Positions 1-64,000 of a DNA stretch of 64,000 nucleotides are shown one piece after another; position 1 is the stretch's first letter, and every line of letters begins with the position of its first letter. Origin of the DNA: Candidatus Latescibacterota bacterium (lineage in GTDB: Bacteria > Latescibacterota > UBA2968); the NCBI GenBank assembly GCA_965198115.1, contig OZ240241.1:704001-768000 (forward strand). The letters are read 5' to 3'. A program made the position numbers and the translations under genes. The notes beneath the pieces are model-generated. The model saw only the letters and a list, made by a program, of their open reading frames with translations, was not told the origin of the DNA and ran no database searches.

Positions 1-1107
1 GTTAGGGTAGGGTCGCTTGTCGATCTCGGAGCGTACTCGGAGACCGGCTTGAGTGGTCGTTCCGGCAATGAGATTCACGGTTGCAGCCAGGCTGACCAGG
101 GGCTTGCCTCGCCAGTTCATAGCGATGAAGGAGAACAGGCGATGTTCGATCTTGTTCCACTTACTAGTGCCAGGAGGGTAGTGGCATACGGTGATCGTCA
201 GGCCAGTGCGATTCGCAAAGCGCTGCAGCTCCCACTTCCACAGCCGCGTCTTGGCGCCGTTGCTGCCGCCTGCGTCCGCCGTGATTAGCAGATGCGTCGA
301 AGTGCCGTAGGCGGGCCGTCCCATGTTCTTCCACCAACTTCGGATCGCATTCACGGCGAAGCTGGCCGTGTCGTGATCGATACCGACACTTACCCAGCCT
401 TCATCACGGCTCAGATCATACACTCCATAAGGGATCGCCTTGCCCTGAGCAGGCACTATGAAATCGTGTACCTTCACACGCTCCGGGTCTCCCTTGGGTC
501 GCCATTCTCGGCCAGGATTCTTGAAGTCGCCGATCAACTCTTTCTTCTTGGTGTCCACCGAGATAACGGGAAGGCCCTGCTGCTGCTGCTGGCTAATCCG
601 ATCATCGAGGTAAACGAACTGAGCGTCCCGATCCGGGTGTGCAGATCCCTCCCTTGTCTTCCGATTCGCCTGCAGCGTGTAATCGTGTTCGTGCAGGAGA
701 TTGGCAACGATCCTGGGGCTCACCGAATGCCCCATCGCTTGCAACTCGGCGGCCAGTTTGCGAGTGCTCTTCGATGTCCATCTCAGAGGATTGTCGTCAG
801 GCGACCCCGCAGTCGTTGGCTCGACCAGATCATTCAGGTCCTGCCACAGCGTCGGGTCCGTGTCGGCCTTCCGCTTACGACCGCCGCCTGGACGCCGGAT
901 GCGAGCCGGGTCCAAAGGTTCGTCCGACCTCAACTCCTGAATGCCACGAAAGATCCGCTCTCTGGACATTCCTGTCGCCAGAGCCACAATCGCGATCCCA
1001 CCGTGACCCAACGCTTCGGCTTCCGTGGCGGCCCACAGACGACGCGTGCGTTCCGTCAGCACCGGAGCCAAGGCTTCATACTTCGTTCGGAGAGTTTCGA
1101 CGTCCAC
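1..1107 (-). CDS. ISAzo13-family (Rhodopirellula-type) DDE transposase, 3' part outside window
   Basis: Manual translation from GTG at 1107: MDVETLRTKYEALAPVLTERTRRLWAATEAEALGHGGIAIVALATGMSRERIFRGIQEL, typical of the ISAzo13 N-terminus. The + strand ORFs here are its antisense shadow. Confidence 0.85.
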   Translation of the reverse strand, partial: MDVETLRTKYEALAPVLTERTRRLWAATEAEALGHGGIAIVALATGMSRERIFRGIQELRSDEPLDPARIRRPGGGRKRKADTDPTLWQDLNDLVEPTTAGSPDDNPLRWTSKSTRKLAAELQAMGHSVSPRIVANLLHEHDYTLQANRKTREGSAHPDRDAQFVYLDDRISQQQQQGLPVISVDTKKKELIGDFKNPGREWRPKGDPERVKVHDFIVPAQGKAIPYGVYDLSRDEGWVSVGIDHDTASFAVNAIRSWWKNMGRPAYGTSTHLLITADAGGSNGAKTRLWKWELQRFANRTGLTITVCHYPPGTSKWNKIEHRLFSFIAMNWRGKPLVSLAATVNLIAGTTTQAGLRVRSEIDKRPYPN

Positions 1108-1165
1108 ACTCCGAGCGTAAGATCATTACCTTGAAAAGTGCAGCACTTATTTCATGGCAAACCCT
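1..1165 (-). mobile_element. ISAzo13-family insertion sequence (partial, runs off left edge) inserted in hsdR
   Basis: Carries the minus-strand transposase below. Host hsdR coding sense stops abruptly at CTA|AGGGTTTGCCATGAAATAAG (~1165). The other end is outside the window. Confidence 0.85.
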
Positions 1166-1312
1166 TAGCGGTCTGCCGCGCCGTCCTTGCCCCTCCACCC
1201 GACCCGGCGTGATCGAATACTCGCGCCGAATCCGGCTACCTTCGACAACACCCCATCCAGCCGCGATCAACGCGGGGTCAATGTGTTCGATCCTTGTTTC
1301 GGCTTCGTTCAC
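1166..1312 (-). pseudogene. hsdR: Type I restriction enzyme R subunit (EcoAI/EcoEI-like), N-terminal fragment interrupted by ISAzo13
   Basis: MNEAETRIEHIDPALIAAGWGVVEGSRIRREYSITPGRVEGQGRRGRPL matches the EcoAI-type HsdR N-terminus. Its start overlaps the hsdS stop (GTGA). Confidence 0.8.
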
Positions 1313-2295
1313 AGGGCCCCCGTGAAGGCTTGGTGCAACAGGGACCTCTTCAATGCTTCCAAGGCATCGAGCTTACGCTCATAGATCGATTCGAGCCGTT
1401 GGGTTTCGGTGTTCAGATCATCCAGCATAGAAACGATGCCTCTTGCTGTCCTATTGGTGGAATAGGCAAAAGGCGACTCTCCATCGATCCCTTGCTCACG
1501 TGCATCATAGTTGTACCTGTACCCTGAGCTTGCTTGATCTGATCAACATCCCAATTGAGCAGGTGTAGCAAGAATCGCTTCTCAATGATCGCAGGGTTTG
1601 GAAGCACTTTCCAGATATGGTAGTGGTAGATCACCTTGCCGCCGTCCCAAATTCGAGGGCCAAAAGAGGCCGACCACGCATAGAGTAAGTCACCAGTGTC
1701 GCAATATTTGTCAGCATCCAACTCAAGATCGGAATAGTACCAATCTCTGTTTGTAAAAAAATTTCCCACACGAAGTAGGGGGTATTTCCCTGCACCAAGC
1801 ATTTCGTCTTTCTTATAGGCCCGACCATTTATGAGCGTACACACTTCAGCGAGTCGCCTCTTCGCCCACTCCTTTCCCCGTTGTGTGAAGACGGATTGGA
1901 GGTGGCTGTCAAAGAGGGCACGAGCGTTCTGGAGGTTCCTTTCACCGTTGACTTTTGCGGTGGCGATTCCCGCAAACGCTTCGTCGAGGATGGCAACAAC
2001 TCGGTGCTGCTCAGGAAGCGGTGGGATAGGAATCGGATAGTCTTGAATGAATTCCTTTGGCACTCGCTGGTGTCCAACTGCCCCACCCATTCGTGCCTTA
2101 CCCTCAGTTCTAAATTCCGGGCGAGCTAAGTAGTAGTAGAGGAATTCTTTGTTGAGCCTCGAAGAAGGTCGAAAGACGATGAATTCGCTGGAACCGAAAC
2201 CGATTCCGTTGCTCAAGTTTGCCGCGATCCCAAGCTTTCCGTTCTCAAAGCACGGAGTGATTTTCGCGAGAAGCACATCGCCTTCAGAAAAATAA
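1309..2295 (-). pseudogene. hsdS: Type I restriction-modification specificity subunit S, 5'-truncated by ISL3, frameshift near 1440
   Basis: TRD motifs GDVLLAKITPCFENGK and GFGSSEFIV, PIPPLPEQHRVVAILD, second TRD GDLLYAWSASFGP. The C-terminus LKRSLLHQAFTGAL is in another frame. Lower GC than the surroundings. Confidence 0.9.
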
Positions 2296-3715
2296 GGCTA
2301 TATCCGGATCTCTCAACGAGATGAAGTGGGTGAAGGTGCCGTGGTTCCTGGCATGGGGGCGCGGTTAGCGTGTGCGGAACCTCTTCGGAATCTGCTCAGG
2401 GATGTTTATGTCTCCGACGGTAAGGAAGATCATATCGTTGAATGCGTCGAGTGTGCGGAATCCGCTGGCTCGGTTCTTGACGATTTGGACGATTCGGTTG
2501 AGGCCTTCGGCGATGGCGTTGGTAAGACGCGTGTTCACGAATGCGAGGACGCCGAAGAAGTGCTGTCGCAGGGTCCTGACGAACTTTCGCAGGGGTTCAA
2601 GTCGACTTCTGAGTGCGGACGTCGTCCAGCATTTCAGGAAGCGTTCGGCAGCCCAGGGCGCTTTGTATTCCCAGAACTGCTCGAACTCGTCCTTGAGTCT
2701 CCAGGCTCTATAGATTCGGTAGTTCGCCTTCTCCAGTGCTTTGAGTGTCCGAGTATCCCCTCTGGAGCGTGTCGCTGAGTGCCGGTAGAGGAGCCATCGG
2801 AGGCCCTTCATGGCTTTGCGCTCATCCGGGGCAGCTTTACGCCACTGGTCCTTACGGACCTCGTCAACGGCGGCATTGAGAGCCTTGACGATGTGAAAGC
2901 GATCGAGGACCAGCTTGGCATTCGGACAGTGTTCCTGGATGGCTCCGATGTAAGCTTCGCTCATGTCGCAGCAGGCCCACTCGATCTTGGATCTCCGGTA
3001 GGGACTGAGAGCCTCTGTGAAGAACCGATCGATCGTTTTACGCGCCCTGCCGCGGCCAACCCACACCACGCAGGAGCGGTCCAGATCGTAAACGAGCGTG
3101 GCGTACCTGTGACGCTTGGCGTAGGAGATCTCGTCGATCCCGATGGTTTTGAGCCCTCGGATACGATGACCTTCACGAAGCCGCGTGATGGATCGGTGAA
3201 GGAGATCCGACAGCGTCGAGGCAGAGATGCGCAGCAACTCGGACGCCGCCTTCTGCGTCATGGTCTGGCAGTAGCGCAGCATGGCATACTCGAAGCGATA
3301 CGTCACCCGAGAGAACCGCTCCGCCCACGGAATCTCCTCGACCACACGACCGTGGGTAGGACACCGAATCTCCCGAGGATGGTAGAGAAGCCAGACCCTC
3401 CACCCGCACACCGGAATGTCACGCCACCGACGCGGATGGGGCATTGTGCGGACGATTTTACCTCGACGGCCGCACTCCGGACAACAACAACCATTCTTAT
3501 GTGGCTTTACGGCGATGACGAAACAGCTTCTCCCCTCAAACCACCAGCTGACAACACGGAACCCCTTGAATCTCAGCAGTTTCGATAGTAATCTGCTCCC
3601 GGTCATAGGTCGCACCCCCTTCGCTTTGATTGTCCTACACACACAACCAAGCGTAGGGAACGATCTATGACCTTGTCATTCTATAGTTTCACCGTTGAGA
3701 AACCCGGATAGAGCC
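2296..3715 (-). mobile_element. ISL3-family insertion sequence, copy 1
   Basis: Terminal IRs GGCTATATCCGGATCTCTCAACG / CGTTGAGAAACCCGGATAGAGCC. Near-identical to 57007..58427. No matching TSD. Confidence 0.95.
2365..3642 (-). CDS. ISL3-family transposase
   Basis: CPECG zinc finger, IGIDEIS, CCDMS, LDRFHIVK and TNAIAEGLN motifs. Confidence 0.95.
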   Translation of the reverse strand: MCRTIKAKGVRPMTGSRLLSKLLRFKGFRVVSWWFEGRSCFVIAVKPHKNGCCCPECGRRGKIVRTMPHPRRWRDIPVCGWRVWLLYHPREIRCPTHGRVVEEIPWAERFSRVTYRFEYAMLRYCQTMTQKAASELLRISASTLSDLLHRSITRLREGHRIRGLKTIGIDEISYAKRHRYATLVYDLDRSCVVWVGRGRARKTIDRFFTEALSPYRRSKIEWACCDMSEAYIGAIQEHCPNAKLVLDRFHIVKALNAAVDEVRKDQWRKAAPDERKAMKGLRWLLYRHSATRSRGDTRTLKALEKANYRIYRAWRLKDEFEQFWEYKAPWAAERFLKCWTTSALRSRLEPLRKFVRTLRQHFFGVLAFVNTRLTNAIAEGLNRIVQIVKNRASGFRTLDAFNDMIFLTVGDINIPEQIPKRFRTR

Positions 3716-3785
3716 TGGAAAATGGGGGCGATCGTGTTTATCTTGAGCGTCCTGAATCTGGCTAAGGACGCCGAAAGGAGGGACG

Positions 3786-4571
3786 ATGCTGGAACTCAAT
3801 CTGGGCGGAAAAGTGGCACTCGTGACGGGAGGTAGTGAAGGAATCGGGAAGGGGATCGCGTGGAAACTGTCTGAAGAGGGGTGTTCTGTCGCGATCTGCG
3901 CACGGCGCGATGATGTACTGCAGGCGGCTGCGCTGGAGATTAGGGACGATACGGGGGGCGCGGTGCTGGCTGTGCAGGCGGATGTGACGCAGGCGACGGA
4001 CATCGAGACGTTCGTGTCGGCCGCGATCGATGCCTACGGCGGCGTCGATATTCTGGTGAACAATGCGGGACGGTCAGCGGGTTTTCCGTTCGAAGAAGCG
4101 ACGGATGAAGCCTGGCTGGAGGATTTCGATCTGAAGTTCTGGGCGGCCGTGCGTGGATCGCGTTGCGTTTTGCCTTCGATGAAGGAACGAGGCGGTGGAA
4201 ACATCATCAACGTGACACATCCAGGAGGGAAAGCGCCTGGTGGCGGCTCGGTCCCGACGTCGATCAGCCGAGCGGCTGGAATCGCGTTTACGAAGGCGTT
4301 GTCGCACGACTGCGCGTCCTATGGCATTCGTGTGAACACCGTTTGCCTGACGAACATCAAATCGGCACAAGGCGTGCGCGCGTGGGAATCGCTGGACACA
4401 GAAGAGTCCTACGAAGCGTGGTGCGACCGAATCGGGAAGGACATTCCCCTCGGGCGGATGGGGGAAGCGAGCGAGGTGGGCGATCTGGTGGCGTTCCTGG
4501 TGTCGGAGCGGGCGGCGTTCATCACGGGGACGTCGGTGAACATCGATGGGGGGACATCGCACGTTGTGTGA
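3786..4571 (+). CDS. Short-chain dehydrogenase/reductase (SDR)
   Basis: TGGSEGIG, NNAG, ITGTSVNIDGG; GGAGG RBS upstream. Confidence 0.92.
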   Translation: MLELNLGGKVALVTGGSEGIGKGIAWKLSEEGCSVAICARRDDVLQAAALEIRDDTGGAVLAVQADVTQATDIETFVSAAIDAYGGVDILVNNAGRSAGFPFEEATDEAWLEDFDLKFWAAVRGSRCVLPSMKERGGGNIINVTHPGGKAPGGGSVPTSISRAAGIAFTKALSHDCASYGIRVNTVCLTNIKSAQGVRAWESLDTEESYEAWCDRIGKDIPLGRMGEASEVGDLVAFLVSERAAFITGTSVNIDGGTSHVV

Positions 4572-4722
4572 CCAAGATGCGCCACTGAGAGCGCTGAGAA
4601 CACTGAGGGAGAGTGCGCTTAGTTGAGGGGTCGCATGTTCGGTGTCAGTGTTCGGTTGTTCAGGGAAATCCTTAGCGGTTGTAATCGGAGTAGAGGGTAG
4701 TTAACGCCACAGCAGAAAAACG

Positions 4723-4753
4723 AAGGGCTTCCATTGTCGATGGAAGCCCTTTC
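4723..4753. terminator. Hairpin between convergent genes, probable intrinsic terminator
   Basis: AAGGGCTTCCA-ttgtcga-TGGAAGCCCTT stem with an A-run upstream. Confidence 0.7.
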
Positions 4754-4774
4754 GAGTTTAACGATGGTGGTGGA

Positions 4775-5851
4775 TTACGCGCTAGGAAGAACCGGGGCGA
4801 CTTCTTGTGCAAGGCGATCCATCGATTTTTCCCACAGTTCGCGTTTGTCCCAGTCGTGGGTGATCATCAACAGGGTGCCGAAGCCGCCGGTTTCGTCCCA
4901 GAGGGCCTGGAGTCTTTCGGTGCAAGTGGCGACGTCGCCGAAGATGCAGAGTTCCTTGATGATATAATCGGGGGTGACGTCGGAATCGGGCATATCGGGA
5001 TCGCGCTTCGTAATCCAGAGCATCTTGGCCCCAGTCAACAGCGTGATCAGATAGTCGAACGCGCGATACACGGCGCTGTTCATCATATAGTCCAACGCCT
5101 CGTCGTTCGAATCGGCGATGAGGACGGTTCGTGAGATACGCCAGTCAGCACGGTTGGGGACAGGGCGTCCGGCGCCCTCGGCCCCGTCGCAGTAGGTCTT
5201 CCACTGTTCTTTGAGAATGTTTCCGGGCACCAGGTTTGTACTCACCGGATAGTAGCCGCGCGCACCGGCCATCGTGGCCGCTTTCGAATCGGGGCGGATG
5301 ACGCTCATCCCTATCGGGGGATGGGGCTTCTGGTAAGGATGCAGGATCGAGCCGATGCCCTTTTCGGGAATCGGGTTTTCAATCTTGATGTGCCAGAAGT
5401 CGCCCTTGAAATCGAAGGGAGGCTCTGCTTGCCAGAGCTTCAGGATCATATCGATCGACTCGACCGTCATCAAGCCTTGGGTTGCAGGGTCGGGGAGTTC
5501 GAAGAGTCCCCAATCCGTCTGGACGCCCCCCTGGCCGAAGCCGCAGTTGATCCGCCCGCGAGAAAGATGGTCGAGGTAGGCCAGTCGAACCGCGACGTTG
5601 ACGGGATGATGCTGCGGAAGGATTGAAACGCCTGTCCCGAGTCGAATCGACTCGGTTCTGGGTAGCACGTTCGCGATGAAAAGATCGTTCGACGGGATCG
5701 GCTCCCAGGCGACCGAATGATGCTGGCCGATCCAGGCTTCCTTGAACCCGAGCTGATCGGCTCGAACAACGAGGTCGATGTCTTCCTCGAAGGAGATCGT
5801 TCGGTCCTTCTCGGGGGGATGAAGCGGCATCATAAATATGCCGAGGTCCAC
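4775..5851 (-). CDS. LLM-class flavin-dependent oxidoreductase (luciferase-like monooxygenase)
   Basis: MDLGIFMMPLHP, ADQLGFKEAWIGQHH, IRLGTGV, LDHLSRGR, LAQEVAP. Confidence 0.92.
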   Translation of the reverse strand: MDLGIFMMPLHPPEKDRTISFEEDIDLVVRADQLGFKEAWIGQHHSVAWEPIPSNDLFIANVLPRTESIRLGTGVSILPQHHPVNVAVRLAYLDHLSRGRINCGFGQGGVQTDWGLFELPDPATQGLMTVESIDMILKLWQAEPPFDFKGDFWHIKIENPIPEKGIGSILHPYQKPHPPIGMSVIRPDSKAATMAGARGYYPVSTNLVPGNILKEQWKTYCDGAEGAGRPVPNRADWRISRTVLIADSNDEALDYMMNSAVYRAFDYLITLLTGAKMLWITKRDPDMPDSDVTPDYIIKELCIFGDVATCTERLQALWDETGGFGTLLMITHDWDKRELWEKSMDRLAQEVAPVLPSA

Positions 5852-5890
5852 AGTTTCCTCCTGGGCTGATGAAAGACGCGCAAGCGTTGA

Positions 5891-7009
5891 TCAGGGTATG
5901 GGTGGATGTTTCGCGATCGCCTCCTCGACAATCTCGCAGCCGAGCCCGGGACGATCGGACATCTGAACGTAGCCATCTACGATAACAGTCGGGTTCGTGA
6001 CGATGTCGTTGCGCCAGGGGACGTCATCGTGTTCGTATTCGAGAATCTTGAAGTTTTCGAGTGTCGCGCATAGATGCGCGGCCTGCCAACCACCGAGGCA
6101 ACCGTGTGAATTGTGCGGCGCGAACAGAATGTCGTAGGTGTTGGCATAGTCAGCGACCTTCTTGCCCATCGTGATTCCGTTCCAGACGGTGTCGGGCATC
6201 ACGATGTCGAAAGCGTGGTTCTCAAAGAAGGGCTTGAAGCCCTGGGTTCGGTAAACGCTCTCGCCGATGCAGATGGGCGTGGACGTTGACTCCCTGACGG
6301 ATTTGAGCGCGAGAGGGTCGAGCGTCTCGGCTTCGAGCCAGAGCATATTGAAAGGCTCCAACGCCTTCGCAAGTTTTCGAATGCCGGCCATCTTGAACGA
6401 GAAGGCCACGTCGAGCGCGATGCTGCATTCGGAACCGAGAGCGTCCTGCCAGGCGCCGATCCATTCGACGATACCGTCGAGCGTGCCGGGTGAGATATCA
6501 CCACTGTCTTCGGGCGTGAGGGAATAATTGACCTTGACGTCTCGGAACCCGAGCTCACGGACGTAATCGGCGCACGCTGTGACATCCTCCAGGGATCTGA
6601 CCGGGGGCGCGTCGGGGTTTGCGGGTTCGGGTCTTCCACAGTGGGTGTAATAGCAGCGAATGCGATCGTTGACGAGTCCACCCAGGAGCTCGTAGACGGG
6701 AACGCCGAGCGCCTTGCCTTTGATATCGAGCAGGGCTGCGTCAATGCCGGAGATGGCCTGGTGGGCGACGCCAGCCGTCTGCCGCTGCGTCAGCCGGTAG
6801 AGATCGATCTGGATGCGCTCGGTCTGGAAGGGGTCGCGTCCGATGACGTGCTCACCGATGTACTCGATCGCCGGTTTGAGCATCCGATCGGAACGCATAC
6901 AGTTACATTCCGAAAAGCCGGTGATGCCATCGTCGGTTTGCACCTTGACGAAGTTCTGGGTGCGCCAGCCTCCGTCGCACTGGAGCACTTCGACAGATGT
7001 GATTTTCAT
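5891..7009 (-). CDS. Mandelate racemase/muconate lactonizing enzyme family (sugar-acid dehydratase-like)
   Basis: MKITSVE start, ISGIDAALLDIKGKALGVPVYELLGG, TPICIGE, APHN, PGLG. Start reassigned to ATG 7009. Confidence 0.9.
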   Translation of the reverse strand: MKITSVEVLQCDGGWRTQNFVKVQTDDGITGFSECNCMRSDRMLKPAIEYIGEHVIGRDPFQTERIQIDLYRLTQRQTAGVAHQAISGIDAALLDIKGKALGVPVYELLGGLVNDRIRCYYTHCGRPEPANPDAPPVRSLEDVTACADYVRELGFRDVKVNYSLTPEDSGDISPGTLDGIVEWIGAWQDALGSECSIALDVAFSFKMAGIRKLAKALEPFNMLWLEAETLDPLALKSVRESTSTPICIGESVYRTQGFKPFFENHAFDIVMPDTVWNGITMGKKVADYANTYDILFAPHNSHGCLGGWQAAHLCATLENFKILEYEHDDVPWRNDIVTNPTVIVDGYVQMSDRPGLGCEIVEEAIAKHPPIP

Positions 7010-7173
7010 TCTACCTCGCGTGGACAAGACAGCCACTGAGCCCACTGAGGACCCAGAGAAATCTGACTTCATTGACGGAATCGCAACGCTCAAGATACTC
7101 TTTCCTTTCGATAAAGCAGGGGCTTTCTTGCCATCGTCGGAAGTGCAAGGACAAGATTTCCAAGAGGTGAGCA

Positions 7174-8781
7174 ATGGCTGATTCAGGGGCCGTGCGATTG
7201 ATCGATTCGCTCGTGGCGGAGGGCGTTCGGACGCTGTTCTCGTTATCGGGCAACCAGATTATGTCCGTCTACGACGCGACGATTGGACGGGACATCGAGC
7301 TGATCCATACGCGTCACGAGGCGGCGGCTGTCCATATGGCCGATGCTGCCGGACGGCTGACCGGGGAGCCCGGTGTGGCGCTTCTGCCGGCAGGGCCAGG
7401 GCACTGCAACGCGATTTCCGCACTCTACGTGGCTCTGATGGCGGAGTCACCGGTCGTTGTGATCAGCGGCCACGCGCCGCTGGGCCAGGCCGGAATGGGC
7501 GCCTTTCAGGATATCGACCAGGTGACGACTTCGAAACCTGTGACGAAGGCGACCTGGCTGATCGAGGACGCGAATCGTATCGGATCCGATATCCGCGAAG
7601 CGCTCGAAATCGCCAGATCGGGGCGACCGGGGTCGGTTCACCTGAGCGTCCCGGAGGATGTCCTGAAGGCAAGTGCGGATCTGAAATCGGAGAACGGAGA
7701 ACGGAGAACGGAGAACGAAAGGCCTGGTGGCGTTGACGCGTCTTTCCTCGGTGAAGTACTCCGTCTGTTGAATGAAGCGGAGCGGCCAGTGATTTTGGCG
7801 GGACCGGGAATGGCGAGGGGATCCCGGTGGGACGCGATCGCGGCACTCTCCGATGCGACGGGAGTCCCTGCGCTTCCGATGATGAGTCCGCGTGGGGTCA
7901 ACGACCCGTGGCTGCACGAAGCGGCAAACTGCCTCGCGGGGGCCGATCTGGTTTTGCTCGTGGGGAAGAAGCTCGATTTCTCGCTCCGCTTTGGGGCGTC
8001 GCCCCCGTTCACGGAGGGATGTCGCTTCATCCAAATCGAGTCGGATGCGGAGCAATTGAAGGACGGTCCGCGTGTGGTTTTGAGATGTCACGCGGATCCG
8101 AGTGAAGTGGCTCGGGCGCTTGCCGCTGAAGCTGGCGACGGGGGATCGCACGCCGCGTGGCGCGACGAGGTCGAGGCCGCTCGAGATAAGGTTCCCGTAG
8201 AGTGGTCGTCGATGCGACGGCTGGACCGCAGGCCCATTCATCCCCTACGCATCTGTCAGGCCATTCAGCCCTATCTGGACAAGGGTGCGATGTTCGTGAG
8301 CGACGGCGGAGAATTCGGTCAGTGGGTGCAGGCCGGCCTCGATGCCGAGACGCGACTGATCAATGGACCCGCGGGGGCGATCGGGAGCGCGATTCCGTTG
8401 GCGATCGGAGCCAAACAGATTGACCGGTCACGCGGCGTATTCGCATTCGTCGGCGACGGTACGTTCGGTTACCACGCGATGGAGCTGGACACGGCCGTGC
8501 GCTACGATCTGCCGATCGTCGTTATCATCGGCAACGACGCGAGATGGAATGCGGAGCATCAGATTCAACTGAATACGTATGGCGCGGATCGCACCGTCGG
8601 GTGCGACCTGCTGCTCTCCCGTTACGACCGGGTCATCCAGGCGCTCGGTGGCTACGGGGCTTTCGTCCAGGATGCACAAGAACTGGGTGGCGCCGTGGCT
8701 CAGGCGGTATCGTCCGGGTTGCCTGCGTGCGTGAACGTCGCGATCGAGAGCGCCGCGGCACCTACGCTACTCAAACATTGA
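7174..8781 (+). CDS. Thiamine pyrophosphate-binding protein (acetolactate synthase-like)
   Basis: TRHEAAAVHMADA, GPGHCN and the ThDP motif GDGTFGY...IIGND. Confidence 0.92.
   Translation: MADSGAVRLIDSLVAEGVRTLFSLSGNQIMSVYDATIGRDIELIHTRHEAAAVHMADAAGRLTGEPGVALLPAGPGHCNAISALYVALMAESPVVVISGHAPLGQAGMGAFQDIDQVTTSKPVTKATWLIEDANRIGSDIREALEIARSGRPGSVHLSVPEDVLKASADLKSENGERRTENERPGGVDASFLGEVLRLLNEAERPVILAGPGMARGSRWDAIAALSDATGVPALPMMSPRGVNDPWLHEAANCLAGADLVLLVGKKLDFSLRFGASPPFTEGCRFIQIESDAEQLKDGPRVVLRCHADPSEVARALAAEAGDGGSHAAWRDEVEAARDKVPVEWSSMRRLDRRPIHPLRICQAIQPYLDKGAMFVSDGGEFGQWVQAGLDAETRLINGPAGAIGSAIPLAIGAKQIDRSRGVFAFVGDGTFGYHAMELDTAVRYDLPIVVIIGNDARWNAEHQIQLNTYGADRTVGCDLLLSRYDRVIQALGGYGAFVQDAQELGGAVAQAVSSGLPACVNVAIESAAAPTLLKH
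7688..7715 (+). repeat. Heptamer tandem repeat (CGGAGAA)x4 inside the ThDP enzyme gene
   Basis: Read directly; encodes SENGERRTEN in an inter-domain linker. Confidence 0.9.
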
Positions 8782-8806
8782 GAATCGAAAATCGAACACT
8801 GGGAAT

Positions 8807-9652
8807 GTGATGTACATCGAGGTTACGGCAGAAGAAAGAGCAAGGGGCGGAATGGACGAGGTCAAAATGGCCCAAGCTGTTGATGCGGTTCGCACTCAGG
8901 GCTTCGTGATTCTGGAAGACGTCGTCGATCACGATCACCTGAATGTGCTTAAGGCTCGGATGGATGAGGATGCAGAACGCAAGATCCGGTGCTCGAAATG
9001 GGGGGGCGCAGGAGCGGTCAAAGGACACCTTCAGCACAAGCCTCCGCCTTTCACTCCCTACGTGTTCGAAGATGTGGTGGCGAACCCGTTCGTGCTTCAG
9101 GTGACGCACGGCGTGCTGGGCGACGGATTGTTCAACTGGTTCTATTCGGGCAACACGAACTGTCCAGGCAGCGGAACGCAACCCTTACATCCAGATCAAC
9201 TTCCGTTGTGGGCGGGGCTCGATCAGGCTCATCCTGCCAGCAATCTGGTCGTCAACATCTCACCCGAGGATACGTCGGAGGATAACGGAGCAGTCGAAAT
9301 CTGGCCGGGGACACATCTGTTGATCGTCGAGCCGGATTACGAGAAGTCCGGAGACCGGTTTCCGAAAACCGTGGTCAAAAAGAGGCGGAAGGAAGTGCCT
9401 CCGATTCGCGGAGCAGCGCGGAAGGGAAGCGTTCTGATTCGAGATATGCGCCTGTGGCACCGTGGCGTGCCCAATCCCAGCGACAGCCCACGCCATATGA
9501 TCGCGTTGATTCACACGATCCACTGGTATCGGAACCCGGGGCTGCTCAAGTTCGAGAAAGGTTGCGAGGAGGCCTTTCCCGATTGCAAGCTGGACCACAA
9601 CGTCGAGTTCGTGGATGAACTGATCGACTATATGAACAATCCACGGCCGTAA
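8807..9652 (+). CDS. Phytanoyl-CoA dioxygenase (PhyH) family Fe(II)/2OG enzyme
   Basis: QPLHPD...NGAVEIWPGTH...RDMRLWHRG (HxD...H triad). Confidence 0.9.
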   Translation: MMYIEVTAEERARGGMDEVKMAQAVDAVRTQGFVILEDVVDHDHLNVLKARMDEDAERKIRCSKWGGAGAVKGHLQHKPPPFTPYVFEDVVANPFVLQVTHGVLGDGLFNWFYSGNTNCPGSGTQPLHPDQLPLWAGLDQAHPASNLVVNISPEDTSEDNGAVEIWPGTHLLIVEPDYEKSGDRFPKTVVKKRRKEVPPIRGAARKGSVLIRDMRLWHRGVPNPSDSPRHMIALIHTIHWYRNPGLLKFEKGCEEAFPDCKLDHNVEFVDELIDYMNNPRP

Positions 9653-9716
9653 GACCACAAGGCGATATCCGAGATCCGATCCGAGATATCCGATATCAGA
9701 GAGATGATGCCACTCA

Positions 9717-10559
9717 ATGGTCCGAGTTCGAATCACCGCTGAAGAGAAGCGGTCGGGGAAGATGCAGCCGGAGCATCTACGATCTTGCGTGGAAGCAGTC
9801 GATCTGGACGGGTACGTGACGTTGGAAGAAGCAATCGACGTCGAGGTGATCGACGCCCTGTGTGAGAAGATGATGGCGGATATCAAAACCGTTCGAAAAA
9901 GGCGAGGAATTGAGACGGGTTGGTCGGGCGTGAGACCGCCGCCGAAGCACCCACATCTTTACAAGGACATCCTGTTGAACGAAATGGCCATCTCGGTCAC
10001 GCACGCGGTCATCGGTGATGAAGTGACGAACGATGCGTATGGGGCGAACACGGCCTATCCGGGTGCCAGACCGCAGACGCCTCACGCTGATGGCGGTCAG
10101 CTATGGGCGGGTCTGAAAGAGGCCCATCCTCCTTACGCGATTGCGGTGAATGTTCCGCTTGTGGACGTTGACGAGGAAAACGGAGCGACGCAGGTTTGGC
10201 CGGGGACACACCGGAACACGCGGACGGTCCTCAAACGAGGGGAACACGCGGACCCAGAGTGGGTCGCCGAGTGGGAGAAGCAACGGTCACCGGAACGGAT
10301 GATGACGAAGCGAGGCGATGTTGTGCTTCGGGATACGAGGATGTGGCATTGTGGGATGCCGAACTACACGGATACACCTCGCCCGATGATCGCGATGATT
10401 CACAAGGTGCCCTGGTGGGGACGAGGCGGCGTGGAATTCGAGAAGGGTACGGAGGATTTCCTGACGCATCCCGTCCTCAAGACCAACGCAGTGTTCGTCG
10501 ATCCGCCGATCGATTACCTGATGCAGGGCCACTCGCGGCCGCTCCATCGCGGGAAATGA
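9717..10559 (+). CDS. PhyH-family Fe(II)/2OG enzyme, tandem paralog
   Basis: QTPHAD...NGATQVWPGTH...RDTRMWHCG. Confidence 0.9.
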   Translation: MVRVRITAEEKRSGKMQPEHLRSCVEAVDLDGYVTLEEAIDVEVIDALCEKMMADIKTVRKRRGIETGWSGVRPPPKHPHLYKDILLNEMAISVTHAVIGDEVTNDAYGANTAYPGARPQTPHADGGQLWAGLKEAHPPYAIAVNVPLVDVDEENGATQVWPGTHRNTRTVLKRGEHADPEWVAEWEKQRSPERMMTKRGDVVLRDTRMWHCGMPNYTDTPRPMIAMIHKVPWWGRGGVEFEKGTEDFLTHPVLKTNAVFVDPPIDYLMQGHSRPLHRGK

Positions 10560-10586
10560 AACGCCGCGTGAAGATCGCCCACTGCT

Positions 10587-11309
10587 TCAGCAGTCGATTC
10601 GCTCGATCAGGATGGTCGCGCCCAACTCTCTCGCTTGATCTCTTTCTTCTGGGTTTTCCGCACGTACGCCGACACCAACGGGTAGATCGGACACCTGGTC
10701 GATTACGTGGCGCACGCACTCGTCGACCGTCTTGAACGGGAAGCCGCGACTGGCTTCGATGCTGAACATCAGGTCGTTGGCGCCGAACGACAGCATATCG
10801 ACACCGGATTTCGCAAGCTTTCTGCAGTCGAGTGTGGCTTTGACGGACTCGACTTGGAGCGTCAACGTGCCGTGGTTGTTCCACCAGTCCGCGTAGCCCA
10901 GCCGGTCGAGGGGTTGGTCGATGCCGGCTCGAGTAAGGCCGCCCCAGCTTCGCTTGCCCTGCTGCGGGTAGTAGAAAGCCGCGAGCGCTTCGTCGACCGT
11001 TTCCTCTTCCTCCACTTCTGGAATCATCACGCCGTCCGGGCCGAGATCCAAGTAGGTTCCGACGAGATAGGCGTGCCGCGTGTGCTTGATGCGGATACGC
11101 GTCGGTTTGTCATACTCTCGGGCGAGTTCACAGAATGAGATGATGCGCTCTTCGTTGTGTGCCAAATGCTGACTGTCGATCGAGATGAGGTCGAATTCTC
11201 GGATGGCGAGAATCTCTTCGAGCCAGCCACGCTCGATATCGGTGGGGAGGCCGACGCATTCGATGATCTCGCCGTCGTGGATTCGTTGTTTGAGGGTTTT
11301 CTCTGGCAC
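10587..11309 (-). CDS. HpcH/HpaI aldolase/citrate lyase family protein
   Basis: IDSQH, LDLGPDGVMIPEV, YYPQQGKRSWG, LQVES, GANDL. GTG start at 11309 after a purine-rich RBS. Confidence 0.85.
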   Translation of the reverse strand: MPEKTLKQRIHDGEIIECVGLPTDIERGWLEEILAIREFDLISIDSQHLAHNEERIISFCELAREYDKPTRIRIKHTRHAYLVGTYLDLGPDGVMIPEVEEEETVDEALAAFYYPQQGKRSWGGLTRAGIDQPLDRLGYADWWNNHGTLTLQVESVKATLDCRKLAKSGVDMLSFGANDLMFSIEASRGFPFKTVDECVRHVIDQVSDLPVGVGVRAENPEERDQARELGATILIERIDC

Positions 11310-11540
11310 GCCTTCTCTCCTTTTGAAAGGCAGGTGAACCACCCACCTTCGCCCTCTAGCTACGGCGGGCAGGCAGATGGACGCAGATGCACACAGATTG
11401 CACAGGTCGGTGGTCGAGGCCCTATTCGGGGACAGGATCTCAATAGTGTATGGAAGGATCGCAATGGAGTTCACACCAGAGCGGTGGGAGCAGTCTCCCG
11501 ACTGCGAACTGTCATCGCTCAGCTCAAGAAGGACACGAAT

Positions 11541-12533
11541 GTGGCTGATTTCAAGGTGGTTGTGACGGACTCGTTCATTCGGTCGAGCGGGTTGGATCTG
11601 TTGCGCAAGCAGGGAGGCGAGGTCGTCGTGTTGCAGCCGTACTCATCGCCGGCCGATCTGGTAGAGGCGGTGCGTGACGCGGATGCGATGATGGCACGAT
11701 CGGTGAACGTGACGCGCGAGGTTGTCGAGAGTGCGCCGAAGCTGAAAGTCGTATCCCGCCACGGTGTGGGATTCGAGAACGTGGACCTGGAGACGTGTAC
11801 GCGCTTGGGGATCGCGGTGTCGATCTCGAGCGATGCGAATTCGCAGTCGGTAGCCGAGTTCGCCTTCACATTGATGATGGCGTCGGCGAAGAATGTGGCA
11901 CTTATCGGTCGAGCCGTCCGGTCGAACGTCTGGGCGCGGGACAACAGCAGTGCGGTCGAGTTTCACGGAAAGACGCTGGGCATTGTCGGTCTGGGTCGCA
12001 TCGGATCGCGTCTTGCCAGGCTAACGAGTGGGTTTACGATGGAGGTTTTGGTTTACGACCCCTACGCGGCCTCGGATGCGGTCGAAGCGGCCGGGGCGAA
12101 GCAAGTTGATCTGAATCGGCTGCTGGCCCAAGCCGATTTCGTGTCGCTTCACGTGCCGCTTACAGACGAGACACACCACATCATCGGGCGGGATGAGCTC
12201 GAGCAGATGAAGACGTCGACAATTCTAGTCAACACGGCACGTGGCGGTCTGATCGATGAAGGTGCTCTGCTCGATGCGCTGACGAATGGGTGGATTGCCG
12301 GGGCGGCCCTCGACGTGTTCGAGTCCGAGCCTCTACCCGATGATTACCCGCTGACGAAACTGGATACGATGATCTGCACGGCGCACGTCGCCGGGCAGAC
12401 ACAGGAATCGCTGATCCGGACGTCGACCGTCGCGGCGGAGAACATCCTCGCAGTTCTGCGTGGTGAAGCGCCAGAGATACTCGTCAATCCAGATGTTCTG
12501 AAGAATCGAACGCGCGTGGCGTGGAAGCAGTAG
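11541..12533 (+). CDS. D-isomer-specific 2-hydroxyacid dehydrogenase (SerA-like)
   Basis: SRHGVGFENVD, GKTLGIVGLGRIG, VNTARGG, GAALDVF, TAHVAG. Start reassigned to GTG 11541. Confidence 0.92.
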   Translation: MADFKVVVTDSFIRSSGLDLLRKQGGEVVVLQPYSSPADLVEAVRDADAMMARSVNVTREVVESAPKLKVVSRHGVGFENVDLETCTRLGIAVSISSDANSQSVAEFAFTLMMASAKNVALIGRAVRSNVWARDNSSAVEFHGKTLGIVGLGRIGSRLARLTSGFTMEVLVYDPYAASDAVEAAGAKQVDLNRLLAQADFVSLHVPLTDETHHIIGRDELEQMKTSTILVNTARGGLIDEGALLDALTNGWIAGAALDVFESEPLPDDYPLTKLDTMICTAHVAGQTQESLIRTSTVAAENILAVLRGEAPEILVNPDVLKNRTRVAWKQ

Positions 12534-12580
12534 AAGAAGTGTTCAGTGTTCAGGAAGACACTATTGACGACGCCCCAGGC

Positions 12581-12970
12581 TCAGCTGACCGTCGCCACGT
12601 TTGGATATTCCATCAGCTTGGTGTCGGAGGTAACGAGAGGGCAGTTGTGCGTCGTTGCAGTCGCCAGGATAATTTGGTCGGCGGGATCCCGGTGTGCTCC
12701 CTCGAGTCGCGTCGATGCGATCGCAATCGCCGGGCTCAATTCCAGAAGGTTGACTCCCGGGTATCCGAGCGCCGCCGTGAACCACGGCTCGATCGGTACA
12801 GACAGCTCGAGTCGTGCAAGCTCTACAAGCTTGGCGATTTCCCAACACGAGATGGCGCTCACGCCAATCGTGCCGGATTCGTTCGCGGTTATCGCTTCCG
12901 ACTGAGTCTCGGTCAGCCGTTGGTCACCACCCACCCACCAGATCCAGACGTGGGTATCAAGCACGATCAT
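12581..12970 (-). CDS. vapC: PIN-domain toxin, VapC family
   Basis: MIVLDTHVWIWW, SAISCWEI, HRDPADQII, LVTSD. Confidence 0.92.
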   Translation of the reverse strand: MIVLDTHVWIWWVGGDQRLTETQSEAITANESGTIGVSAISCWEIAKLVELARLELSVPIEPWFTAALGYPGVNLLELSPAIAIASTRLEGAHRDPADQIILATATTHNCPLVTSDTKLMEYPNVATVS

Positions 12971-13239
12971 CGGGATGATTCCCAGTCATCTTCCACGACA
13001 CCCCGGAACGGCTCCTCGTAACGAACTACGGATCCACGCAGCGGATAACGTGGGTCGTCGGCGTCGGTCACAACCCCACCCTTTAACTGACGCCACGCTT
13101 CGAAATCCTCGACGGGTATCACTGCAACTACTGGCTTGCCAGCCCGCTCGATGATGTAGTGGTCGCCCCTCAACTGGACTTCGCTCATCAGTTGGCCCAG
13201 CCTGTGTCGAGCGTCGACGGCGGATATCGTTTTGGTCAT
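12967..13239 (-). CDS. Phd/YefM-family antitoxin
   Basis: MTKTISAVDARHRLGQLMSEV...IIERAGKPVVAVIP; ATGA overlap with vapC. Confidence 0.9.
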   Translation of the reverse strand: MTKTISAVDARHRLGQLMSEVQLRGDHYIIERAGKPVVAVIPVEDFEAWRQLKGGVVTDADDPRYPLRGSVVRYEEPFRGVVEDDWESSR

Positions 13240-13254
13240 CGCCAGCCCCACAAT

Positions 13255-13295
13255 ACTATGATCGTATGGATTAGTATAATCAATATAATCATAGT
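13255..13295. promoter_or_regulatory. AT-rich 41-bp imperfect palindrome upstream of the TA operon (putative autoregulatory operator/promoter)
   Basis: ACTATGATcgTATgGATTA-gta-TAATCaATAtaATCATAGT; 16 of 19 positions pair; ends 16 bp from the antitoxin ATG. Confidence 0.65.
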
Positions 13296-13398
13296 GGTTC
13301 TTCTCCTCATTGGCAAGCCTTCACTGATGATAGAAAAGACAAGGGCTATGGTGATCGCCACCATAGCCCTTCCTCTTGACGTGGAATGAAGCGGTTTC

Positions 13399-14649
13399 TC
13401 AGGAACCGGCGCCCTCGGGCAATTGGATCGAAGCACAGGGAAAAACGCCCACACTTGCTTTGTCCGGATACTCCTCACGCACGTGTTTGAGGGCTTCGTC
13501 CCAGTTGGAGCACGCGACGACCTGTTCGGAAGGCCCGAACTTGTCGATGTCGGTGCGTGCGAGATAGGGCGAGCAGACAAACAGACGCTTGGCCTTCGGG
13601 ACCCCAGCCCGCCCCGGTCCCCACAGCTTTCCACCGTAGTCCGATCCGAACCGGCCAGTCAGGTAGTGCGATGCCTGACCCTCCGGGCTGTGCGTGATGA
13701 TGACGGCCACGCCGCCCTCGTCTTTGAGGCATAGCCTTGCAGGCCACGCACCTTTGGTGGCCTGGTTTTCGATCGGATAGGTGTTCGTGACAACGATGTC
13801 GAGGTTCCGGGGTACGGGTGTGGCGTAGACTTCGCGCGCTCTTTCAGCGCCTGCCCGATGTTGTTTGATGAAGTCTCCCCCGTAGACCCCGATGATATCC
13901 CGGCGGTTGTTGATCAGCAGGTCGATCTTGAAGTCGAGACCGACTTTGCGCGCCGCCTCTTCGATGTCAGCACGTGTTTCGTTGCCCTCTACGATGCCCA
14001 GCATTCCCGTTTCGGCGGTTGACTTCTTCCGTCGCCGTCCGTGGTTGCACGCAACCGATTCGATGCCCATCACGCCAGGGAACACGAGCTTCGCGCCCCC
14101 GCCGAATCCGGCGCCACCGTGTGGGATCAGGCCGCCGATACCGATTTTGAGGTCACATTCCATCACCTCTCGGTTGACGAGAAGGGGTGTTCCACGCGAT
14201 GTCTCGCCGATATCGACGAGGTGCTCGTAGGGATTGTGGTTGTAGACTCTAAACCGGCGGACCGCATCGGCGCCCAACTTTTTAGCAAAGTGTTCGAGGT
14301 TCATCGCGATGTGGTTGGCGAAGGCCCCGACGAGCCGAATCTGGTCATCCTGGATGCCCGCCTCTTCGAGTTCGTCGAGGACGAACGGCAGGATCCTGCC
14401 TGTGGGAGCAGGTCGAGTCAGGTCGTCGAAGAGGATGACGATCTTCTTCTTGCCCTTTGCCAGTTTATGCAGCGGCTCGGTTCCGTAGGGGTTAGCCAGC
14501 TGCTCTCTTAGCTGATCGTCACTCAGAGCCGGCGTATCGTGACCGGCCATCTTGCATTCTCTGACATCCCACTGATCTGGGAAATGCAGTGCCAGCTCTT
14601 CCTCGCCATACCATGCCTTGATCGGGATCTTGATCTTGCCAGTATCCAT
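13399..14649 (-). CDS. Lactate racemase LarA-superfamily (nickel-pincer-dependent) racemase/epimerase
   Basis: DDLTRP, NHNPY, GETSRGTP, IPHGGAGFGGGAKLVFPG motifs. Confidence 0.88.
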   Translation of the reverse strand: MDTGKIKIPIKAWYGEEELALHFPDQWDVRECKMAGHDTPALSDDQLREQLANPYGTEPLHKLAKGKKKIVILFDDLTRPAPTGRILPFVLDELEEAGIQDDQIRLVGAFANHIAMNLEHFAKKLGADAVRRFRVYNHNPYEHLVDIGETSRGTPLLVNREVMECDLKIGIGGLIPHGGAGFGGGAKLVFPGVMGIESVACNHGRRRKKSTAETGMLGIVEGNETRADIEEAARKVGLDFKIDLLINNRRDIIGVYGGDFIKQHRAGAERAREVYATPVPRNLDIVVTNTYPIENQATKGAWPARLCLKDEGGVAVIITHSPEGQASHYLTGRFGSDYGGKLWGPGRAGVPKAKRLFVCSPYLARTDIDKFGPSEQVVACSNWDEALKHVREEYPDKASVGVFPCASIQLPEGAGS

Positions 14650-14784
14650 CGGATGCCTTCCGGATTGAAGTAGGGACCTGCACCGGGGAATTCGCTGCAG
14701 AATATGAGTATCAGAAGCGGCGGCGGCAAGTGTTCCAGCGGATTGAAGGCAGGCGGTCGACGGAGGCGTTCAGATGAAGTGGCT

Positions 14785-15195
14785 CTAGTTCGGGGGTTCC
14801 GGTTCGATTTGATCGACGAAGAACCCTTCCACCATCGCTCCCAGGGCTCTCAAGTCGATCGGTTTCTCCGCAACACCATCGACTCCATACCGCTTGACGA
14901 TCTCCAGTAGCTCCACCCCTTCACGGATATGGTAGCCTGTCATCGCGATGACTTTGGCGGTTGACGAGGTTCGCCGGATATCCTGAATGACTTCGAACCC
15001 GGATTTGACGGGCATGTAGATGTCGGTGATGAGGACATCCGCCCCGTGTTCGTTGAACAGGGCCAGGCCTTTCTCGCCGTTATCGGCGACGCGAACCTCG
15101 TGCCCACGTCGGGCGAAATACGTCTCGATGACCTCACATACGATGGGTTCATCGTCGACGATGATGATGTTGAGTTGTTGAGTCATTTGAGGCAT
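14785..15195 (-). CDS. Single-domain response regulator (REC)
   Basis: IVDDE, ITDIYMP, IAMTG, EKP. Confidence 0.9.
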   Translation of the reverse strand: MPQMTQQLNIIIVDDEPIVCEVIETYFARRGHEVRVADNGEKGLALFNEHGADVLITDIYMPVKSGFEVIQDIRRTSSTAKVIAMTGYHIREGVELLEIVKRYGVDGVAEKPIDLRALGAMVEGFFVDQIEPEPPN

Positions 15196-15327
15196 GTTGC
15201 TGTAAGCAACGTAGCTGTGCAGGCCAGCGCCGTCAAGGATCGTCTGGAGGGTCGAAGCCGCTGTTTGTCGAATCCGCTCTGTCAGGCTACATTACCAGAG
15301 TCACCATTTTTGTTTCGGGGGACAGAC

Positions 15328-15600
15328 TTGGCCTTCTGGGTTCTCATCACGCTCGCCGCGGTCGTGGGTGTAAAATATTACACGTCGGTGGGACTACGTC
15401 AGCTGGATCGGCGCCTGGCCTCCGTCAAGCGGGACCTGGAGCGCTCCAAGGAAGGCCGGAAGGAAAAGCAGCAGGCACAGGCCGAGGTCGCCGAGGAAGA
15501 GGAGATATGCGAGACTCGGATCCGAAATATGAAAGATCTGATCTCGGATCTCGAGTATCGGTTAACAGTGGCGCCGGAGGAAGAAGAGGAGACGGTGTGA
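15328..15600 (+). CDS. Small N-terminally membrane-anchored coiled-coil protein
   Basis: TTG start; hydrophobic AFWVLITLAAVVGVKYY followed by a charged heptad-like region; terminator-like hairpin downstream. Confidence 0.65.
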   Translation: MAFWVLITLAAVVGVKYYTSVGLRQLDRRLASVKRDLERSKEGRKEKQQAQAEVAEEEEICETRIRNMKDLISDLEYRLTVAPEEEEETV

Positions 15601-15628
15601 CCAGAAATCTGGCAAGAATCTCGAAGAC

Positions 15629-15656
15629 AGCCCTGACTTGCAGCCAGGGTTTTTTT
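15629..15656 (+). terminator. Putative intrinsic terminator
   Basis: AGCCCTG...CAGGGT followed by a T-run. Confidence 0.55.
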
Positions 15657-16154
15657 GTGCCGGTCGACAAAGTGATCGTTGGTGTTTCCTATAACGCTTT
15701 GACCGCCTCATCGACCTGACGCACTGCCTGGAGAGAGCTGTCGGCCTGGAGTTCCTCGGGTAGGGTAGGCATCCGGGACGTTTGCGGTGGCGTCGAGCCT
15801 GGATCAACGATCGTCTTTGGATGTTGAAGGAAGCTTGTTCGCGATGTTTCTGGGTGTGTAGAAGCCGCTGCTCGTCGTCGAGTCCGCACAGGTGACGATC
15901 AGCCCCGAATAATTCGCCCCTGGAAGGAGACGCGTAGGGTCTGCTCGGGGGTATACCTCGAAAAATTAATGATTTATGGCATCCTTCTGTATCGTCGGTG
16001 AAGATGGGTTCGGTCGCTCCGTTCTTTTATTGACTCTTTTTGCCTGTTTGTTTACACATTGTTCGAAAGCCACGACAGATAGCCACAAGCTCATGGATGG
16101 ATGTCCCCCGTCCGTCTCTCCCTCAGCGATCCCCCAACCCGCAAGAGGATTGTG

Positions 16155-16699
16155 ATGAGGACTGCTCTTTCCCTTTTGGCCATTGCCACTTTCGCGCTTG
16201 GGTATGGGCCTTCTTCAGGACACGCCAGCCAGTTGGTCGATGCCGTCCGTGCGGGCGACCTGGGCTCCGTTCGACGCATGTTGGATCAGGGCGATAGCCC
16301 CAATGCCGTCAATTCGCACGGCGAATCAGCGCTCGGTTGGGGCTCCTTCAATGGACAGCTGTCTATCGTCAAAGAGCTGCTGACGGCAGGCGCGGATGTG
16401 AATCGGAAGGATGCCCTGGGAAATACGCCAGTACTCTACGCGGCCGCAAAGGTCACTCCGACATTCTGAAGTTGCTGATCGACCACGGGGCGGACTGCAA
16501 CGTGCGAGGGCGAAATGATCTGACGCCGTTGATGGCGGCAGCACGAGACGGTCATCGAGATGCGGTAAAGGCCCTGCTCGAAGGCGGCAGCCAATGGAAC
16601 GCGGAACGCAAGGGACGGACCGCACTCGGGATGGCTCGCAGGAAGGGACATCGGTCGATCGTGCAGATCCTGCTTGGGATGATCAAGTCCAAATCGTAA
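16155..16699 (+). CDS. Secreted ankyrin-repeat protein (frameshift near 16452)
   Basis: Signal peptide MRTALSLLAIATFALG; repeats GESALGW, GNTPVLYAA, DLTPLMAAARDGH, GRTALGMARRKGH split across two frames. Confidence 0.85.
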
Positions 16700-16800
16700 A
16701 GACCTCCTGAATCCTGAGTTCCGGTGTCTGGAATCTGACAGGATGGCGTGAGTCGGCGGACAACCCGTCAACTCTGACGCCTAGCATGAAACAGTGCGCT

Positions 16801-16836
16801 GCCCAGCCTCGATCTTCAGGCTGGGCCTTCCTTTTT
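16801..16836 (+). terminator. Putative intrinsic terminator
   Basis: GCCCAGCCT-cgatcttc-AGGCTGGGC then CTTCCTTTTT. Confidence 0.6.
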
Positions 16837-16958
16837 GGGGACTGGGACGATTTGTCCTTCTCGGAGGAACATTCCGTTCATCTGTCGGGGGCGAGCCCTA
16901 TATGTGGGGTCTAAATTATTCGAAAACAGATATATAGATGCTATCAGAGCACGGTCGT

Positions 16959-16975
16959 TTGGCATCGATGTTGCA
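16959..16975 (+). promoter_or_regulatory. Putative sigma54 (-24/-12) promoter
   Basis: TTGGCATCGATGTTGCA has exact GG-N10-GC spacing, an AT-rich upstream tract and an RBS-led ORF ~60 bp downstream. Confidence 0.65.
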
Positions 16976-17037
16976 CTTGTCCTGACTGGGGACCACTGAA
17001 CAGTGGTTGATTTCACTGATTTGTCGGGGAGGTCATC

Positions 17038-17202
17038 ATGCATTCGGTCGGGAGTCGGGAATTCGCAAGGAAGGCCTTTGTCATCCTTGCGGGAGCGGCG
17101 AGTGTGCTGCTTCTGTCCACCGGGGAAGTCTGGCAGGTCGTTCCGGGCGTCGTGCTCTTTTATGTCGCCGCGGCGGCCAGTTTTCTCAGACAGAACCGGT
17201 AG
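17038..17202 (+). CDS. 54-aa two-helix small membrane protein (absent from the ORF track)
   Basis: GGAGG RBS, then MHSVGSREFARKAFVILAGAASVLLLSTGEVWQVVPGVVLFYVAAAASFLRQNR*. Confidence 0.6.
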   Translation: MHSVGSREFARKAFVILAGAASVLLLSTGEVWQVVPGVVLFYVAAAASFLRQNR

Positions 17203-17241
17203 TTGATCAGAAGACATTTCGCCACACAGACAAAGCATTCC

Positions 17242-17284
17242 AGAGGTCTCCGAGAATGTCACTCTCGGGGGCCTTTCTGTTTTC
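17242..17284. terminator. Hairpin between convergent small ORF and DUF72 gene
   Basis: AGAGGTCTCCGAGA-atgtcac-TCTCGGGGGCCTTT followed by a T-rich tail. Confidence 0.55.
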
Positions 17285-17392
17285 TCACCCGGTGTCGAGC
17301 TTCAGCTGTCGGTCGAGTCGGGTCTTCAGCAGGTTGACGTTCGCGATGGCGTTGTGGACGGCGCTGATGTTGTAATGATTGTTCCACGCGAT

Positions 17393-18766
17393 GAGCTATA
17401 ATCAAAAGGTGTGGAAAAAGAGAAAGGGCGACCCTACCCTTCCCGTGAGATAGTTGATTCACACAAAACCGGGTGAGAGGCCCGGTTGGGAAGGAGGATC
17501 GCCGTGAAGGAACATACGCATAGAGTCCCATTGAAGTCCATGCCGACGTGGGAGACGGTTGACGATTGGATCCGTGAAGAGATCCAGGGCCGGTTCCAGT
17601 CCATTCTGGAGGAGGAGGCGACCGCGTTCTTGGGCCGGTCGTGGTATGAGCGCCGAGCCGAGGTCGATAGCTCCAGGGGCTACAGGAACGGCTACGGCAA
17701 GCCCCGGCGTCTCTCGACGAGCTGCGGAACGATCAAGGTCCGGCGTCCCCGGGTTCGTGGTCTGGAAGAGCGGTTTGAAAGCCGCATCCTCCCCCTGTTC
17801 GCCCGGAGAACCAGGGCCATTGGAGATCTGCTTCCCGACCTTTATCTCCACGGTCTCTCCCAGGGCGACTTCGAGTTGTCTTTGCGTGCGCTGCTCGGTG
17901 ATGGCGCGCCGCTTTCGCCGACCTCGATCGCTCGTCTTCGAGGGAAGTGGGAGGTCGACTTCCAGGACTGGAAAGAAAGGCGTCTGGATAATCGCGAACT
18001 GGTCTACGCCTGGGCTGATGGCATCTACGTCAAAGCCGGGCTCGAGCGCGAGAAGGCGTGTCTGCTGGTCGTGATCGGCGCGATGAGCGACGGCAGCAAG
18101 GAGATCCTGCCGATAGAACCCGGTTATCGAGAGTCTACAGAATCCTGGCTCACGGTGCTCCGGGATCTCCGGGATCGCGGGCTCGAACATCCTGTCCTGA
18201 TCGCCGCGGACGGGAATATGGGCATCTGGGCGGCCGTTGATCAGGTCTGGCCAGAGAGCCGGCAACAACGGTGCTGGAACCACAAGATCCTCAACGTGCT
18301 CGACAAGGTCGCCAAGCGTGCACAGGCTGAAGCCCGCGCACTGCTCGTCCAGATCCCCTATGCCGGCACGAAAAAGGAGGCCGAGAAGCTCCGGAAACGC
18401 TTTGCCGCACGGTATCGCTCACAGTTCCCTGCCGCCGTGGAGACGCTCGAAAGAGACTGGGATCGGATGGTCACGTTCTACGACTTCCCGAAGGAACACT
18501 GGAAACACCTGAGAACCACGAACGTCGTCGAGAGCCCCTTTGCTTCCGTTCGGCTTCGCACAAACGCCGCCAGGCGATTCAAGAAAGTCAGGAATGCCAC
18601 GGCTCTCATCTGGCGTACGCTCAAGGTCGCAGAGAGCCGATTCAGGAAACTCACCGCGCCACACTTGCTACAACAAGTCTACGATCAGAAACACTCAACC
18701 GGACCGCAGGTCGAAACCGGGAAGATGGCCGCCTGATTTCTTTTACACACCTATTGACCTGAGCTC
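17393..18766 (+). mobile_element. IS256-family insertion sequence A
   Basis: IRs GAGCTATAATCAAAAGGTGTGGAAAA / TTTTACACACCTATTGACCTGAGCTC; perfect 8-bp TSD CACGCGAT (17385-17392, 18767-18774). Confidence 0.95.
17486..18736 (+). CDS. IS256-family transposase
   Basis: GYRNGY, WADGIY, AADGNMG, QRCWNHK, LRTTNVVES. Confidence 0.95.
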   Translation: MGRRIAVKEHTHRVPLKSMPTWETVDDWIREEIQGRFQSILEEEATAFLGRSWYERRAEVDSSRGYRNGYGKPRRLSTSCGTIKVRRPRVRGLEERFESRILPLFARRTRAIGDLLPDLYLHGLSQGDFELSLRALLGDGAPLSPTSIARLRGKWEVDFQDWKERRLDNRELVYAWADGIYVKAGLEREKACLLVVIGAMSDGSKEILPIEPGYRESTESWLTVLRDLRDRGLEHPVLIAADGNMGIWAAVDQVWPESRQQRCWNHKILNVLDKVAKRAQAEARALLVQIPYAGTKKEAEKLRKRFAARYRSQFPAAVETLERDWDRMVTFYDFPKEHWKHLRTTNVVESPFASVRLRTNAARRFKKVRNATALIWRTLKVAESRFRKLTAPHLLQQVYDQKHSTGPQVETGKMAA

Positions 18767-19732
18767 CACGCGATGGCCACGGAGCTGACCTTCAACCCGA
18801 GCTCCAGCTGTCCAGTCACCCGCTCTCCCACCTCATCCTCGGAATACAGGTAATCGTAGCGTGCGTTGCGAGCCGCGTTTCGCTCTTTTGATGTCTTCTG
18901 CTCCTTCTTTGGATACCAGTGATCCAGGTTTCGGCCGCTGTAACGAACATAGCCCTTGTCGGTCGTGGCATAAGCTTTGAGGGGAAAGGCGTGGCGGATC
19001 GGCGGGATTTCCGTGTTGCAGATGCCGACACCGGCATCTTTGAGCGCCTGGAGCGGATACACTTCGTGCCAGGAGATGTGCCGAAATTCGATGTGGATGT
19101 CGATCTTTTCGCGGACGGTGACGTCGGCCACGCGAAGCAGGTAGTCGAGACGCTTCTGGCTCCGTACGACGCGATCTTCGAGCTGGATGAGGAAGCTGAA
19201 GAAGCGACCGGTTTCGACGAGGGGACTGACCGCGGTGATGTGATCCTGCATCATCCGCTGGCCTGCTTCATCGTCCCACGTTTTGGTGTGCGAAATGTCG
19301 CGATGGACTTTGACAGTGTACTTCCCATGGACGGTTTGCTACGCCTTTCGATGTCGAGAAAATTGGCGATGAGCGGTTCGCGATAGAAGGTGTTGTTGAT
19401 TTCGACGAAAGAGAAGTATCTGGTAGAACCGCAGCCGGTCCTGGTCGTCGCGTTGTTCGGCCGTCATTTCGGACTGTTGGCGCTTCGTTGCGCGGGGTGG
19501 ATTGAACAGACCGACCCAGTCGTCGAAGTAGTAGCCCGACGTACCGACGTGATAGCCCAAACGTGAGATGTCGGGGGGCTCGGACAGGGGCGCCCAGTTG
19601 CTCGAACGGTCGGTGGGTGGGATGATGGTCAGTTGCTGCATGGAATCATGAGCGGGTGAGCGGGTGAGCGGGGGAGGAGGGAGCGGCGGCTTTGTCTCTC
19701 CCGCTCTCCCGTTCCCTCCTCTCCCGCTCGGT

Positions 19733-21013
19733 TTATCCGCGGTATCCTTCGTCGAGCAATTCGAGATGGTCGATCAACGCTTGCTGTTCTCCCTCGCGCT
19801 GTTGCTGTTGCGCATCTGTGACCACGCCTGCTCGTCCAATCGCCTGCTCGGCTTTTCCGACGTTGGCCGCTGGCATTACCGCATCGAATCCGAGTTTCAT
19901 TCGAACATCTGTGACGGCCTTCGATACGTCGCGCTGTTTTTTCTCCCACACGGACTCGAACAGGTCGAACTGACCGGTGTCGGTGCGCGGGCGGTTGACG
20001 GCGAGGCGGATCGTTTTGATGGCGACACGCCGCTGATACAGATCCCGGAACAGACGGATGGCGCTGGTGGTGACGGTCGTGAGGTCGATCGTAGGGTGCG
20101 GCCAGCGTGCGGTTTTTTGCGTGGTGCGATTGCCCGTGTAGGTGAGGACGAACGTGAGGTGTTGCGTCTGGGCGTTTTCCATATGCAGGGCGTGACAGAC
20201 TTTGTCGGCAGCGTAACGCACGTGTTGAATGAGCTGCCGCTCGTCGTTGACGTCGCGATCGAGTGTGACTTCGACCTCGACCGTGCGTCGTTTTTCGATC
20301 CTTCGATTCCGACCGGTGTCGAGACCGATGGCCAGGCTGTAGAGTCGTTCGCCTTCGCCACCCAAACGGACGACGAGTGCGTCTTTGCCGAGACGCTGGA
20401 TCTGGCCGACGTGCTTGACGCCGTATTGGCGGATTCGATCACGAACGGCGGGGGACAGCCCCGGGAGCAGGCTGGCGTTGAGAGATGCGAGAACGTCGGT
20501 CTCTTCGCCGGGTTCGCAGATGCGGACGTTGCCGGGTCGCGCGAGTTTGGCGAGCATGTTCGCGATGGCGCGCGTTGAAGCGACGCCGACAGCGACGTCG
20601 GCCAAACCAATGGTGCGCGTGACGTTGCGACGTAGACGATCGGCGATGGTGTCGAACGATTCGCGATGGATAATCGGTGTGCCCGTGAGGTTGAGCTGAC
20701 ACCGTCCGAAGTCGTTGACGTCATATTCGGGTGTGAGCGATTCGATAATCCACGCGAGTTCCTCTTTGGCCGTTTGTTCGATGTCGTCATTGCGCGGGAC
20801 GACCTCGACGTTGCGATGACGCTTGAGGATTTGCTGAACGGGTTGGCCCCGGCGAATGCCGAGCGCTTGGGCGTGTGACGAGCACGCGAACACGGCACAC
20901 TTGTGACTGTCGACGCTCTGCTGCACGACGACGAAGGGATGGTCGCGCAGCGTCGGGTCGTAGGCGGAAAGCGCCTGAGCGGAGAAGTGGTCGTGTTCGA
21001 TTGAGAAGAACAT
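19733..21013 (-). CDS. imuB: Y-family DNA polymerase homolog with degenerate active site (ImuB-like)
   Basis: DinB-like layout (PFVVV, ACSSHAQALGIRRGQP, GVASTRAIANMLAKLARP, LPGL), but DMDAF reads EHDHF and SIDE reads NDFG; clamp-motif-like QFDLF near the C-terminus; same operon as dnaE2. Confidence 0.8.
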   Translation of the reverse strand: MFFSIEHDHFSAQALSAYDPTLRDHPFVVVQQSVDSHKCAVFACSSHAQALGIRRGQPVQQILKRHRNVEVVPRNDDIEQTAKEELAWIIESLTPEYDVNDFGRCQLNLTGTPIIHRESFDTIADRLRRNVTRTIGLADVAVGVASTRAIANMLAKLARPGNVRICEPGEETDVLASLNASLLPGLSPAVRDRIRQYGVKHVGQIQRLGKDALVVRLGGEGERLYSLAIGLDTGRNRRIEKRRTVEVEVTLDRDVNDERQLIQHVRYAADKVCHALHMENAQTQHLTFVLTYTGNRTTQKTARWPHPTIDLTTVTTSAIRLFRDLYQRRVAIKTIRLAVNRPRTDTGQFDLFESVWEKKQRDVSKAVTDVRMKLGFDAVMPAANVGKAEQAIGRAGVVTDAQQQQREGEQQALIDHLELLDEGYRG

Positions 21014-21179
21014 GAGGCGTGAACCGTTTTCCGTGAACCGTGAGCCGGGAACCCATTGTGCCGGAACTATTTGAACACGATGAAGGTTATGGTGGATCTT
21101 GATCTACCGACCGCCTGCTGCGGAAGCGGCGCTGTCGCCCGCTTTGGTCACTGGTCATTTGTCACTTGTCAATAGTCAC

Positions 21180-21536
21180 TTATGTGACCCAGGATAGCTT
21201 TTCTTCTGCGTACGTCGCGTCCTTTGGGGGGAACTGTTCGGGATCGTCGAGGCTGCCGATCGTGAGATCGATTTCGTCCGTGCGACGGTCGTTTTCGTAG
21301 CTGAGCGTCGTGCCGCAGTTGCCGCAGAATGACCACGTCGCCCGTGTCTCCGATCGAAACTTCGATCGTTCACCCTTCGTAAACTCGACCTGGTCGGATT
21401 TGAACGTGACCCAGGCCAGAGATTGCGCGCCCGATACTCGCCGGCAGTTTCCACAGTGACACATTCCCTGGTGGTTCGGGTTTTCAGTCGCGCGGTAGCG
21501 GATCGCCCCGCAGTAACATCCTCCTGTAATTTCCAT
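21180..21536 (-). CDS. GFA (glutathione-dependent formaldehyde-activating/CENP-V) family protein
   Basis: TGGCYCGAIRY, CHCGNCRR, FCGNCGT, GSLDDP. Confidence 0.92.
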   Translation of the reverse strand: MEITGGCYCGAIRYRATENPNHQGMCHCGNCRRVSGAQSLAWVTFKSDQVEFTKGERSKFRSETRATWSFCGNCGTTLSYENDRRTDEIDLTIGSLDDPEQFPPKDATYAEEKLSWVT

Positions 21537-21610
21537 TGTGTCTCCCGCATGGCATCGTGGTCGTAGAATACTCGCGTGTGACGTCTGTGTTTTACAACCC
21601 CCGAAAGATA

Positions 21611-21723
21611 TGTCATCCCGGCAGGCTTCAGGCCGGGATCCATTCTGGCCTTCGTTCTGCTGAAAATGGACCCTCCCTCACGTTCGTTCGGGACAGGCTT
21701 TCAAGAAGCGTACCGGGGTGACA
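21611..21723. repeat. REP/REPIN-like palindromic intergenic element
   Basis: TGTCATCCCGG...GCCGGGATCCATT...AATGGACCC...CCGGGGTGACA nested inverted arms. Confidence 0.7.
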
Positions 21724-21745
21724 ACGGCGTCAACCGCTCTGGCTT

Positions 21746-22736
21746 TCAGCTTGCCGCAAGTTCGCTGAGCGCCTTCGCTGCTTCTCCGTGTAGCAGTCCC
21801 ATACGCAGGACGTTTTCCTTCAGCTTTGCACGAAACGCAGGGTCGCTCCACCCGGCACCGAGGGTCTTTCCGTCGAGATAAGAAGCCGTCGTGGCGATGA
21901 GGCTGCGGTATCGTTCGACGGCGCGTGCCCGTGCGTCGGGATGTGTGTCGATGACGGCACTCGTTTGTTCGAGAAACTCGATGGCGCACTGTGTGGTTCC
22001 GACGACACGTTGAAAGGTACGATACGCGCACGTATAGGATTTCTCTCCGCACGGTTCGCAGAACGGTTCGTGGTCGAGGTGTTCGGCCACGGCGTCGTAG
22101 AGGACGCCGCCATACCTGAATCGGTTGCTTCCGAACGAGCCGCCGGCCACCTGTGCGCCGAAAGATCAAGGCGTCGTGAACGGCATCTTCCTGAAGGAGT
22201 GTGGGATCGTCTGGTGTGAAGATGTAGGCAAGGTCGGTCTTGTGGGGTGGCTGGATGTCGGCGCACAATTTTTCGAAGCTCGGGACCGTCGCGAACGGCA
22301 GTCGAGAGATGTCGTCCGACCATCCGGTCAGGACACTCCACGACGGCCTCGTACGGACGATCACCCGCTGGCCATCAGCCAGAGCGCGCTTGAGCATGCA
22401 GAGATAGCGCCTTCGCGAGTCGGGCAACGCGCCGGGCTCGGGATGGGTATCCCATTCGGCATTCTGATGGCCCGTGACCTTTTCGACGGTAAAGCCGAGC
22501 GCGCGACTGAGAAAGTCGAGGCGGATGTCATCGCCGCCTTCCGTCCACCACGCGTGACAGTTTTCGCCCGTGTCGAGAACGGGAGAGAAGGCGGTGCCGG
22601 ACAGACCGGCGATATTGGCATAGTCGGCTTTGCGACCCCACGAACCGAGGATGGCACAGAGACAGGCGATGAAGGAGCCGTGGACGTTGGGGTCGGCCTG
22701 GATTTGGAGGGAAATGATGGGGACGGTTGTAGACAT
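21746..22736 (-). CDS. Hypothetical protein (frameshift near 22160)
   Basis: ORF 22736-> (IAGLSGTAF, CHAWW) continues into the 22150-21746 frame (YGGVLYDAVA...); co-oriented within the dnaE2 cluster. Confidence 0.6.
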
Positions 22737-22778
22737 GGATATCTCCTAGGCCCTTTTCCTCTCGAATGCTTTCGTTTT

Positions 22779-25700
22779 CTATGCGGCGACGGTCGGTTGG
22801 ATGTCGACGTAGGGCGCGAAGTCTTTGAATGAATTCTCCAACCGTCGGGACGCGATGTCGAGATCGACCATGTTGGGTGACCAGGTGACGGCAGTGATGG
22901 TATCGGCCTCGAGCGTGTAGGTTCCCCACTCCTCGGAAACAGTACCCCGGACTTCGAACGGACCGGGCTCTGCCAGGGTGTCGGCGAAGCGGTCGTAGAC
23001 GTCGGGCCAGAAGACGATGTCGACGACTTCGGTCTTGTCTTCAAGCGTGATGAAGAGCATCGGTTGGCCGCTGTGGGCGACGTGATGGACACGGCGCGTG
23101 ACCGGCCAGCCAAAGACCTTGACGCGCTGGTCGACGTGTTCGTGGATGCGGCCTGCGGGGACGGCGTTTCGTGAAGCCGGGTGCATGCTGAGTATTTCCA
23201 GGATGTTGCCCGAAAGCATGAAGCCCAGGAACTCGAGCTCGTTGAGGCAGCGTTCGGCGAGTGTGTAGTCGTGTAAACCAGGATGTCTACCCCGGCTCAG
23301 AAGCGACCCCGGGGCGGGCTCTTCGCTGGAGCTACGGTGTCCTTGGGGTTCGAACAGCGTGGGCACGTCGGGTTTAAGGCGCCCTAGATGCCATCGAGCT
23401 GGTAAAGCAACTCGGGCTGGGTGAGACCGAAACTGTCGAACGCGCCGACGAGAATCAGCTTTTCTGCCTCTTTACGTCCGATATCGACGCGGCGAATGAA
23501 ATCGGTGAGGTTACGGAAATGACCGTTCGTATCGCGTTCGTGAAGGAGACCGTCGAGGCTCTTTTGCGTGAGATTTCGAACGTGCATGAGACCGGGGCGG
23601 ATCCAGTTGTGCTTCCCGTAGTAGCCGTCGTTCGATTCGTTGATGCCGATGGGGAGAATGCGGATGCCCAGCGACGAGCTTCGTTGAGGTAGACGTCTTT
23701 GGTGTAGAAGCCGTGCTGGTTGCTGATGACGGCGGCGAGGAACTGCGCTGGATAATACGCTTTGAGATACGTGCACTGGAACGAGAGCTGCGCGTAGCTG
23801 GCGCTGTGTGATTTGCAGAAGCTGAAGCCTGTGAAGGAGCCGACGCGGTTCCAGAGTTCGACGGCCTGCTCGCGACTGAGCCCACTCGTGTCGATACATC
23901 CCTGCATGAATTCTTCGGCGGTCTGACGGATGACGGCTTCGGCCTGTTCGCCTTCGTGCAGGCTGTTCATCATTTTTCGAATTTTGTCGGCCTTTTTGAA
24001 GCTGAGGCCGGCTACGCGATGGCAGATTTTGGTGACGTCTTCACTGGAAGGCGCAGACGTCGTGCGTTTCTTTGAGGATCGGTTCGAGTTGGGGATGGAG
24101 GTAGTCCCAGTCGACGATGCCGGCTTTGGCTTTGCGATGGCGCTCGATGAAGGTGGCGGTGTAGGAGGCGCCGGCGGGGCGGACGAGGCTCGAGGTGATG
24201 GCGAGTTCCTCGAACGACTCGACCTGCGCTTTTTTGTTGAGGCGTGTTTGGGCGGGGCTTTCGATGTAGAAAATGCCCTTGGTACGTCCTTTTCGAATGA
24301 TGTCGAGGACGCGTCCGTCGTGATAGCATTTTTCGAGATCCCAGACTTCGGGGTCGGGGTAGCCCTGATCGCTGAGCTGTCGGAGCCCGTCGCGCAGGAC
24401 CGAGAGCGATCCGTTCCCGAGGAGGTCGAATTTGATGAGGCCGAGTTCGTCGATGCCGCTGTGCATGTCGATCTGGGTGATGAGTCGGTTTTTGGGACCG
24501 CCGGAATACTCACACGCGACGTGACGTCGGATGGGATCGTTGGTGATGAGGAGTCCGCCGGGGTGTTGGCCCAGAAACCGGGGCTTCCCCTTGATGCGCT
24601 GCGCGATGGTCATGATGCGGTCGAGCTCGGCGTCGTGAATCCGTCGCGTTTTGGTTTTAAGACTTTTTTGGACTTCGGAGATCTCTTCTTCCGTATAGCC
24701 GAAGACTTTGGCCGTTTCGCGGAACGCGGCCCGTCCGCGGAAGTGGTTGGTCGTGCAGGTGATGGCGACACGGTCGCGGCCCCATTTGTCGATGACGTGG
24801 TCGAGGACGTCGTCGCGTTCGTCCCACCCGAAATCGAGGTCGGCATCGGGGGGCGACGCACGGTCTTCGTTCAAGAATCGCTGAAAATAAAGATCGTATT
24901 TGATGGGGTCGAGGTCGCTGGCACCGATGTTGTAAAAAGTGATGGAGTTGGCGGCCTCGAAGAATGGTGCAGTCTTTGGGGCGGCGGTAGCTTTCGCTGA
25001 GACGCTCGTTGGCCCAGTCTCGGACCTGTTTGACCATGATGAAGTAGGAGGGGTAGTCGAGTTTGGCGATGACGTCGAGCTCGGTTTTCTGAATTTCTCG
25101 CGCTCGGTCGTAGTCGGGTGTCCCGCCGTAGTTCTGCTCGAGACCGTCCCAAGCGATTTGGGCGAGGTAGGACTCGGGCGTGTGGCCGTCGGGGACGTCG
25201 ATGCGGGGCAGGATCCACTGCCCGAGCTCGAGCTCGACGATGCACCGGTCGGCGATGCGGGCCGTGTTGGCGATGGCCTCGGGGTGACCGGGGAAAAGAC
25301 GGGTCATCTGTTCGGCGGATTTGAGGAACGCGTTGCGCGACGCCGTTTCGTGCGGTTCGAGACGCGAGAGGGTGGATGCGTGGCCGATGGCCGTTAGAAT
25401 GCGATGCGTGTCGTGATCGTCGGTGTCGAGGAAGTAGCTGTTGTTGGTGGCGACGAGGGGGAGGTCGAGCTCGTGGGCAACGGCCTCGAGCTGTCGGCTG
25501 CGCCGGCGGGTGAGGGCGCCGTTGTTGACGACCTCGCCGTAGAGGGTGTGACGGTTGGGTGTTTGAGCGAGTTGACGGAGAAGGTGGGGAAAGCCGGTCA
25601 GGAAGAAAAGATTGGGCCAGGGTTTTGCAAAGACGTCGGTGAAGGTGAAGTCGGGGTCGACGTGACGTCGGGTGATGATTTCGCAAAGATCGCCGTAGCC

Positions 25701-26063
25701 CTGCGCGTTTTGAGCAAGCAACAAGACCGTGTTTAAGGGTTGCCCGGCCTGGACGGCGCCGACGCCTCTCGCATTTATGGATCGTGAAGGCGAGAGGGAG
25801 TCAAATCCCTCGGATTTGACCAACTGATTTCGCGACGTGGGGTGTTGCGATCCCGAGGGGTCGGTGAGCTCGACACCGAGGATGGGTTTGATGCCGTTGG
25901 CCCGACACGCGAGGTAGAAGCGGATGAGGCCGCTCATACGGTCGGTGTCGGTGAGCGCGACTGCCTCGAAACCGTGGACGGCTGCCCGCGCGGCCAACGC
26001 TTCGGGCGAGCAGACACCGGCGTGGAACGAGTAGGTGGAATGACAATGGAGTGGAACGAACAC
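22779..26063 (-). CDS. dnaE2: DNA polymerase III alpha subunit, error-prone DnaE2 type (at least 4 frameshifts)
   Basis: PHP domain LHCHSTYS..ALTD..GVEL; catalytic PPDADLDF; GQHPGG, GLIKFDLLG, FYIESPA, FCKSHSASYA; OB fold MLFITLEDKT; short C-tail with no tau-binding region. Confidence 0.9.
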
Positions 26064-26163
26064 CGCGCACCTCTCCCCAGTTCCGACCGGTGAGCAGCAG
26101 AGGTCGGAAGTCAGAGGTCAGGGAGAGGAGATGATGAATCGCGCGAAGGGGCGCGCTGTTACA

Positions 26164-26208
26164 ATGTACTGTAAGTACATCAAAATAGGTGAACACATGT
26201 ATACCTAT
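26164..26208. promoter_or_regulatory. Two adjacent palindromes upstream of dnaE2 (candidate LexA/SOS operators)
   Basis: ATGTAC-N5-GTACAT (26164-26180) and ATAGGTgaACacatGTatACCTAT (26185-26208) in an AT-rich promoter region. Confidence 0.6.
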
Positions 26209-26528
26209 CGGCAGGGAAAAAGTCAAAGGGAAAAATGCAAAGTTGGTGAGTGTCGACTCGTTGTATAGGTGGAGATAGTCACGACTCGGGATCGCGCGTC
26301 GTCCGTCGGGGCTGACGAAACGACAAAGTGCCTGTTTCTGCGTCTCGTAGGAATCCGGGTTGCTGCCGGAGTGGATCGAGCCTATATTTGAACCATCGGC
26401 TTGATCGACACTTCCCCTGTCGGTGGGCTTGGCCGGTAATCTCTTTATTTTTCAGCAGTTTACTCTTCCCCGCACACGACTTCTCCCTTCAAGCGGCAGC
26501 TTTCATCCTCTTTGCGTCGGGGGCGCTT

Positions 26529-26846
26529 ATGGATGCTATTCTGTCGATCGTTCTGCTCGGGTCGGTCTACTACTCGTGCAAGCTGATTCTCCGTTTCATT
26601 TCCCACCGATCTGCCATTCTGCCGCAGATTCTGTTTCTGGAGGCCGAAATCGCTCGGATTTCAGAACAGACCGATGACGAACAGGTTTTTGTCATCGGTC
26701 TGCGCGAGCGTGTGACGGGGCTCCAAGGCTGTCTCGTGCGGCTCCAAACGCGCGGACCAATTGCTTACAGCGAATTGTCGAGAGCGGAATTACCGAAAAC
26801 GTCACGTCCTCGTACCGTGAGGGCTGGCGCTGGAGACAGGTCATGA
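26529..26846 (+). CDS. Small membrane-anchored coiled-coil hypothetical protein
   Basis: MDAILSIVLLGSVYYSCKLIL hydrophobic start, then a helical region; ATGA coupling to the next gene. Confidence 0.55.
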   Translation: MDAILSIVLLGSVYYSCKLILRFISHRSAILPQILFLEAEIARISEQTDDEQVFVIGLRERVTGLQGCLVRLQTRGPIAYSELSRAELPKTSRPRTVRAGAGDRS

Positions 26847-27221
26847 TTGACTGGATGCTTGTGCTCGTGGACTTTGGATGTATGGTGTTTCTCGCAAAAT
26901 CGATCATGGAACACACCTATTTTGTGCGCGAAGTGCAGCCGCAGATCGATGCGTTGCTCGATCGCGCCCGAGAAGTTCGAAGCCCGGGGAGAAGCGGAGG
27001 CCGAAAAGAGGAATGAAGCGCGTTCCCGCCTGCCCGAGCTCAAAGAGGCGGTTCGAGCCGTCGAGCGAGAGACCGAGGAGGTGCGTCGCTCGCTTCAGCG
27101 TGCCCACGATCAGTTCGAGCAGCTGGAGAACCTGGCAAACGAGCGTCACTTCAAACGGGGCGTCAAGGACGGACGCCGAGCTGCCGCTGTTCACAATGCG
27201 GTGGGTGCGGCAGCCAGCTAA
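26843..27221 (+). CDS. Small membrane-anchored coiled-coil hypothetical protein (frameshift near 26968)
   Basis: MIDWMLVLVDFGCMVFLAKSI...QPQIDALL joins EKFEARGEAEAEKRNEARSRLPELKEAVRAVERE in another frame. Confidence 0.55.
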
Positions 27222-27330
27222 TTCAGGAGGATTCTGTTAAAGGAATCGGCCTATACGACGATATCTGGGATGTGTGATTCATTTCTTTGGGAGGGCGCCC
27301 GCCAGGAAGGCAGTTGCGCTCTTAATGTGA

Positions 27331-27362
27331 GAAGGCCCCGAGCGGTGCTCGGGGCCTTCTTC
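27331..27362. terminator. Perfect hairpin between convergent genes
   Basis: GAAGGCCCCGAGC-ggt-GCTCGGGGCCTTC. Confidence 0.75.
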
Positions 27363-27398
27363 ATGCTTTCCGGCGATGATGGAGTGCCGTGGGTGGCA

Positions 27399-27953
27399 CT
27401 ACATCCAGTTCAATGTCTGCTGGCTGACGATTCGGTTGACCCGGCGCGGTGGCAGCGAGACCGTGGTCAACGTGAGCCGTACGTCGAGCGGGTCTGCCTC
27501 GACGGTCTCGCCCGTGGGTTCCAGGATCACGGTACAGACGTGACCGGTTCTGGGGAGGGGCCCAAAGGCCAGGCGTGTCGCACCGAAGGACGCTGCTCCT
27601 ATGCTCCTGCCGACCTGTTCGAACTCATCCCAGTCGACGACCGAGACGATCCGATAAGGGGCGCTCAGACCGGTCGACGCGTTCCGGAGGTGCAGACTGT
27701 ACTCGAAAATCTGTCTCCCTGCCTGGCGTGGCGCGAAGACCTGAATTTCGACCTTCTCGCCGGAGCGAGGTCGGGTTGCCACCCGACCGCCGCTGTATAT
27801 CGCAGGACTCTCGACGTGCGTGTCCAGCAGAAGGAAGCCGGGTGATTCGAAAATCTGGGTCAGCGGCAAATGGCGCTGTGCGTCGACCTGTGAAGTCACC
27901 GTGAACAGAGTGATCAGCACGAAGCCGATTGAATTTGTGGAGCGGGGCATCAT
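27399..27953 (-). CDS. Secreted hypothetical protein
   Basis: Signal peptide-like IGFVLITLFTVTSQVDA, then a beta-rich mature region. Confidence 0.6.
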   Translation of the reverse strand: MMPRSTNSIGFVLITLFTVTSQVDAQRHLPLTQIFESPGFLLLDTHVESPAIYSGGRVATRPRSGEKVEIQVFAPRQAGRQIFEYSLHLRNASTGLSAPYRIVSVVDWDEFEQVGRSIGAASFGATRLAFGPLPRTGHVCTVILEPTGETVEADPLDVRLTLTTVSLPPRRVNRIVSQQTLNWM

Positions 27954-28289
27954 CCCACCTATCGACCGGGGCTCGTCCGGTCTTCAGTGTCGTCTGGTGG
28001 CAACCTCCGGATGGCACGCCAGATGGCGAACTTGATCTGAACGGCTCCCTCCAGCCTATCCCGACGGGCTTTGGCCGATCGGTCGCCCTTTGCGTAACGA
28101 AGGATCAGTTCGTGCAGACGGTGCAGGTCTTCGAGGAGTTGCTGACAGAGTTTGTTTTCGGCAGACACGCCGAAGGAATTTGCAAAGAGGATGCCACCGT
28201 GGTGTCGTGCATTACGGGACCATCCTGGCGGTGCCGCCATCATCAAGGGTGTAAGGTCTGTTCATACGCGTTCCGAAGGGCAACGATGC

Positions 28290-28953
28290 TTACGGCTCCG
28301 GGGTTCGCGAGCTTGCTTCGAAGTCGATGATTTCGACACCTTGAATGTAGGGCCGGGTGACGACGTCTCTGAGCTTCTGCATTTGCTTGACGATGTCGCT
28401 GATTCGAATCCCGGCCTTCTGAAACGTCTCGAACGTCTCTCGCGCCGGGTCGTCCTCCGGGAGCCTCATCAGCATGAGGTCGGCCGTGCCGAGGAGTGCG
28501 GTGAGGGGCTGGTTGATTTCGTGGGCGGCCGCACCGGCTGCCTGCGTCAGGACGCGGTAGCGTTCGGCGTCGATCAACTTTTCCTGTAGTTCGATGACAC
28601 GCAGGCCGACATCGAGTCGCGCTTTGAGCTCCTGGCGGTCGAACGGTTTCCGGACGTAGTCGTTCGCGCCGGCTTCGAGCCCCGACACGAGATCATCGGT
28701 CTCGAGCGGTCAGAAGAATGATGTGGAGCAACTGACCGTGATCGAGCTCTCTGACCCGACGGCAAAGCTCGGGACCTTCGATGCCGGGCATCATCCAATC
28801 GAGGATCGCGATTCTGGGCGTCGTTGGTTTCTGAAGCTCTTCCCAGGCCTGCGTTCCGTCATCGCAGGCGATGCACGAGTGCCCCCACTTTTCCAGGTTG
28901 ACCCGCAGCAGGTGTTGCCCGACAGGTTCGTCTTCAGCGATCAGAACTTCCAC
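28290..28953 (-). CDS. Response regulator REC plus HisKA-like domain (frameshift near 28697)
   Basis: LIAEDE, ILDWMMP, LLTAR / GLEAGANDYVRKPF, then AAAHEINQPL; no HATPase domain. Confidence 0.85.
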
Positions 28954-28966
28954 GGCTCAGTCCTTC

Positions 28967-31151
28967 CTATGAAGCGGCGGCCCGTGTTCGCTCTTCCACC
29001 ATTCGTTCGAGCTTCGATTTCAACGAATCGACGGAGTGGATCAGGGTTGGGTAGAGTGACTTCGCGTTTTCCTCGGCCGCGCTTTCCAGCGCCACGACGA
29101 TTCCCAGCGAGTGTTGCGCGCTCATGTTGCTCAGCGCACCCTTGAGTCGGTGGGCGGCAGCGTAGATTTCCTTGTCCTCACCTGCCTCGATTGCCGTGCA
29201 GAGGGTCTCGAGTTGAGTGGGCAGGTCCTCGAGGAAGATCCGAACTACGTCCTTCAACAGATCCGTATCTCCCTGCAGCCGTCGCATCAACGCGTCCTCG
29301 TCGACGGCCGGTGCACGACCATCCACACGCCTGGATTCCTCTGGCTGGCGTCCGATGAGCGCATCGATCTCGTGCATGAGCTCGTCCATCTCGATCGGCT
29401 TTCGCACATACCCATCCATCCCCGCTTCGATGCACGTTCCCGATCGCCCTTCATCGCGTGGGCGGTGAGCGCGATGATCGGCGTACGGCTATCCTGCCCT
29501 TTGTGTGCGCGAATTCGGGCGGTGGCCTCGAATCCGTCCAAACCCGGCATCTGCAAGTCCATGAGAATGGCGTCGAACGACCCGGAGAGGGCGGCCTCGA
29601 CGGCCGAATCTCCGTCGCTGACAACCTGGACACGATGGCCCAGCCGGTTGAGGAGCCCCTCAGCCACCGTCTGATTGACCGGGTTGTCTTCGGCCAGCAG
29701 AAGATGAAGCGAGCGGTCCTCGGCGGATGTCACCTCACGGCCGATCAGCTGAGCGGTCACTGTCTCGCCCGATCGGTCGGAAACGCGGGCTCGGTCGAAA
29801 ATAGCCGTAAACGTGAAAGTGCTGCCCGCTCCCTCGACACTTTCGACCGAAAGCTGACCTCTCATCCCGTCGACGAGTTGCTGTGAAATGGGTAGTCCGA
29901 GCCCGGTTCCCCCGAATCGTCGTGTCGATGACGCATCGGCTTGAGCGAAGGCTTCGAAGATCAGGTCGAGCTTTTCTGATGCAATCCCGATCCCCGTGTC
30001 GGATACCGAGGCTCTGATTGTCACGCTGTCGTCCGCGATGTGGTCCGTGGTGACGCGCACAACGACCTCACCCTGATCCGTGAACTTGATCGCATTCCCG
30101 ACGAGATTCATGACCACCTGGCGCAGGCGATGGCCGTCGCCTACGAGGTCGTCTGGCACCTCGTTTCCGACGTCCAGAATCAGCTCGATGCCTTTTTCGT
30201 GCGCTCGGGCGGCAAGAGTCTTGAGGGTGTCTCCCACCACGTCGCGAAGGGCGAAGGGCTCGCGGACGAAATCCATCTTTCCGGCCTCGATCTTCGAGAA
30301 GTCGAGGATGTCGTTCAATAGATCGAGCAGGTTGTCCGCGGATGTTCTGACCGTCGAAAGATATTCGGCCTGCTCGTCCGTCAGGCTCGTGTCAAGAGCG
30401 AGGTCGGTCATGCCGATGATCCCGTTCATGGGCGTCCTGATCTCGTGGCTCATGTTTGCCAGGAACTCGCTCTTGGCTAGGCTGGCTTCGTCAGCGGTCT
30501 CCTTGGCGGTCTGGAGTTCGGCATTCCTCTGCTCGAGTGCCTCTAGATCTTCGGCGCGCGTGATGCCCAGGGAGAGACGTTCCGCCACGGCTTCGAGATA
30601 GGTGATGTCTTCGTCGCTGAACGCGTTGGCCCGGTTGCTGATCACGGCCATCGTGCCTCGTGCGTGCGGAATGTCTACAATGCTTTCAACCTGGATCCCC
30701 AAGCGCTCGGACAGCTCTGTCCACTCGCGTCCACTTCCGACCGGTCCCCGCTCGGGCCGATACGCGGTCTCCCCCTTTGTCCACATTTGCATGACACTCG
30801 GTCTGGGTCGCTTGAACACGCGAACATTGTTCGATGCGACCTCGACCGTTTCGAACAGTTCTTCCTGCTCGTTGATGACGCGATGGATGGAAAGGGCTTT
30901 TACCGCGATGCCGAGCCAGCGGAGCTGCGAGAAACACGTACTCGCGACGTCGTTGAGGTTCGCCGGTCGGCGCATTGCCAGGACCGCCCTGTTGATCTGG
31001 ACGAGGGCCAACTGGCGACCGATCTGGACTTCCAGGTTCTCGGTGACATCTTGAAGCTCGACGTTTCGCGTTTCGAGCTGTTCGAGATCTTCGACCCGTA
31101 TGATTCCAAGAGACACACTCTCACTAACGAGAGTTACAAACTCGATAGGTG
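28967..31151 (-). pseudogene. Hybrid sensor histidine kinase (GAF-HisKA-HATPase-REC-HPt), 5'-truncated by IS256 B, frameshift near 29432
   Basis: [50 protein letters not shown], HPt AHRLKG. The frame stays open up to the IS boundary. Confidence 0.88.
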
Positions 31152-32531
31152 AGGTCCCTATCCTAGTTGAAACTTAAAGGGCTCCAAACTTACGTTGTGG
31201 GTACGCGTGTGAGAGCGTGTACCCGTAAGAAAGGAGCCCACGATGGAGAAGCTATTTGCAGGGGATGGCGAAGTCAAGGTTGGGTCAGACGTTATGGATT
31301 TGGAGACGCGTTTATCGGTGATCCGGGCGCTGATTCCGCTGGGTCTGGAGGCCGTTGCCGACGTGCTCCAGCAGGAGGTGGAGCAGCTCGCAGGCGTTCG
31401 GTATGCGCGTAAGGGTTCAGAGCAGTCGCATCGTCGATGGGGAAGCCAGAAAGGGTCCGTGTATCTGATGGACCAGAAGCTGCCGGTGGCCGTTCCCCGT
31501 GTGCGCGACGTCGAGTCCGATACGGAGGTTTCTCTGGCCGCATACCGGGGGATGCAGAGGCCCAGAGCGATGGATGAGAAGCTGCTGCTTCGTGTGCTCA
31601 AGGGAATCTCCTGTCGCAACTACAGAGCCTGTGCAGAGTCGGTACCCGAAGCGTTCGGAATTTCGGCATCCTCCGTCTCGCGACGGTTCATCAAAGCCAC
31701 CGCAAAGAAGCTGAAGCAGTTCCAGGAACGACCGCTCGACGACTACGACTTGGTCGCCCTGTTCATCGACGGAAAGAGCTTTGCCGACGAAGAGATCGTG
31801 ATCGCTCCGGGCGTCACGACGGACGGCCAGAAGATCCCCCTGGGCTTCGTCGAATCGGCGACGGAGAACGAACGGATCTGCCGTCAGCTGATCCAGGATC
31901 TCATCCGGAGAGGCCTGTGCTACGACCAGGGCCTTCTCGTTGTGCTGGACGGCTCAAAGGGACTCCGCAGTGCCGTCACCAAAGCCCTCAAAGGGGATGT
32001 GTGCGTGCATCGCTGTCAGTGGCACAAGCGCGAGAACGTCGTCAGCTACCTCCCGGAGGCAGAACGTCCAAGAGTTCGACGGAAACTTCAGAAAGCCTAT
32101 GACTGCGACACCTACGAGGAGGCAAAGGCCGCACTCGAATCACTCAAACCCGAACTCAAGCTGATGAATCAGTCTGCCGTGGCAAGCCTCGAGGAAGGAC
32201 TGGAGGAAACCCTGACCCTCCACCGGCTGGGGATGCTCCCGTTCTTGAAGCGAAGCTTCCGAACCACCAATTGCATCGAGGCGCTCAACAGCATGACCGG
32301 CAACCTGATACGGAAGGTCAACCGCTGGAACAACTCTCCTCAGCGACACAGATGGGTCGCGGCCGCACTCCTCGACATCGAACCACGCCTGCGACGCGTG
32401 AGCGGATACAAACACCTCCCGCTGCTCAGGCAAGCACTGAAAAACAACCTGAATCTCGGCGACAATCAAGATGCTCGGCAGAGAGCATGAATACCACGGA
32501 GCCCGATGAGTTTCAACTGACTATGGGACTT
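31152..32531 (+). mobile_element. IS256-family insertion sequence B
   Basis: IRs AGGTCCCTATCCTAGTTGAAACTTA / TGAGTTTCAACTGACTATGGGACTT; no TSD; truncated genes on both sides. Confidence 0.9.
31243..32490 (+). CDS. IS256-family transposase
   Basis: LFIDGK, VLDGSKGL, HRCQWHKREN, FRTTNCIE. Confidence 0.93.
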   Translation: MEKLFAGDGEVKVGSDVMDLETRLSVIRALIPLGLEAVADVLQQEVEQLAGVRYARKGSEQSHRRWGSQKGSVYLMDQKLPVAVPRVRDVESDTEVSLAAYRGMQRPRAMDEKLLLRVLKGISCRNYRACAESVPEAFGISASSVSRRFIKATAKKLKQFQERPLDDYDLVALFIDGKSFADEEIVIAPGVTTDGQKIPLGFVESATENERICRQLIQDLIRRGLCYDQGLLVVLDGSKGLRSAVTKALKGDVCVHRCQWHKRENVVSYLPEAERPRVRRKLQKAYDCDTYEEAKAALESLKPELKLMNQSAVASLEEGLEETLTLHRLGMLPFLKRSFRTTNCIEALNSMTGNLIRKVNRWNNSPQRHRWVAAALLDIEPRLRRVSGYKHLPLLRQALKNNLNLGDNQDARQRA

Positions 32532-33266
32532 GACCGTGACGAGGTCTTCCCACAGGCGGCTCACCCTCTCGAGCGATTCATCGTCCGATGTGTCTCGAGC
32601 GAGCTCTGCGAGGGCAGTAAGGAGATACGTGACGCAGACGGCGTGGCGATCGTTCGCGCTTATCTCCAGCCCGGCGACCGTGTCAGAGATGCCGTGGCGA
32701 TGGATCAGCGAGCGGGCGAAATCGCGGTAGGTGAGATCACCCGTGCGGCGGGCGAGCTGAATCAGACCGAGCTCGATGCAGGGATGATAGGTTGCCCCTT
32801 GGGGCGAAGCGGTTGCGATCCCTTCGTTTTCATCGAGGTTTTCGAGGGCGTGGGCCCAGTCACAGGCTTTGTCGAGCAGATCCGTATGGCCCGTGGCTCG
32901 CTCGTGGGCGACCGCGGCCTGGAAAAAGTGACCTGCCACGTAGAGGTTCTGCCACACTGTGGCGTCTCGTCGAATCGCGGGGTCGGCCTCGGCAATCAGG
33001 TCGGCGATGAGCGTCAGATGAGTGCGGACCCCGGACGCAGGGTCATACTCGACGGCATAGGATGCAGCCTCTGTCCATTTAAACAGGTCGGTAAGACGGG
33101 ACCCGCCGCGCTCGGCTGGTCGTTCGCCCCTGGCGTAAGCGTGGAAAGCGTCGGGTATGGGAGATTGCAACCCGGCGATCAGACTCGCGACGTTCCGGTC
33201 GACGCGTCGACCGAGAAAACCTTCGAGGCGTATGTCCGCGAGAGGGATGGGGGTTAGGGTGTTCAT
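32532..33266 (-). pseudogene. GH127-like (beta-L-arabinofuranosidase family) glycoside hydrolase, 3'-truncated by IS256 B
   Basis: DLFKWTEAASY, LYVAGHFFQAAVAH..ATG, HPCIELGLIQL, HAVCVTYL. Confidence 0.75.
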
Positions 33267-33465
33267 TGCTGAATGGGTGCCGGGCTGCAGCTAACGAAGG
33301 CCAACGGATTTAGGAGCAAGTAACGAGTTCCGAGTAGCGAGTCCGGCGTATGCCTTTGCGCTCGACTTGGCGCAGGGATTTCTCACCAGTGTTGTTCGGA
33401 AACCGATCGAGACTGGTTCGAAATGATAGACTGGCTATCGCTGGGTGCGTCGACGGGAGCAACAG

Positions 33466-34516
33466 TTACCGATAGGTGCCCAACCCAAGACCCTGAAGGT
33501 CGGCCAGTTCGTTCCTTTCCTCTGCTTCATACAGCTTCCAGATGACCTGAAGGCCTTCCAAGCTCCCCGTGCCATCCGTCAGCGGGTTCTGACCGGTCTC
33601 GATGCAGTCTATGAAGTGCGCCATTTCTAGCTCGGTGTGTTTGGCGTGTTCGACTTCGAGCAGAACCTCTTCCCTCTGCCTGGCGACGAGCTTGCCCGAG
33701 TCGTGCTCCTCGGCACGTGTATGAGCAATGAGCTGACCGGCGCGGAGTGCGATTTCGAGGGTGCCTTCCTCGCAGTGGGCGTGAAACGAGTAACCCAGGC
33801 GAGTACCGCGGGCGCCCCAGGTTCCGAAATGGTAGCCGAGCACGCCCTCCTCGAATTCGATCGTGACGTTGCTCGTGCCTTCCCCTTCCATCCACGGCGT
33901 ACCCAATCGCGTTCCGATATGTGTGCCTCTGACCGGACGCCCCGCCATCCAGAGCAACAGATCGATGTAATGACAGCCGTGGCTGAAGAACTGGCCTCCG
34001 CCGAGGGTCTCCTTCTTCTGAGTCCAATGACCGCCTTCCCGTCGCGTCAGTTGCTCTGTCCAGATAGATAATTGAAACAGCTTGCCGTAAGCCTCAGCGT
34101 CTAACAGTTCCTTCATCTTCGACACGAGCGGATGGAAGCGCATACAGTACGCGACCATCAGCACGCGGTCCTGCCGCTCCGATTCCTCGATCATTTCGAC
34201 GCATTGCTGCTCGTTCAGCGCCATCGGTTTTTTCCACCATCACGTGTTTGCCCGCACGCAGGCAGTCGATGGTGATCGAATGGTGGAGATGGTGCGGGAC
34301 CACGATTAAGGCCGCGTCGATGGCGTCGTAGATACGAGTGTGGTCGGTCTCGACCCTTGGAGTGCAGTCGAGTAAATCGGCGACCGATTGGGCCTTCTCT
34401 CGCTCGACGTCGACGACGGCCGTGACCTCGATTCGATCGAGGACTTCGGCAAAGCGTGAGGCGTGGGATCGGGCCATTCCTCCGCAGCCGATAATGCCTA
34501 TTCGGGTTTTGCTCAA
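33466..34516 (-). CDS. Gfo/Idh/MocA-family oxidoreductase (frameshift near 34228)
   Basis: IGIIGCGGM, GKHVMVEK|PMAL, GGGQFFSHGCHYID. Confidence 0.88.
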
Positions 34517-34538
34517 GACTGCCTCCAAGTGAGCGAAT

Positions 34539-36107
34539 TCAAATGCCCCGGATACCCCTGAGCTGCTCGACGAGACTCGGCCGAGCTTCAGGCTGGGGTT
34601 CCATTTGTCGTCGGTCCCTCAGGGCGCCGCCGAGTGGACGGGAATCCAGAATCGGCTTTGGGTCGCCCAGTTCTGCCTCTATGAGTTCTGCGAGGAGGTG
34701 ATCCGTGAGTCGACGTTGCACATCCTGGTAAGCTGGGACGTCCCAGAGGTTGTGAAGATCTTCCGGATCATCCGCGACGCTGTAGAGCTCTCCATAGGGG
34801 GCGTGACCGTAGTGAAGCAGCTTCCACTCATCGGTGACCAGCATCTTCACTTTCATCGTGTGTTCGCCGATAACCGAGATCCGTTCGACGATGATGGCGT
34901 CACGGTGCGGGTCGGTCGATCCTGACAGTGTAGCGTGGATCGATCGCCCTTCCATTCCCAGGAGCGGTTTGGCACCCGCAAGGTGGAGGAACGTCGGCGT
35001 GAGGTCGAGGTGCGTCATCACGCTCTCGTAGACGCGAGGTTGCGGTGAACCCGGTTGCCGCCAATAAAACGGCACGCGGTTGACGCACTCGTAGGACATC
35101 ATCGGTTTGGCGGCTACGCCGTGGTCGTTCAGGCCCTCCCCGTGATCGGATGTGAAGACCACGTGGGTGTTTTCAAACAGGCCCTGCACCTCGAGCTCAT
35201 CGAACAGGAGTCCCATTGCATCATCGATGAAGGTTGTCAGCCCGTAATAGTGGGAGACAATCTCCTTCATCCGATCGCCATCCCATCCATCGTGAGTGTT
35301 GTAGCCGCCGTAGGGTTTACCCTCCTTCGCCCACCCATAGTGGGGAGGCTTGTTGCTGACGTCCTCTTGGGGAAGAGGGGTGGGCATTTCGTCCAGTGGA
35401 TACATATCACAGTACGGCCGTGGTGGAGCGAAGGGTTGGTGGGGGTCTGCGAAGGACATCCAGAGGAAGAACGGTTGATCAGAATCGCGATTGCGGAGCC
35501 AGGCCACAGACCGGTCCGCTGTCCAACGCGTGTAATGCCATTCTGCGGGAATGGCGTTCTTCCAGGAGGTGTAGGCACCCGTCGGCGGTTCGAGTGCGTT
35601 TTCCTTTCGCCAAAGGGTGAGGCCTTCGGGATGATTCCGCTCGAGCCAGACGCGCCAGTGGCCTGCAGCGTAGGCGTGTCCGGTGTGGAGCTCCGCGTGT
35701 TCGAAACCATAGTAGGGACCATACCACAAACCGTCGTCCCTCACGGTCGACCCCGAGGGCGGTTGGTCGGGAAGCACGTTCTCGATGTCTGCGGTGCGGA
35801 AGTGGGCTTTGCCGATCAGAGCCGTCGCGTAGCCGGCCTCCTGCAGGCTGTCGCCGAGCACGGGGATGGCTTCGCTGAGGTTGACGTCGTGGTTGAAGAC
35901 CTGATGTCCGCGCTGGCTGCGGCCGGTGATCATACTGGCACGCGAGGGCATACAGATGGCGTTCGTCGGGTAAGCGCGACTGAATCGGACACCCTCGTTC
36001 GCGAGGCGATCCATATTGGGGGTCTTCAGGATGGGATTGTGCAGACCGACAGCGTCCCAGCGCTGCTGGTCGGTCGTGATGAAGATGAAGTTGGGTTGCT
36101 GACCCAT
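34539..36107 (-). CDS. Sulfatase (Cys-type, formylglycine-dependent)
   Basis: PNFIFITTDQQR, CMPSRASMITG (CxPxR), GKAH, DPHQP, TSDHGE. Confidence 0.93.
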   Translation of the reverse strand: MGQQPNFIFITTDQQRWDAVGLHNPILKTPNMDRLANEGVRFSRAYPTNAICMPSRASMITGRSQRGHQVFNHDVNLSEAIPVLGDSLQEAGYATALIGKAHFRTADIENVLPDQPPSGSTVRDDGLWYGPYYGFEHAELHTGHAYAAGHWRVWLERNHPEGLTLWRKENALEPPTGAYTSWKNAIPAEWHYTRWTADRSVAWLRNRDSDQPFFLWMSFADPHQPFAPPRPYCDMYPLDEMPTPLPQEDVSNKPPHYGWAKEGKPYGGYNTHDGWDGDRMKEIVSHYYGLTTFIDDAMGLLFDELEVQGLFENTHVVFTSDHGEGLNDHGVAAKPMMSYECVNRVPFYWRQPGSPQPRVYESVMTHLDLTPTFLHLAGAKPLLGMEGRSIHATLSGSTDPHRDAIIVERISVIGEHTMKVKMLVTDEWKLLHYGHAPYGELYSVADDPEDLHNLWDVPAYQDVQRRLTDHLLAELIEAELGDPKPILDSRPLGGALRDRRQMEPQPEARPSLVEQLRGIRGI

Positions 36108-36108
36108 A

Positions 36109-36522
36109 TCAAGGCCTATGGATGAAACGATCTTCGGGGATCACGGCGACGGCTTCGATCTCGATCAGCCAGTCCGGGTCGATCAACTGGGCAACTTGGA
36201 CGAGACTGCTTGCAGGATAGGGTGGCTTGAAGAATTCTCGCCGAACATCGTGGATCGTCATGATTTCAGACACATCGGTCACGAAGACCGTCACCTTTGC
36301 GATATCGTCCATCGTCCCGCCGGCGTGGGCGAGCACATCCCGGATACTTTCGAGGGCCTTGCGTGTCTGAGCTTCCATACTGCCTTTTCCGACGGTCTCC
36401 CCCGACACGTCCTTGCAGACGTGACCAGAAACGTGCAGTACGCGACCGGGTGGCTGCCAGGCGGCGCTCGAGAAAGCGCCGAACGGCTCGATGACGCCGG
36501 GGACGTTGAATCCGTGGGCCAT
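36109..36522 (-). CDS. RidA/YjgF family protein
   Basis: VSGH, DDIAKVTVFV, YPASSLVQV, IEIEAVA. Confidence 0.9.
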   Translation of the reverse strand: MAHGFNVPGVIEPFGAFSSAAWQPPGRVLHVSGHVCKDVSGETVGKGSMEAQTRKALESIRDVLAHAGGTMDDIAKVTVFVTDVSEIMTIHDVRREFFKPPYPASSLVQVAQLIDPDWLIEIEAVAVIPEDRFIHRP

Positions 36523-36581
36523 TTGACCTCCTGATGTGTTCAGTGTGTTCAGTGTTCAGGAAACCACAATACGCTGTTGCA

Positions 36582-37437
36582 CTACGTACTGGATCGAACG
36601 AGGTCGCATAGTCGGTCTAACGTAACGCCAACTGTCGTGAGACCTCTCTCTTCACACGCCTCTTCGAGTGTACAGATTATCGTTTCCAGGTTTTTGCGGG
36701 ACGGATTTTTCGGATCGGTGTAATCCTGGTCGTTGTGCGTATCCGTGACGATCGTGCCAAAGTCGGGCTCGTCTTCCACGAATCGGTCCAGAATATCGAG
36801 AATGACTTTGGCGTGGTCGTAAGTATGGGGAATGTAGGGCCACTCGAAGCCCTGTTCGCCTGCGTGTCCACGGGCAACCGGCCGTCCGTAGGCGACAGAA
36901 ACGGGCACTTCGATGAAGTCGGAATCGCCCGATATGAGGCGGAACGCATCGTGAGCGGATGCGACCCGGGTTGGAAAGGCTGCCTCCGGCAAAGCCGAGC
37001 GATTGGAGGACAGCTATGGTCGAGTCGTTGGCGGAAAAGTAGCCTGCCCGGAAGTATCGAGGTTTGAACCCGAGGGCGTTTTCCCAGACGCCGATCGCTT
37101 CATTCAAGATCGACCGTTGCTCATCGGCCGAATAGGACCCCAGGTCGTGGTTATATCGATCGCCCGCAAACTTGTAGGGGTGCAGGTGCAAACCCAGACA
37201 CGTCCCTTCACGCTCCAGTTCCAGCAGGAGATCCGCCTGGGCGTCGGCTACTTCGGGGTGGACAAAGAGCGTGACAGGATATCCTGCCGTTGTCGCTGCC
37301 TCCACGAATCCGCGGATTGACCGCTCGCTTTCGCGATACTCCTTCGGACCGCTGCCGGACATCCGGGCGCCGTGGTCGCTGACGTCGATCCTCGCCGACT
37401 CGCAGTCCATCGTTAGCAGCACGAACGCCTGCCCCAT
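36582..37437 (-). CDS. Polysaccharide deacetylase-like (CE4/NodB) protein (frameshift near 36968)
   Basis: LTMDCE, VTLFV, GLHLHP, YFRAGYF. Confidence 0.75.
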
Positions 37438-37440
37438 CGT

Positions 37441-38361
37441 TCAGTAGAGCCTGCTATAGTCCGCGCCCGTCACGTTCCCTGCAATATACCGATCGCGGAA
37501 GAGCGTCTGTCGAATAGGGGGCATCGCGTCGAAGACGTCAGGATCGGGCTTCTGGATCGGCGCCCATCCGCCGTCGACTTGGTTGTAGAGCCCCGCGACA
37601 GCGATCCGGTCGTTCTCTTCGTTCGTCCAGGGATGTGCGCTATGCGTTGTTGCTTCTGCGAAGAATAGGACGGATCCGGCCGGACACTCGTACGTCGTCC
37701 AGACATCAGAGTCCGGGTCCTGGATCTCATCGGGCGCGGTGAACACGGATTTATGGCTGCCGGTAACCAGCATCGTCCCGCCCTGCCAGTACTTGACCGA
37801 ATTGAGCTCCCAGACGATCCGAAAGTGCGGGCAGAAGCTCTTCCCCGGGAACGAGTCATAAAAGTGGACGTCGCCGGGGAGTCGCATCAATCCATTTCCA
37901 TTGTGTGGTGAGAACTCACGATCCTCCTTCTTCCCCTTGGTTCTGCGAGAGGGGGCCGTCCGGTACCACAACGCGAGGTTGCAGATGCTGAACCCGTAGC
38001 ACTCCTGGCTGGAGAGAGATGGGTTCGCCGTGAACTCGTTGAGCATTCCTACGGCCACTGGATGGTCGAGGAGACGCTCCGTCGGGCCCGAGTACATCGA
38101 TCGTTCGTGTTCCGGGATGGATTCGGGGTCGTGGTGAAGTCGTTCGCACCATTCACGCATTTCTGCGACGTCATCGGGTGATAGGACTTCCGGAATCAGG
38201 AGCCACCCGTCTTTGTCGAAGCGGTACTTCTGCTCGACCGTGGGTTCGACGATGGGCAAACCATCACCGTTCAGTTTGGGTAACTCCTCCTCGTAGGGTG
38301 CGAGAGGCACCCCCATACTCAAATTGACGATGTAGGGTGTCGCAGTGCCGTTGGCGGCCAC
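37441..38361 (-). CDS. PhyH-family protein with HxG motif
   Basis: QKYRFDKDGWL, FSPHNG, GGTMLVTGSHK, FFAEATTHS. GTG start just after the upstream stop. Confidence 0.85.
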   Translation of the reverse strand: MAANGTATPYIVNLSMGVPLAPYEEELPKLNGDGLPIVEPTVEQKYRFDKDGWLLIPEVLSPDDVAEMREWCERLHHDPESIPEHERSMYSGPTERLLDHPVAVGMLNEFTANPSLSSQECYGFSICNLALWYRTAPSRRTKGKKEDREFSPHNGNGLMRLPGDVHFYDSFPGKSFCPHFRIVWELNSVKYWQGGTMLVTGSHKSVFTAPDEIQDPDSDVWTTYECPAGSVLFFAEATTHSAHPWTNEENDRIAVAGLYNQVDGGWAPIQKPDPDVFDAMPPIRQTLFRDRYIAGNVTGADYSRLY

Positions 38362-38363
38362 AG

Positions 38364-39290
38364 TCAGCCCTCCTGCTCTTCGACGTAGGCGGACGTCCGT
38401 TCTCTGAAGGCACCGTCCCTCACGTTGTTCGGTGCCTCGGGCGGTCGGAACAGAGACTGACGCTTCTCCGGCATCCTGGCCAGCAGGTCCGGATGAGGAA
38501 GCCAGTTCTTCCAACGGTTCGTGACCGTGTTGTAGAGGTTGAAGATGGCGAGTCGGAAACCCTCTGTATCGGTCCATTCTGCCGCACTGTGGGAAAGGCA
38601 CTCGGTGAAGAAAAGAGCCGATCCGGCTGGACATTCGTAGGTATCCCAGAGTGGAGAGTCGGATCGCATCGCACTCTCGGGGGCAGGATACGCCGCTTTA
38701 TGGCTGCCCGTGAGCAGGAGCGTGCCGCCGCATCCCTTCTTCACGGGATTGAGTTCCCAGACGACACGGGTCAGGCCGCTCCAGGACTTGCCCGGGACGC
38801 TTCGGTAGTAGTGAGAGTCCCACGGCGGTCGGAAGAGACCGTTTCCGTTGTGGGGTGAGAATTTGCCCTGAACGTCTTCCTGCTTCGAGCGGAACAGGAG
38901 CGAGGAGGACTCGAGTCGGAAGCCATAGCTGTCCTGGCTTGTTAGCGGCGGATAGGCGAGGAATTCGTTCAGGAACCCAACGGCGATAGGATGATCGGCC
39001 AGCTTTTGAAGCGGGCCACCCAGTCCGTTTCGCTCAGGTTCGGGGATCGATTCCGGATCTCGATGGAGTCGTTCCGCGAAGGCCTGCATCTCCGCGAGCT
39101 CATCCCCAGACAGTACGGCCGGTATCATCAGCCATCCGTTCCGATCGAAGTCGTATTTCTGCCGTTCCATGAATGGGACAACGGGAAGACCGTCTGCGTT
39201 CGTCGAGGTCAGATCCTCTGTCCGTGTGAGCACCGGACTCCCGAGGTTCTTGTTGATGACGAAAGGGTCTCGCCTCACGATCGTCTTCAT
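38364..39290 (-). CDS. PhyH-family protein with HxG motif (tandem paralog)
   Basis: QKYDFDRNGWL, FSPHNG, GGTLLLTGSHK, FFTECLSHS. Confidence 0.85.
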   Translation of the reverse strand: MKTIVRRDPFVINKNLGSPVLTRTEDLTSTNADGLPVVPFMERQKYDFDRNGWLMIPAVLSGDELAEMQAFAERLHRDPESIPEPERNGLGGPLQKLADHPIAVGFLNEFLAYPPLTSQDSYGFRLESSSLLFRSKQEDVQGKFSPHNGNGLFRPPWDSHYYRSVPGKSWSGLTRVVWELNPVKKGCGGTLLLTGSHKAAYPAPESAMRSDSPLWDTYECPAGSALFFTECLSHSAAEWTDTEGFRLAIFNLYNTVTNRWKNWLPHPDLLARMPEKRQSLFRPPEAPNNVRDGAFRERTSAYVEEQEG

Positions 39291-39498
39291 TCGAACTTCC
39301 TCCCTTGTTCAGTTTCCTGCCGTTTGGCTGTCACGAAGACCCTTGTAGGCCTCGGTCGCCGATTGGGGCCGGTCGTAGTCGACAGTCCACTCACGTTCTT
39401 CGCTGAGTCTATCCAGGATGGACTGCGGCATGTGGACTCCTTTACTAAAGGTGTTCAGTGTTCGGGAAACCGTGACTTCGTCCGGACATCTACAATCG

Positions 39499-41945
39499 CT
39501 AGCAGATCAGACGCTTTCGTTTGGGATCCCATAGAGGTTCTTTGACGACGGTTGCCTCGAAGCGATGGCCGAAGTACTCGATTTCGACGCTCGTACCCTT
39601 CTCTGCGTACGATACGGGCAGGTAGCCGTAGGCGATGTGGCTTCCGACGGTGTATCCGCGGTTGGTGCTCGTGACGTATCCCAGGACGCGATCGCCATCG
39701 AGGATCGGTTCCTTTCCGAGAATGACTGCCTCAGGGTCGTCGAGCGTCATACAGCAGAGCTTTCGGTTGGTACCGGCATCCTTGGCTCGAAGAAGAGCGA
39801 TCTTGCCGATGAAGTCGTCTTTTTCAAAGTCGACTGCCCAGGCCAGACCCGCTTCGAGAGGGTTATAGTCGGTGTGAATGTCCGTTCCCCACAAGCGATA
39901 TCCTTTTTCCAGGCGGAGCGAGTCGAACGCGCCCGAACCGAGAGGAACCATACCCATAGGACGGCCTGCTTCCCAGAGGATGTCCCACAGACGCAGCCCT
40001 GTTTCCGAAGCCGTATAAATCTCCCACCCTAATTCTCCCGCGTAGGAGAGCCGAAGAGCCAGTGCAGGGATGTGGTCGATCGAGAGATCCTTCGTGGTGA
40101 AGTAGGTGAACGAGGAGTTGGTCACGTCATCGTCACAAACTTGCTGCAGGAGATCCCGCGCCCGAGGGCCCCACAATCCGACCCCGCACAAGCTCGAGGT
40201 GATGTCGGCGATTCGGACGGAATCATCCGAAGGCGCCTGGAATCGGATCCACGCCAGGTCACGCGATCCGGCCGCCGCACCCGTGAGGACGAGAAAGCGA
40301 TCCTCTTCCAGGCGAGTGATGGTCAGGTCACACTTGATGCCGCCACGCCCTGTCAGCAGAGAGGTGTAGATCACCTTTCCGACGGGCTGGTCGATCCGGT
40401 TCGCGGCAATGTGTTGCAGGAACCCGAGGGCGCCGGCGCCGCTGACTTCGATCTTGGTGAAAGGACTCAGGTCGTAGAGTGTCACGTTTTCCCGTGTTGC
40501 CCTGTGCTCCGATCCCTGGGTGAGGGACCAGTTGATCGCTTCCCAACCGGATCGGTCGGGCCACGACGGATCGCGCTCCAGATCGTCGTTGGATTCGAAC
40601 CATTGCGGTTGTTCCCAGCCGGTGTTTTCGAAGAAGACCGCTCCGAGGTCTCTCTGCCGCTCATAGAAGGGTGAGAGTCTGAGCCGCCGTGGGTTTTCCA
40701 TCTGCTGAAGTGGATGGATGATGTCGTAGACCTCGCGATACTGCTGGGCGCCTCGGGCCTTCACGTAGGATGGCGTCAACGCGTGGGGGGCGAATCGGTT
40801 GAGGTCGGCTTCCCTGAGATCGGAGCTGGGTGTTCCTTCCACCATCCATTCCGCCATCGCCTTGCCAGCGCCGCCTGCGTGGGTGATCCAGATCGCCTCC
40901 GCGACCCAGAACCCTTTCACGTCGGGCGACTCACCGAGAAGGGGCATTCCGTCCGGTGTGAAGGAGAACATCCCGTTGATCCGGTAGGGCAGCTCGGCAC
41001 CACGGAGGGGAGGCATCAGCTCGATCGCAGCTTCGTGAGCCGCCTCGAAATGCTCGGGCGTGAACTCTCGGATTGCCGGGGTGTTCGCGGCCTGATCGTG
41101 GTCGAGGATGTCGTGGGGATCCACGAGCAGAGGTGTGTGCCGGTAGGAGCCAATCCCATAACAGTCCGCGTGCTGGCGAAAGTACATCGCACTGTCCTGG
41201 TGGCGCAGGACCGGATGCACGACTTCTCTCGTTTTGCCAGCCAAGTCGGCCAGTGGCTCGGTGATCGTGTAGATGTGCTCGATGGGCGTCAGGGGAATGG
41301 GCACGGCGGCCATTTCACCGACGCGGGGTCCCCAGATTCCAGCGCAGACGAGAACCTGCTCGGTTTGGATCCGCCCCTCCGACGTCCGTACGGCGTGGAT
41401 GCGCCCGTTTTTGACCTCGATCCCCTCGACGGTCACGTTGCCGTGGAACGATGCACGCTCCCCGGCATCCCTGGCCATCGCCTCCCCTGCGCGGACCGCT
41501 TTGGCGATGCCATCGCCGGGAACGAAGTAGGCTCCGTGGATCTTGTTCGGGTCCATCAGGGGCACTTTGTCGGTCGCTTCGGATGGGGAGAGGAGAGCGG
41601 CGTCCACGCCCCAGGACTTGGCGACCCCGCCTTCCGGGCGAGATCCTTCCACCGTTCCTTCGTGTAGGCGACCTCCATCCCACCGACGTGATGCCAGCAG
41701 GGCTCGCCGTCGAGCTCGAGATCACCGTAGAGCGCGACCGTGTAGCGAGCAAAGTCGGTCATCATTTTCGAGAAGTTGGTTTGGAAAACGCCTCCAGGCG
41801 CGTGAGAGGTCGATCCACCGGTCTCCCAAAGCGGGCCCTGATCCAGGACGACGATATCACACCATCCCATCCGCGTTAGGTGGTAGACCGTGCTGCATCC
41901 GACGATGCCAGCGCCTATGACGACGAGGTTGGCTTGGTCTTTCAT
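39499..41945 (-). CDS. Dimethylglycine/sarcosine dehydrogenase-like FAD oxidoreductase with GcvT domains (frameshift near 41630)
   Basis: VIGAGIVG, GGSTSHAPG, FSFTPDGMP, SYAGELGWEIY, SLRLEKGY. Confidence 0.92.
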
Positions 41946-43022
41946 AGGTGACCGAGTAGACGGAGCTTCATCGATTGATCGGAGAAGCTGGTGAGTAAGG
42001 CCGGCAGGGAGAGTGTTCGGTGTTCAGTGTTCAGGAAAGCCTGCTTTCGCTGAGCCAGCGATGAAAACTGTAATGGCGCTCAACGTTCTTTCACGAAGTT
42101 TCGCGGAGGCGGATTACGATCTTCGGATCGAAGTACGTGTTGTTGGGGTAGAAGGCGGGTAGCGAGGTTCGATCACCCTGTCTCGCCCCTTCGATGTGGA
42201 GGAGGGCGAGTGGGAGGGCTGAATCGATGTTGGTCTCGCCCTTCGGGTCGTCTGAGACGATGAGGTCGTCGACCGTGTATTGAGGCAGGATGCGGAGAGC
42301 AAGTGAAGCCGCGCCATCCAGGATAGCGGGGTCTCCGGTCGCATCGTGAAGATCGAGCAGGCCGAAAAGGGCAGCTGCGTCGTTCTGTCCCGTGTTGACC
42401 CAGCCGTGAGGGTCAGCTGGAGAAGCGCATCCTTCCTCCAGAACGGGATTTCCTACCGACGACCACCCCATTCCCACAGCGAGGGACCGGGCGATGTCGA
42501 GAAATCGATCGACCTTCGTCAGCTTGTAGGCTCTAGCATAAGCCAGGAACATCAGTCCATCGGCGGGGACCTTCTTCAGCTTTGAGGGGGGACAATAGCC
42601 GATGCCTTCGTTGCTGTCACCCGGTCCGAGCAGCGTCCCATCGTTGACGCAAGGGATGAAAGCGTGCTGATTCACGTCGTAGCTGTGTTCTGCGAGTGCA
42701 GTCAGGTCTTTGACGATGAAATCTCGAAGGGGACCACCCGCATCCCCCAGAACCTCGAAGGCGTTTCCGAAGCAGATAGCCGCTCGCCCATAGCGTGTCT
42801 TGATGACACCATCCGTGACGACCGTCGTTTCGTTGACATCTTCGCGGCTGTCATAAGGTGGCTTGAAGGACGCGCGAACACGGCACGGATCTCGATGGTT
42901 GAACTGATAGGCGCCGAGCCCCGTCTCTGGATGACGCACTTGATCGTAACGTGAGAGCAGGTTCATAGCCGCTTTCAGACTGTGCTCATTCCCGGTGAAG
43001 GCGTGGTGCATCGTCCCGCTTA

Positions 43023-44283
43023 GTACTCCTGTTCTCAAATACGGTGACGTATTCTAAGCAGACTTTGCCAAGGGCGTATCGTAGAACCTGAGTTTGTCGA
43101 TCATCTCCGCGAGATCTGTTCGTGTGAACTTCCATTTGAAGGGTGTGGCGATACGTCCGTAGCGTTCCTGAAAACCGAGGATTCTTGCCTCAAGCTCTTC
43201 GAGCGATGCAAATTCGATAGGTGTCAGAGCCTTGCGTTTGAGGATCGAGAAGTAGATCTCGATCTGATTGAGCCAGCTTGCGTGGATCGGAAGGTGAACG
43301 GGGTGGATGTTTGGCCACTTCCCCTGGATACGGTCGATGCATGTTTGCCCTCGGTGCGAGGAGCCATTATCCACGATGAGGTAGACTTTCTTTGCCGAGC
43401 AATAGGGTTTCCGGCTCATGATCAGGCTCAGGAGCCGGTTGAAGGGCTCGATACCCGAAGAAGACTCACAGAGACCGAAGATTCGACCATTGTGCACGTC
43501 GAGAGCAGCCAGATAGGCCAGGGCTCCTTTCCGCTCGTATTCGTGTTCAACGCGTGCCGCTCTGTTCGAGGCTGGCGGTAGGGTAACGTGCTTGCGAGCT
43601 CGTGCTTGAATACTGGTCTTTTCGTCGGCAGAAAGTACATATTCCCTCGGCCCTAAAGGCTTTCCTTGCCATTGGCGGTGATACAGATCAAGGACTCTAC
43701 CTGCTTTGGTTTGGAAGTCCGGGTCCCGTGGGAAAATCCAGGAGCGATGATACCAAGGACGAATCGCGTCCTCGTTCAACCAGCGCCAGACAGTGGCGCC
43801 GCTGATCTTGGCAACGAAGCCCCTTTGCACTGCCTCGGCGGCAATCTCGGAACAGCTGAACCGCGAGAGCGGTATCCCGCTCTCGCTCGGTAGTTCACAC
43901 GCCAGCGCCTTGATCTGAACGACCACCTGAGGGGGGAAAACCGGGCGGGCGCCCGGGACGAGATCTATCTTCGAGTCCCGAAAGACGCTCTTCGAAAAAG
44001 CGCTTACGCCATTTGCTTACGATCGGACGCGGGACATCCAACCGTTGGGCGATAATCTTGTTGGATAATCCCTCGGCGGCGAGAAGCACGATTTTCGATC
44101 GGATCACTTGATAATACGGTAACGTATATTGTCCAGCCATTCGCTCGAGGTCGACCCGTTCCTTCTCAGACAGTAGCACCACATAAGGCGAACGTCTTGG
44201 CATTGTTCTCCTCCTTTTGAAGGAGAACATAAGCTACAAATAATGTTCAGAACATACGTAATAATATTTATGAAATCATGCAC
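43023..44283 (-). mobile_element. IS630-family insertion sequence, copy 1
   Basis: Ends GTGCATGATTTCATAAAT / ATTTGAGAACAGGAGTAC; near-identical to 61579..62840. Confidence 0.93.
43054..44203 (-). CDS. IS630-family transposase in two overlapping ORFs (probable programmed -1 frameshift)
   Basis: HTH ORF (SKWRKRF..GLEDRSRPGRP) plus DDE ORF (SADEKT, IVDNGSSH, SWLNQIE). The TTTTCCCCCC junction is the same in both copies. Confidence 0.9.
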
Positions 44284-44895
44284 TAAGGATGAGATCGCTG
44301 CCCGTGTTGATGAACGAGAGTGCCGTGTTTTCCACGATCGGTAGAGCGCCGCCCGTGAAATCTTCGTGCCACTTCGTTTCCCACGACTCATACAGTCCGT
44401 GTCGGTTGAAAAGGAGGGTCTGCCAGTCCCAGATGTGGGCGTGCCAGAAGGCTTCGATGAAGCGGGTCGTGACTTCGGGGTTGACGCGGTTGAGATAAGG
44501 ATAGTGCGGATAGACGCACTTCATCTCATGGTTGCCGAGGATGGGTTCGTCGGCGAGGAGGTCGTAGCTGGTGTGACCACCCCAGTAGAGCAGGCCGGAT
44601 TCAGGATCGACCGATCGATCCAGCGCGAAGTCGATCCACTCGTCCGCGTGTTCGTGATACCGAGCGTCACCGGTCAGTCTACCGAGCGTGTCTAGCGCAC
44701 GAAGGTGATTCTGCTGACAAGCGAGGTTGGCGGTGACCTGGCCGCACCAGTGCGAGGGTTCGCCAGAGGACAGGTCCAATCCGTCGGCCAGGAGGGGTCC
44801 CGCGCCTGCGTGGCAACGTCTTGTGACGGCCTCGACGTGCGCGATGACACTGTCGGTAAGCGAGGTCACTAGTTTCTCAACCTGTCAGGAGCCGG

Positions 44896-46341
44896 TCAGT
44901 AACGATCGTCTTTCGTCGTGACCGGGCACCAGCGTGCGGTGAAGAGCGCATCGAGAAGGATGTCATTGGCTTCCGTGGTCCCGATATGTCGCAGAGCGAG
45001 CTCACCGTAGAATCGGTTGTAGCGGTTTTCATCTTCCAACAGCGGAACGAGCTGTTGAGTCGCAGAGGCGGCCGAGGACCCCAGTTTTATCACGGCGAGC
45101 GCTGCGCTGCGGCGAACACGATAATCTTCGTCATCCAGGCCGCGGCGAACGGTGTCGACGATCTCCATCCGGTCATCGTCGAGCCGGCCGAGTGCTTCGA
45201 TCGCGTTTCGTCTGACCCACCAGTGGTTGTCAGAAGCCGCCTGACGAAGTGTGTCGCTTGCGGGCTGGGCAACCGTTCCCATTCGGCTGACCGTGTTGGT
45301 TGCTACGGCACGCACCCACCACTCGTCTTCTTCAAGGATCACCCGTTCAAGCTCGGGGATGGCGACGGACCCGGCGGCGGTCAGGCCCTGCGAAGCGCAT
45401 CCGGCCGTGGGGTTCGTCCCGTGGAGGTTGTCTGCCGGCGTCGCGGTCGTCTCGTCGATGTTGTCGATGGTTTCCCTGCGCATCGCCTCGATCAATGGAG
45501 CTACTGCATCGGCGCCGGTGGACGCGAGACGGTAGGACGCATCCAGCCTGACGGATTCGGTGCGATCGGAGAGGCTGCTGGAGAGGTCTACGATCGAATC
45601 GCCGTTCGCGGAAGGTTTGGAACCCTGGTTGCCGCAAAGCCATTGCCAGACGTCACGCGAAACAGCTGGATGTGGATCCTCGATTCCGGGCGACCAAACG
45701 GAACTGCGATGGTCCCAGCTCGGTTCGCCGGGTTCGGACGTGCGGGCGAACTGGAACTTCAGCATATAACGATTTCGCTCGCTCGTGTTCTTCGTCGCGC
45801 GATGCCAGGAATCGAAGTGGATGAGCGCGACCGTTCCGGCAGGGCCACAGACCGAGAGCGACTCCTCCGTGGTCTTGTCAGCGTCCGGATCGCTGATGAA
45901 TCTTTGGAATTGGGTCTGCGGCAGGATTCCGGATGGCCCCATCTCCATCGTCGTGTTTTGAGGATAATAGAAGGCCAGGATCCAGTCGAAGCGCGGATGA
46001 CGGATGTTGTGGTCGAAGACGTAACAATCTTTGTGCCACTTCTGTCCGCCACTTCCCGGTGGGTTCAGGTGACCGTGGCGGTGCGGATTCAGGATGTATC
46101 CAGGTCCAAGCAGGCTGGTCAGGGCACCCGCGACATTCGGATGTTCAAAGACCCGACCGATTTCGGGTATCCGAGGCAGGATGTTGTTCCCGATGTTCCC
46201 CTCGGTTTCGTAGACGTTTTCGATTGTCGTACGAATCCGCTCGTGAAGGTCCGTGGCTCCGTCCGCCTCTACAATCACGTATCCGTTGACGATGAATTGC
46301 TGGACTTGCTCGTCCGTTAGGAGGTTGAGTGGGTCCGCCAT
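44896..46341 (-). CDS. PhyH-family dioxygenase fused to HEAT/PBS-lyase repeats
   Basis: QKWHKD...SWHRA, then repeats WWVRAVA, WWVRRNAIEALG, YRVRRSAALA. Confidence 0.88.
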   Translation of the reverse strand: MADPLNLLTDEQVQQFIVNGYVIVEADGATDLHERIRTTIENVYETEGNIGNNILPRIPEIGRVFEHPNVAGALTSLLGPGYILNPHRHGHLNPPGSGGQKWHKDCYVFDHNIRHPRFDWILAFYYPQNTTMEMGPSGILPQTQFQRFISDPDADKTTEESLSVCGPAGTVALIHFDSWHRATKNTSERNRYMLKFQFARTSEPGEPSWDHRSSVWSPGIEDPHPAVSRDVWQWLCGNQGSKPSANGDSIVDLSSSLSDRTESVRLDASYRLASTGADAVAPLIEAMRRETIDNIDETTATPADNLHGTNPTAGCASQGLTAAGSVAIPELERVILEEDEWWVRAVATNTVSRMGTVAQPASDTLRQAASDNHWWVRRNAIEALGRLDDDRMEIVDTVRRGLDDEDYRVRRSAALAVIKLGSSAASATQQLVPLLEDENRYNRFYGELALRHIGTTEANDILLDALFTARWCPVTTKDDRY

Positions 46342-47594
46342 TAGTCCCCGAAATAGCCGCGGGATGCCCAGACCTTTTTCGAGAGGGTCAGGGCTTCTGA
46401 TGAGGGTTTGATGTGGCCGAGGACGCTGCTCGGTGGTTGACCCTTACGCTTGCGGGCAGGATCGGGAGACCAGTCGTCGTTCGCGTACTTCCTGCGGACG
46501 GATTCCTTCCGAAAGTCGGGAATCTCGTAGGGTGCTGAATCGTCCAGCGCCGAACGCCAGGCCTGGATCCCGGCGATGCTCATATCCACTCCCGTGTAGA
46601 CGTCGAGGTCGGGAGGTTCACCCGTCTGGATCGCACGGGCGAAGTGGTAGGACGTGAAGAAATCGCCTCCGCTGTGGCCTGCTTGGCTCGCCTGGTCGTG
46701 GTGGACTGGGAAATCAGGCGTGTAGACGGTTTCGACGGGCTCGCCCTTCTTCTTTTCCCACGCCTCGCGCCAGACTTTCAGACGATGACGGTCTCCGTGA
46801 CGGCAGTTTTCCATCATTCCTTTGTTGCCGTGGATCCGCACGTAGTTTCCGTGCCCCCGGAGCGCGCCGTGGATCGCCTTCATCACCGCGCCGTTGTCCA
46901 TCCGACAGATGATCACGCAGCTGGTGTCGCTCCGCTTCATCGAATGGGTCATCGTCGGATCGCCGAAGTCGTAGGGCACGACGAATCCGTTCACTTTGAC
47001 GGGTCGCGTGCCGGTTATGTGCATCACGGGTGCGATGGAGTGCGTGCAGTAATAGGTTGCCGGGATCCAGTTGCGCCAGTGATCCTTTCCGCAGCTTCGA
47101 CCGAGTTTGACTTCAGGCGGGTCCGGATGGACGTACTCGCCTTCACCGTATTTGAACTCCCCGACCAGACCCTTTTGATATAAGCGGCGCATCTCCTGAT
47201 TGTAGGCCGAGTAGGGATAGTTCTCCGCGAACATATAGATGAGACCGCTCTTCTCGACTGCCCGGGCGAGCGCGACGCCTTCGCCAAGCGTGCTGCACGC
47301 GGCCGTCTCGCTCATCACGTGCTTGCCTGCGGCGAGGGCCTTGATCGCGAACGGAGCGTGCTGATGGAAATAGTTCGCGAGGATGACGGCATCGATGTCG
47401 TGCTCGAGGAACCGGTCGTAGTCAGTGTAGGTTTCGACACCGAGCTGTTCGCCGGCGACCTTGAGCCGCTCTTCCCAGGTGTCGCACAAGGCGACGACTT
47501 TCAATCCGGAAGCCGCCGCGACGCCCATCCTCGCCCCGCGCCCGACACCGACGACACCGACTTGGATCGTGCTGCGTTTTACTCGTTTGGGCAT
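46341..47594 (-). CDS. Gfo/Idh/MocA-family oxidoreductase
   Basis: VGVVGVGRG, GKHVMSE, YGEGEYVH, YCTHS, AGHSGGD. Confidence 0.9.
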   Translation of the reverse strand: MPKRVKRSTIQVGVVGVGRGARMGVAAASGLKVVALCDTWEERLKVAGEQLGVETYTDYDRFLEHDIDAVILANYFHQHAPFAIKALAAGKHVMSETAACSTLGEGVALARAVEKSGLIYMFAENYPYSAYNQEMRRLYQKGLVGEFKYGEGEYVHPDPPEVKLGRSCGKDHWRNWIPATYYCTHSIAPVMHITGTRPVKVNGFVVPYDFGDPTMTHSMKRSDTSCVIICRMDNGAVMKAIHGALRGHGNYVRIHGNKGMMENCRHGDRHRLKVWREAWEKKKGEPVETVYTPDFPVHHDQASQAGHSGGDFFTSYHFARAIQTGEPPDLDVYTGVDMSIAGIQAWRSALDDSAPYEIPDFRKESVRRKYANDDWSPDPARKRKGQPPSSVLGHIKPSSEALTLSKKVWASRGYFGD

Positions 47595-47615
47595 TGGTGG
47601 CTCCTTAGGACCGAT

Positions 47616-47800
47616 CCGCTCATCCTGAGTAGCGATATCAGGATTCTGAGCTGGAGGTACCGTTTAAAGGACGACTGACTCGCATATCGAAGGATGCGTT
47701 CTGTTATCGTCCACCGTTCGTCCTTCGATATGGGGATCGTCAGCATTCTGAACTTTTCGGCACAGAGGTTCTTCTCGATACCCCTACTCAGGATGAACGG
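47616..47800. repeat. REPIN-like nested inverted-repeat element (185 bp)
   Basis: Outer arms CCGCTCATCCTGAGTAG / CTACTCAGGATGAACGG (16/17); inner arms CATATCGAAGGATG / CGTCCTTCGATATG (13/14). Confidence 0.75.
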
Positions 47801-47817
47801 TTGCCTTTGCCCGACAC

Positions 47818-48771
47818 TCACGAGCTCTTCCTTGCCAACTTCTGCATCGACCGCGGTTCTCGTGGCGGATCCATTTTGCTGCCGTAGTCGCTCCAGCTCA
47901 CCTCGGCCACATAGATGCTGCCCTGAGAGTCGACTGCAATCCCGTGCGGGGAGTAGAAGCGCCCCGGTTCGTCGCCGAACGACTGCGTACCCAGCCGGGC
48001 TCTGACGTTCCCTTTCAGGTCCATCACCGAAACACGCGGTCCGAGGCCGGTGCCCATCGTGTTGCTGCCGATGCCGCAGAAGTATTCGCCCAAGTAGACG
48101 TCGGGGTCGTTGCCGCTTCCGATGGTGATCGCGGCGACTCGGGACATATCATTCCATTGAGCGATAAAACCGCCGTCGTTGTCGAAGACCTGAACACGCT
48201 GGTTTTCGCGGTCGGCGATGTAGACGAGGCCATCCTTATCTACGACGATGTTGTGGACGATGTTGAACTGGCCTGGATCGGTGCCGGATTCGCCCCAGGA
48301 CGTGAGTAAACGGCCCGTCGGGTCGTACTTGTGAACGCGCGCGTTGGTGTAACCATCCGCCACGAACACGTTGCTGTTGTTCGGATCGATGGCGACCTGG
48401 CAGGGGCGGTTGAAAGGGTCCCCACTCATCGCGGGGGCTGGCAGACCACCCTGGAGCTGGAGCAGCTTTTCGCCCTTCCGCGAGAATTTCTTGACCGTGT
48501 GATCCCCGTTGTCCACACACCAGACCGAGTCATCCGGGCCGATGGTCACCCCGTGTGGATTCGTGAATTCGCCGTCTCCCCACGTGTCGAGGATATCACC
48601 ATCAGCGTTGAAAACGATCATCGGGTGCGTGCCACGGTTGAAGACATAGACTTTGTCGTCTTCGTCGACTGCGACGGCCGTGGCTTCCTTATAGGTCCAG
48701 TCGTCGGGGATCTTACCCCAGTTTTCGCCCGATGTTTCGTATGTGTACGCGCCGGATCCTAGCTCAACCAT
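47818..48771 (-). CDS. NHL-repeat beta-propeller (peptidyl-alpha-hydroxyglycine alpha-amidating lyase-like)
   Basis: VYVFNRG, FTNPHG, FNRP..VA, VADGYTNARVHKY, YIADRENQRVQVFD, FYSPHGIAVD. Start reassigned to ATG 48771. Confidence 0.9.
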   Translation of the reverse strand: MVELGSGAYTYETSGENWGKIPDDWTYKEATAVAVDEDDKVYVFNRGTHPMIVFNADGDILDTWGDGEFTNPHGVTIGPDDSVWCVDNGDHTVKKFSRKGEKLLQLQGGLPAPAMSGDPFNRPCQVAIDPNNSNVFVADGYTNARVHKYDPTGRLLTSWGESGTDPGQFNIVHNIVVDKDGLVYIADRENQRVQVFDNDGGFIAQWNDMSRVAAITIGSGNDPDVYLGEYFCGIGSNTMGTGLGPRVSVMDLKGNVRARLGTQSFGDEPGRFYSPHGIAVDSQGSIYVAEVSWSDYGSKMDPPREPRSMQKLARKSS

Positions 48772-49531
48772 TGCCTTCTCCTTTGGATGTGTTCTCCGCT
48801 TCGAGTTTGAGTCGATCGTAGTAGCCGGGATTCTGCTCGACCTCTGCGAGTAGCGTGTCAACATAATCACGAATGCCGAAGCAGCGGCTGTCGGAATCTC
48901 CGACCTGCCCTCGCCTGACCCGTCCCTGCCTCTCCCAGAAATCCCCAAGCCGTCCGCGATCCAGACGGAGGAATTCGGCGGCCGGGTCTCTGTCGAGCTG
49001 TTGTTCCCAATACAGGGCTTCGACGACGTGACAATAGGTAGACGTCTCGTAGTCGACGCCCAGCATCAGGACGTGTCCGTCGCGGTGGTAGGCCTTCAAC
49101 ATCGGGGCGTTTCGGCCGTGAGTCCTGCCCCAGGGCGCGCGGTCCCACGGCGTCTCGGGGCCCTCGTCGCTGAGATGATCTCCGACGAATGCGCTCGCGT
49201 CCTTCCCTCGTGCGGCGGTCGAGTGGGAATAGTGATCGGATCGGTAGGTGTCGGGTAGTCGTCGGAAGTACTCGGTGATCCAGCCGACCGAAGAGGGCGT
49301 GTCCGTGACGCTCCAGCGGGCTGCGCGTTCATCCCTTCCGCCGATCAGGTTGAACGAGGGCATCACGATCAGCCCATCGGGTCCGACGACGTCTTCCATC
49401 GCGCGGATGACGGTTTTGACACCGCTCTCTACGGGACCCAGGCTCTTGAATGAGGAGTGGACGAACATCAGGTCGCCCTCGACGATCCTGAGTGTTCGAA
49501 GATCCTCGGCCAGGGTCGCACGGGTGTGCAT
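48764..49531 (-). CDS. AAC(3)/Antibiotic_NAT family N-acetyltransferase
   Basis: FVHSSFKSLG, GLIVMPSF, VGWITEYFR, RSDHYSHS, LMLGV..STYCHVVE. Confidence 0.88.
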   Translation of the reverse strand: MHTRATLAEDLRTLRIVEGDLMFVHSSFKSLGPVESGVKTVIRAMEDVVGPDGLIVMPSFNLIGGRDERAARWSVTDTPSSVGWITEYFRRLPDTYRSDHYSHSTAARGKDASAFVGDHLSDEGPETPWDRAPWGRTHGRNAPMLKAYHRDGHVLMLGVDYETSTYCHVVEALYWEQQLDRDPAAEFLRLDRGRLGDFWERQGRVRRGQVGDSDSRCFGIRDYVDTLLAEVEQNPGYYDRLKLEAENTSKGEGNG

Positions 49532-50271
49532 CAGACGTCCACCCGCTGGTAGGCGATGGCATAGAAGGCTTTCGTCTCACCCGACCGGTTTGGTTCACTG
49601 CGGTGCCAGGTGTAATTCGTAAAGAAGAGTCCGTCGCCAGGGTTTGTCTGAATCAATTGCTCTCGATCCGAATCGATTGCGGAGTGGGGAATACGATGGC
49701 GCTTGAAGGGCTCAAAGCTGCCGTCCTTGACGTGACCCATCGGCGGGTCGTCGAAATAGGACTCGTGTTCAGTCAGCCGCCAGCCCTGGTGACTGCCGGG
49801 CATTACTGCGAGGGCGATGGCATCCTGCCCCACATCCTGCAGCGGTATCCAGCAATTGCAGCCGCGTTCGGGCTCGATCTTCCAGTACCAGGAGTCCTGG
49901 TGGAAGTAACTCCGTCCACCCTGATCCGAATCCAGCCATCCGTGTTTGACTCCGATCTGGTCGGTGTAGAGTTCGACCTTCCCGCCGAGCAAGGAAGCCA
50001 TTGCCTCTGCGAGGCCGGCGTGTTGGGCCAGGCGTGCGAAGACTTCCTCCTCGGAAGCGGGTCGCTGGATACCCACTGGAATGGGTCCGCCCCCCGACGA
50101 CCGGTGGTAGGAGGGATCGAGATCCTGGAATCAGCGGGGATCCCAACCGGGGCGCCGGTCGACGATCTCGGTGACCCTCTGTCTGCAGGCCTGGACAAGG
50201 TCGGGAGGGATCAGGTCAGGCAGGAGGCAGTAACCACTTGCTTCGTATTCGGCTGCAATGGGGGCATCCAT
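49531..50271 (-). CDS. PhyH-family dioxygenase (frameshift near 50125)
   Basis: MDAPIAAEYEASGYCLL...; FHQDSWYW, CWIPL, MPGSH, TWHRSEPN. Confidence 0.85.
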
Positions 50272-50558
50272 CGGGATCGTGCTCTCCTGGTTCGCCGCAA
50301 GTAAGCACCGATCGAGAGGGTGGGCAAGAGAGCGAGCAACGGCCCTCACTGGGACATATGCGCTCCGTGTTCCCAAAAGTGGCCCCGAGGCCACTTTTTC
50401 GATCGCCTACTCGATCGTGGGCTTCCGGCCTTGGATGGCGGGCGCAATTTAGAGGTTGCGCAGTTCCGATGGATGATGTAACCATCTTATTCCTCGGGAC
50501 TTGAGACAGGACATCTCCCCGTAGCCCGTCACGGACAGATACCCAAGGGCTGCACCTG

Positions 50559-51560
50559 GTGAAAGGAAAACTCGTGGCAGATAAAGCACCGTGGATTACC
50601 TATCGACCCACTCTGAAGGTTCTGGATTGCACGATTCGCGACGGTGGGCTGGTCAACGACCACGACTTTACGGATGAGATTGTGCGTGCCGTTTACGATA
50701 CGTGCGTAGCCGCCGGTATCGACGCGATGGAGATCGGTTACAAGAACTCACCCGATATGTTTCCGAAGGGCGAATTCGGCCCGTGGCGCCATTGTGACGA
50801 GGAAGATCTGCGCCGCGTGGTGGGCGACCACGATCCCGAGACGACCGGGCTCAAGCTGTCGGCGATGGCCGATGCGGGGGGAAAGTCCAACTGGAAGGAG
50901 CAGATCGAGCTCTCCTCGGATAGCGTTCTCGATATGATTCGGGTCGCGTTTTACGCGCATCAGACGTCGGAAGCTGTTGAGATGCTTCACCACGCCCACG
51001 AGTTGGGCTACGAGACGATGGCCAACCTGATGGCGGTGTCGAACATCACGGAAATCGAAGTCGACGCCGTGCTCGAAGCGATCAAGTCGAGTCCGGCGGG
51101 AACGATGGTGATTGTCGACAGTTTTGGGCATCTCTACAGGGAACAGATCGATCTGCTCTACAACAAATATGCCGAGGCGATGGAGGGGACGGGTAAGGAG
51201 ATCGGGATCCACGCGCACAACAATATGCAGCTCGCCTTCGCCAACACGATCGAGGCGATTATTCTGGGCTCGGACCGTGCGGATGCGACGATGGCGGGAC
51301 TCGGTCGTGGTGCGGGCAACTGTCCGATGGAGTTGTTGCTCGGGTTCCTGCGGAACCCGAAGTTCGATCTTCGCCCCGTGATTCAGCTGCTCAGGGATCA
51401 TATGGATCCGCTTCGGAAAAAGGTCGAGTGGGGACCGCTCGTGCCCTACAACATTACCGGGCAGCTGAACCTGCATCCCAGAGCTGCGATGGAGTTCCGG
51501 GTGACCAAGGAGAAGAACGACTACGTGAAGTTTTACGATTCGATCCTTGCTGACATTTAG
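50559..51560 (+). CDS. DRE-TIM (HMGL-like) aldolase catalytic-domain protein, 4-hydroxy-2-oxovalerate aldolase-like
   Basis: LDCTIRDGG, IVDSFG, GIHAHNN, GLGRGAGN. Confidence 0.9.
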   Translation: MKGKLVADKAPWITYRPTLKVLDCTIRDGGLVNDHDFTDEIVRAVYDTCVAAGIDAMEIGYKNSPDMFPKGEFGPWRHCDEEDLRRVVGDHDPETTGLKLSAMADAGGKSNWKEQIELSSDSVLDMIRVAFYAHQTSEAVEMLHHAHELGYETMANLMAVSNITEIEVDAVLEAIKSSPAGTMVIVDSFGHLYREQIDLLYNKYAEAMEGTGKEIGIHAHNNMQLAFANTIEAIILGSDRADATMAGLGRGAGNCPMELLLGFLRNPKFDLRPVIQLLRDHMDPLRKKVEWGPLVPYNITGQLNLHPRAAMEFRVTKEKNDYVKFYDSILADI

Positions 51561-51643
51561 GTGAATCGGCAAAAGGCTTTGCAGTTTCGAGATGAGGATC
51601 GTGCACACGGCGCGATCCTCTCTCTTTATGGGCGGAAGATCGG

Positions 51644-52858
51644 GTGACCCTACAGAATCCGTTTCGTGAGTGGAACAGGGACTTCAGGCTTCTGGCCGCC
51701 GGAATGTTTTCCCTCGGCGTGTATTTCGGGATCCGGCACACGCTCTTCAACAATTTCATCGTCGAGCGGCTCGGCGTCGAAGCGCACCAGCTGGGTTTGA
51801 TCGAATCACTACGCGAGTTCCCCGGATTCCTGAATGTTCTGTTTATCGCGCTGATGATACGGATGTCGCCTCCCATCGTAGCCGCGGCGTCGCTCGTCGT
51901 GATGGGGGTCGCCATCGCTGCCTATTCGGAGATTTCCACGGTCTTCCAGCTGGGGGCGTTCGCGGTCTTCGGAAGCCTCGGCTTTCACAGCTGGCTACCG
52001 ATGCAGCAAGCCCTGGGGCTGGCCTATTCTCCTCCTGGGGACAAGGGGAAGTGGTTGGGTCAGCTGCGTAGCGTGACGAGTGCTTCCACGCTCGTGATGA
52101 TCGGCACCTGCCTCCTCGTGTTTGAATACCTCCACTACGAGGGTCTGTTTCTGCTGGCGGGGGCGGCCGTCATCGTGGGTGGGTTGACGATTTCGGTGGC
52201 TTCTCGCCCGGAGACGCACGTCGATCAGAAGAGCTTCGTGCTGCGGCGACGCTACTGGGTCTACTACGCGTTGAACGTGCTTCAGGGTGTGCGCCGGCAG
52301 ATGTTCATCACCTTCGCGATCTTCGCCCTGGTGAAGGTGCACGGAATGCCCGTCCGTACGACGATGATCTTGGTGCTGATCAACCAGGTTCTGATCACGG
52401 TCACGTCGCCTGCGGTCGGGGGTCTGGTGGATCGTCTGGGTGAACGGCTGATGTTGAGTATCAGCTACATCGGATTGACGATCATCTTCACGGGCTATGC
52501 ACTCATTCAGGATCGCCCCACGCTCTATGTTCTGTTCTGTCTGGATAATCTGATCTTCTTCGGTCCACTCGCGATGACGATCTACATTCACAAGATCACC
52601 CCCGCCGAGGAATTGAGACCGACGCTCTCGATGGGCGTGACGATGAACCACGTCGCGGCCGTGATCGGACCTTTCGTGGGAGGGCTGGCGTGGAAAGCGT
52701 TCGGATACGAGGTGATCTTCTTGAGTGGGGCCGCCATCGCCGCCCTGTCGCTCGTGATGAGTCAGTGGGTGGATCCGGAAGGTCTCCTCGCACGGGAGGC
52801 TGAAAAACAACGAATCAACGATGAACAGTCTGCGTTGGCAGAGGAGGCTACGTCGTGA
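51644..52858 (+). CDS. MFS transporter
   Basis: About 12 hydrophobic segments; GGLVDRLGER motif. Confidence 0.9.
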   Translation: MTLQNPFREWNRDFRLLAAGMFSLGVYFGIRHTLFNNFIVERLGVEAHQLGLIESLREFPGFLNVLFIALMIRMSPPIVAAASLVVMGVAIAAYSEISTVFQLGAFAVFGSLGFHSWLPMQQALGLAYSPPGDKGKWLGQLRSVTSASTLVMIGTCLLVFEYLHYEGLFLLAGAAVIVGGLTISVASRPETHVDQKSFVLRRRYWVYYALNVLQGVRRQMFITFAIFALVKVHGMPVRTTMILVLINQVLITVTSPAVGGLVDRLGERLMLSISYIGLTIIFTGYALIQDRPTLYVLFCLDNLIFFGPLAMTIYIHKITPAEELRPTLSMGVTMNHVAAVIGPFVGGLAWKAFGYEVIFLSGAAIAALSLVMSQWVDPEGLLAREAEKQRINDEQSALAEEATS

Positions 52859-53841
52859 GACATCGAACCCTGGGCAGGACGAATCTCGAAGTTTCCGAAA
52901 TCGGGTTTGGCTGCGGGGCCGTAGGCGGGTTGATGATCGAAGGGGATCGACGTGAGATGGTCAAGGCTGTGTCGACAGCGATCGAGGGTGGGATTACGTA
53001 TTTCGACACGGCACGTTCCTACGGCGACGGTCGATCGGAGTCGAACCTGGGGGATGTGTTGAGAGAGCTGGAAGCGGATGTCGTCGTGGGGACAAAGGTT
53101 CGGCTCACTCCGGCCGATATGGATGAGATCGAGGATGCCGTGGTGGCCCAGGTCGAGGAAAGTCTGGGCCGTTTGGGGCGCGAGCAGGTGGATCTGATCT
53201 ATCTGCACAATTCGGTCGTAAATGAAGGCGATCGGGACCGGGCGAGTCTCTCGGTCGACGATGTGGAGATGGCCACACAGGGTCTTCGGCGGGTCGCGGA
53301 CGAGGGTAAAGCGCGTTTCTGGGGAATCAACGGGCTGGGAGATCCGAGCGCGGTGATCGAAGCTGTTGAGCGGACGCGGCCTTTCGTGATCCAGGCGTGC
53401 TACAACCTGTTGAATCCGACCGGCGTCGAGCCGGCGCCGAAGGGTTACCCTTTTCAGGACAATCTGCAACTGATCGGGCGAGCTGCGGCTTCAGGTGCGG
53501 GTGTTGTCGGCATTCGGGCGCTCGCTGCGGGCGCACTGTGCGGGCAGGTCGAACGTCATCCGAACGCCACACCTCAGGTCGGCCCGATTGCGACGGGGTC
53601 GGACTATGTCTCCGATGTTGCGCGGTCTGCCGATTTCGGTTTTCTGGTTACCGAGGGCGTGGTCGAGGATCCGATCGAGGCTGCGATCCGCTATGCGGCC
53701 GATGCACCCGGTCTGACGACGGCTCTCGTGGGATTGTCGTGCGTCGATCACCTGTCTCACGCTTTGAAGAGCGTTGAGAAAGGTCCGCTGCCCGAGGCAG
53801 CCATTCACAGGATTCGCGAAGTTCAGTCGTCTTTCTCATAG
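52855..53841 (+). CDS. Aldo/keto reductase
   Basis: LGRTNLEVSEIGFG, FDTARSYG, SLGRLG..VDLIYLH, YNLL. Confidence 0.92.
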   Translation: MRHRTLGRTNLEVSEIGFGCGAVGGLMIEGDRREMVKAVSTAIEGGITYFDTARSYGDGRSESNLGDVLRELEADVVVGTKVRLTPADMDEIEDAVVAQVEESLGRLGREQVDLIYLHNSVVNEGDRDRASLSVDDVEMATQGLRRVADEGKARFWGINGLGDPSAVIEAVERTRPFVIQACYNLLNPTGVEPAPKGYPFQDNLQLIGRAAASGAGVVGIRALAAGALCGQVERHPNATPQVGPIATGSDYVSDVARSADFGFLVTEGVVEDPIEAAIRYAADAPGLTTALVGLSCVDHLSHALKSVEKGPLPEAAIHRIREVQSSFS

Positions 53842-53981
53842 CTTCGCTCTGGTGAAAGTGCTGATCGGCGCCAAATCCGATGGACTGTTGACGTCCTTCC
53901 ACCACAGGGCTCCAGGACAAGGTTCGCGACTCCGATTATCGATCTCTTCACTCCGAGTTTCACGGAACATCCCCTCAGAGT

Positions 53982-56019
53982 ATGGCTTCAGACCAACCTC
54001 AGAAGAACGCTTCCAGCTTGACCGTTTCGCCGATGCTCCAGAAGCGGATGATGGCGACGCTGTTCGCTTCGCAGAGCTTGTTCAGCGCATCCACCATTAT
54101 GGGCTTTACGCTGATGCCCATCATCTCCGCTCGACTCGGTGGCCGTGATAGCGCGGCCGGTGTAGCACCGACCGTCGTCATGTTGGGCAGGGCGCTATCC
54201 GCCTACCCGGCGGGTTGGATGATGGATCGATTGGGTCGGCGGCCGGGTCTTTCGCTCGGCTACGTGCTGTCGTGTCTGGGGGCTGTTCTCAGCGTGGTCT
54301 CCATCAGCTGGGAATCGTTCCTCGGGTTTACTGTGGGCGGTCTGCTCGTGGGTATGGACGTGGTGTCATCGAGCAGGCTCGGTTCGTCGCCGCGGAAATC
54401 CACGCGGCCCAGGATCAGGCACGTGCGATTGGCCTGGTGGTGCTGGCCGGGACCGTAGGCGCGGTCGGGGGACCCCTCCTCGTGGAGCCTTCAGGCATCG
54501 TTTCGAGAACGATCGATCTGCCTCCCCAGGCCGGGCCCTACCTGCTTGCCACCCTGTTGTGACGCCTTGCGATAATTCTCCGCCCGGCTTAAGCTATTCG
54601 CAGAATAGGCAGAATCGTTTCAATACGGTTAACAGTGGAGACCGTTCCCTAATGAGTTGAGGGTCACCTAAGATCTGGCGGCCATGCGACATAGTGCCAT
54701 AGGAGTACTTACAAGGCGCAACGGCCAAAAGCGGTTGTCGGACCTACGCCTGATGTCCCTTTCTTTACGCGAACGCGTTTGGCACATTCCGGGGGATCGG
54801 GACGCGAAACGCTCTCGACCTCCGACGGGTCCGCCATCGGCAGCACCGCCAGGGAGACGGCCGATTTTCTACCCCGCTTCGCCATTTTCGGGAAGCAGCT
54901 TCAAAACCACCTTGTCGACAGACGCAAGCTCTTGTTTTTGCACTGGTTTAAGTGTTTCCGACACCTGAAAAGCCCCCCCTTCGTCAACAACGGCCGCGAT
55001 GCGCCCTCCGGAACTAAAATTAGGACGGATTAGCAAAAGAAACCGGTCTCAACCGGTCTCCGGTCGGACGGCCACAGGTTTCCACCCCCCTATGCCCGCT
55101 GGCCTGGCCACGTCTTGAGCCTAATCGGTCGAAACGCGCTATTTTCTCGGTTCGAGAGCCTATTTCTCGGGCGTGTGGGAAAATGAAAAGGGCGGTCTAC
55201 ATCGGAACGCCCAGAGAGTTCATCCCCCCTTATCTCCGGTCGTCAGTTCTTGGTGCGTGAGAATGCGAATAGCGTAATCTGGGAGGGAATCTATCGTAAG
55301 CCGTAACAGCCCTGTTCACGGCCATCGCTCTGATTCTGACTCAACTGCTGCTGAGACCGGACCCTGTCCAAATTGGCAGGCTGGTCTCGGGTGGAACATC
55401 CCTTGCCCGGGAACGGGTCGTGGGGCGCAAGTTGAGGGAGATCTTTTCTGACGGAAACGCCCGATTCGGCGTCGCGGCGATGGTCATCGGGCAGTTCGTG
55501 ATGACGCTGATTATGGTCATCACGCCGTTGCATATGAATCACCACCATCACGGAACCGCTTCCATCTCGGGCGTCATTATGGCGCACACCCTCGGTATGT
55601 ATGGTTTGTCGAGTCTGACTGGCCGTCTCACGCCGAGGTTGGGACCCACGCGTGTTGTCTGGATCGGAGCGGCCATCCTCGCCGTTTCGGCTGTGATGAC
55701 TCCGGTTTCGAACAGCCTGCCCCTATTGGCGGTTGCCCTTTTCCTGCTCGGTTTGGGGTGGAACTTCTGCTTTATCGCGGGCACCGCGATTTTGTCGAAT
55801 GTCCTGGCTGTGGACGAACGTGGCCGGGCACAAGGAGCGAGTGAGGCTGTGATCGCAGTCGCCGCAGGCGGAGGCAGTCTCGGTACGGGCGTCGTCTTTG
55901 CCGGCGGGGGGATCCTGGCCGTCAGCGCGCTCGGTCTGGTGGTCTCCGGGGCGCTGCTCTGCGGAACGAGCTGGTGGTCCAAGCGGTCTGTTGCGGTTCC
56001 TGTGTCTGGGGATGATTGA
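53982..56019 (+). pseudogene. MFS transporter interrupted by a 751-bp element (also frameshift near 54357)
   Basis: GWMMDRLGRR, AHTLGMY, LGLGWNF. Removing 54558-55315 restores ...LLATL-FTAIAL... in frame with the 55420 ORF. Confidence 0.85.
54558..55308. mobile_element. Non-autonomous TGT...ACA mini-transposon/MITE without transposase
   Basis: 45-bp imperfect TIRs (34/45 identical): TGTGACGCCTTGCGATA...TTAAGCTATTCGCA vs reverse-complemented TGTTACGGCTTACGATA...TTACGCTATTCGCA; flanks aCCCTGT / gCCCTGT. Confidence 0.85.
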
Positions 56020-56043
56020 GGCACGAAGCACGTAGGGTACGTG

Positions 56044-56080
56044 AAAAAGCCCCGACTGCGCGACGCAGCGGGGCTCCGTT
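56044..56080. terminator. Hairpin between convergent genes
   Basis: AAAAA-GCCCCGaCTGCG-cga-CGCAGCGGGGC. Confidence 0.6.
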
Positions 56081-56097
56081 TGTGTGGGGTGTGGCAC

Positions 56098-56907
56098 TCA
56101 CAGGTCGGTCAGATACGCCATCGACTTTGTCAGCTCGTCGCGCGGGTCCTTCCCTTGAGGGATGCGGCATTCGAAGCCACAGTATTTGTCGTACCCGATG
56201 TCCTCCAGCGCCCTGAGTGCGGGCACGAAGTCCGTGTGTCCGTAACCTGGAAGAATCCGGTTGCTGTCGGCAAGGTGGACGTTCGCGATGTGCTTTCCGC
56301 CGGTCCGGATTGCATCGCCCAGGTCTGCGTCCTCGATGTTCATGTGAAAGAGGTCGGCCATCGTCGTGATGCCCGGACTGCCGACGGCTTCGCAAATGTC
56401 GACCCCGTGCTGTATGGTACAAGGCCACCATTGCTCGTAGCGATTGAGGGGTTCGACAATCAGGCTGGACCCGCACTTTTCCGCGTGGGGCGCGATCTCC
56501 TCTTTGAGGATCGCGGTGAGTAGGTCTTTCTCGAGCTGTTCGGTGGTGACGAGCGGCGAGAGGTCGGGAATCCGGTCACCGTTCCGCATTTTCGTGTCGA
56601 TCAGGGGCGGAAATACGATGCCGACACCGCCCAGCTCTCCGCAAATCGTGAGGACTTCTTTGATGGAAGCGATCGCTGCGGCGCGGCGGTCGGGATTTGC
56701 GTCGAGTATGGCGAGTTCGGGTGAAGAAAGAACGTTGGGGACGATGCCTGTACGCTTGGATGCTTTACCGATTTCCTCGGCGCACTCACGCTTGCTCGAT
56801 GCGGTGATCTCGATACCGGCGAAACCCATCTCGGCCAGGGCGTCGAACTTCTCGGTGAGCGTCCGTCCCGGCGCCATATTCTCCCGGATGGAAAAGTTCA
56901 GATCCAA
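56098..56907 (-). CDS. Sugar phosphate isomerase/epimerase (xylose isomerase-like TIM barrel)
   Basis: GFAGIEI, VEPLNRYE, DLFHMNIE, HLADSNR..PG.GH.DF, GFEC. Confidence 0.92.
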   Translation of the reverse strand: MDLNFSIRENMAPGRTLTEKFDALAEMGFAGIEITASSKRECAEEIGKASKRTGIVPNVLSSPELAILDANPDRRAAAIASIKEVLTICGELGGVGIVFPPLIDTKMRNGDRIPDLSPLVTTEQLEKDLLTAILKEEIAPHAEKCGSSLIVEPLNRYEQWWPCTIQHGVDICEAVGSPGITTMADLFHMNIEDADLGDAIRTGGKHIANVHLADSNRILPGYGHTDFVPALRALEDIGYDKYCGFECRIPQGKDPRDELTKSMAYLTDL

Positions 56908-56922
56908 GCCGTTCCTTCCACG

Positions 56923-58701
56923 CTATTTGATGTAAATATCGGCAGCCGCATCGACACAGGCCTCGAGCGTCCCCTCGTTGAAGGTAGGATGCGGTCCCTC
57001 TTTTTTGGCTCTATCCGGGTTTCTCAACGGTGAAACTATAGAATGACAAGGTCATAGATCGTTCCCTACGCTTGGTTGTGTGTGTAGGACAATCAAAGCG
57101 AAGGGGGTGCGACCTATGACCGGGAGCAGATTACTATCGAAACTGCTGAGATTCAAGGGGTTCCGTGTTGTCAGCTGGTGGTTTGAGGGGAGAAGCTGCT
57201 TCGTCATCGCCGTAAAGCCACATAAGAATGGTTTGTTGTTGTCCGGAGTGCGGCCGTCGAGGTAAAATCGTCCGCACAATGCCCCATCCGCGTCGGTGGC
57301 GTGACATTCCGGTGTGCGGGTGGAGGGTCTGGCTTCTCTACCATCCTCGGGAGATTCGGTGTCCTACCCACGGTCGTGTGGTCGAGGAGATTCCGTGGGC
57401 GGAGCGGTTCTCTCGGGTGACGTATCGCTTCGAGTATGCCATGCTGCGCTACTGCCAGACCATGACGCAGAAGGCGGCGTCCGAGTTGCTGCGCATCTCT
57501 GCCTCGACGCTGTCGGATCTCCTTCACCGATCCATCACGCGGCTTCGTGAAGGTCATCGTATCCGAGGGCTCAAAACCATCGGGATCGACGAGATCTCCT
57601 ACGCCAAGCGTCACAGGTACGCCACGCTCGTTTACGATCTGGACCGCTCCTGCGTGGTGTGGGTTGGCCGCGGCAGGGCGCGTAAAACGATCGATCGGTT
57701 CTTCACAGAGGCTCTCAGTCCCTACCAGAGATCCAAGATCGAGTGGGCCTGCTGCGACATGAGCGAAGCTTACATCGGAGCCATCCAGGAACACTGTCCG
57801 AATGCCAAGCTGGTCCTCGATCGCTTTCACATCGTCAAGGCTCTCAATGCCGCCGTTGACGAGGTCCGTAAGGACCAGTGGCGTAAAGCTGCCCCGGATG
57901 AGCGCAAAGCCATGAAGGGCCTCCGATGGCTCCTCTACCGGCACTCAGCGACACGCTCCAGAGGGGATACTCGGACACTCAAAGCACTGGAGGAGGCGAA
58001 CTACCGAATCTATAGAGCCTGGAGACTCAAGGACGAGTTCGAGCAGTTCTGGGAATACAAAGCGCCCTGGGCTGCCGAACGCTTCCTGAAATGCTGGACG
58101 ACGTCCGCACTCAGAAGTCGACTTGAACCCCTGCGAAAGTTCGTCAGGACCCTGCGACAGCACTTCTTCGGCGTCCTCGCATTCGTGAACACGCGTCTTA
58201 CCAACGCCATCGCCGAAGGCCTCAACCGAATCGTCCAAATCGTCAAGAACCGAGCCAGCGGATTCCGCACACTCGACGCATTCAACGATATGATCTTCCT
58301 TACCGTCGGAGACATAAACATCCCTGAGCAGATTCCGAAGAGGTTCCGCACACTCTAACCGCGCCCCCATGCCAGGAACCACGGCACCTTCACCCACTTC
58401 AGCTCGTTGAGAGATCCGGATATAGCCTTTTTCTTCTGGAGTCGAACTTGTAAATCAGCAGCTTCCACTTGTTGGGACCCAGATACTCCAGGCGTGCCAG
58501 GCGTCCGACGCCCTTGACGTTTCCCATTCCAAAGACGCGACCCACGAGGCCGCTCTTCGCCTCCTTCACAATCTCGACGAACAGCATATTCGCTTTGAAG
58601 TGACCACGAAATCCGCTGATCCCACGACGTCGATACTTTTTTGCGTGATTCTTGAGCGCTGAAATCGCCGTCTGTTGCGCGCCTGGCGATGGCATTTGCA
58701 T
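56923..58701 (-). pseudogene. Small hypothetical protein interrupted by ISL3 copy 2
   Basis: ...ARLEYLGPNKWKLLIYKFDSRRK on one side, KEGPHPTFNEGTLEACVDAAADIYIK* on the other; insertion in an A-run. Confidence 0.6.
57007..58427 (+). mobile_element. ISL3-family insertion sequence, copy 2 (transposase 57080..58358, 1-bp insertion near 57232)
   Basis: Same IRs and near-identical sequence to 2296..3715, in inverted orientation. Confidence 0.95.
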
Positions 58702-58787
58702 GCCGTTTCCCCCCGAAAACGTGCCAGCTCTCTGCGACGAACGAAGATACGTCCGATGCGGACAGCCAGCAACTCAGCGATGTTTTC

Positions 58788-61700
58788 TCAGAATTGCGCG
58801 GCAAATATCAGGAAATCGCTGAAACCAACCGTGTCATCGCCATCGAGGTCGGCCTCCACCAAGTAAAACTCCTGCCCCGCGGAGGAGCCGAAAGCTCCGG
58901 CGAGCAGGAGGAAGTCGGGAAAGCCTACGGTCCCATCTCCGTCGATGTCGGCCGATGGCTCCGATCCCGCGATCCCGGTGGTAGCCAGGGATACGATCAA
59001 CGGTGGGGAAGCGTCGGCAGTGAAGATTGTGAATGTCCCGGTGACGGGGCCTTCCTCCTGGGAACCGAACACGAGGTCGAAGTTCAAAGAGACTCCCGGT
59101 TCGACGATGCCCAGGAGTGGACTCACGGTGAACGGTCCTTCGACCCGAACGCTGTCAACAGTCAGATCGCCCGTGCCGTCGTTCTGCAAGGCGATGGCCA
59201 GGGTTGCGCTCGTCCCCACCGCGACATCACCCCAATCCAGGGATTGTGTGGCCAAGACCGGGAGCGGTTCGAGTTGGACCGGCGCGGGTGCAGTGCCGGA
59301 CAAGTCGATGGTGATCGTCGGCGATTCAGATCGTTCGAGCCAATCGTGAGTGACCCTAGCGTGGTCCCTTCGGCGGTGGGCGAAAACGTGACCGTCAGGG
59401 TCGACGTTGCGCCTGCTGGGATGTCGAGGGTGTTCGGGCTGACTGTGTAAGGACCCGAGTCGATCGTAGCCTGGCTGATGGTGAGGGACTCGCTGCCGTT
59501 GTTTTCGATCGACAGGGTCAGGGAAGATGAGGCGCCGATTTCGGTCAGGCTGAAACTCAGCGACTCGATCGATAGAGCGATTCTGGGCTGACTGGGCAGA
59601 ATCGACACGGGACCAAAGCTGTCGACAAAAGACAGGCCGCCTGACTGATCCGCGAAAATTAAAATGTCATAGTCTCCGGTCCCGAGGGTGCCGGTTGGCG
59701 CAGTGACCGTGAATTGCCCATCCGTTACGTCTGCAATCTGAGAGGCCAGCGGTGTTCCATCAGAACTGTTGAATTGCAGGGCCATCTGACTAACTGAACC
59801 CTCGGTGAAGGTGCCAGAAATCGTCCGTGTTTGACCCAAGAAAAAGTCAGCGGTCAGAGGGGCATCGAGAAGAACTCCACAGAAGATATCCACGGGAAGC
59901 CGGAAGGGCTCGGTTCCATTAGGCTGGATGGTGATAGGTGCGAACGTTCCGCGAAGAGGAAGACCACTGGTTGTGCCTCCAAACACGTTTAGCGTGTAGG
60001 AGCCGGATTGCGATGGGAAGTAAACGAGCCCCTTCCGGAAGGCGCTATCCACGACGTTGAATTGGAACAGGATCTGCGTTCCGCTCTCATCCGTTAGGAC
60101 AACTTGTATGATTTCGATGGATGGATCCGCTACCGTGCCAGAGAAAGTGACTCCCTGCCCAGCCACTATCGCAGTGGGGAATCCGACGTCGAGGGTAAGA
60201 CCATCAAAGAAGTCTGTGGGGAGTGAGAAGGCACCTTCGCCCTCAGTGACAGAGAAGACTGGGAAACTCCCCACGAAGGGCAGAAGCTCCCCTGAAACGC
60301 CCATATAAACACTTAGCACGTACGACCCAATCTGATCAGGCCCAAATAGGATTGAACTTTCGAACTGACCAGATTCTACATCTTCAGTGAAACTAATTGT
60401 ATCGCCTGTAACATCGACAAATTGAAACAGGACCCGGGAAACGTTGTGATCACCTATGACTCCAGAGAGGCGCAGAGGCTGGCCCGAAGACACCGAAGTT
60501 AGGATTTCAGCCTCAAGCAAGATGCCCGGAAAGAAGTCAGGTGGTAAGTCGAGCGCCCCTTCGCCCTGTTCGACAGACACACGGGGAAGCTTGCCCACGA
60601 AAGGAAGGGACTCTCCCTTTAGGGCCCGCAAAGATGTTAAGCTCGTACGTCCCGGAATCGTCGTGGGATGTGAGCAGGATCGCCCTAAAACGCCCATTTT
60701 CGACTGATGATCTGAAGAGTAGTGTGTCCGCACCACTGCTAATCGGATCGAATCGAAACTGGATCTCCGTGTCGTTTGGGTTCGCCAACGTTCCTTCAAC
60801 TACCATCGCCTGGCCAGTGGTCATATCGCCGGAGAGCGGCGCATCGAGTGTGAGCTGAGGGAGATAGTCCGTTGGCAAGACGTTGCTCACCTGGAAGCTT
60901 CGCCCGACGGGAATGGTCACTGCGACAAGATCGGCCTCCAAATCCCCCGTGATCGTGATGTCGTGTGTGCCTCCGTCGGCCGTTAACCGGAAGTAGGCGG
61001 CGGCAGCCGGACGGACCTGATCCGACACGGCGGTCGAGGGCAGGCGATCTGGTGTTCCGCGACGGGTGGCATCACCCGTTCTCCCGTGGTGGGGTCGGTT
61101 AGATGCCGACTCCCGTAGTTCAGGGTAGGGTCGCTGTTGAGGCCGGCTGCTGAGATGAAGTTACGTGTGACGAAAGATTCCAGGAGTTCGTCGAACGTGG
61201 CGCCGGTGGCACTTTCGATGTTCTCGATGCCCGTTCTGTGGGTCTTGACGAGGGCGCCCGGGATCTCATCTCCGTAGAGGTCGATCATCGTCTGGAGTCC
61301 TAGGTAGGCTGCCCCGCGAATGCCCGAACTCGCGAGCGCGTCTCCGTTCAGGCGAAAGGTCTCTGGGGCGGAGAGGAAGCTTTCCAAGCGACTCGGGTTC
61401 CCGCTCTCGACGTGTCCTCCGACCAGGTCCTCGGTAAAATGAGACAGGGCTTCGTTGAGCCAGGATTCCTCTGCGTCGCTGCCACCAAAGATGAAAAAGT
61501 GTTGGTTGAAGTTTACAAGATGCTGGTACTCGTGCGCGAGTAATGCATCATAGGAATTAGGGTCTTCACTTGGGCTAAGTGCATGATTTCATAAATATTA
61601 TTACGTATGTCCTGAACATTATTTGTAGCTTATGTTCTCCTTCAAAAGGAGGAGAACAATGCCAAGACGTTCGCCTTATGTGGTGCTACTGTCTGAGAAG

Positions 61701-63621
61701 GAACGGGTCGACCTCGAGCGAATGGCTGGACAATATACGTTACCGTATTATCAAGTGATCCGATCGAAAATCGTGCTTCTCGCCGCCGAGGGATTATCCA
61801 ACAAGATTATCGCCCAACGGTTGGATGTCCCGCGTCCGATCGTAAGCAAATGGCGTAAGCGCTTTTTCGAAGAGCGTCTTTCGGGACTCGAAGATAGATC
61901 TCGTCCCGGGCGCCCGCCCGGTTTTCCCCCCTCAGGTGGTCGTTCAGATCAAGGCGCTGGCGTGTGAACTACCGAGCGAGAGCGGGATACCGCTCTCGCG
62001 GTCCAGCTGTTCCGAGATTGCCGCCGAGGCAGTGCAAAGGGGCTTCGTTGCCAAGATCAGCGGCGCCACTGTCTGGCGCTGGTTGAACGAGGACGCGATT
62101 CGTCCTTGGTATCATCGCTCCTGGATTTTCCCACGGGACCCGGACTTCCAAACCAAAGCAGGTAGAGTCCTTGATCTGTATCACCGCCAATGGCAAGGAA
62201 AGCCTTTAGGGCCGAGGGAATATGTACTTTCTGCCGACGAAAAGACCAGTATTCAAGCACGAGCTCGCAAGCACGTTACCCTACCGCCAGCCTCGAACAG
62301 AGCGGCACGCGTTGAAACACGAATACGAGCGGAAAGGAGCCCTGGCCTATCTGGCTGCTCTCGACGTGCACAATGGTCGAATCTTCGGTCTCTGTGAGTC
62401 TTCTTCGGGTATCGAGCCCTTCAACCGGCTCCTGAGCCTGATCATGAGCCGGAAACCCTATTGCTCGGCAAAGAAAGTCTACCTCATCGTGGATAATGGC
62501 TCCTCGCACCGAGGGCAAACATGCATCGACCGTATCCAGGGGAAGTGGCCAAACATCCACCCCGTTCACCTTCCGATCCACGCAAGCTGGCTCAATCAGA
62601 TCGAGATCTACTTCTCGATCCTCAAACGCAAGGCTCTGACACCTATCGAATTTGCATCGCTCGAAGAGCTTGAGGCAAGAATCCTCGGTTTTCAGGAACG
62701 CTACGGACGTATCGCCACACCCTTCAAATGGAAGTTCACACGAACAGATCTCGCGGAGATGATCGACAAACTCAGGTTCTACGATACGCCCTTGGCAAAG
62801 TCTGCTTAGAATACGTCACCGTATTTGCGAACAGGAGTACTAAGGTAGATTAGGTCCGCCAGGTTTCCATCTCCACCAATGCTTGCCGTTAGAACTGAAC
62901 CTGATCGGAAGAAGCCACCAAAAGGCCCTGTCTCGTCGACCACCGGCGTAAAGAGGAAAAGTAGCTTCCCGTCACCGTCGACGTCGGAAGGGCCGCCAAA
63001 CGTGTCGTCGACGATGGACTTTGAGGAGTTGCTGAACCGATCGATGATGTCTTGGATGTCCTGTTCTGTCACGCTTTGAGCAGAGTCGGAAGGCGTGTTG
63101 TCGAGGTAGGCGAGTGCGTCGTCGTTTACTGCGACGAGCGTGGCCGTAATCGAACGGTCGGATGTGACGTCGAGGAGCTCGGTGAAGATGAAGCTCCGCG
63201 ACGAGCCGATGGCCGGAATAGTCTGTTTGCGGACGGGGCGTGCATATCGATCCGCGATCGGTATAGTGGCGGCGAACGCCCTCTCTTCCGCTCGGAGCAA
63301 GCGGGCGAGCCGGTCGTGGGGTGTAAGCGGCGCTTCGACGCCTCTTGCCCGAAGGGGGATGACCTTGCTGGATGCCGTGCCGAGGATTTCGTAGTCGTAA
63401 GATCGAGACGTGTCTGCCTCTTCGAAGTTGCGGGCGTAGAGGATGAGCTCATAGTCTGCGCCCGAAAAGTCCAGCGACAACGTAGCCTGGCCTCCGTTGA
63501 GGGGCGTGGTCGACACGTCGCCGATCGTCTGGGCGACCGACGGGCCGGACAGGCTAGCGAACAGGAGTGTGATGAAGAAGAACGGGTGTATTGAGCACTC
63601 CCAAAGGTGTGAATCGAACAT
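58788..63621 (-). pseudogene. Large secreted protein: gluzincin metallopeptidase, 4 Ig-like repeats, 2 ASH/choice-of-anchor-D-like domains, dockerin-like C-terminus; interrupted by IS630 and frameshifted
   Basis: Signal-like FFFITLLFASLSGPSVA; SDVDGDGK; LAHEYQHLVN and WLNEALSH; IENNGSESL and LQNDGTGDL; ADIDGDGTVGFPDFL / ADLDGDDTVGFSDFL. Start codon uncertain. Confidence 0.8.
61579..62840 (+). mobile_element. IS630-family insertion sequence, copy 2 (transposase ~61659..62809, extra 1-bp insertion near 62315)
   Basis: Near-identical to 43023..44283; flanked by TAA/TAA in a CTAAG target. Confidence 0.93.
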
Positions 63622-63774
63622 AAAAGGCCACCAGAACTCCGCTCTGCCAAGCGTCGCTGATGGCCCTGTCACGTCGTGTGGTTCGTCGGGGGGCGAACCG
63701 CTCACGTCGTGCACGGTGGAATATAGGATGACGGCCACGGAGGCGCAAGAAACTAGCCTCTGCGGCGGGATGGT

Positions 63775-64000
63775 CTAAAAAGTCTCTCCTAAAAGTTCGG
63801 CTCGGTGGATCCTGTCGAGGCGAAACACGCGATCGCCCTTGCGATTACGACAGTAGGCATAGAGCATTTTCTCGTCTTCGGACGTGGGCTGAACGATACG
63901 GTCGCCGTTACCCTGGGCTCCGTATTCGAGTCGCAGGCAAAGCTTTCGCCGAATCGCGAAGTCGACAACGTTGAGGATGTCGTTGTTCTCCGTGGCCGGG
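63775..64000 (-). CDS. C-terminal WYL domain of a protein starting beyond the right edge
   Basis: Manual translation: ...VVDFAIRRKLCLRLEYGAQGNGDRIVQP...MLYAYCRNRKGDRVFRLDRIHRAELLGETF*. Confidence 0.8.
   Translation of the reverse strand, partial: PATENNDILNVVDFAIRRKLCLRLEYGAQGNGDRIVQPTSEDEKMLYAYCRNRKGDRVFRLDRIHRAELLGETF

Follow-up and report, generated by a model that had tools for sequence, protein, structure and literature searches.

Insertion sequences of the IS21 type make target duplications of 4-8 bp, and Tn7 and Tn402 make duplications of 5 bp and depend on tnsABC or tniABQ partners. The origin of a MITE is usually sought in an IS or a Tn3-type transposon, and mini-Mu elements are known chiefly as laboratory constructs. 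Bacterial MITEs measure 50-500 bp in the part of PMC13367494 available to us. Among transposable phages, Mu duplicates 5 bp and B3 6 bp, and the transposable prophages of Leptospira have TG-CA and TA-TA ends and lengths of 35-40 kb, according to excerpts of PMC8705779. For the IS1202 family, the available sections of PMC10132070 give duplications of 3-5, 16-28 or 0 bp.

Within the window, the 64,000-nucleotide stretch of DNA analysed here, a 751-bp insert with TGT...ACA ends splits a gene for an MFS transporter, and PF07690 matches both halves (Table 1). The 45-bp TIR arms are complementary at 34 of 45 positions, a level reached or exceeded by none of 200,000 random 751-bp segments of the genome, and each arm contains two sub-repeats spaced by 22 bp. 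The clean insertion with imperfect TIRs and the two related sub-repeats per end, about 22 bp apart, which the original prediction had described from the sequence alone, are thus confirmed. The target duplication had been read as CCCTGT plus one extra G. It is instead 7 bp with one mismatch: excision of the element together with 7 bp restores a 348-aa frame that runs to the stop of the MFS gene, whereas excision with 5, 6 or 8 bp does not, so the duplication at this site is 7 bp. The MFS gene carries a separate frameshift. Sequencing run X1, possibly of the source sample, yielded one contig that agrees with 54300-54586 at every base and a second that matches 55254-55600, so in this data set neither the frameshift nor the mismatched G is an assembly error. 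The window also holds genes at 57080-58358 and 61632-62397 that, from their translations, we take to be ISL3-like and IS630-like.

Table 1. Features of the inserted element and the interrupted gene (positions within the window).
Feature	Position	Strand	Remark
MFS transporter gene, 5' part	53982..54557	+	frameshifted near 54360
Left copy of 7-bp target duplication	54551..54557	+	ACCCTGT
Element, non-autonomous	54558..55308	+	one of 18 two-ended copies
Left TIR	54558..54602	+	TGT and two predicted transposase sites (54566-54578, 54588-54600), 22-bp period
Central module	54867..55092	.	most variable part of the element
AACCGGTCTC tandem	55041..55060	+	private to the window copy (1/17)
Possible third transposase site, inverted	55133..55145	+	weak (score reached by 6% of 150 shuffles); overlaps CTATT repeat
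Right TIR	55264..55308	-	TGT and two predicted sites (55300-55288, 55278-55266)
Right copy of 7-bp target duplication	55309..55315	+	GCCCTGT, one mismatch; G also in X1 contig
MFS transporter gene, 3' part	55316..56019	+	

The genome that contains the window (G000; 8.43 Mb, a single contig) was searched for further copies and their duplication lengths were tabulated, as the original prediction had proposed. Eighteen two-ended copies were found, 17 of them 751-823 bp long with identities of 89-100% and one of 3,598 bp. The 3,598-bp copy was ruled out as an autonomous parent, its extra DNA being two nested ISs that we take to be IS256-like. Three orphan ends and three internal fragments are also present, and a genome-wide scan with an end-motif profile gave 38 hits above 18 bits, all of them in family members. 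Run X1 covers the element at a depth of about 120-430 and its flanks at about 10.

Perfect 7-bp duplications flank 12 single copies and also form the outer duplication of one two-copy composite, or 13 of 17 insertion events when the composite is counted once. The window copy agrees at six of seven bases, and three copies have no duplication at all. The 13 duplications have no common target site; there is a loose preference for A/T at positions 3-5 and for G/C at positions 2 and 6. The element was removed in silico at 14 sites, with control lengths applied to the window copy only; at 10 of them the rejoined sequence had a frame of 274 aa or more open across the junction.

At G000:1426914-1427051 (L018), the insertion of one copy into another, at element position 132-138, has produced an inverted 138-bp left end. 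ISs have inserted into the element itself and into the flank of one copy, and the IS load of the genome is very heavy, with one IS256-like element in well over 100 copies and several others in 30-80. An unrelated repeat of ~88 bp, present in ~11 copies (G000:25578-25668 and ten other sites), adjoins both one of the orphan left ends and a fragment of the Mu-like transposase described below.

At a fine scale the copies are mosaic: when sites are separated by more than 30 bp, roughly every second pair is rejected by the four-gamete test (incompatibility of ~0.5 at all such distances), and there is no single breakpoint. Gene conversion would be the simplest reading of this pattern, and polishing artefacts among repeats could possibly have produced it instead.

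Outside this genome, the element used as a DNA query against 40 relatives and 167 genomes of the phylum gave just short hits with E about 1e-3 or weaker. There were no matches to the exact end pattern in metagenome and viral contigs, none to the pattern with 2 mismatches in the 167 phylum genomes, and nothing below E 0.2 in a distant-mode search of plasmid and phage collections with the element. Parts of the element occur in sequencing runs (22 rows from 10 studies), with diverged pieces in runs X4, X5 and X7.

At G000:1426120-1437467 (11.3 kb), two 100%-identical direct copies of the element, bounded by outer 7-bp TCTGTAG repeats, enclose a DUF3102 gene followed by an rve transposase gene, and one X1 contig spans this gene pair into an element end. 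The transposase (G000:1434299-1435711) is MuA-like, matching the PHROG 310 transposase at E 2.7e-27, and was the one MuA/TnsB-like transposase found among 37 rve matches in the genome. It keeps the invariant D154/D240/E276, and the fold of its structural model (pLDDT 71) is closest to TnsB, IstA and MuA, with IstA and TnsB ranking above MuA. Because of a frameshift it is 460 aa long, compared with ~538 aa in its relatives, and its C-terminus is truncated. No MuB-like gene lies beside it; one weak ATPase hit falls elsewhere in the genome, as do two short fragments of the 3' end of the transposase gene. Parts of the transposase have no cover in runs X3, X4 and X7, an observation of no evidential weight. 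This enzyme is a candidate for the trans-acting partner of the element, though chance capture could account for its place inside the composite. A replicative cointegrate and a composite transposon would each explain why the two direct copies are identical and share a single outer duplication. Three copies lacking a duplication and three orphan ends also bear on whether transposition is replicative; no reciprocal flank pairs were found.

The composite also contains, on the minus strand at G000:1427408-1431201 (L020:3409-7202), an ORF of ~1,070 aa. It has RNA polymerase beta (PF00562, PF04565) and beta-prime (PF00623) domains in one chain and overlaps a gene for an ECF sigma factor. The ORF is predicted to encode a small single-chain polymerase-like protein, as cargo between the two element copies.

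A profile search showed the transposase clade to be broad (164 representatives at E<=1e-30), and the better-covered relatives that we inspected lie in prophage-like contexts. The nearest hits in isolated phages were transposase A of Pseudomonas and Stenotrophomonas phages, which we take to be B3-like (24-26%), and one Microcystis phage protein (31%). The closest whole-genome relative (39% identity) is encoded in G105, a genome of the same class, within a Mu/B3-type prophage that has genes for a repressor, a DUF3102-like protein, a MuB-like ATPase, a terminase, a portal and a capsid. The prophage ends delimit ~40.8 kb, calculated from their mapped positions, close to the 35-40 kb given for Leptospira transposable prophages in excerpts of PMC8705779. 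The early-side end was first spotted by eye at a phage-host junction, and a pattern made from that end and the element then located two tail-side ends (G105:C2:9859 and 4131971; L148 and L149), whose boundary was set independently by the divergence of flanks between the two copies. The tail-side end starts with TA and the early end with TG. Several copies or rearrangements of the prophage break the assembly, and its flanks showed no pairing at any length. No intact prophage with both flanks was found, and the 7-bp stagger is that of the element copies.

The ends of the element and of the G105 prophage share CGATAAT-like sites at positions 13 and 35. In register, the left TIR matches the tail-side end at 25/41 positions and the early end at 20/41, and the right TIR matches the prophage ends at 26/41 and 25/41. 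We judged these similarities by empirical rank, as binomial p-values overstate their significance. In an ungapped scan of 194,096 G105 positions, the three best hits of the right TIR were the three prophage ends; for the left TIR, the best hit (27/41) was an internal coding site and the next two were the tail ends. The similarity stops at the TIRs, as the element's interior could not be aligned to the prophage.

A consensus end pattern scanned across 167 genomes hit seven, with one control hit. G105 was hit by construction of the pattern, and four genomes with single hits look like chance. G072, which had not been used in building the pattern, has six hits, all starting TGT, and encodes three homologous transposases. 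G004 has two related ends and no transposase homolog with the query used. No end motif was found in five of seven relatives with a transposase homolog. When the pattern was refitted to G072, it found 13 ends and no control hits. These 13 TGT ends (contigs C82, C106, C136, C148, C274, C277, C278, C389, C490, C566, C652 and C692; L166-L178) are mostly beside host genes. One 139-bp two-ended unit in this genome has no duplication, and a pair of ends 1,982 bp apart surrounds a host gene, with flanks that match at 5/7 positions in register. That match is the sole outside support for a 7-bp duplication. The end motif was not found in 23 more distant prophage-like records or loci, many of them fragments. 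A profile scan of whole and partial related phage records likewise found no ends, and hence no independent duplication length, and in five distant genomes a loose end pattern matched no more often than its reversed control.

The G004 ends belong to two ~154-bp copies with a TA end (G004:C1:364609 and 2568124; L159:1501-1690 and L162:1501-1654). This end, at which each copy begins, resembles the right TIR of the element at 26/41 positions and is followed by an AT-rich stretch and a hairpin. L159 also contains one degenerate CRISPR repeat of the kind that forms a long array beside cas-like genes in another genome (G014:C1:2227063-2238334). No cas or transposase gene was seen adjoining the G004 copies. 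By analogy, the Mu-type end beside a lone CRISPR repeat recalls CAST layouts.

Taken on its sequence features, the gene-less, multi-copy transposon with 7-bp duplications and ends matching those of a Mu/B3-type prophage is probably a natural 'mini-Mu' MITE mobilised in trans by a DDE transposase of phage lineage. The original prediction of a non-autonomous, trans-mobilised mini-element is supported by the 18 copies and the lack of a transposase of their own. Its proposal that reiterated end sites of Mu/Tn7/IS21 type are present holds as well, and can be narrowed to a Mu/B3-type phage transposase as partner; the autonomous partner that it suggested looking for has a MuA-like candidate inside the composite.

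The steps that we propose follow Mu biochemistry and PMC8705779. The transposase would bind the two 22-bp-spaced sites at each end, nick at the terminal CA and transfer the ends to the two strands of the target at a 7-bp offset, with a loose preference for sites that have an A/T-rich centre and G/C flanks. Replication through the strand-transfer product would yield cointegrates, which would fit the identical direct copies with one outer duplication. Copies without a duplication may also be replicative products, and a plain composite transposon would fit too. The parent prophage would since have been lost, save for the DUF3102-transposase pair and the two short fragments, and the copies would have swapped short tracts with each other.

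A broader reading is that an undescribed clade of transposable phages with a 7-bp stagger has repeatedly left phage-ended MITEs in the phylum (in G000, G072 and G004), and that in G000 the MITE recaptured a C-terminally shortened, MuB-independent phage transposase between two of its copies to become a nascent IS-like self-mobile unit. We put this forward tentatively, as possible with the balance of probability against it.

We consider it unlikely that this MITE had as its parent an ordinary IS, of the IS21, IS481 or IS1202 type and since lost, and owes its likeness to prophage ends to shared ancestry of TG...CA transposases. IS21 remnants in G000 and the ranking of IstA and TnsB above MuA in the fold search would agree with such a parent, as would the TGT...ACA ends and extra internal site that also define the IS1202 family in the available text of PMC10132070. 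Against it, the match to the prophage ends is in exact register and top-ranked for the right TIR, and the duplications listed for IS1202 in that text are of other lengths. The end motif is also confined to family members, and such ends as could be recovered for 15 rve/IstB seed loci are unlike the TIRs (single-copy seeds gave no ends); therefore this assembly holds no IS-like autonomous copy.

A similarly doubtful proposal, which is compatible with the mini-Mu MITE reading since both can hold, concerns the central module (~230 bp). This module might be a cis-acting DNA site for resolution, packaging or origin function, derived from a plasmid or phage satellite and aiding spread. The original idea of a regulatory/recombination module may still apply to it. 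More specific candidates, namely a cos site, a resolvase site and a MOBQ nic site, found no support in any search. Homologs of the module that share conserved short words occur away from the element copies, where mobile DNA has decayed (G000:8396846-8397030, 8403217-8403447 and 8400662-8400742), in run X5 the module has higher depth and several different flanks, and MITEs with resolution sites are known, according to the accessible part of PMC13367494. Set against these points, the module is the most variable part of the element, recombination among copies is spread throughout with no focal point, and the module had no match in phages, plasmids, viral contigs or the 167 genomes.

Two regions related to the module contain further ORFs. 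At G000:5976093-5982105 (L023:8094-14106), a small ORF, presumably HGGxSTG-type, is found 1 kb from an orphan right end that includes the central module, and an integrase gene that we take to be P4-like is nearby; this arrangement suggests a satellite-like island. At 8.396-8.400 Mb of G000 (L022:3984-4574 and 7851-8522), a repeated ORF fragment with no Pfam match adjoins the homologs of the central module.

Within the element, two ORFs (94 and 84 aa) had no Pfam match, and tblastx of the element found nothing outside family members, in line with the original view that the interior has no transposase remnant or convincing ORF. Both direct repeats noted there are present in the window copy. Their conservation differs: the AACCGGTCTC tandem occurs in 1/17 copies and is thus a private duplication of the window copy, and the CTATT pair is intact in 9/17. 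We set aside a hairpin close to the left end whose sequence, ATTGAAAC, resembles a CRISPR repeat: its 8-mer is common (132 in the genome), and a simple finder for CRISPR-like arrays returned none, only two tandem repeats.

The suggestion that the interior encodes an RNA was not borne out. Rfam at E<=5 gave four matches, all far below the gathering score, and single-strand folding showed no excess over shuffles on either strand (z +0.62 and +0.75). When 12 of the 17 copies were folded as an alignment, both partners had changed in 1/227 predicted pairs, and that pair falls where the alignment is poor; the covariation term was +0.6, from copies too similar for a strong covariation test. Neither ORF families nor Rfam, folding or covariation thus lend support to an encoded RNA, and the interior is probably passenger DNA and not an RNA gene. 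That the interior is kept as a functional non-coding RNA or regulatory cassette, with the element as its vehicle, is very improbable: the first 300 bp vary little between copies, and one 158-nt contig from a metatranscriptome run labelled as sponge metagenome lies on 54618-54792 (<90% likeness, and not evidence of transcription), but indels of 5-60 bp are spread throughout the interior, the promoter scan found no sigma-70-type promoter and one terminator-like site against 1.2 expected, and the 167 other phylum genomes have no homolog of the interior.

A literature search, weighted away from subscription journals, found neither a transposable phage with a 7-bp duplication nor a mini-Mu MITE of natural origin. 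An amplified MITE with phage ends, arising in nature, would mean that a lost prophage can keep mutating its host. It would also provide a natural test case for what determines the stagger of MuA/TnsB-type enzymes. Transposable prophages are sought with a 5/6-bp rule (PMC8705779), which a 7-bp duplication would widen, and searches tied to 5-6 bp would consequently miss this clade.

Several known families can be set aside by comparison. No decayed istA or istB, the finding that the original prediction had said would point to a simple deletion derivative, was present inside the element, and no ends are shared with the resident IS21, so we rejected an IS21 deletion derivative. A Tn7/Tn402-like mini-element was rejected on duplication length (7 bp against 5 bp). 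The IS1202 family resembles the element in its TGT...ACA ends, extra internal transposase site and TnsB-like fold; in contrast, the element has no transposase inside, its 13 duplications have no common target, and its 7 bp lies outside the IS1202 range given in the available part of PMC10132070, for which reason an IS1202 derivative was also rejected. TIME and TIME-COMP MITEs, as described in the accessible part of PMC13367494, are likewise non-autonomous and multi-copy with TIRs, and include composites of two direct copies, but the element is longer than their 50-500 bp, and its ends appear to trace to a transposable phage and not to Tn3 or an IS.

The element is most like engineered mini-Mu and mini-D3112 and the Mu/B3 prophages, with which it shares TG...CA ends and reiterated transposase sites. 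As in the mini-phages, it encodes no transposase and its targets are near-random; as in Mu/B3-type prophages, its candidate partner gene is of the MuA-type DDE class and is preceded by DUF3102. A TA end, such as the G105 prophage has on one side, also occurs in some Leptospira prophages in the excerpts of PMC8705779. Unlike mini-Mu, the element is natural, ~0.8 kb long and amplified to 18 copies. Unlike Mu and B3, it has near-symmetric 45-bp TIRs, and the MuB-type ATPase gene that is present in the G105 prophage is not beside the G000 transposase. Because its 7-bp duplication differs from the 5 bp of Mu and the 6 bp of B3, and its size is beyond that usual for MITEs, we conclude that the element is best described as a variant of mini-Mu and MITEs and not as a plain member of either.
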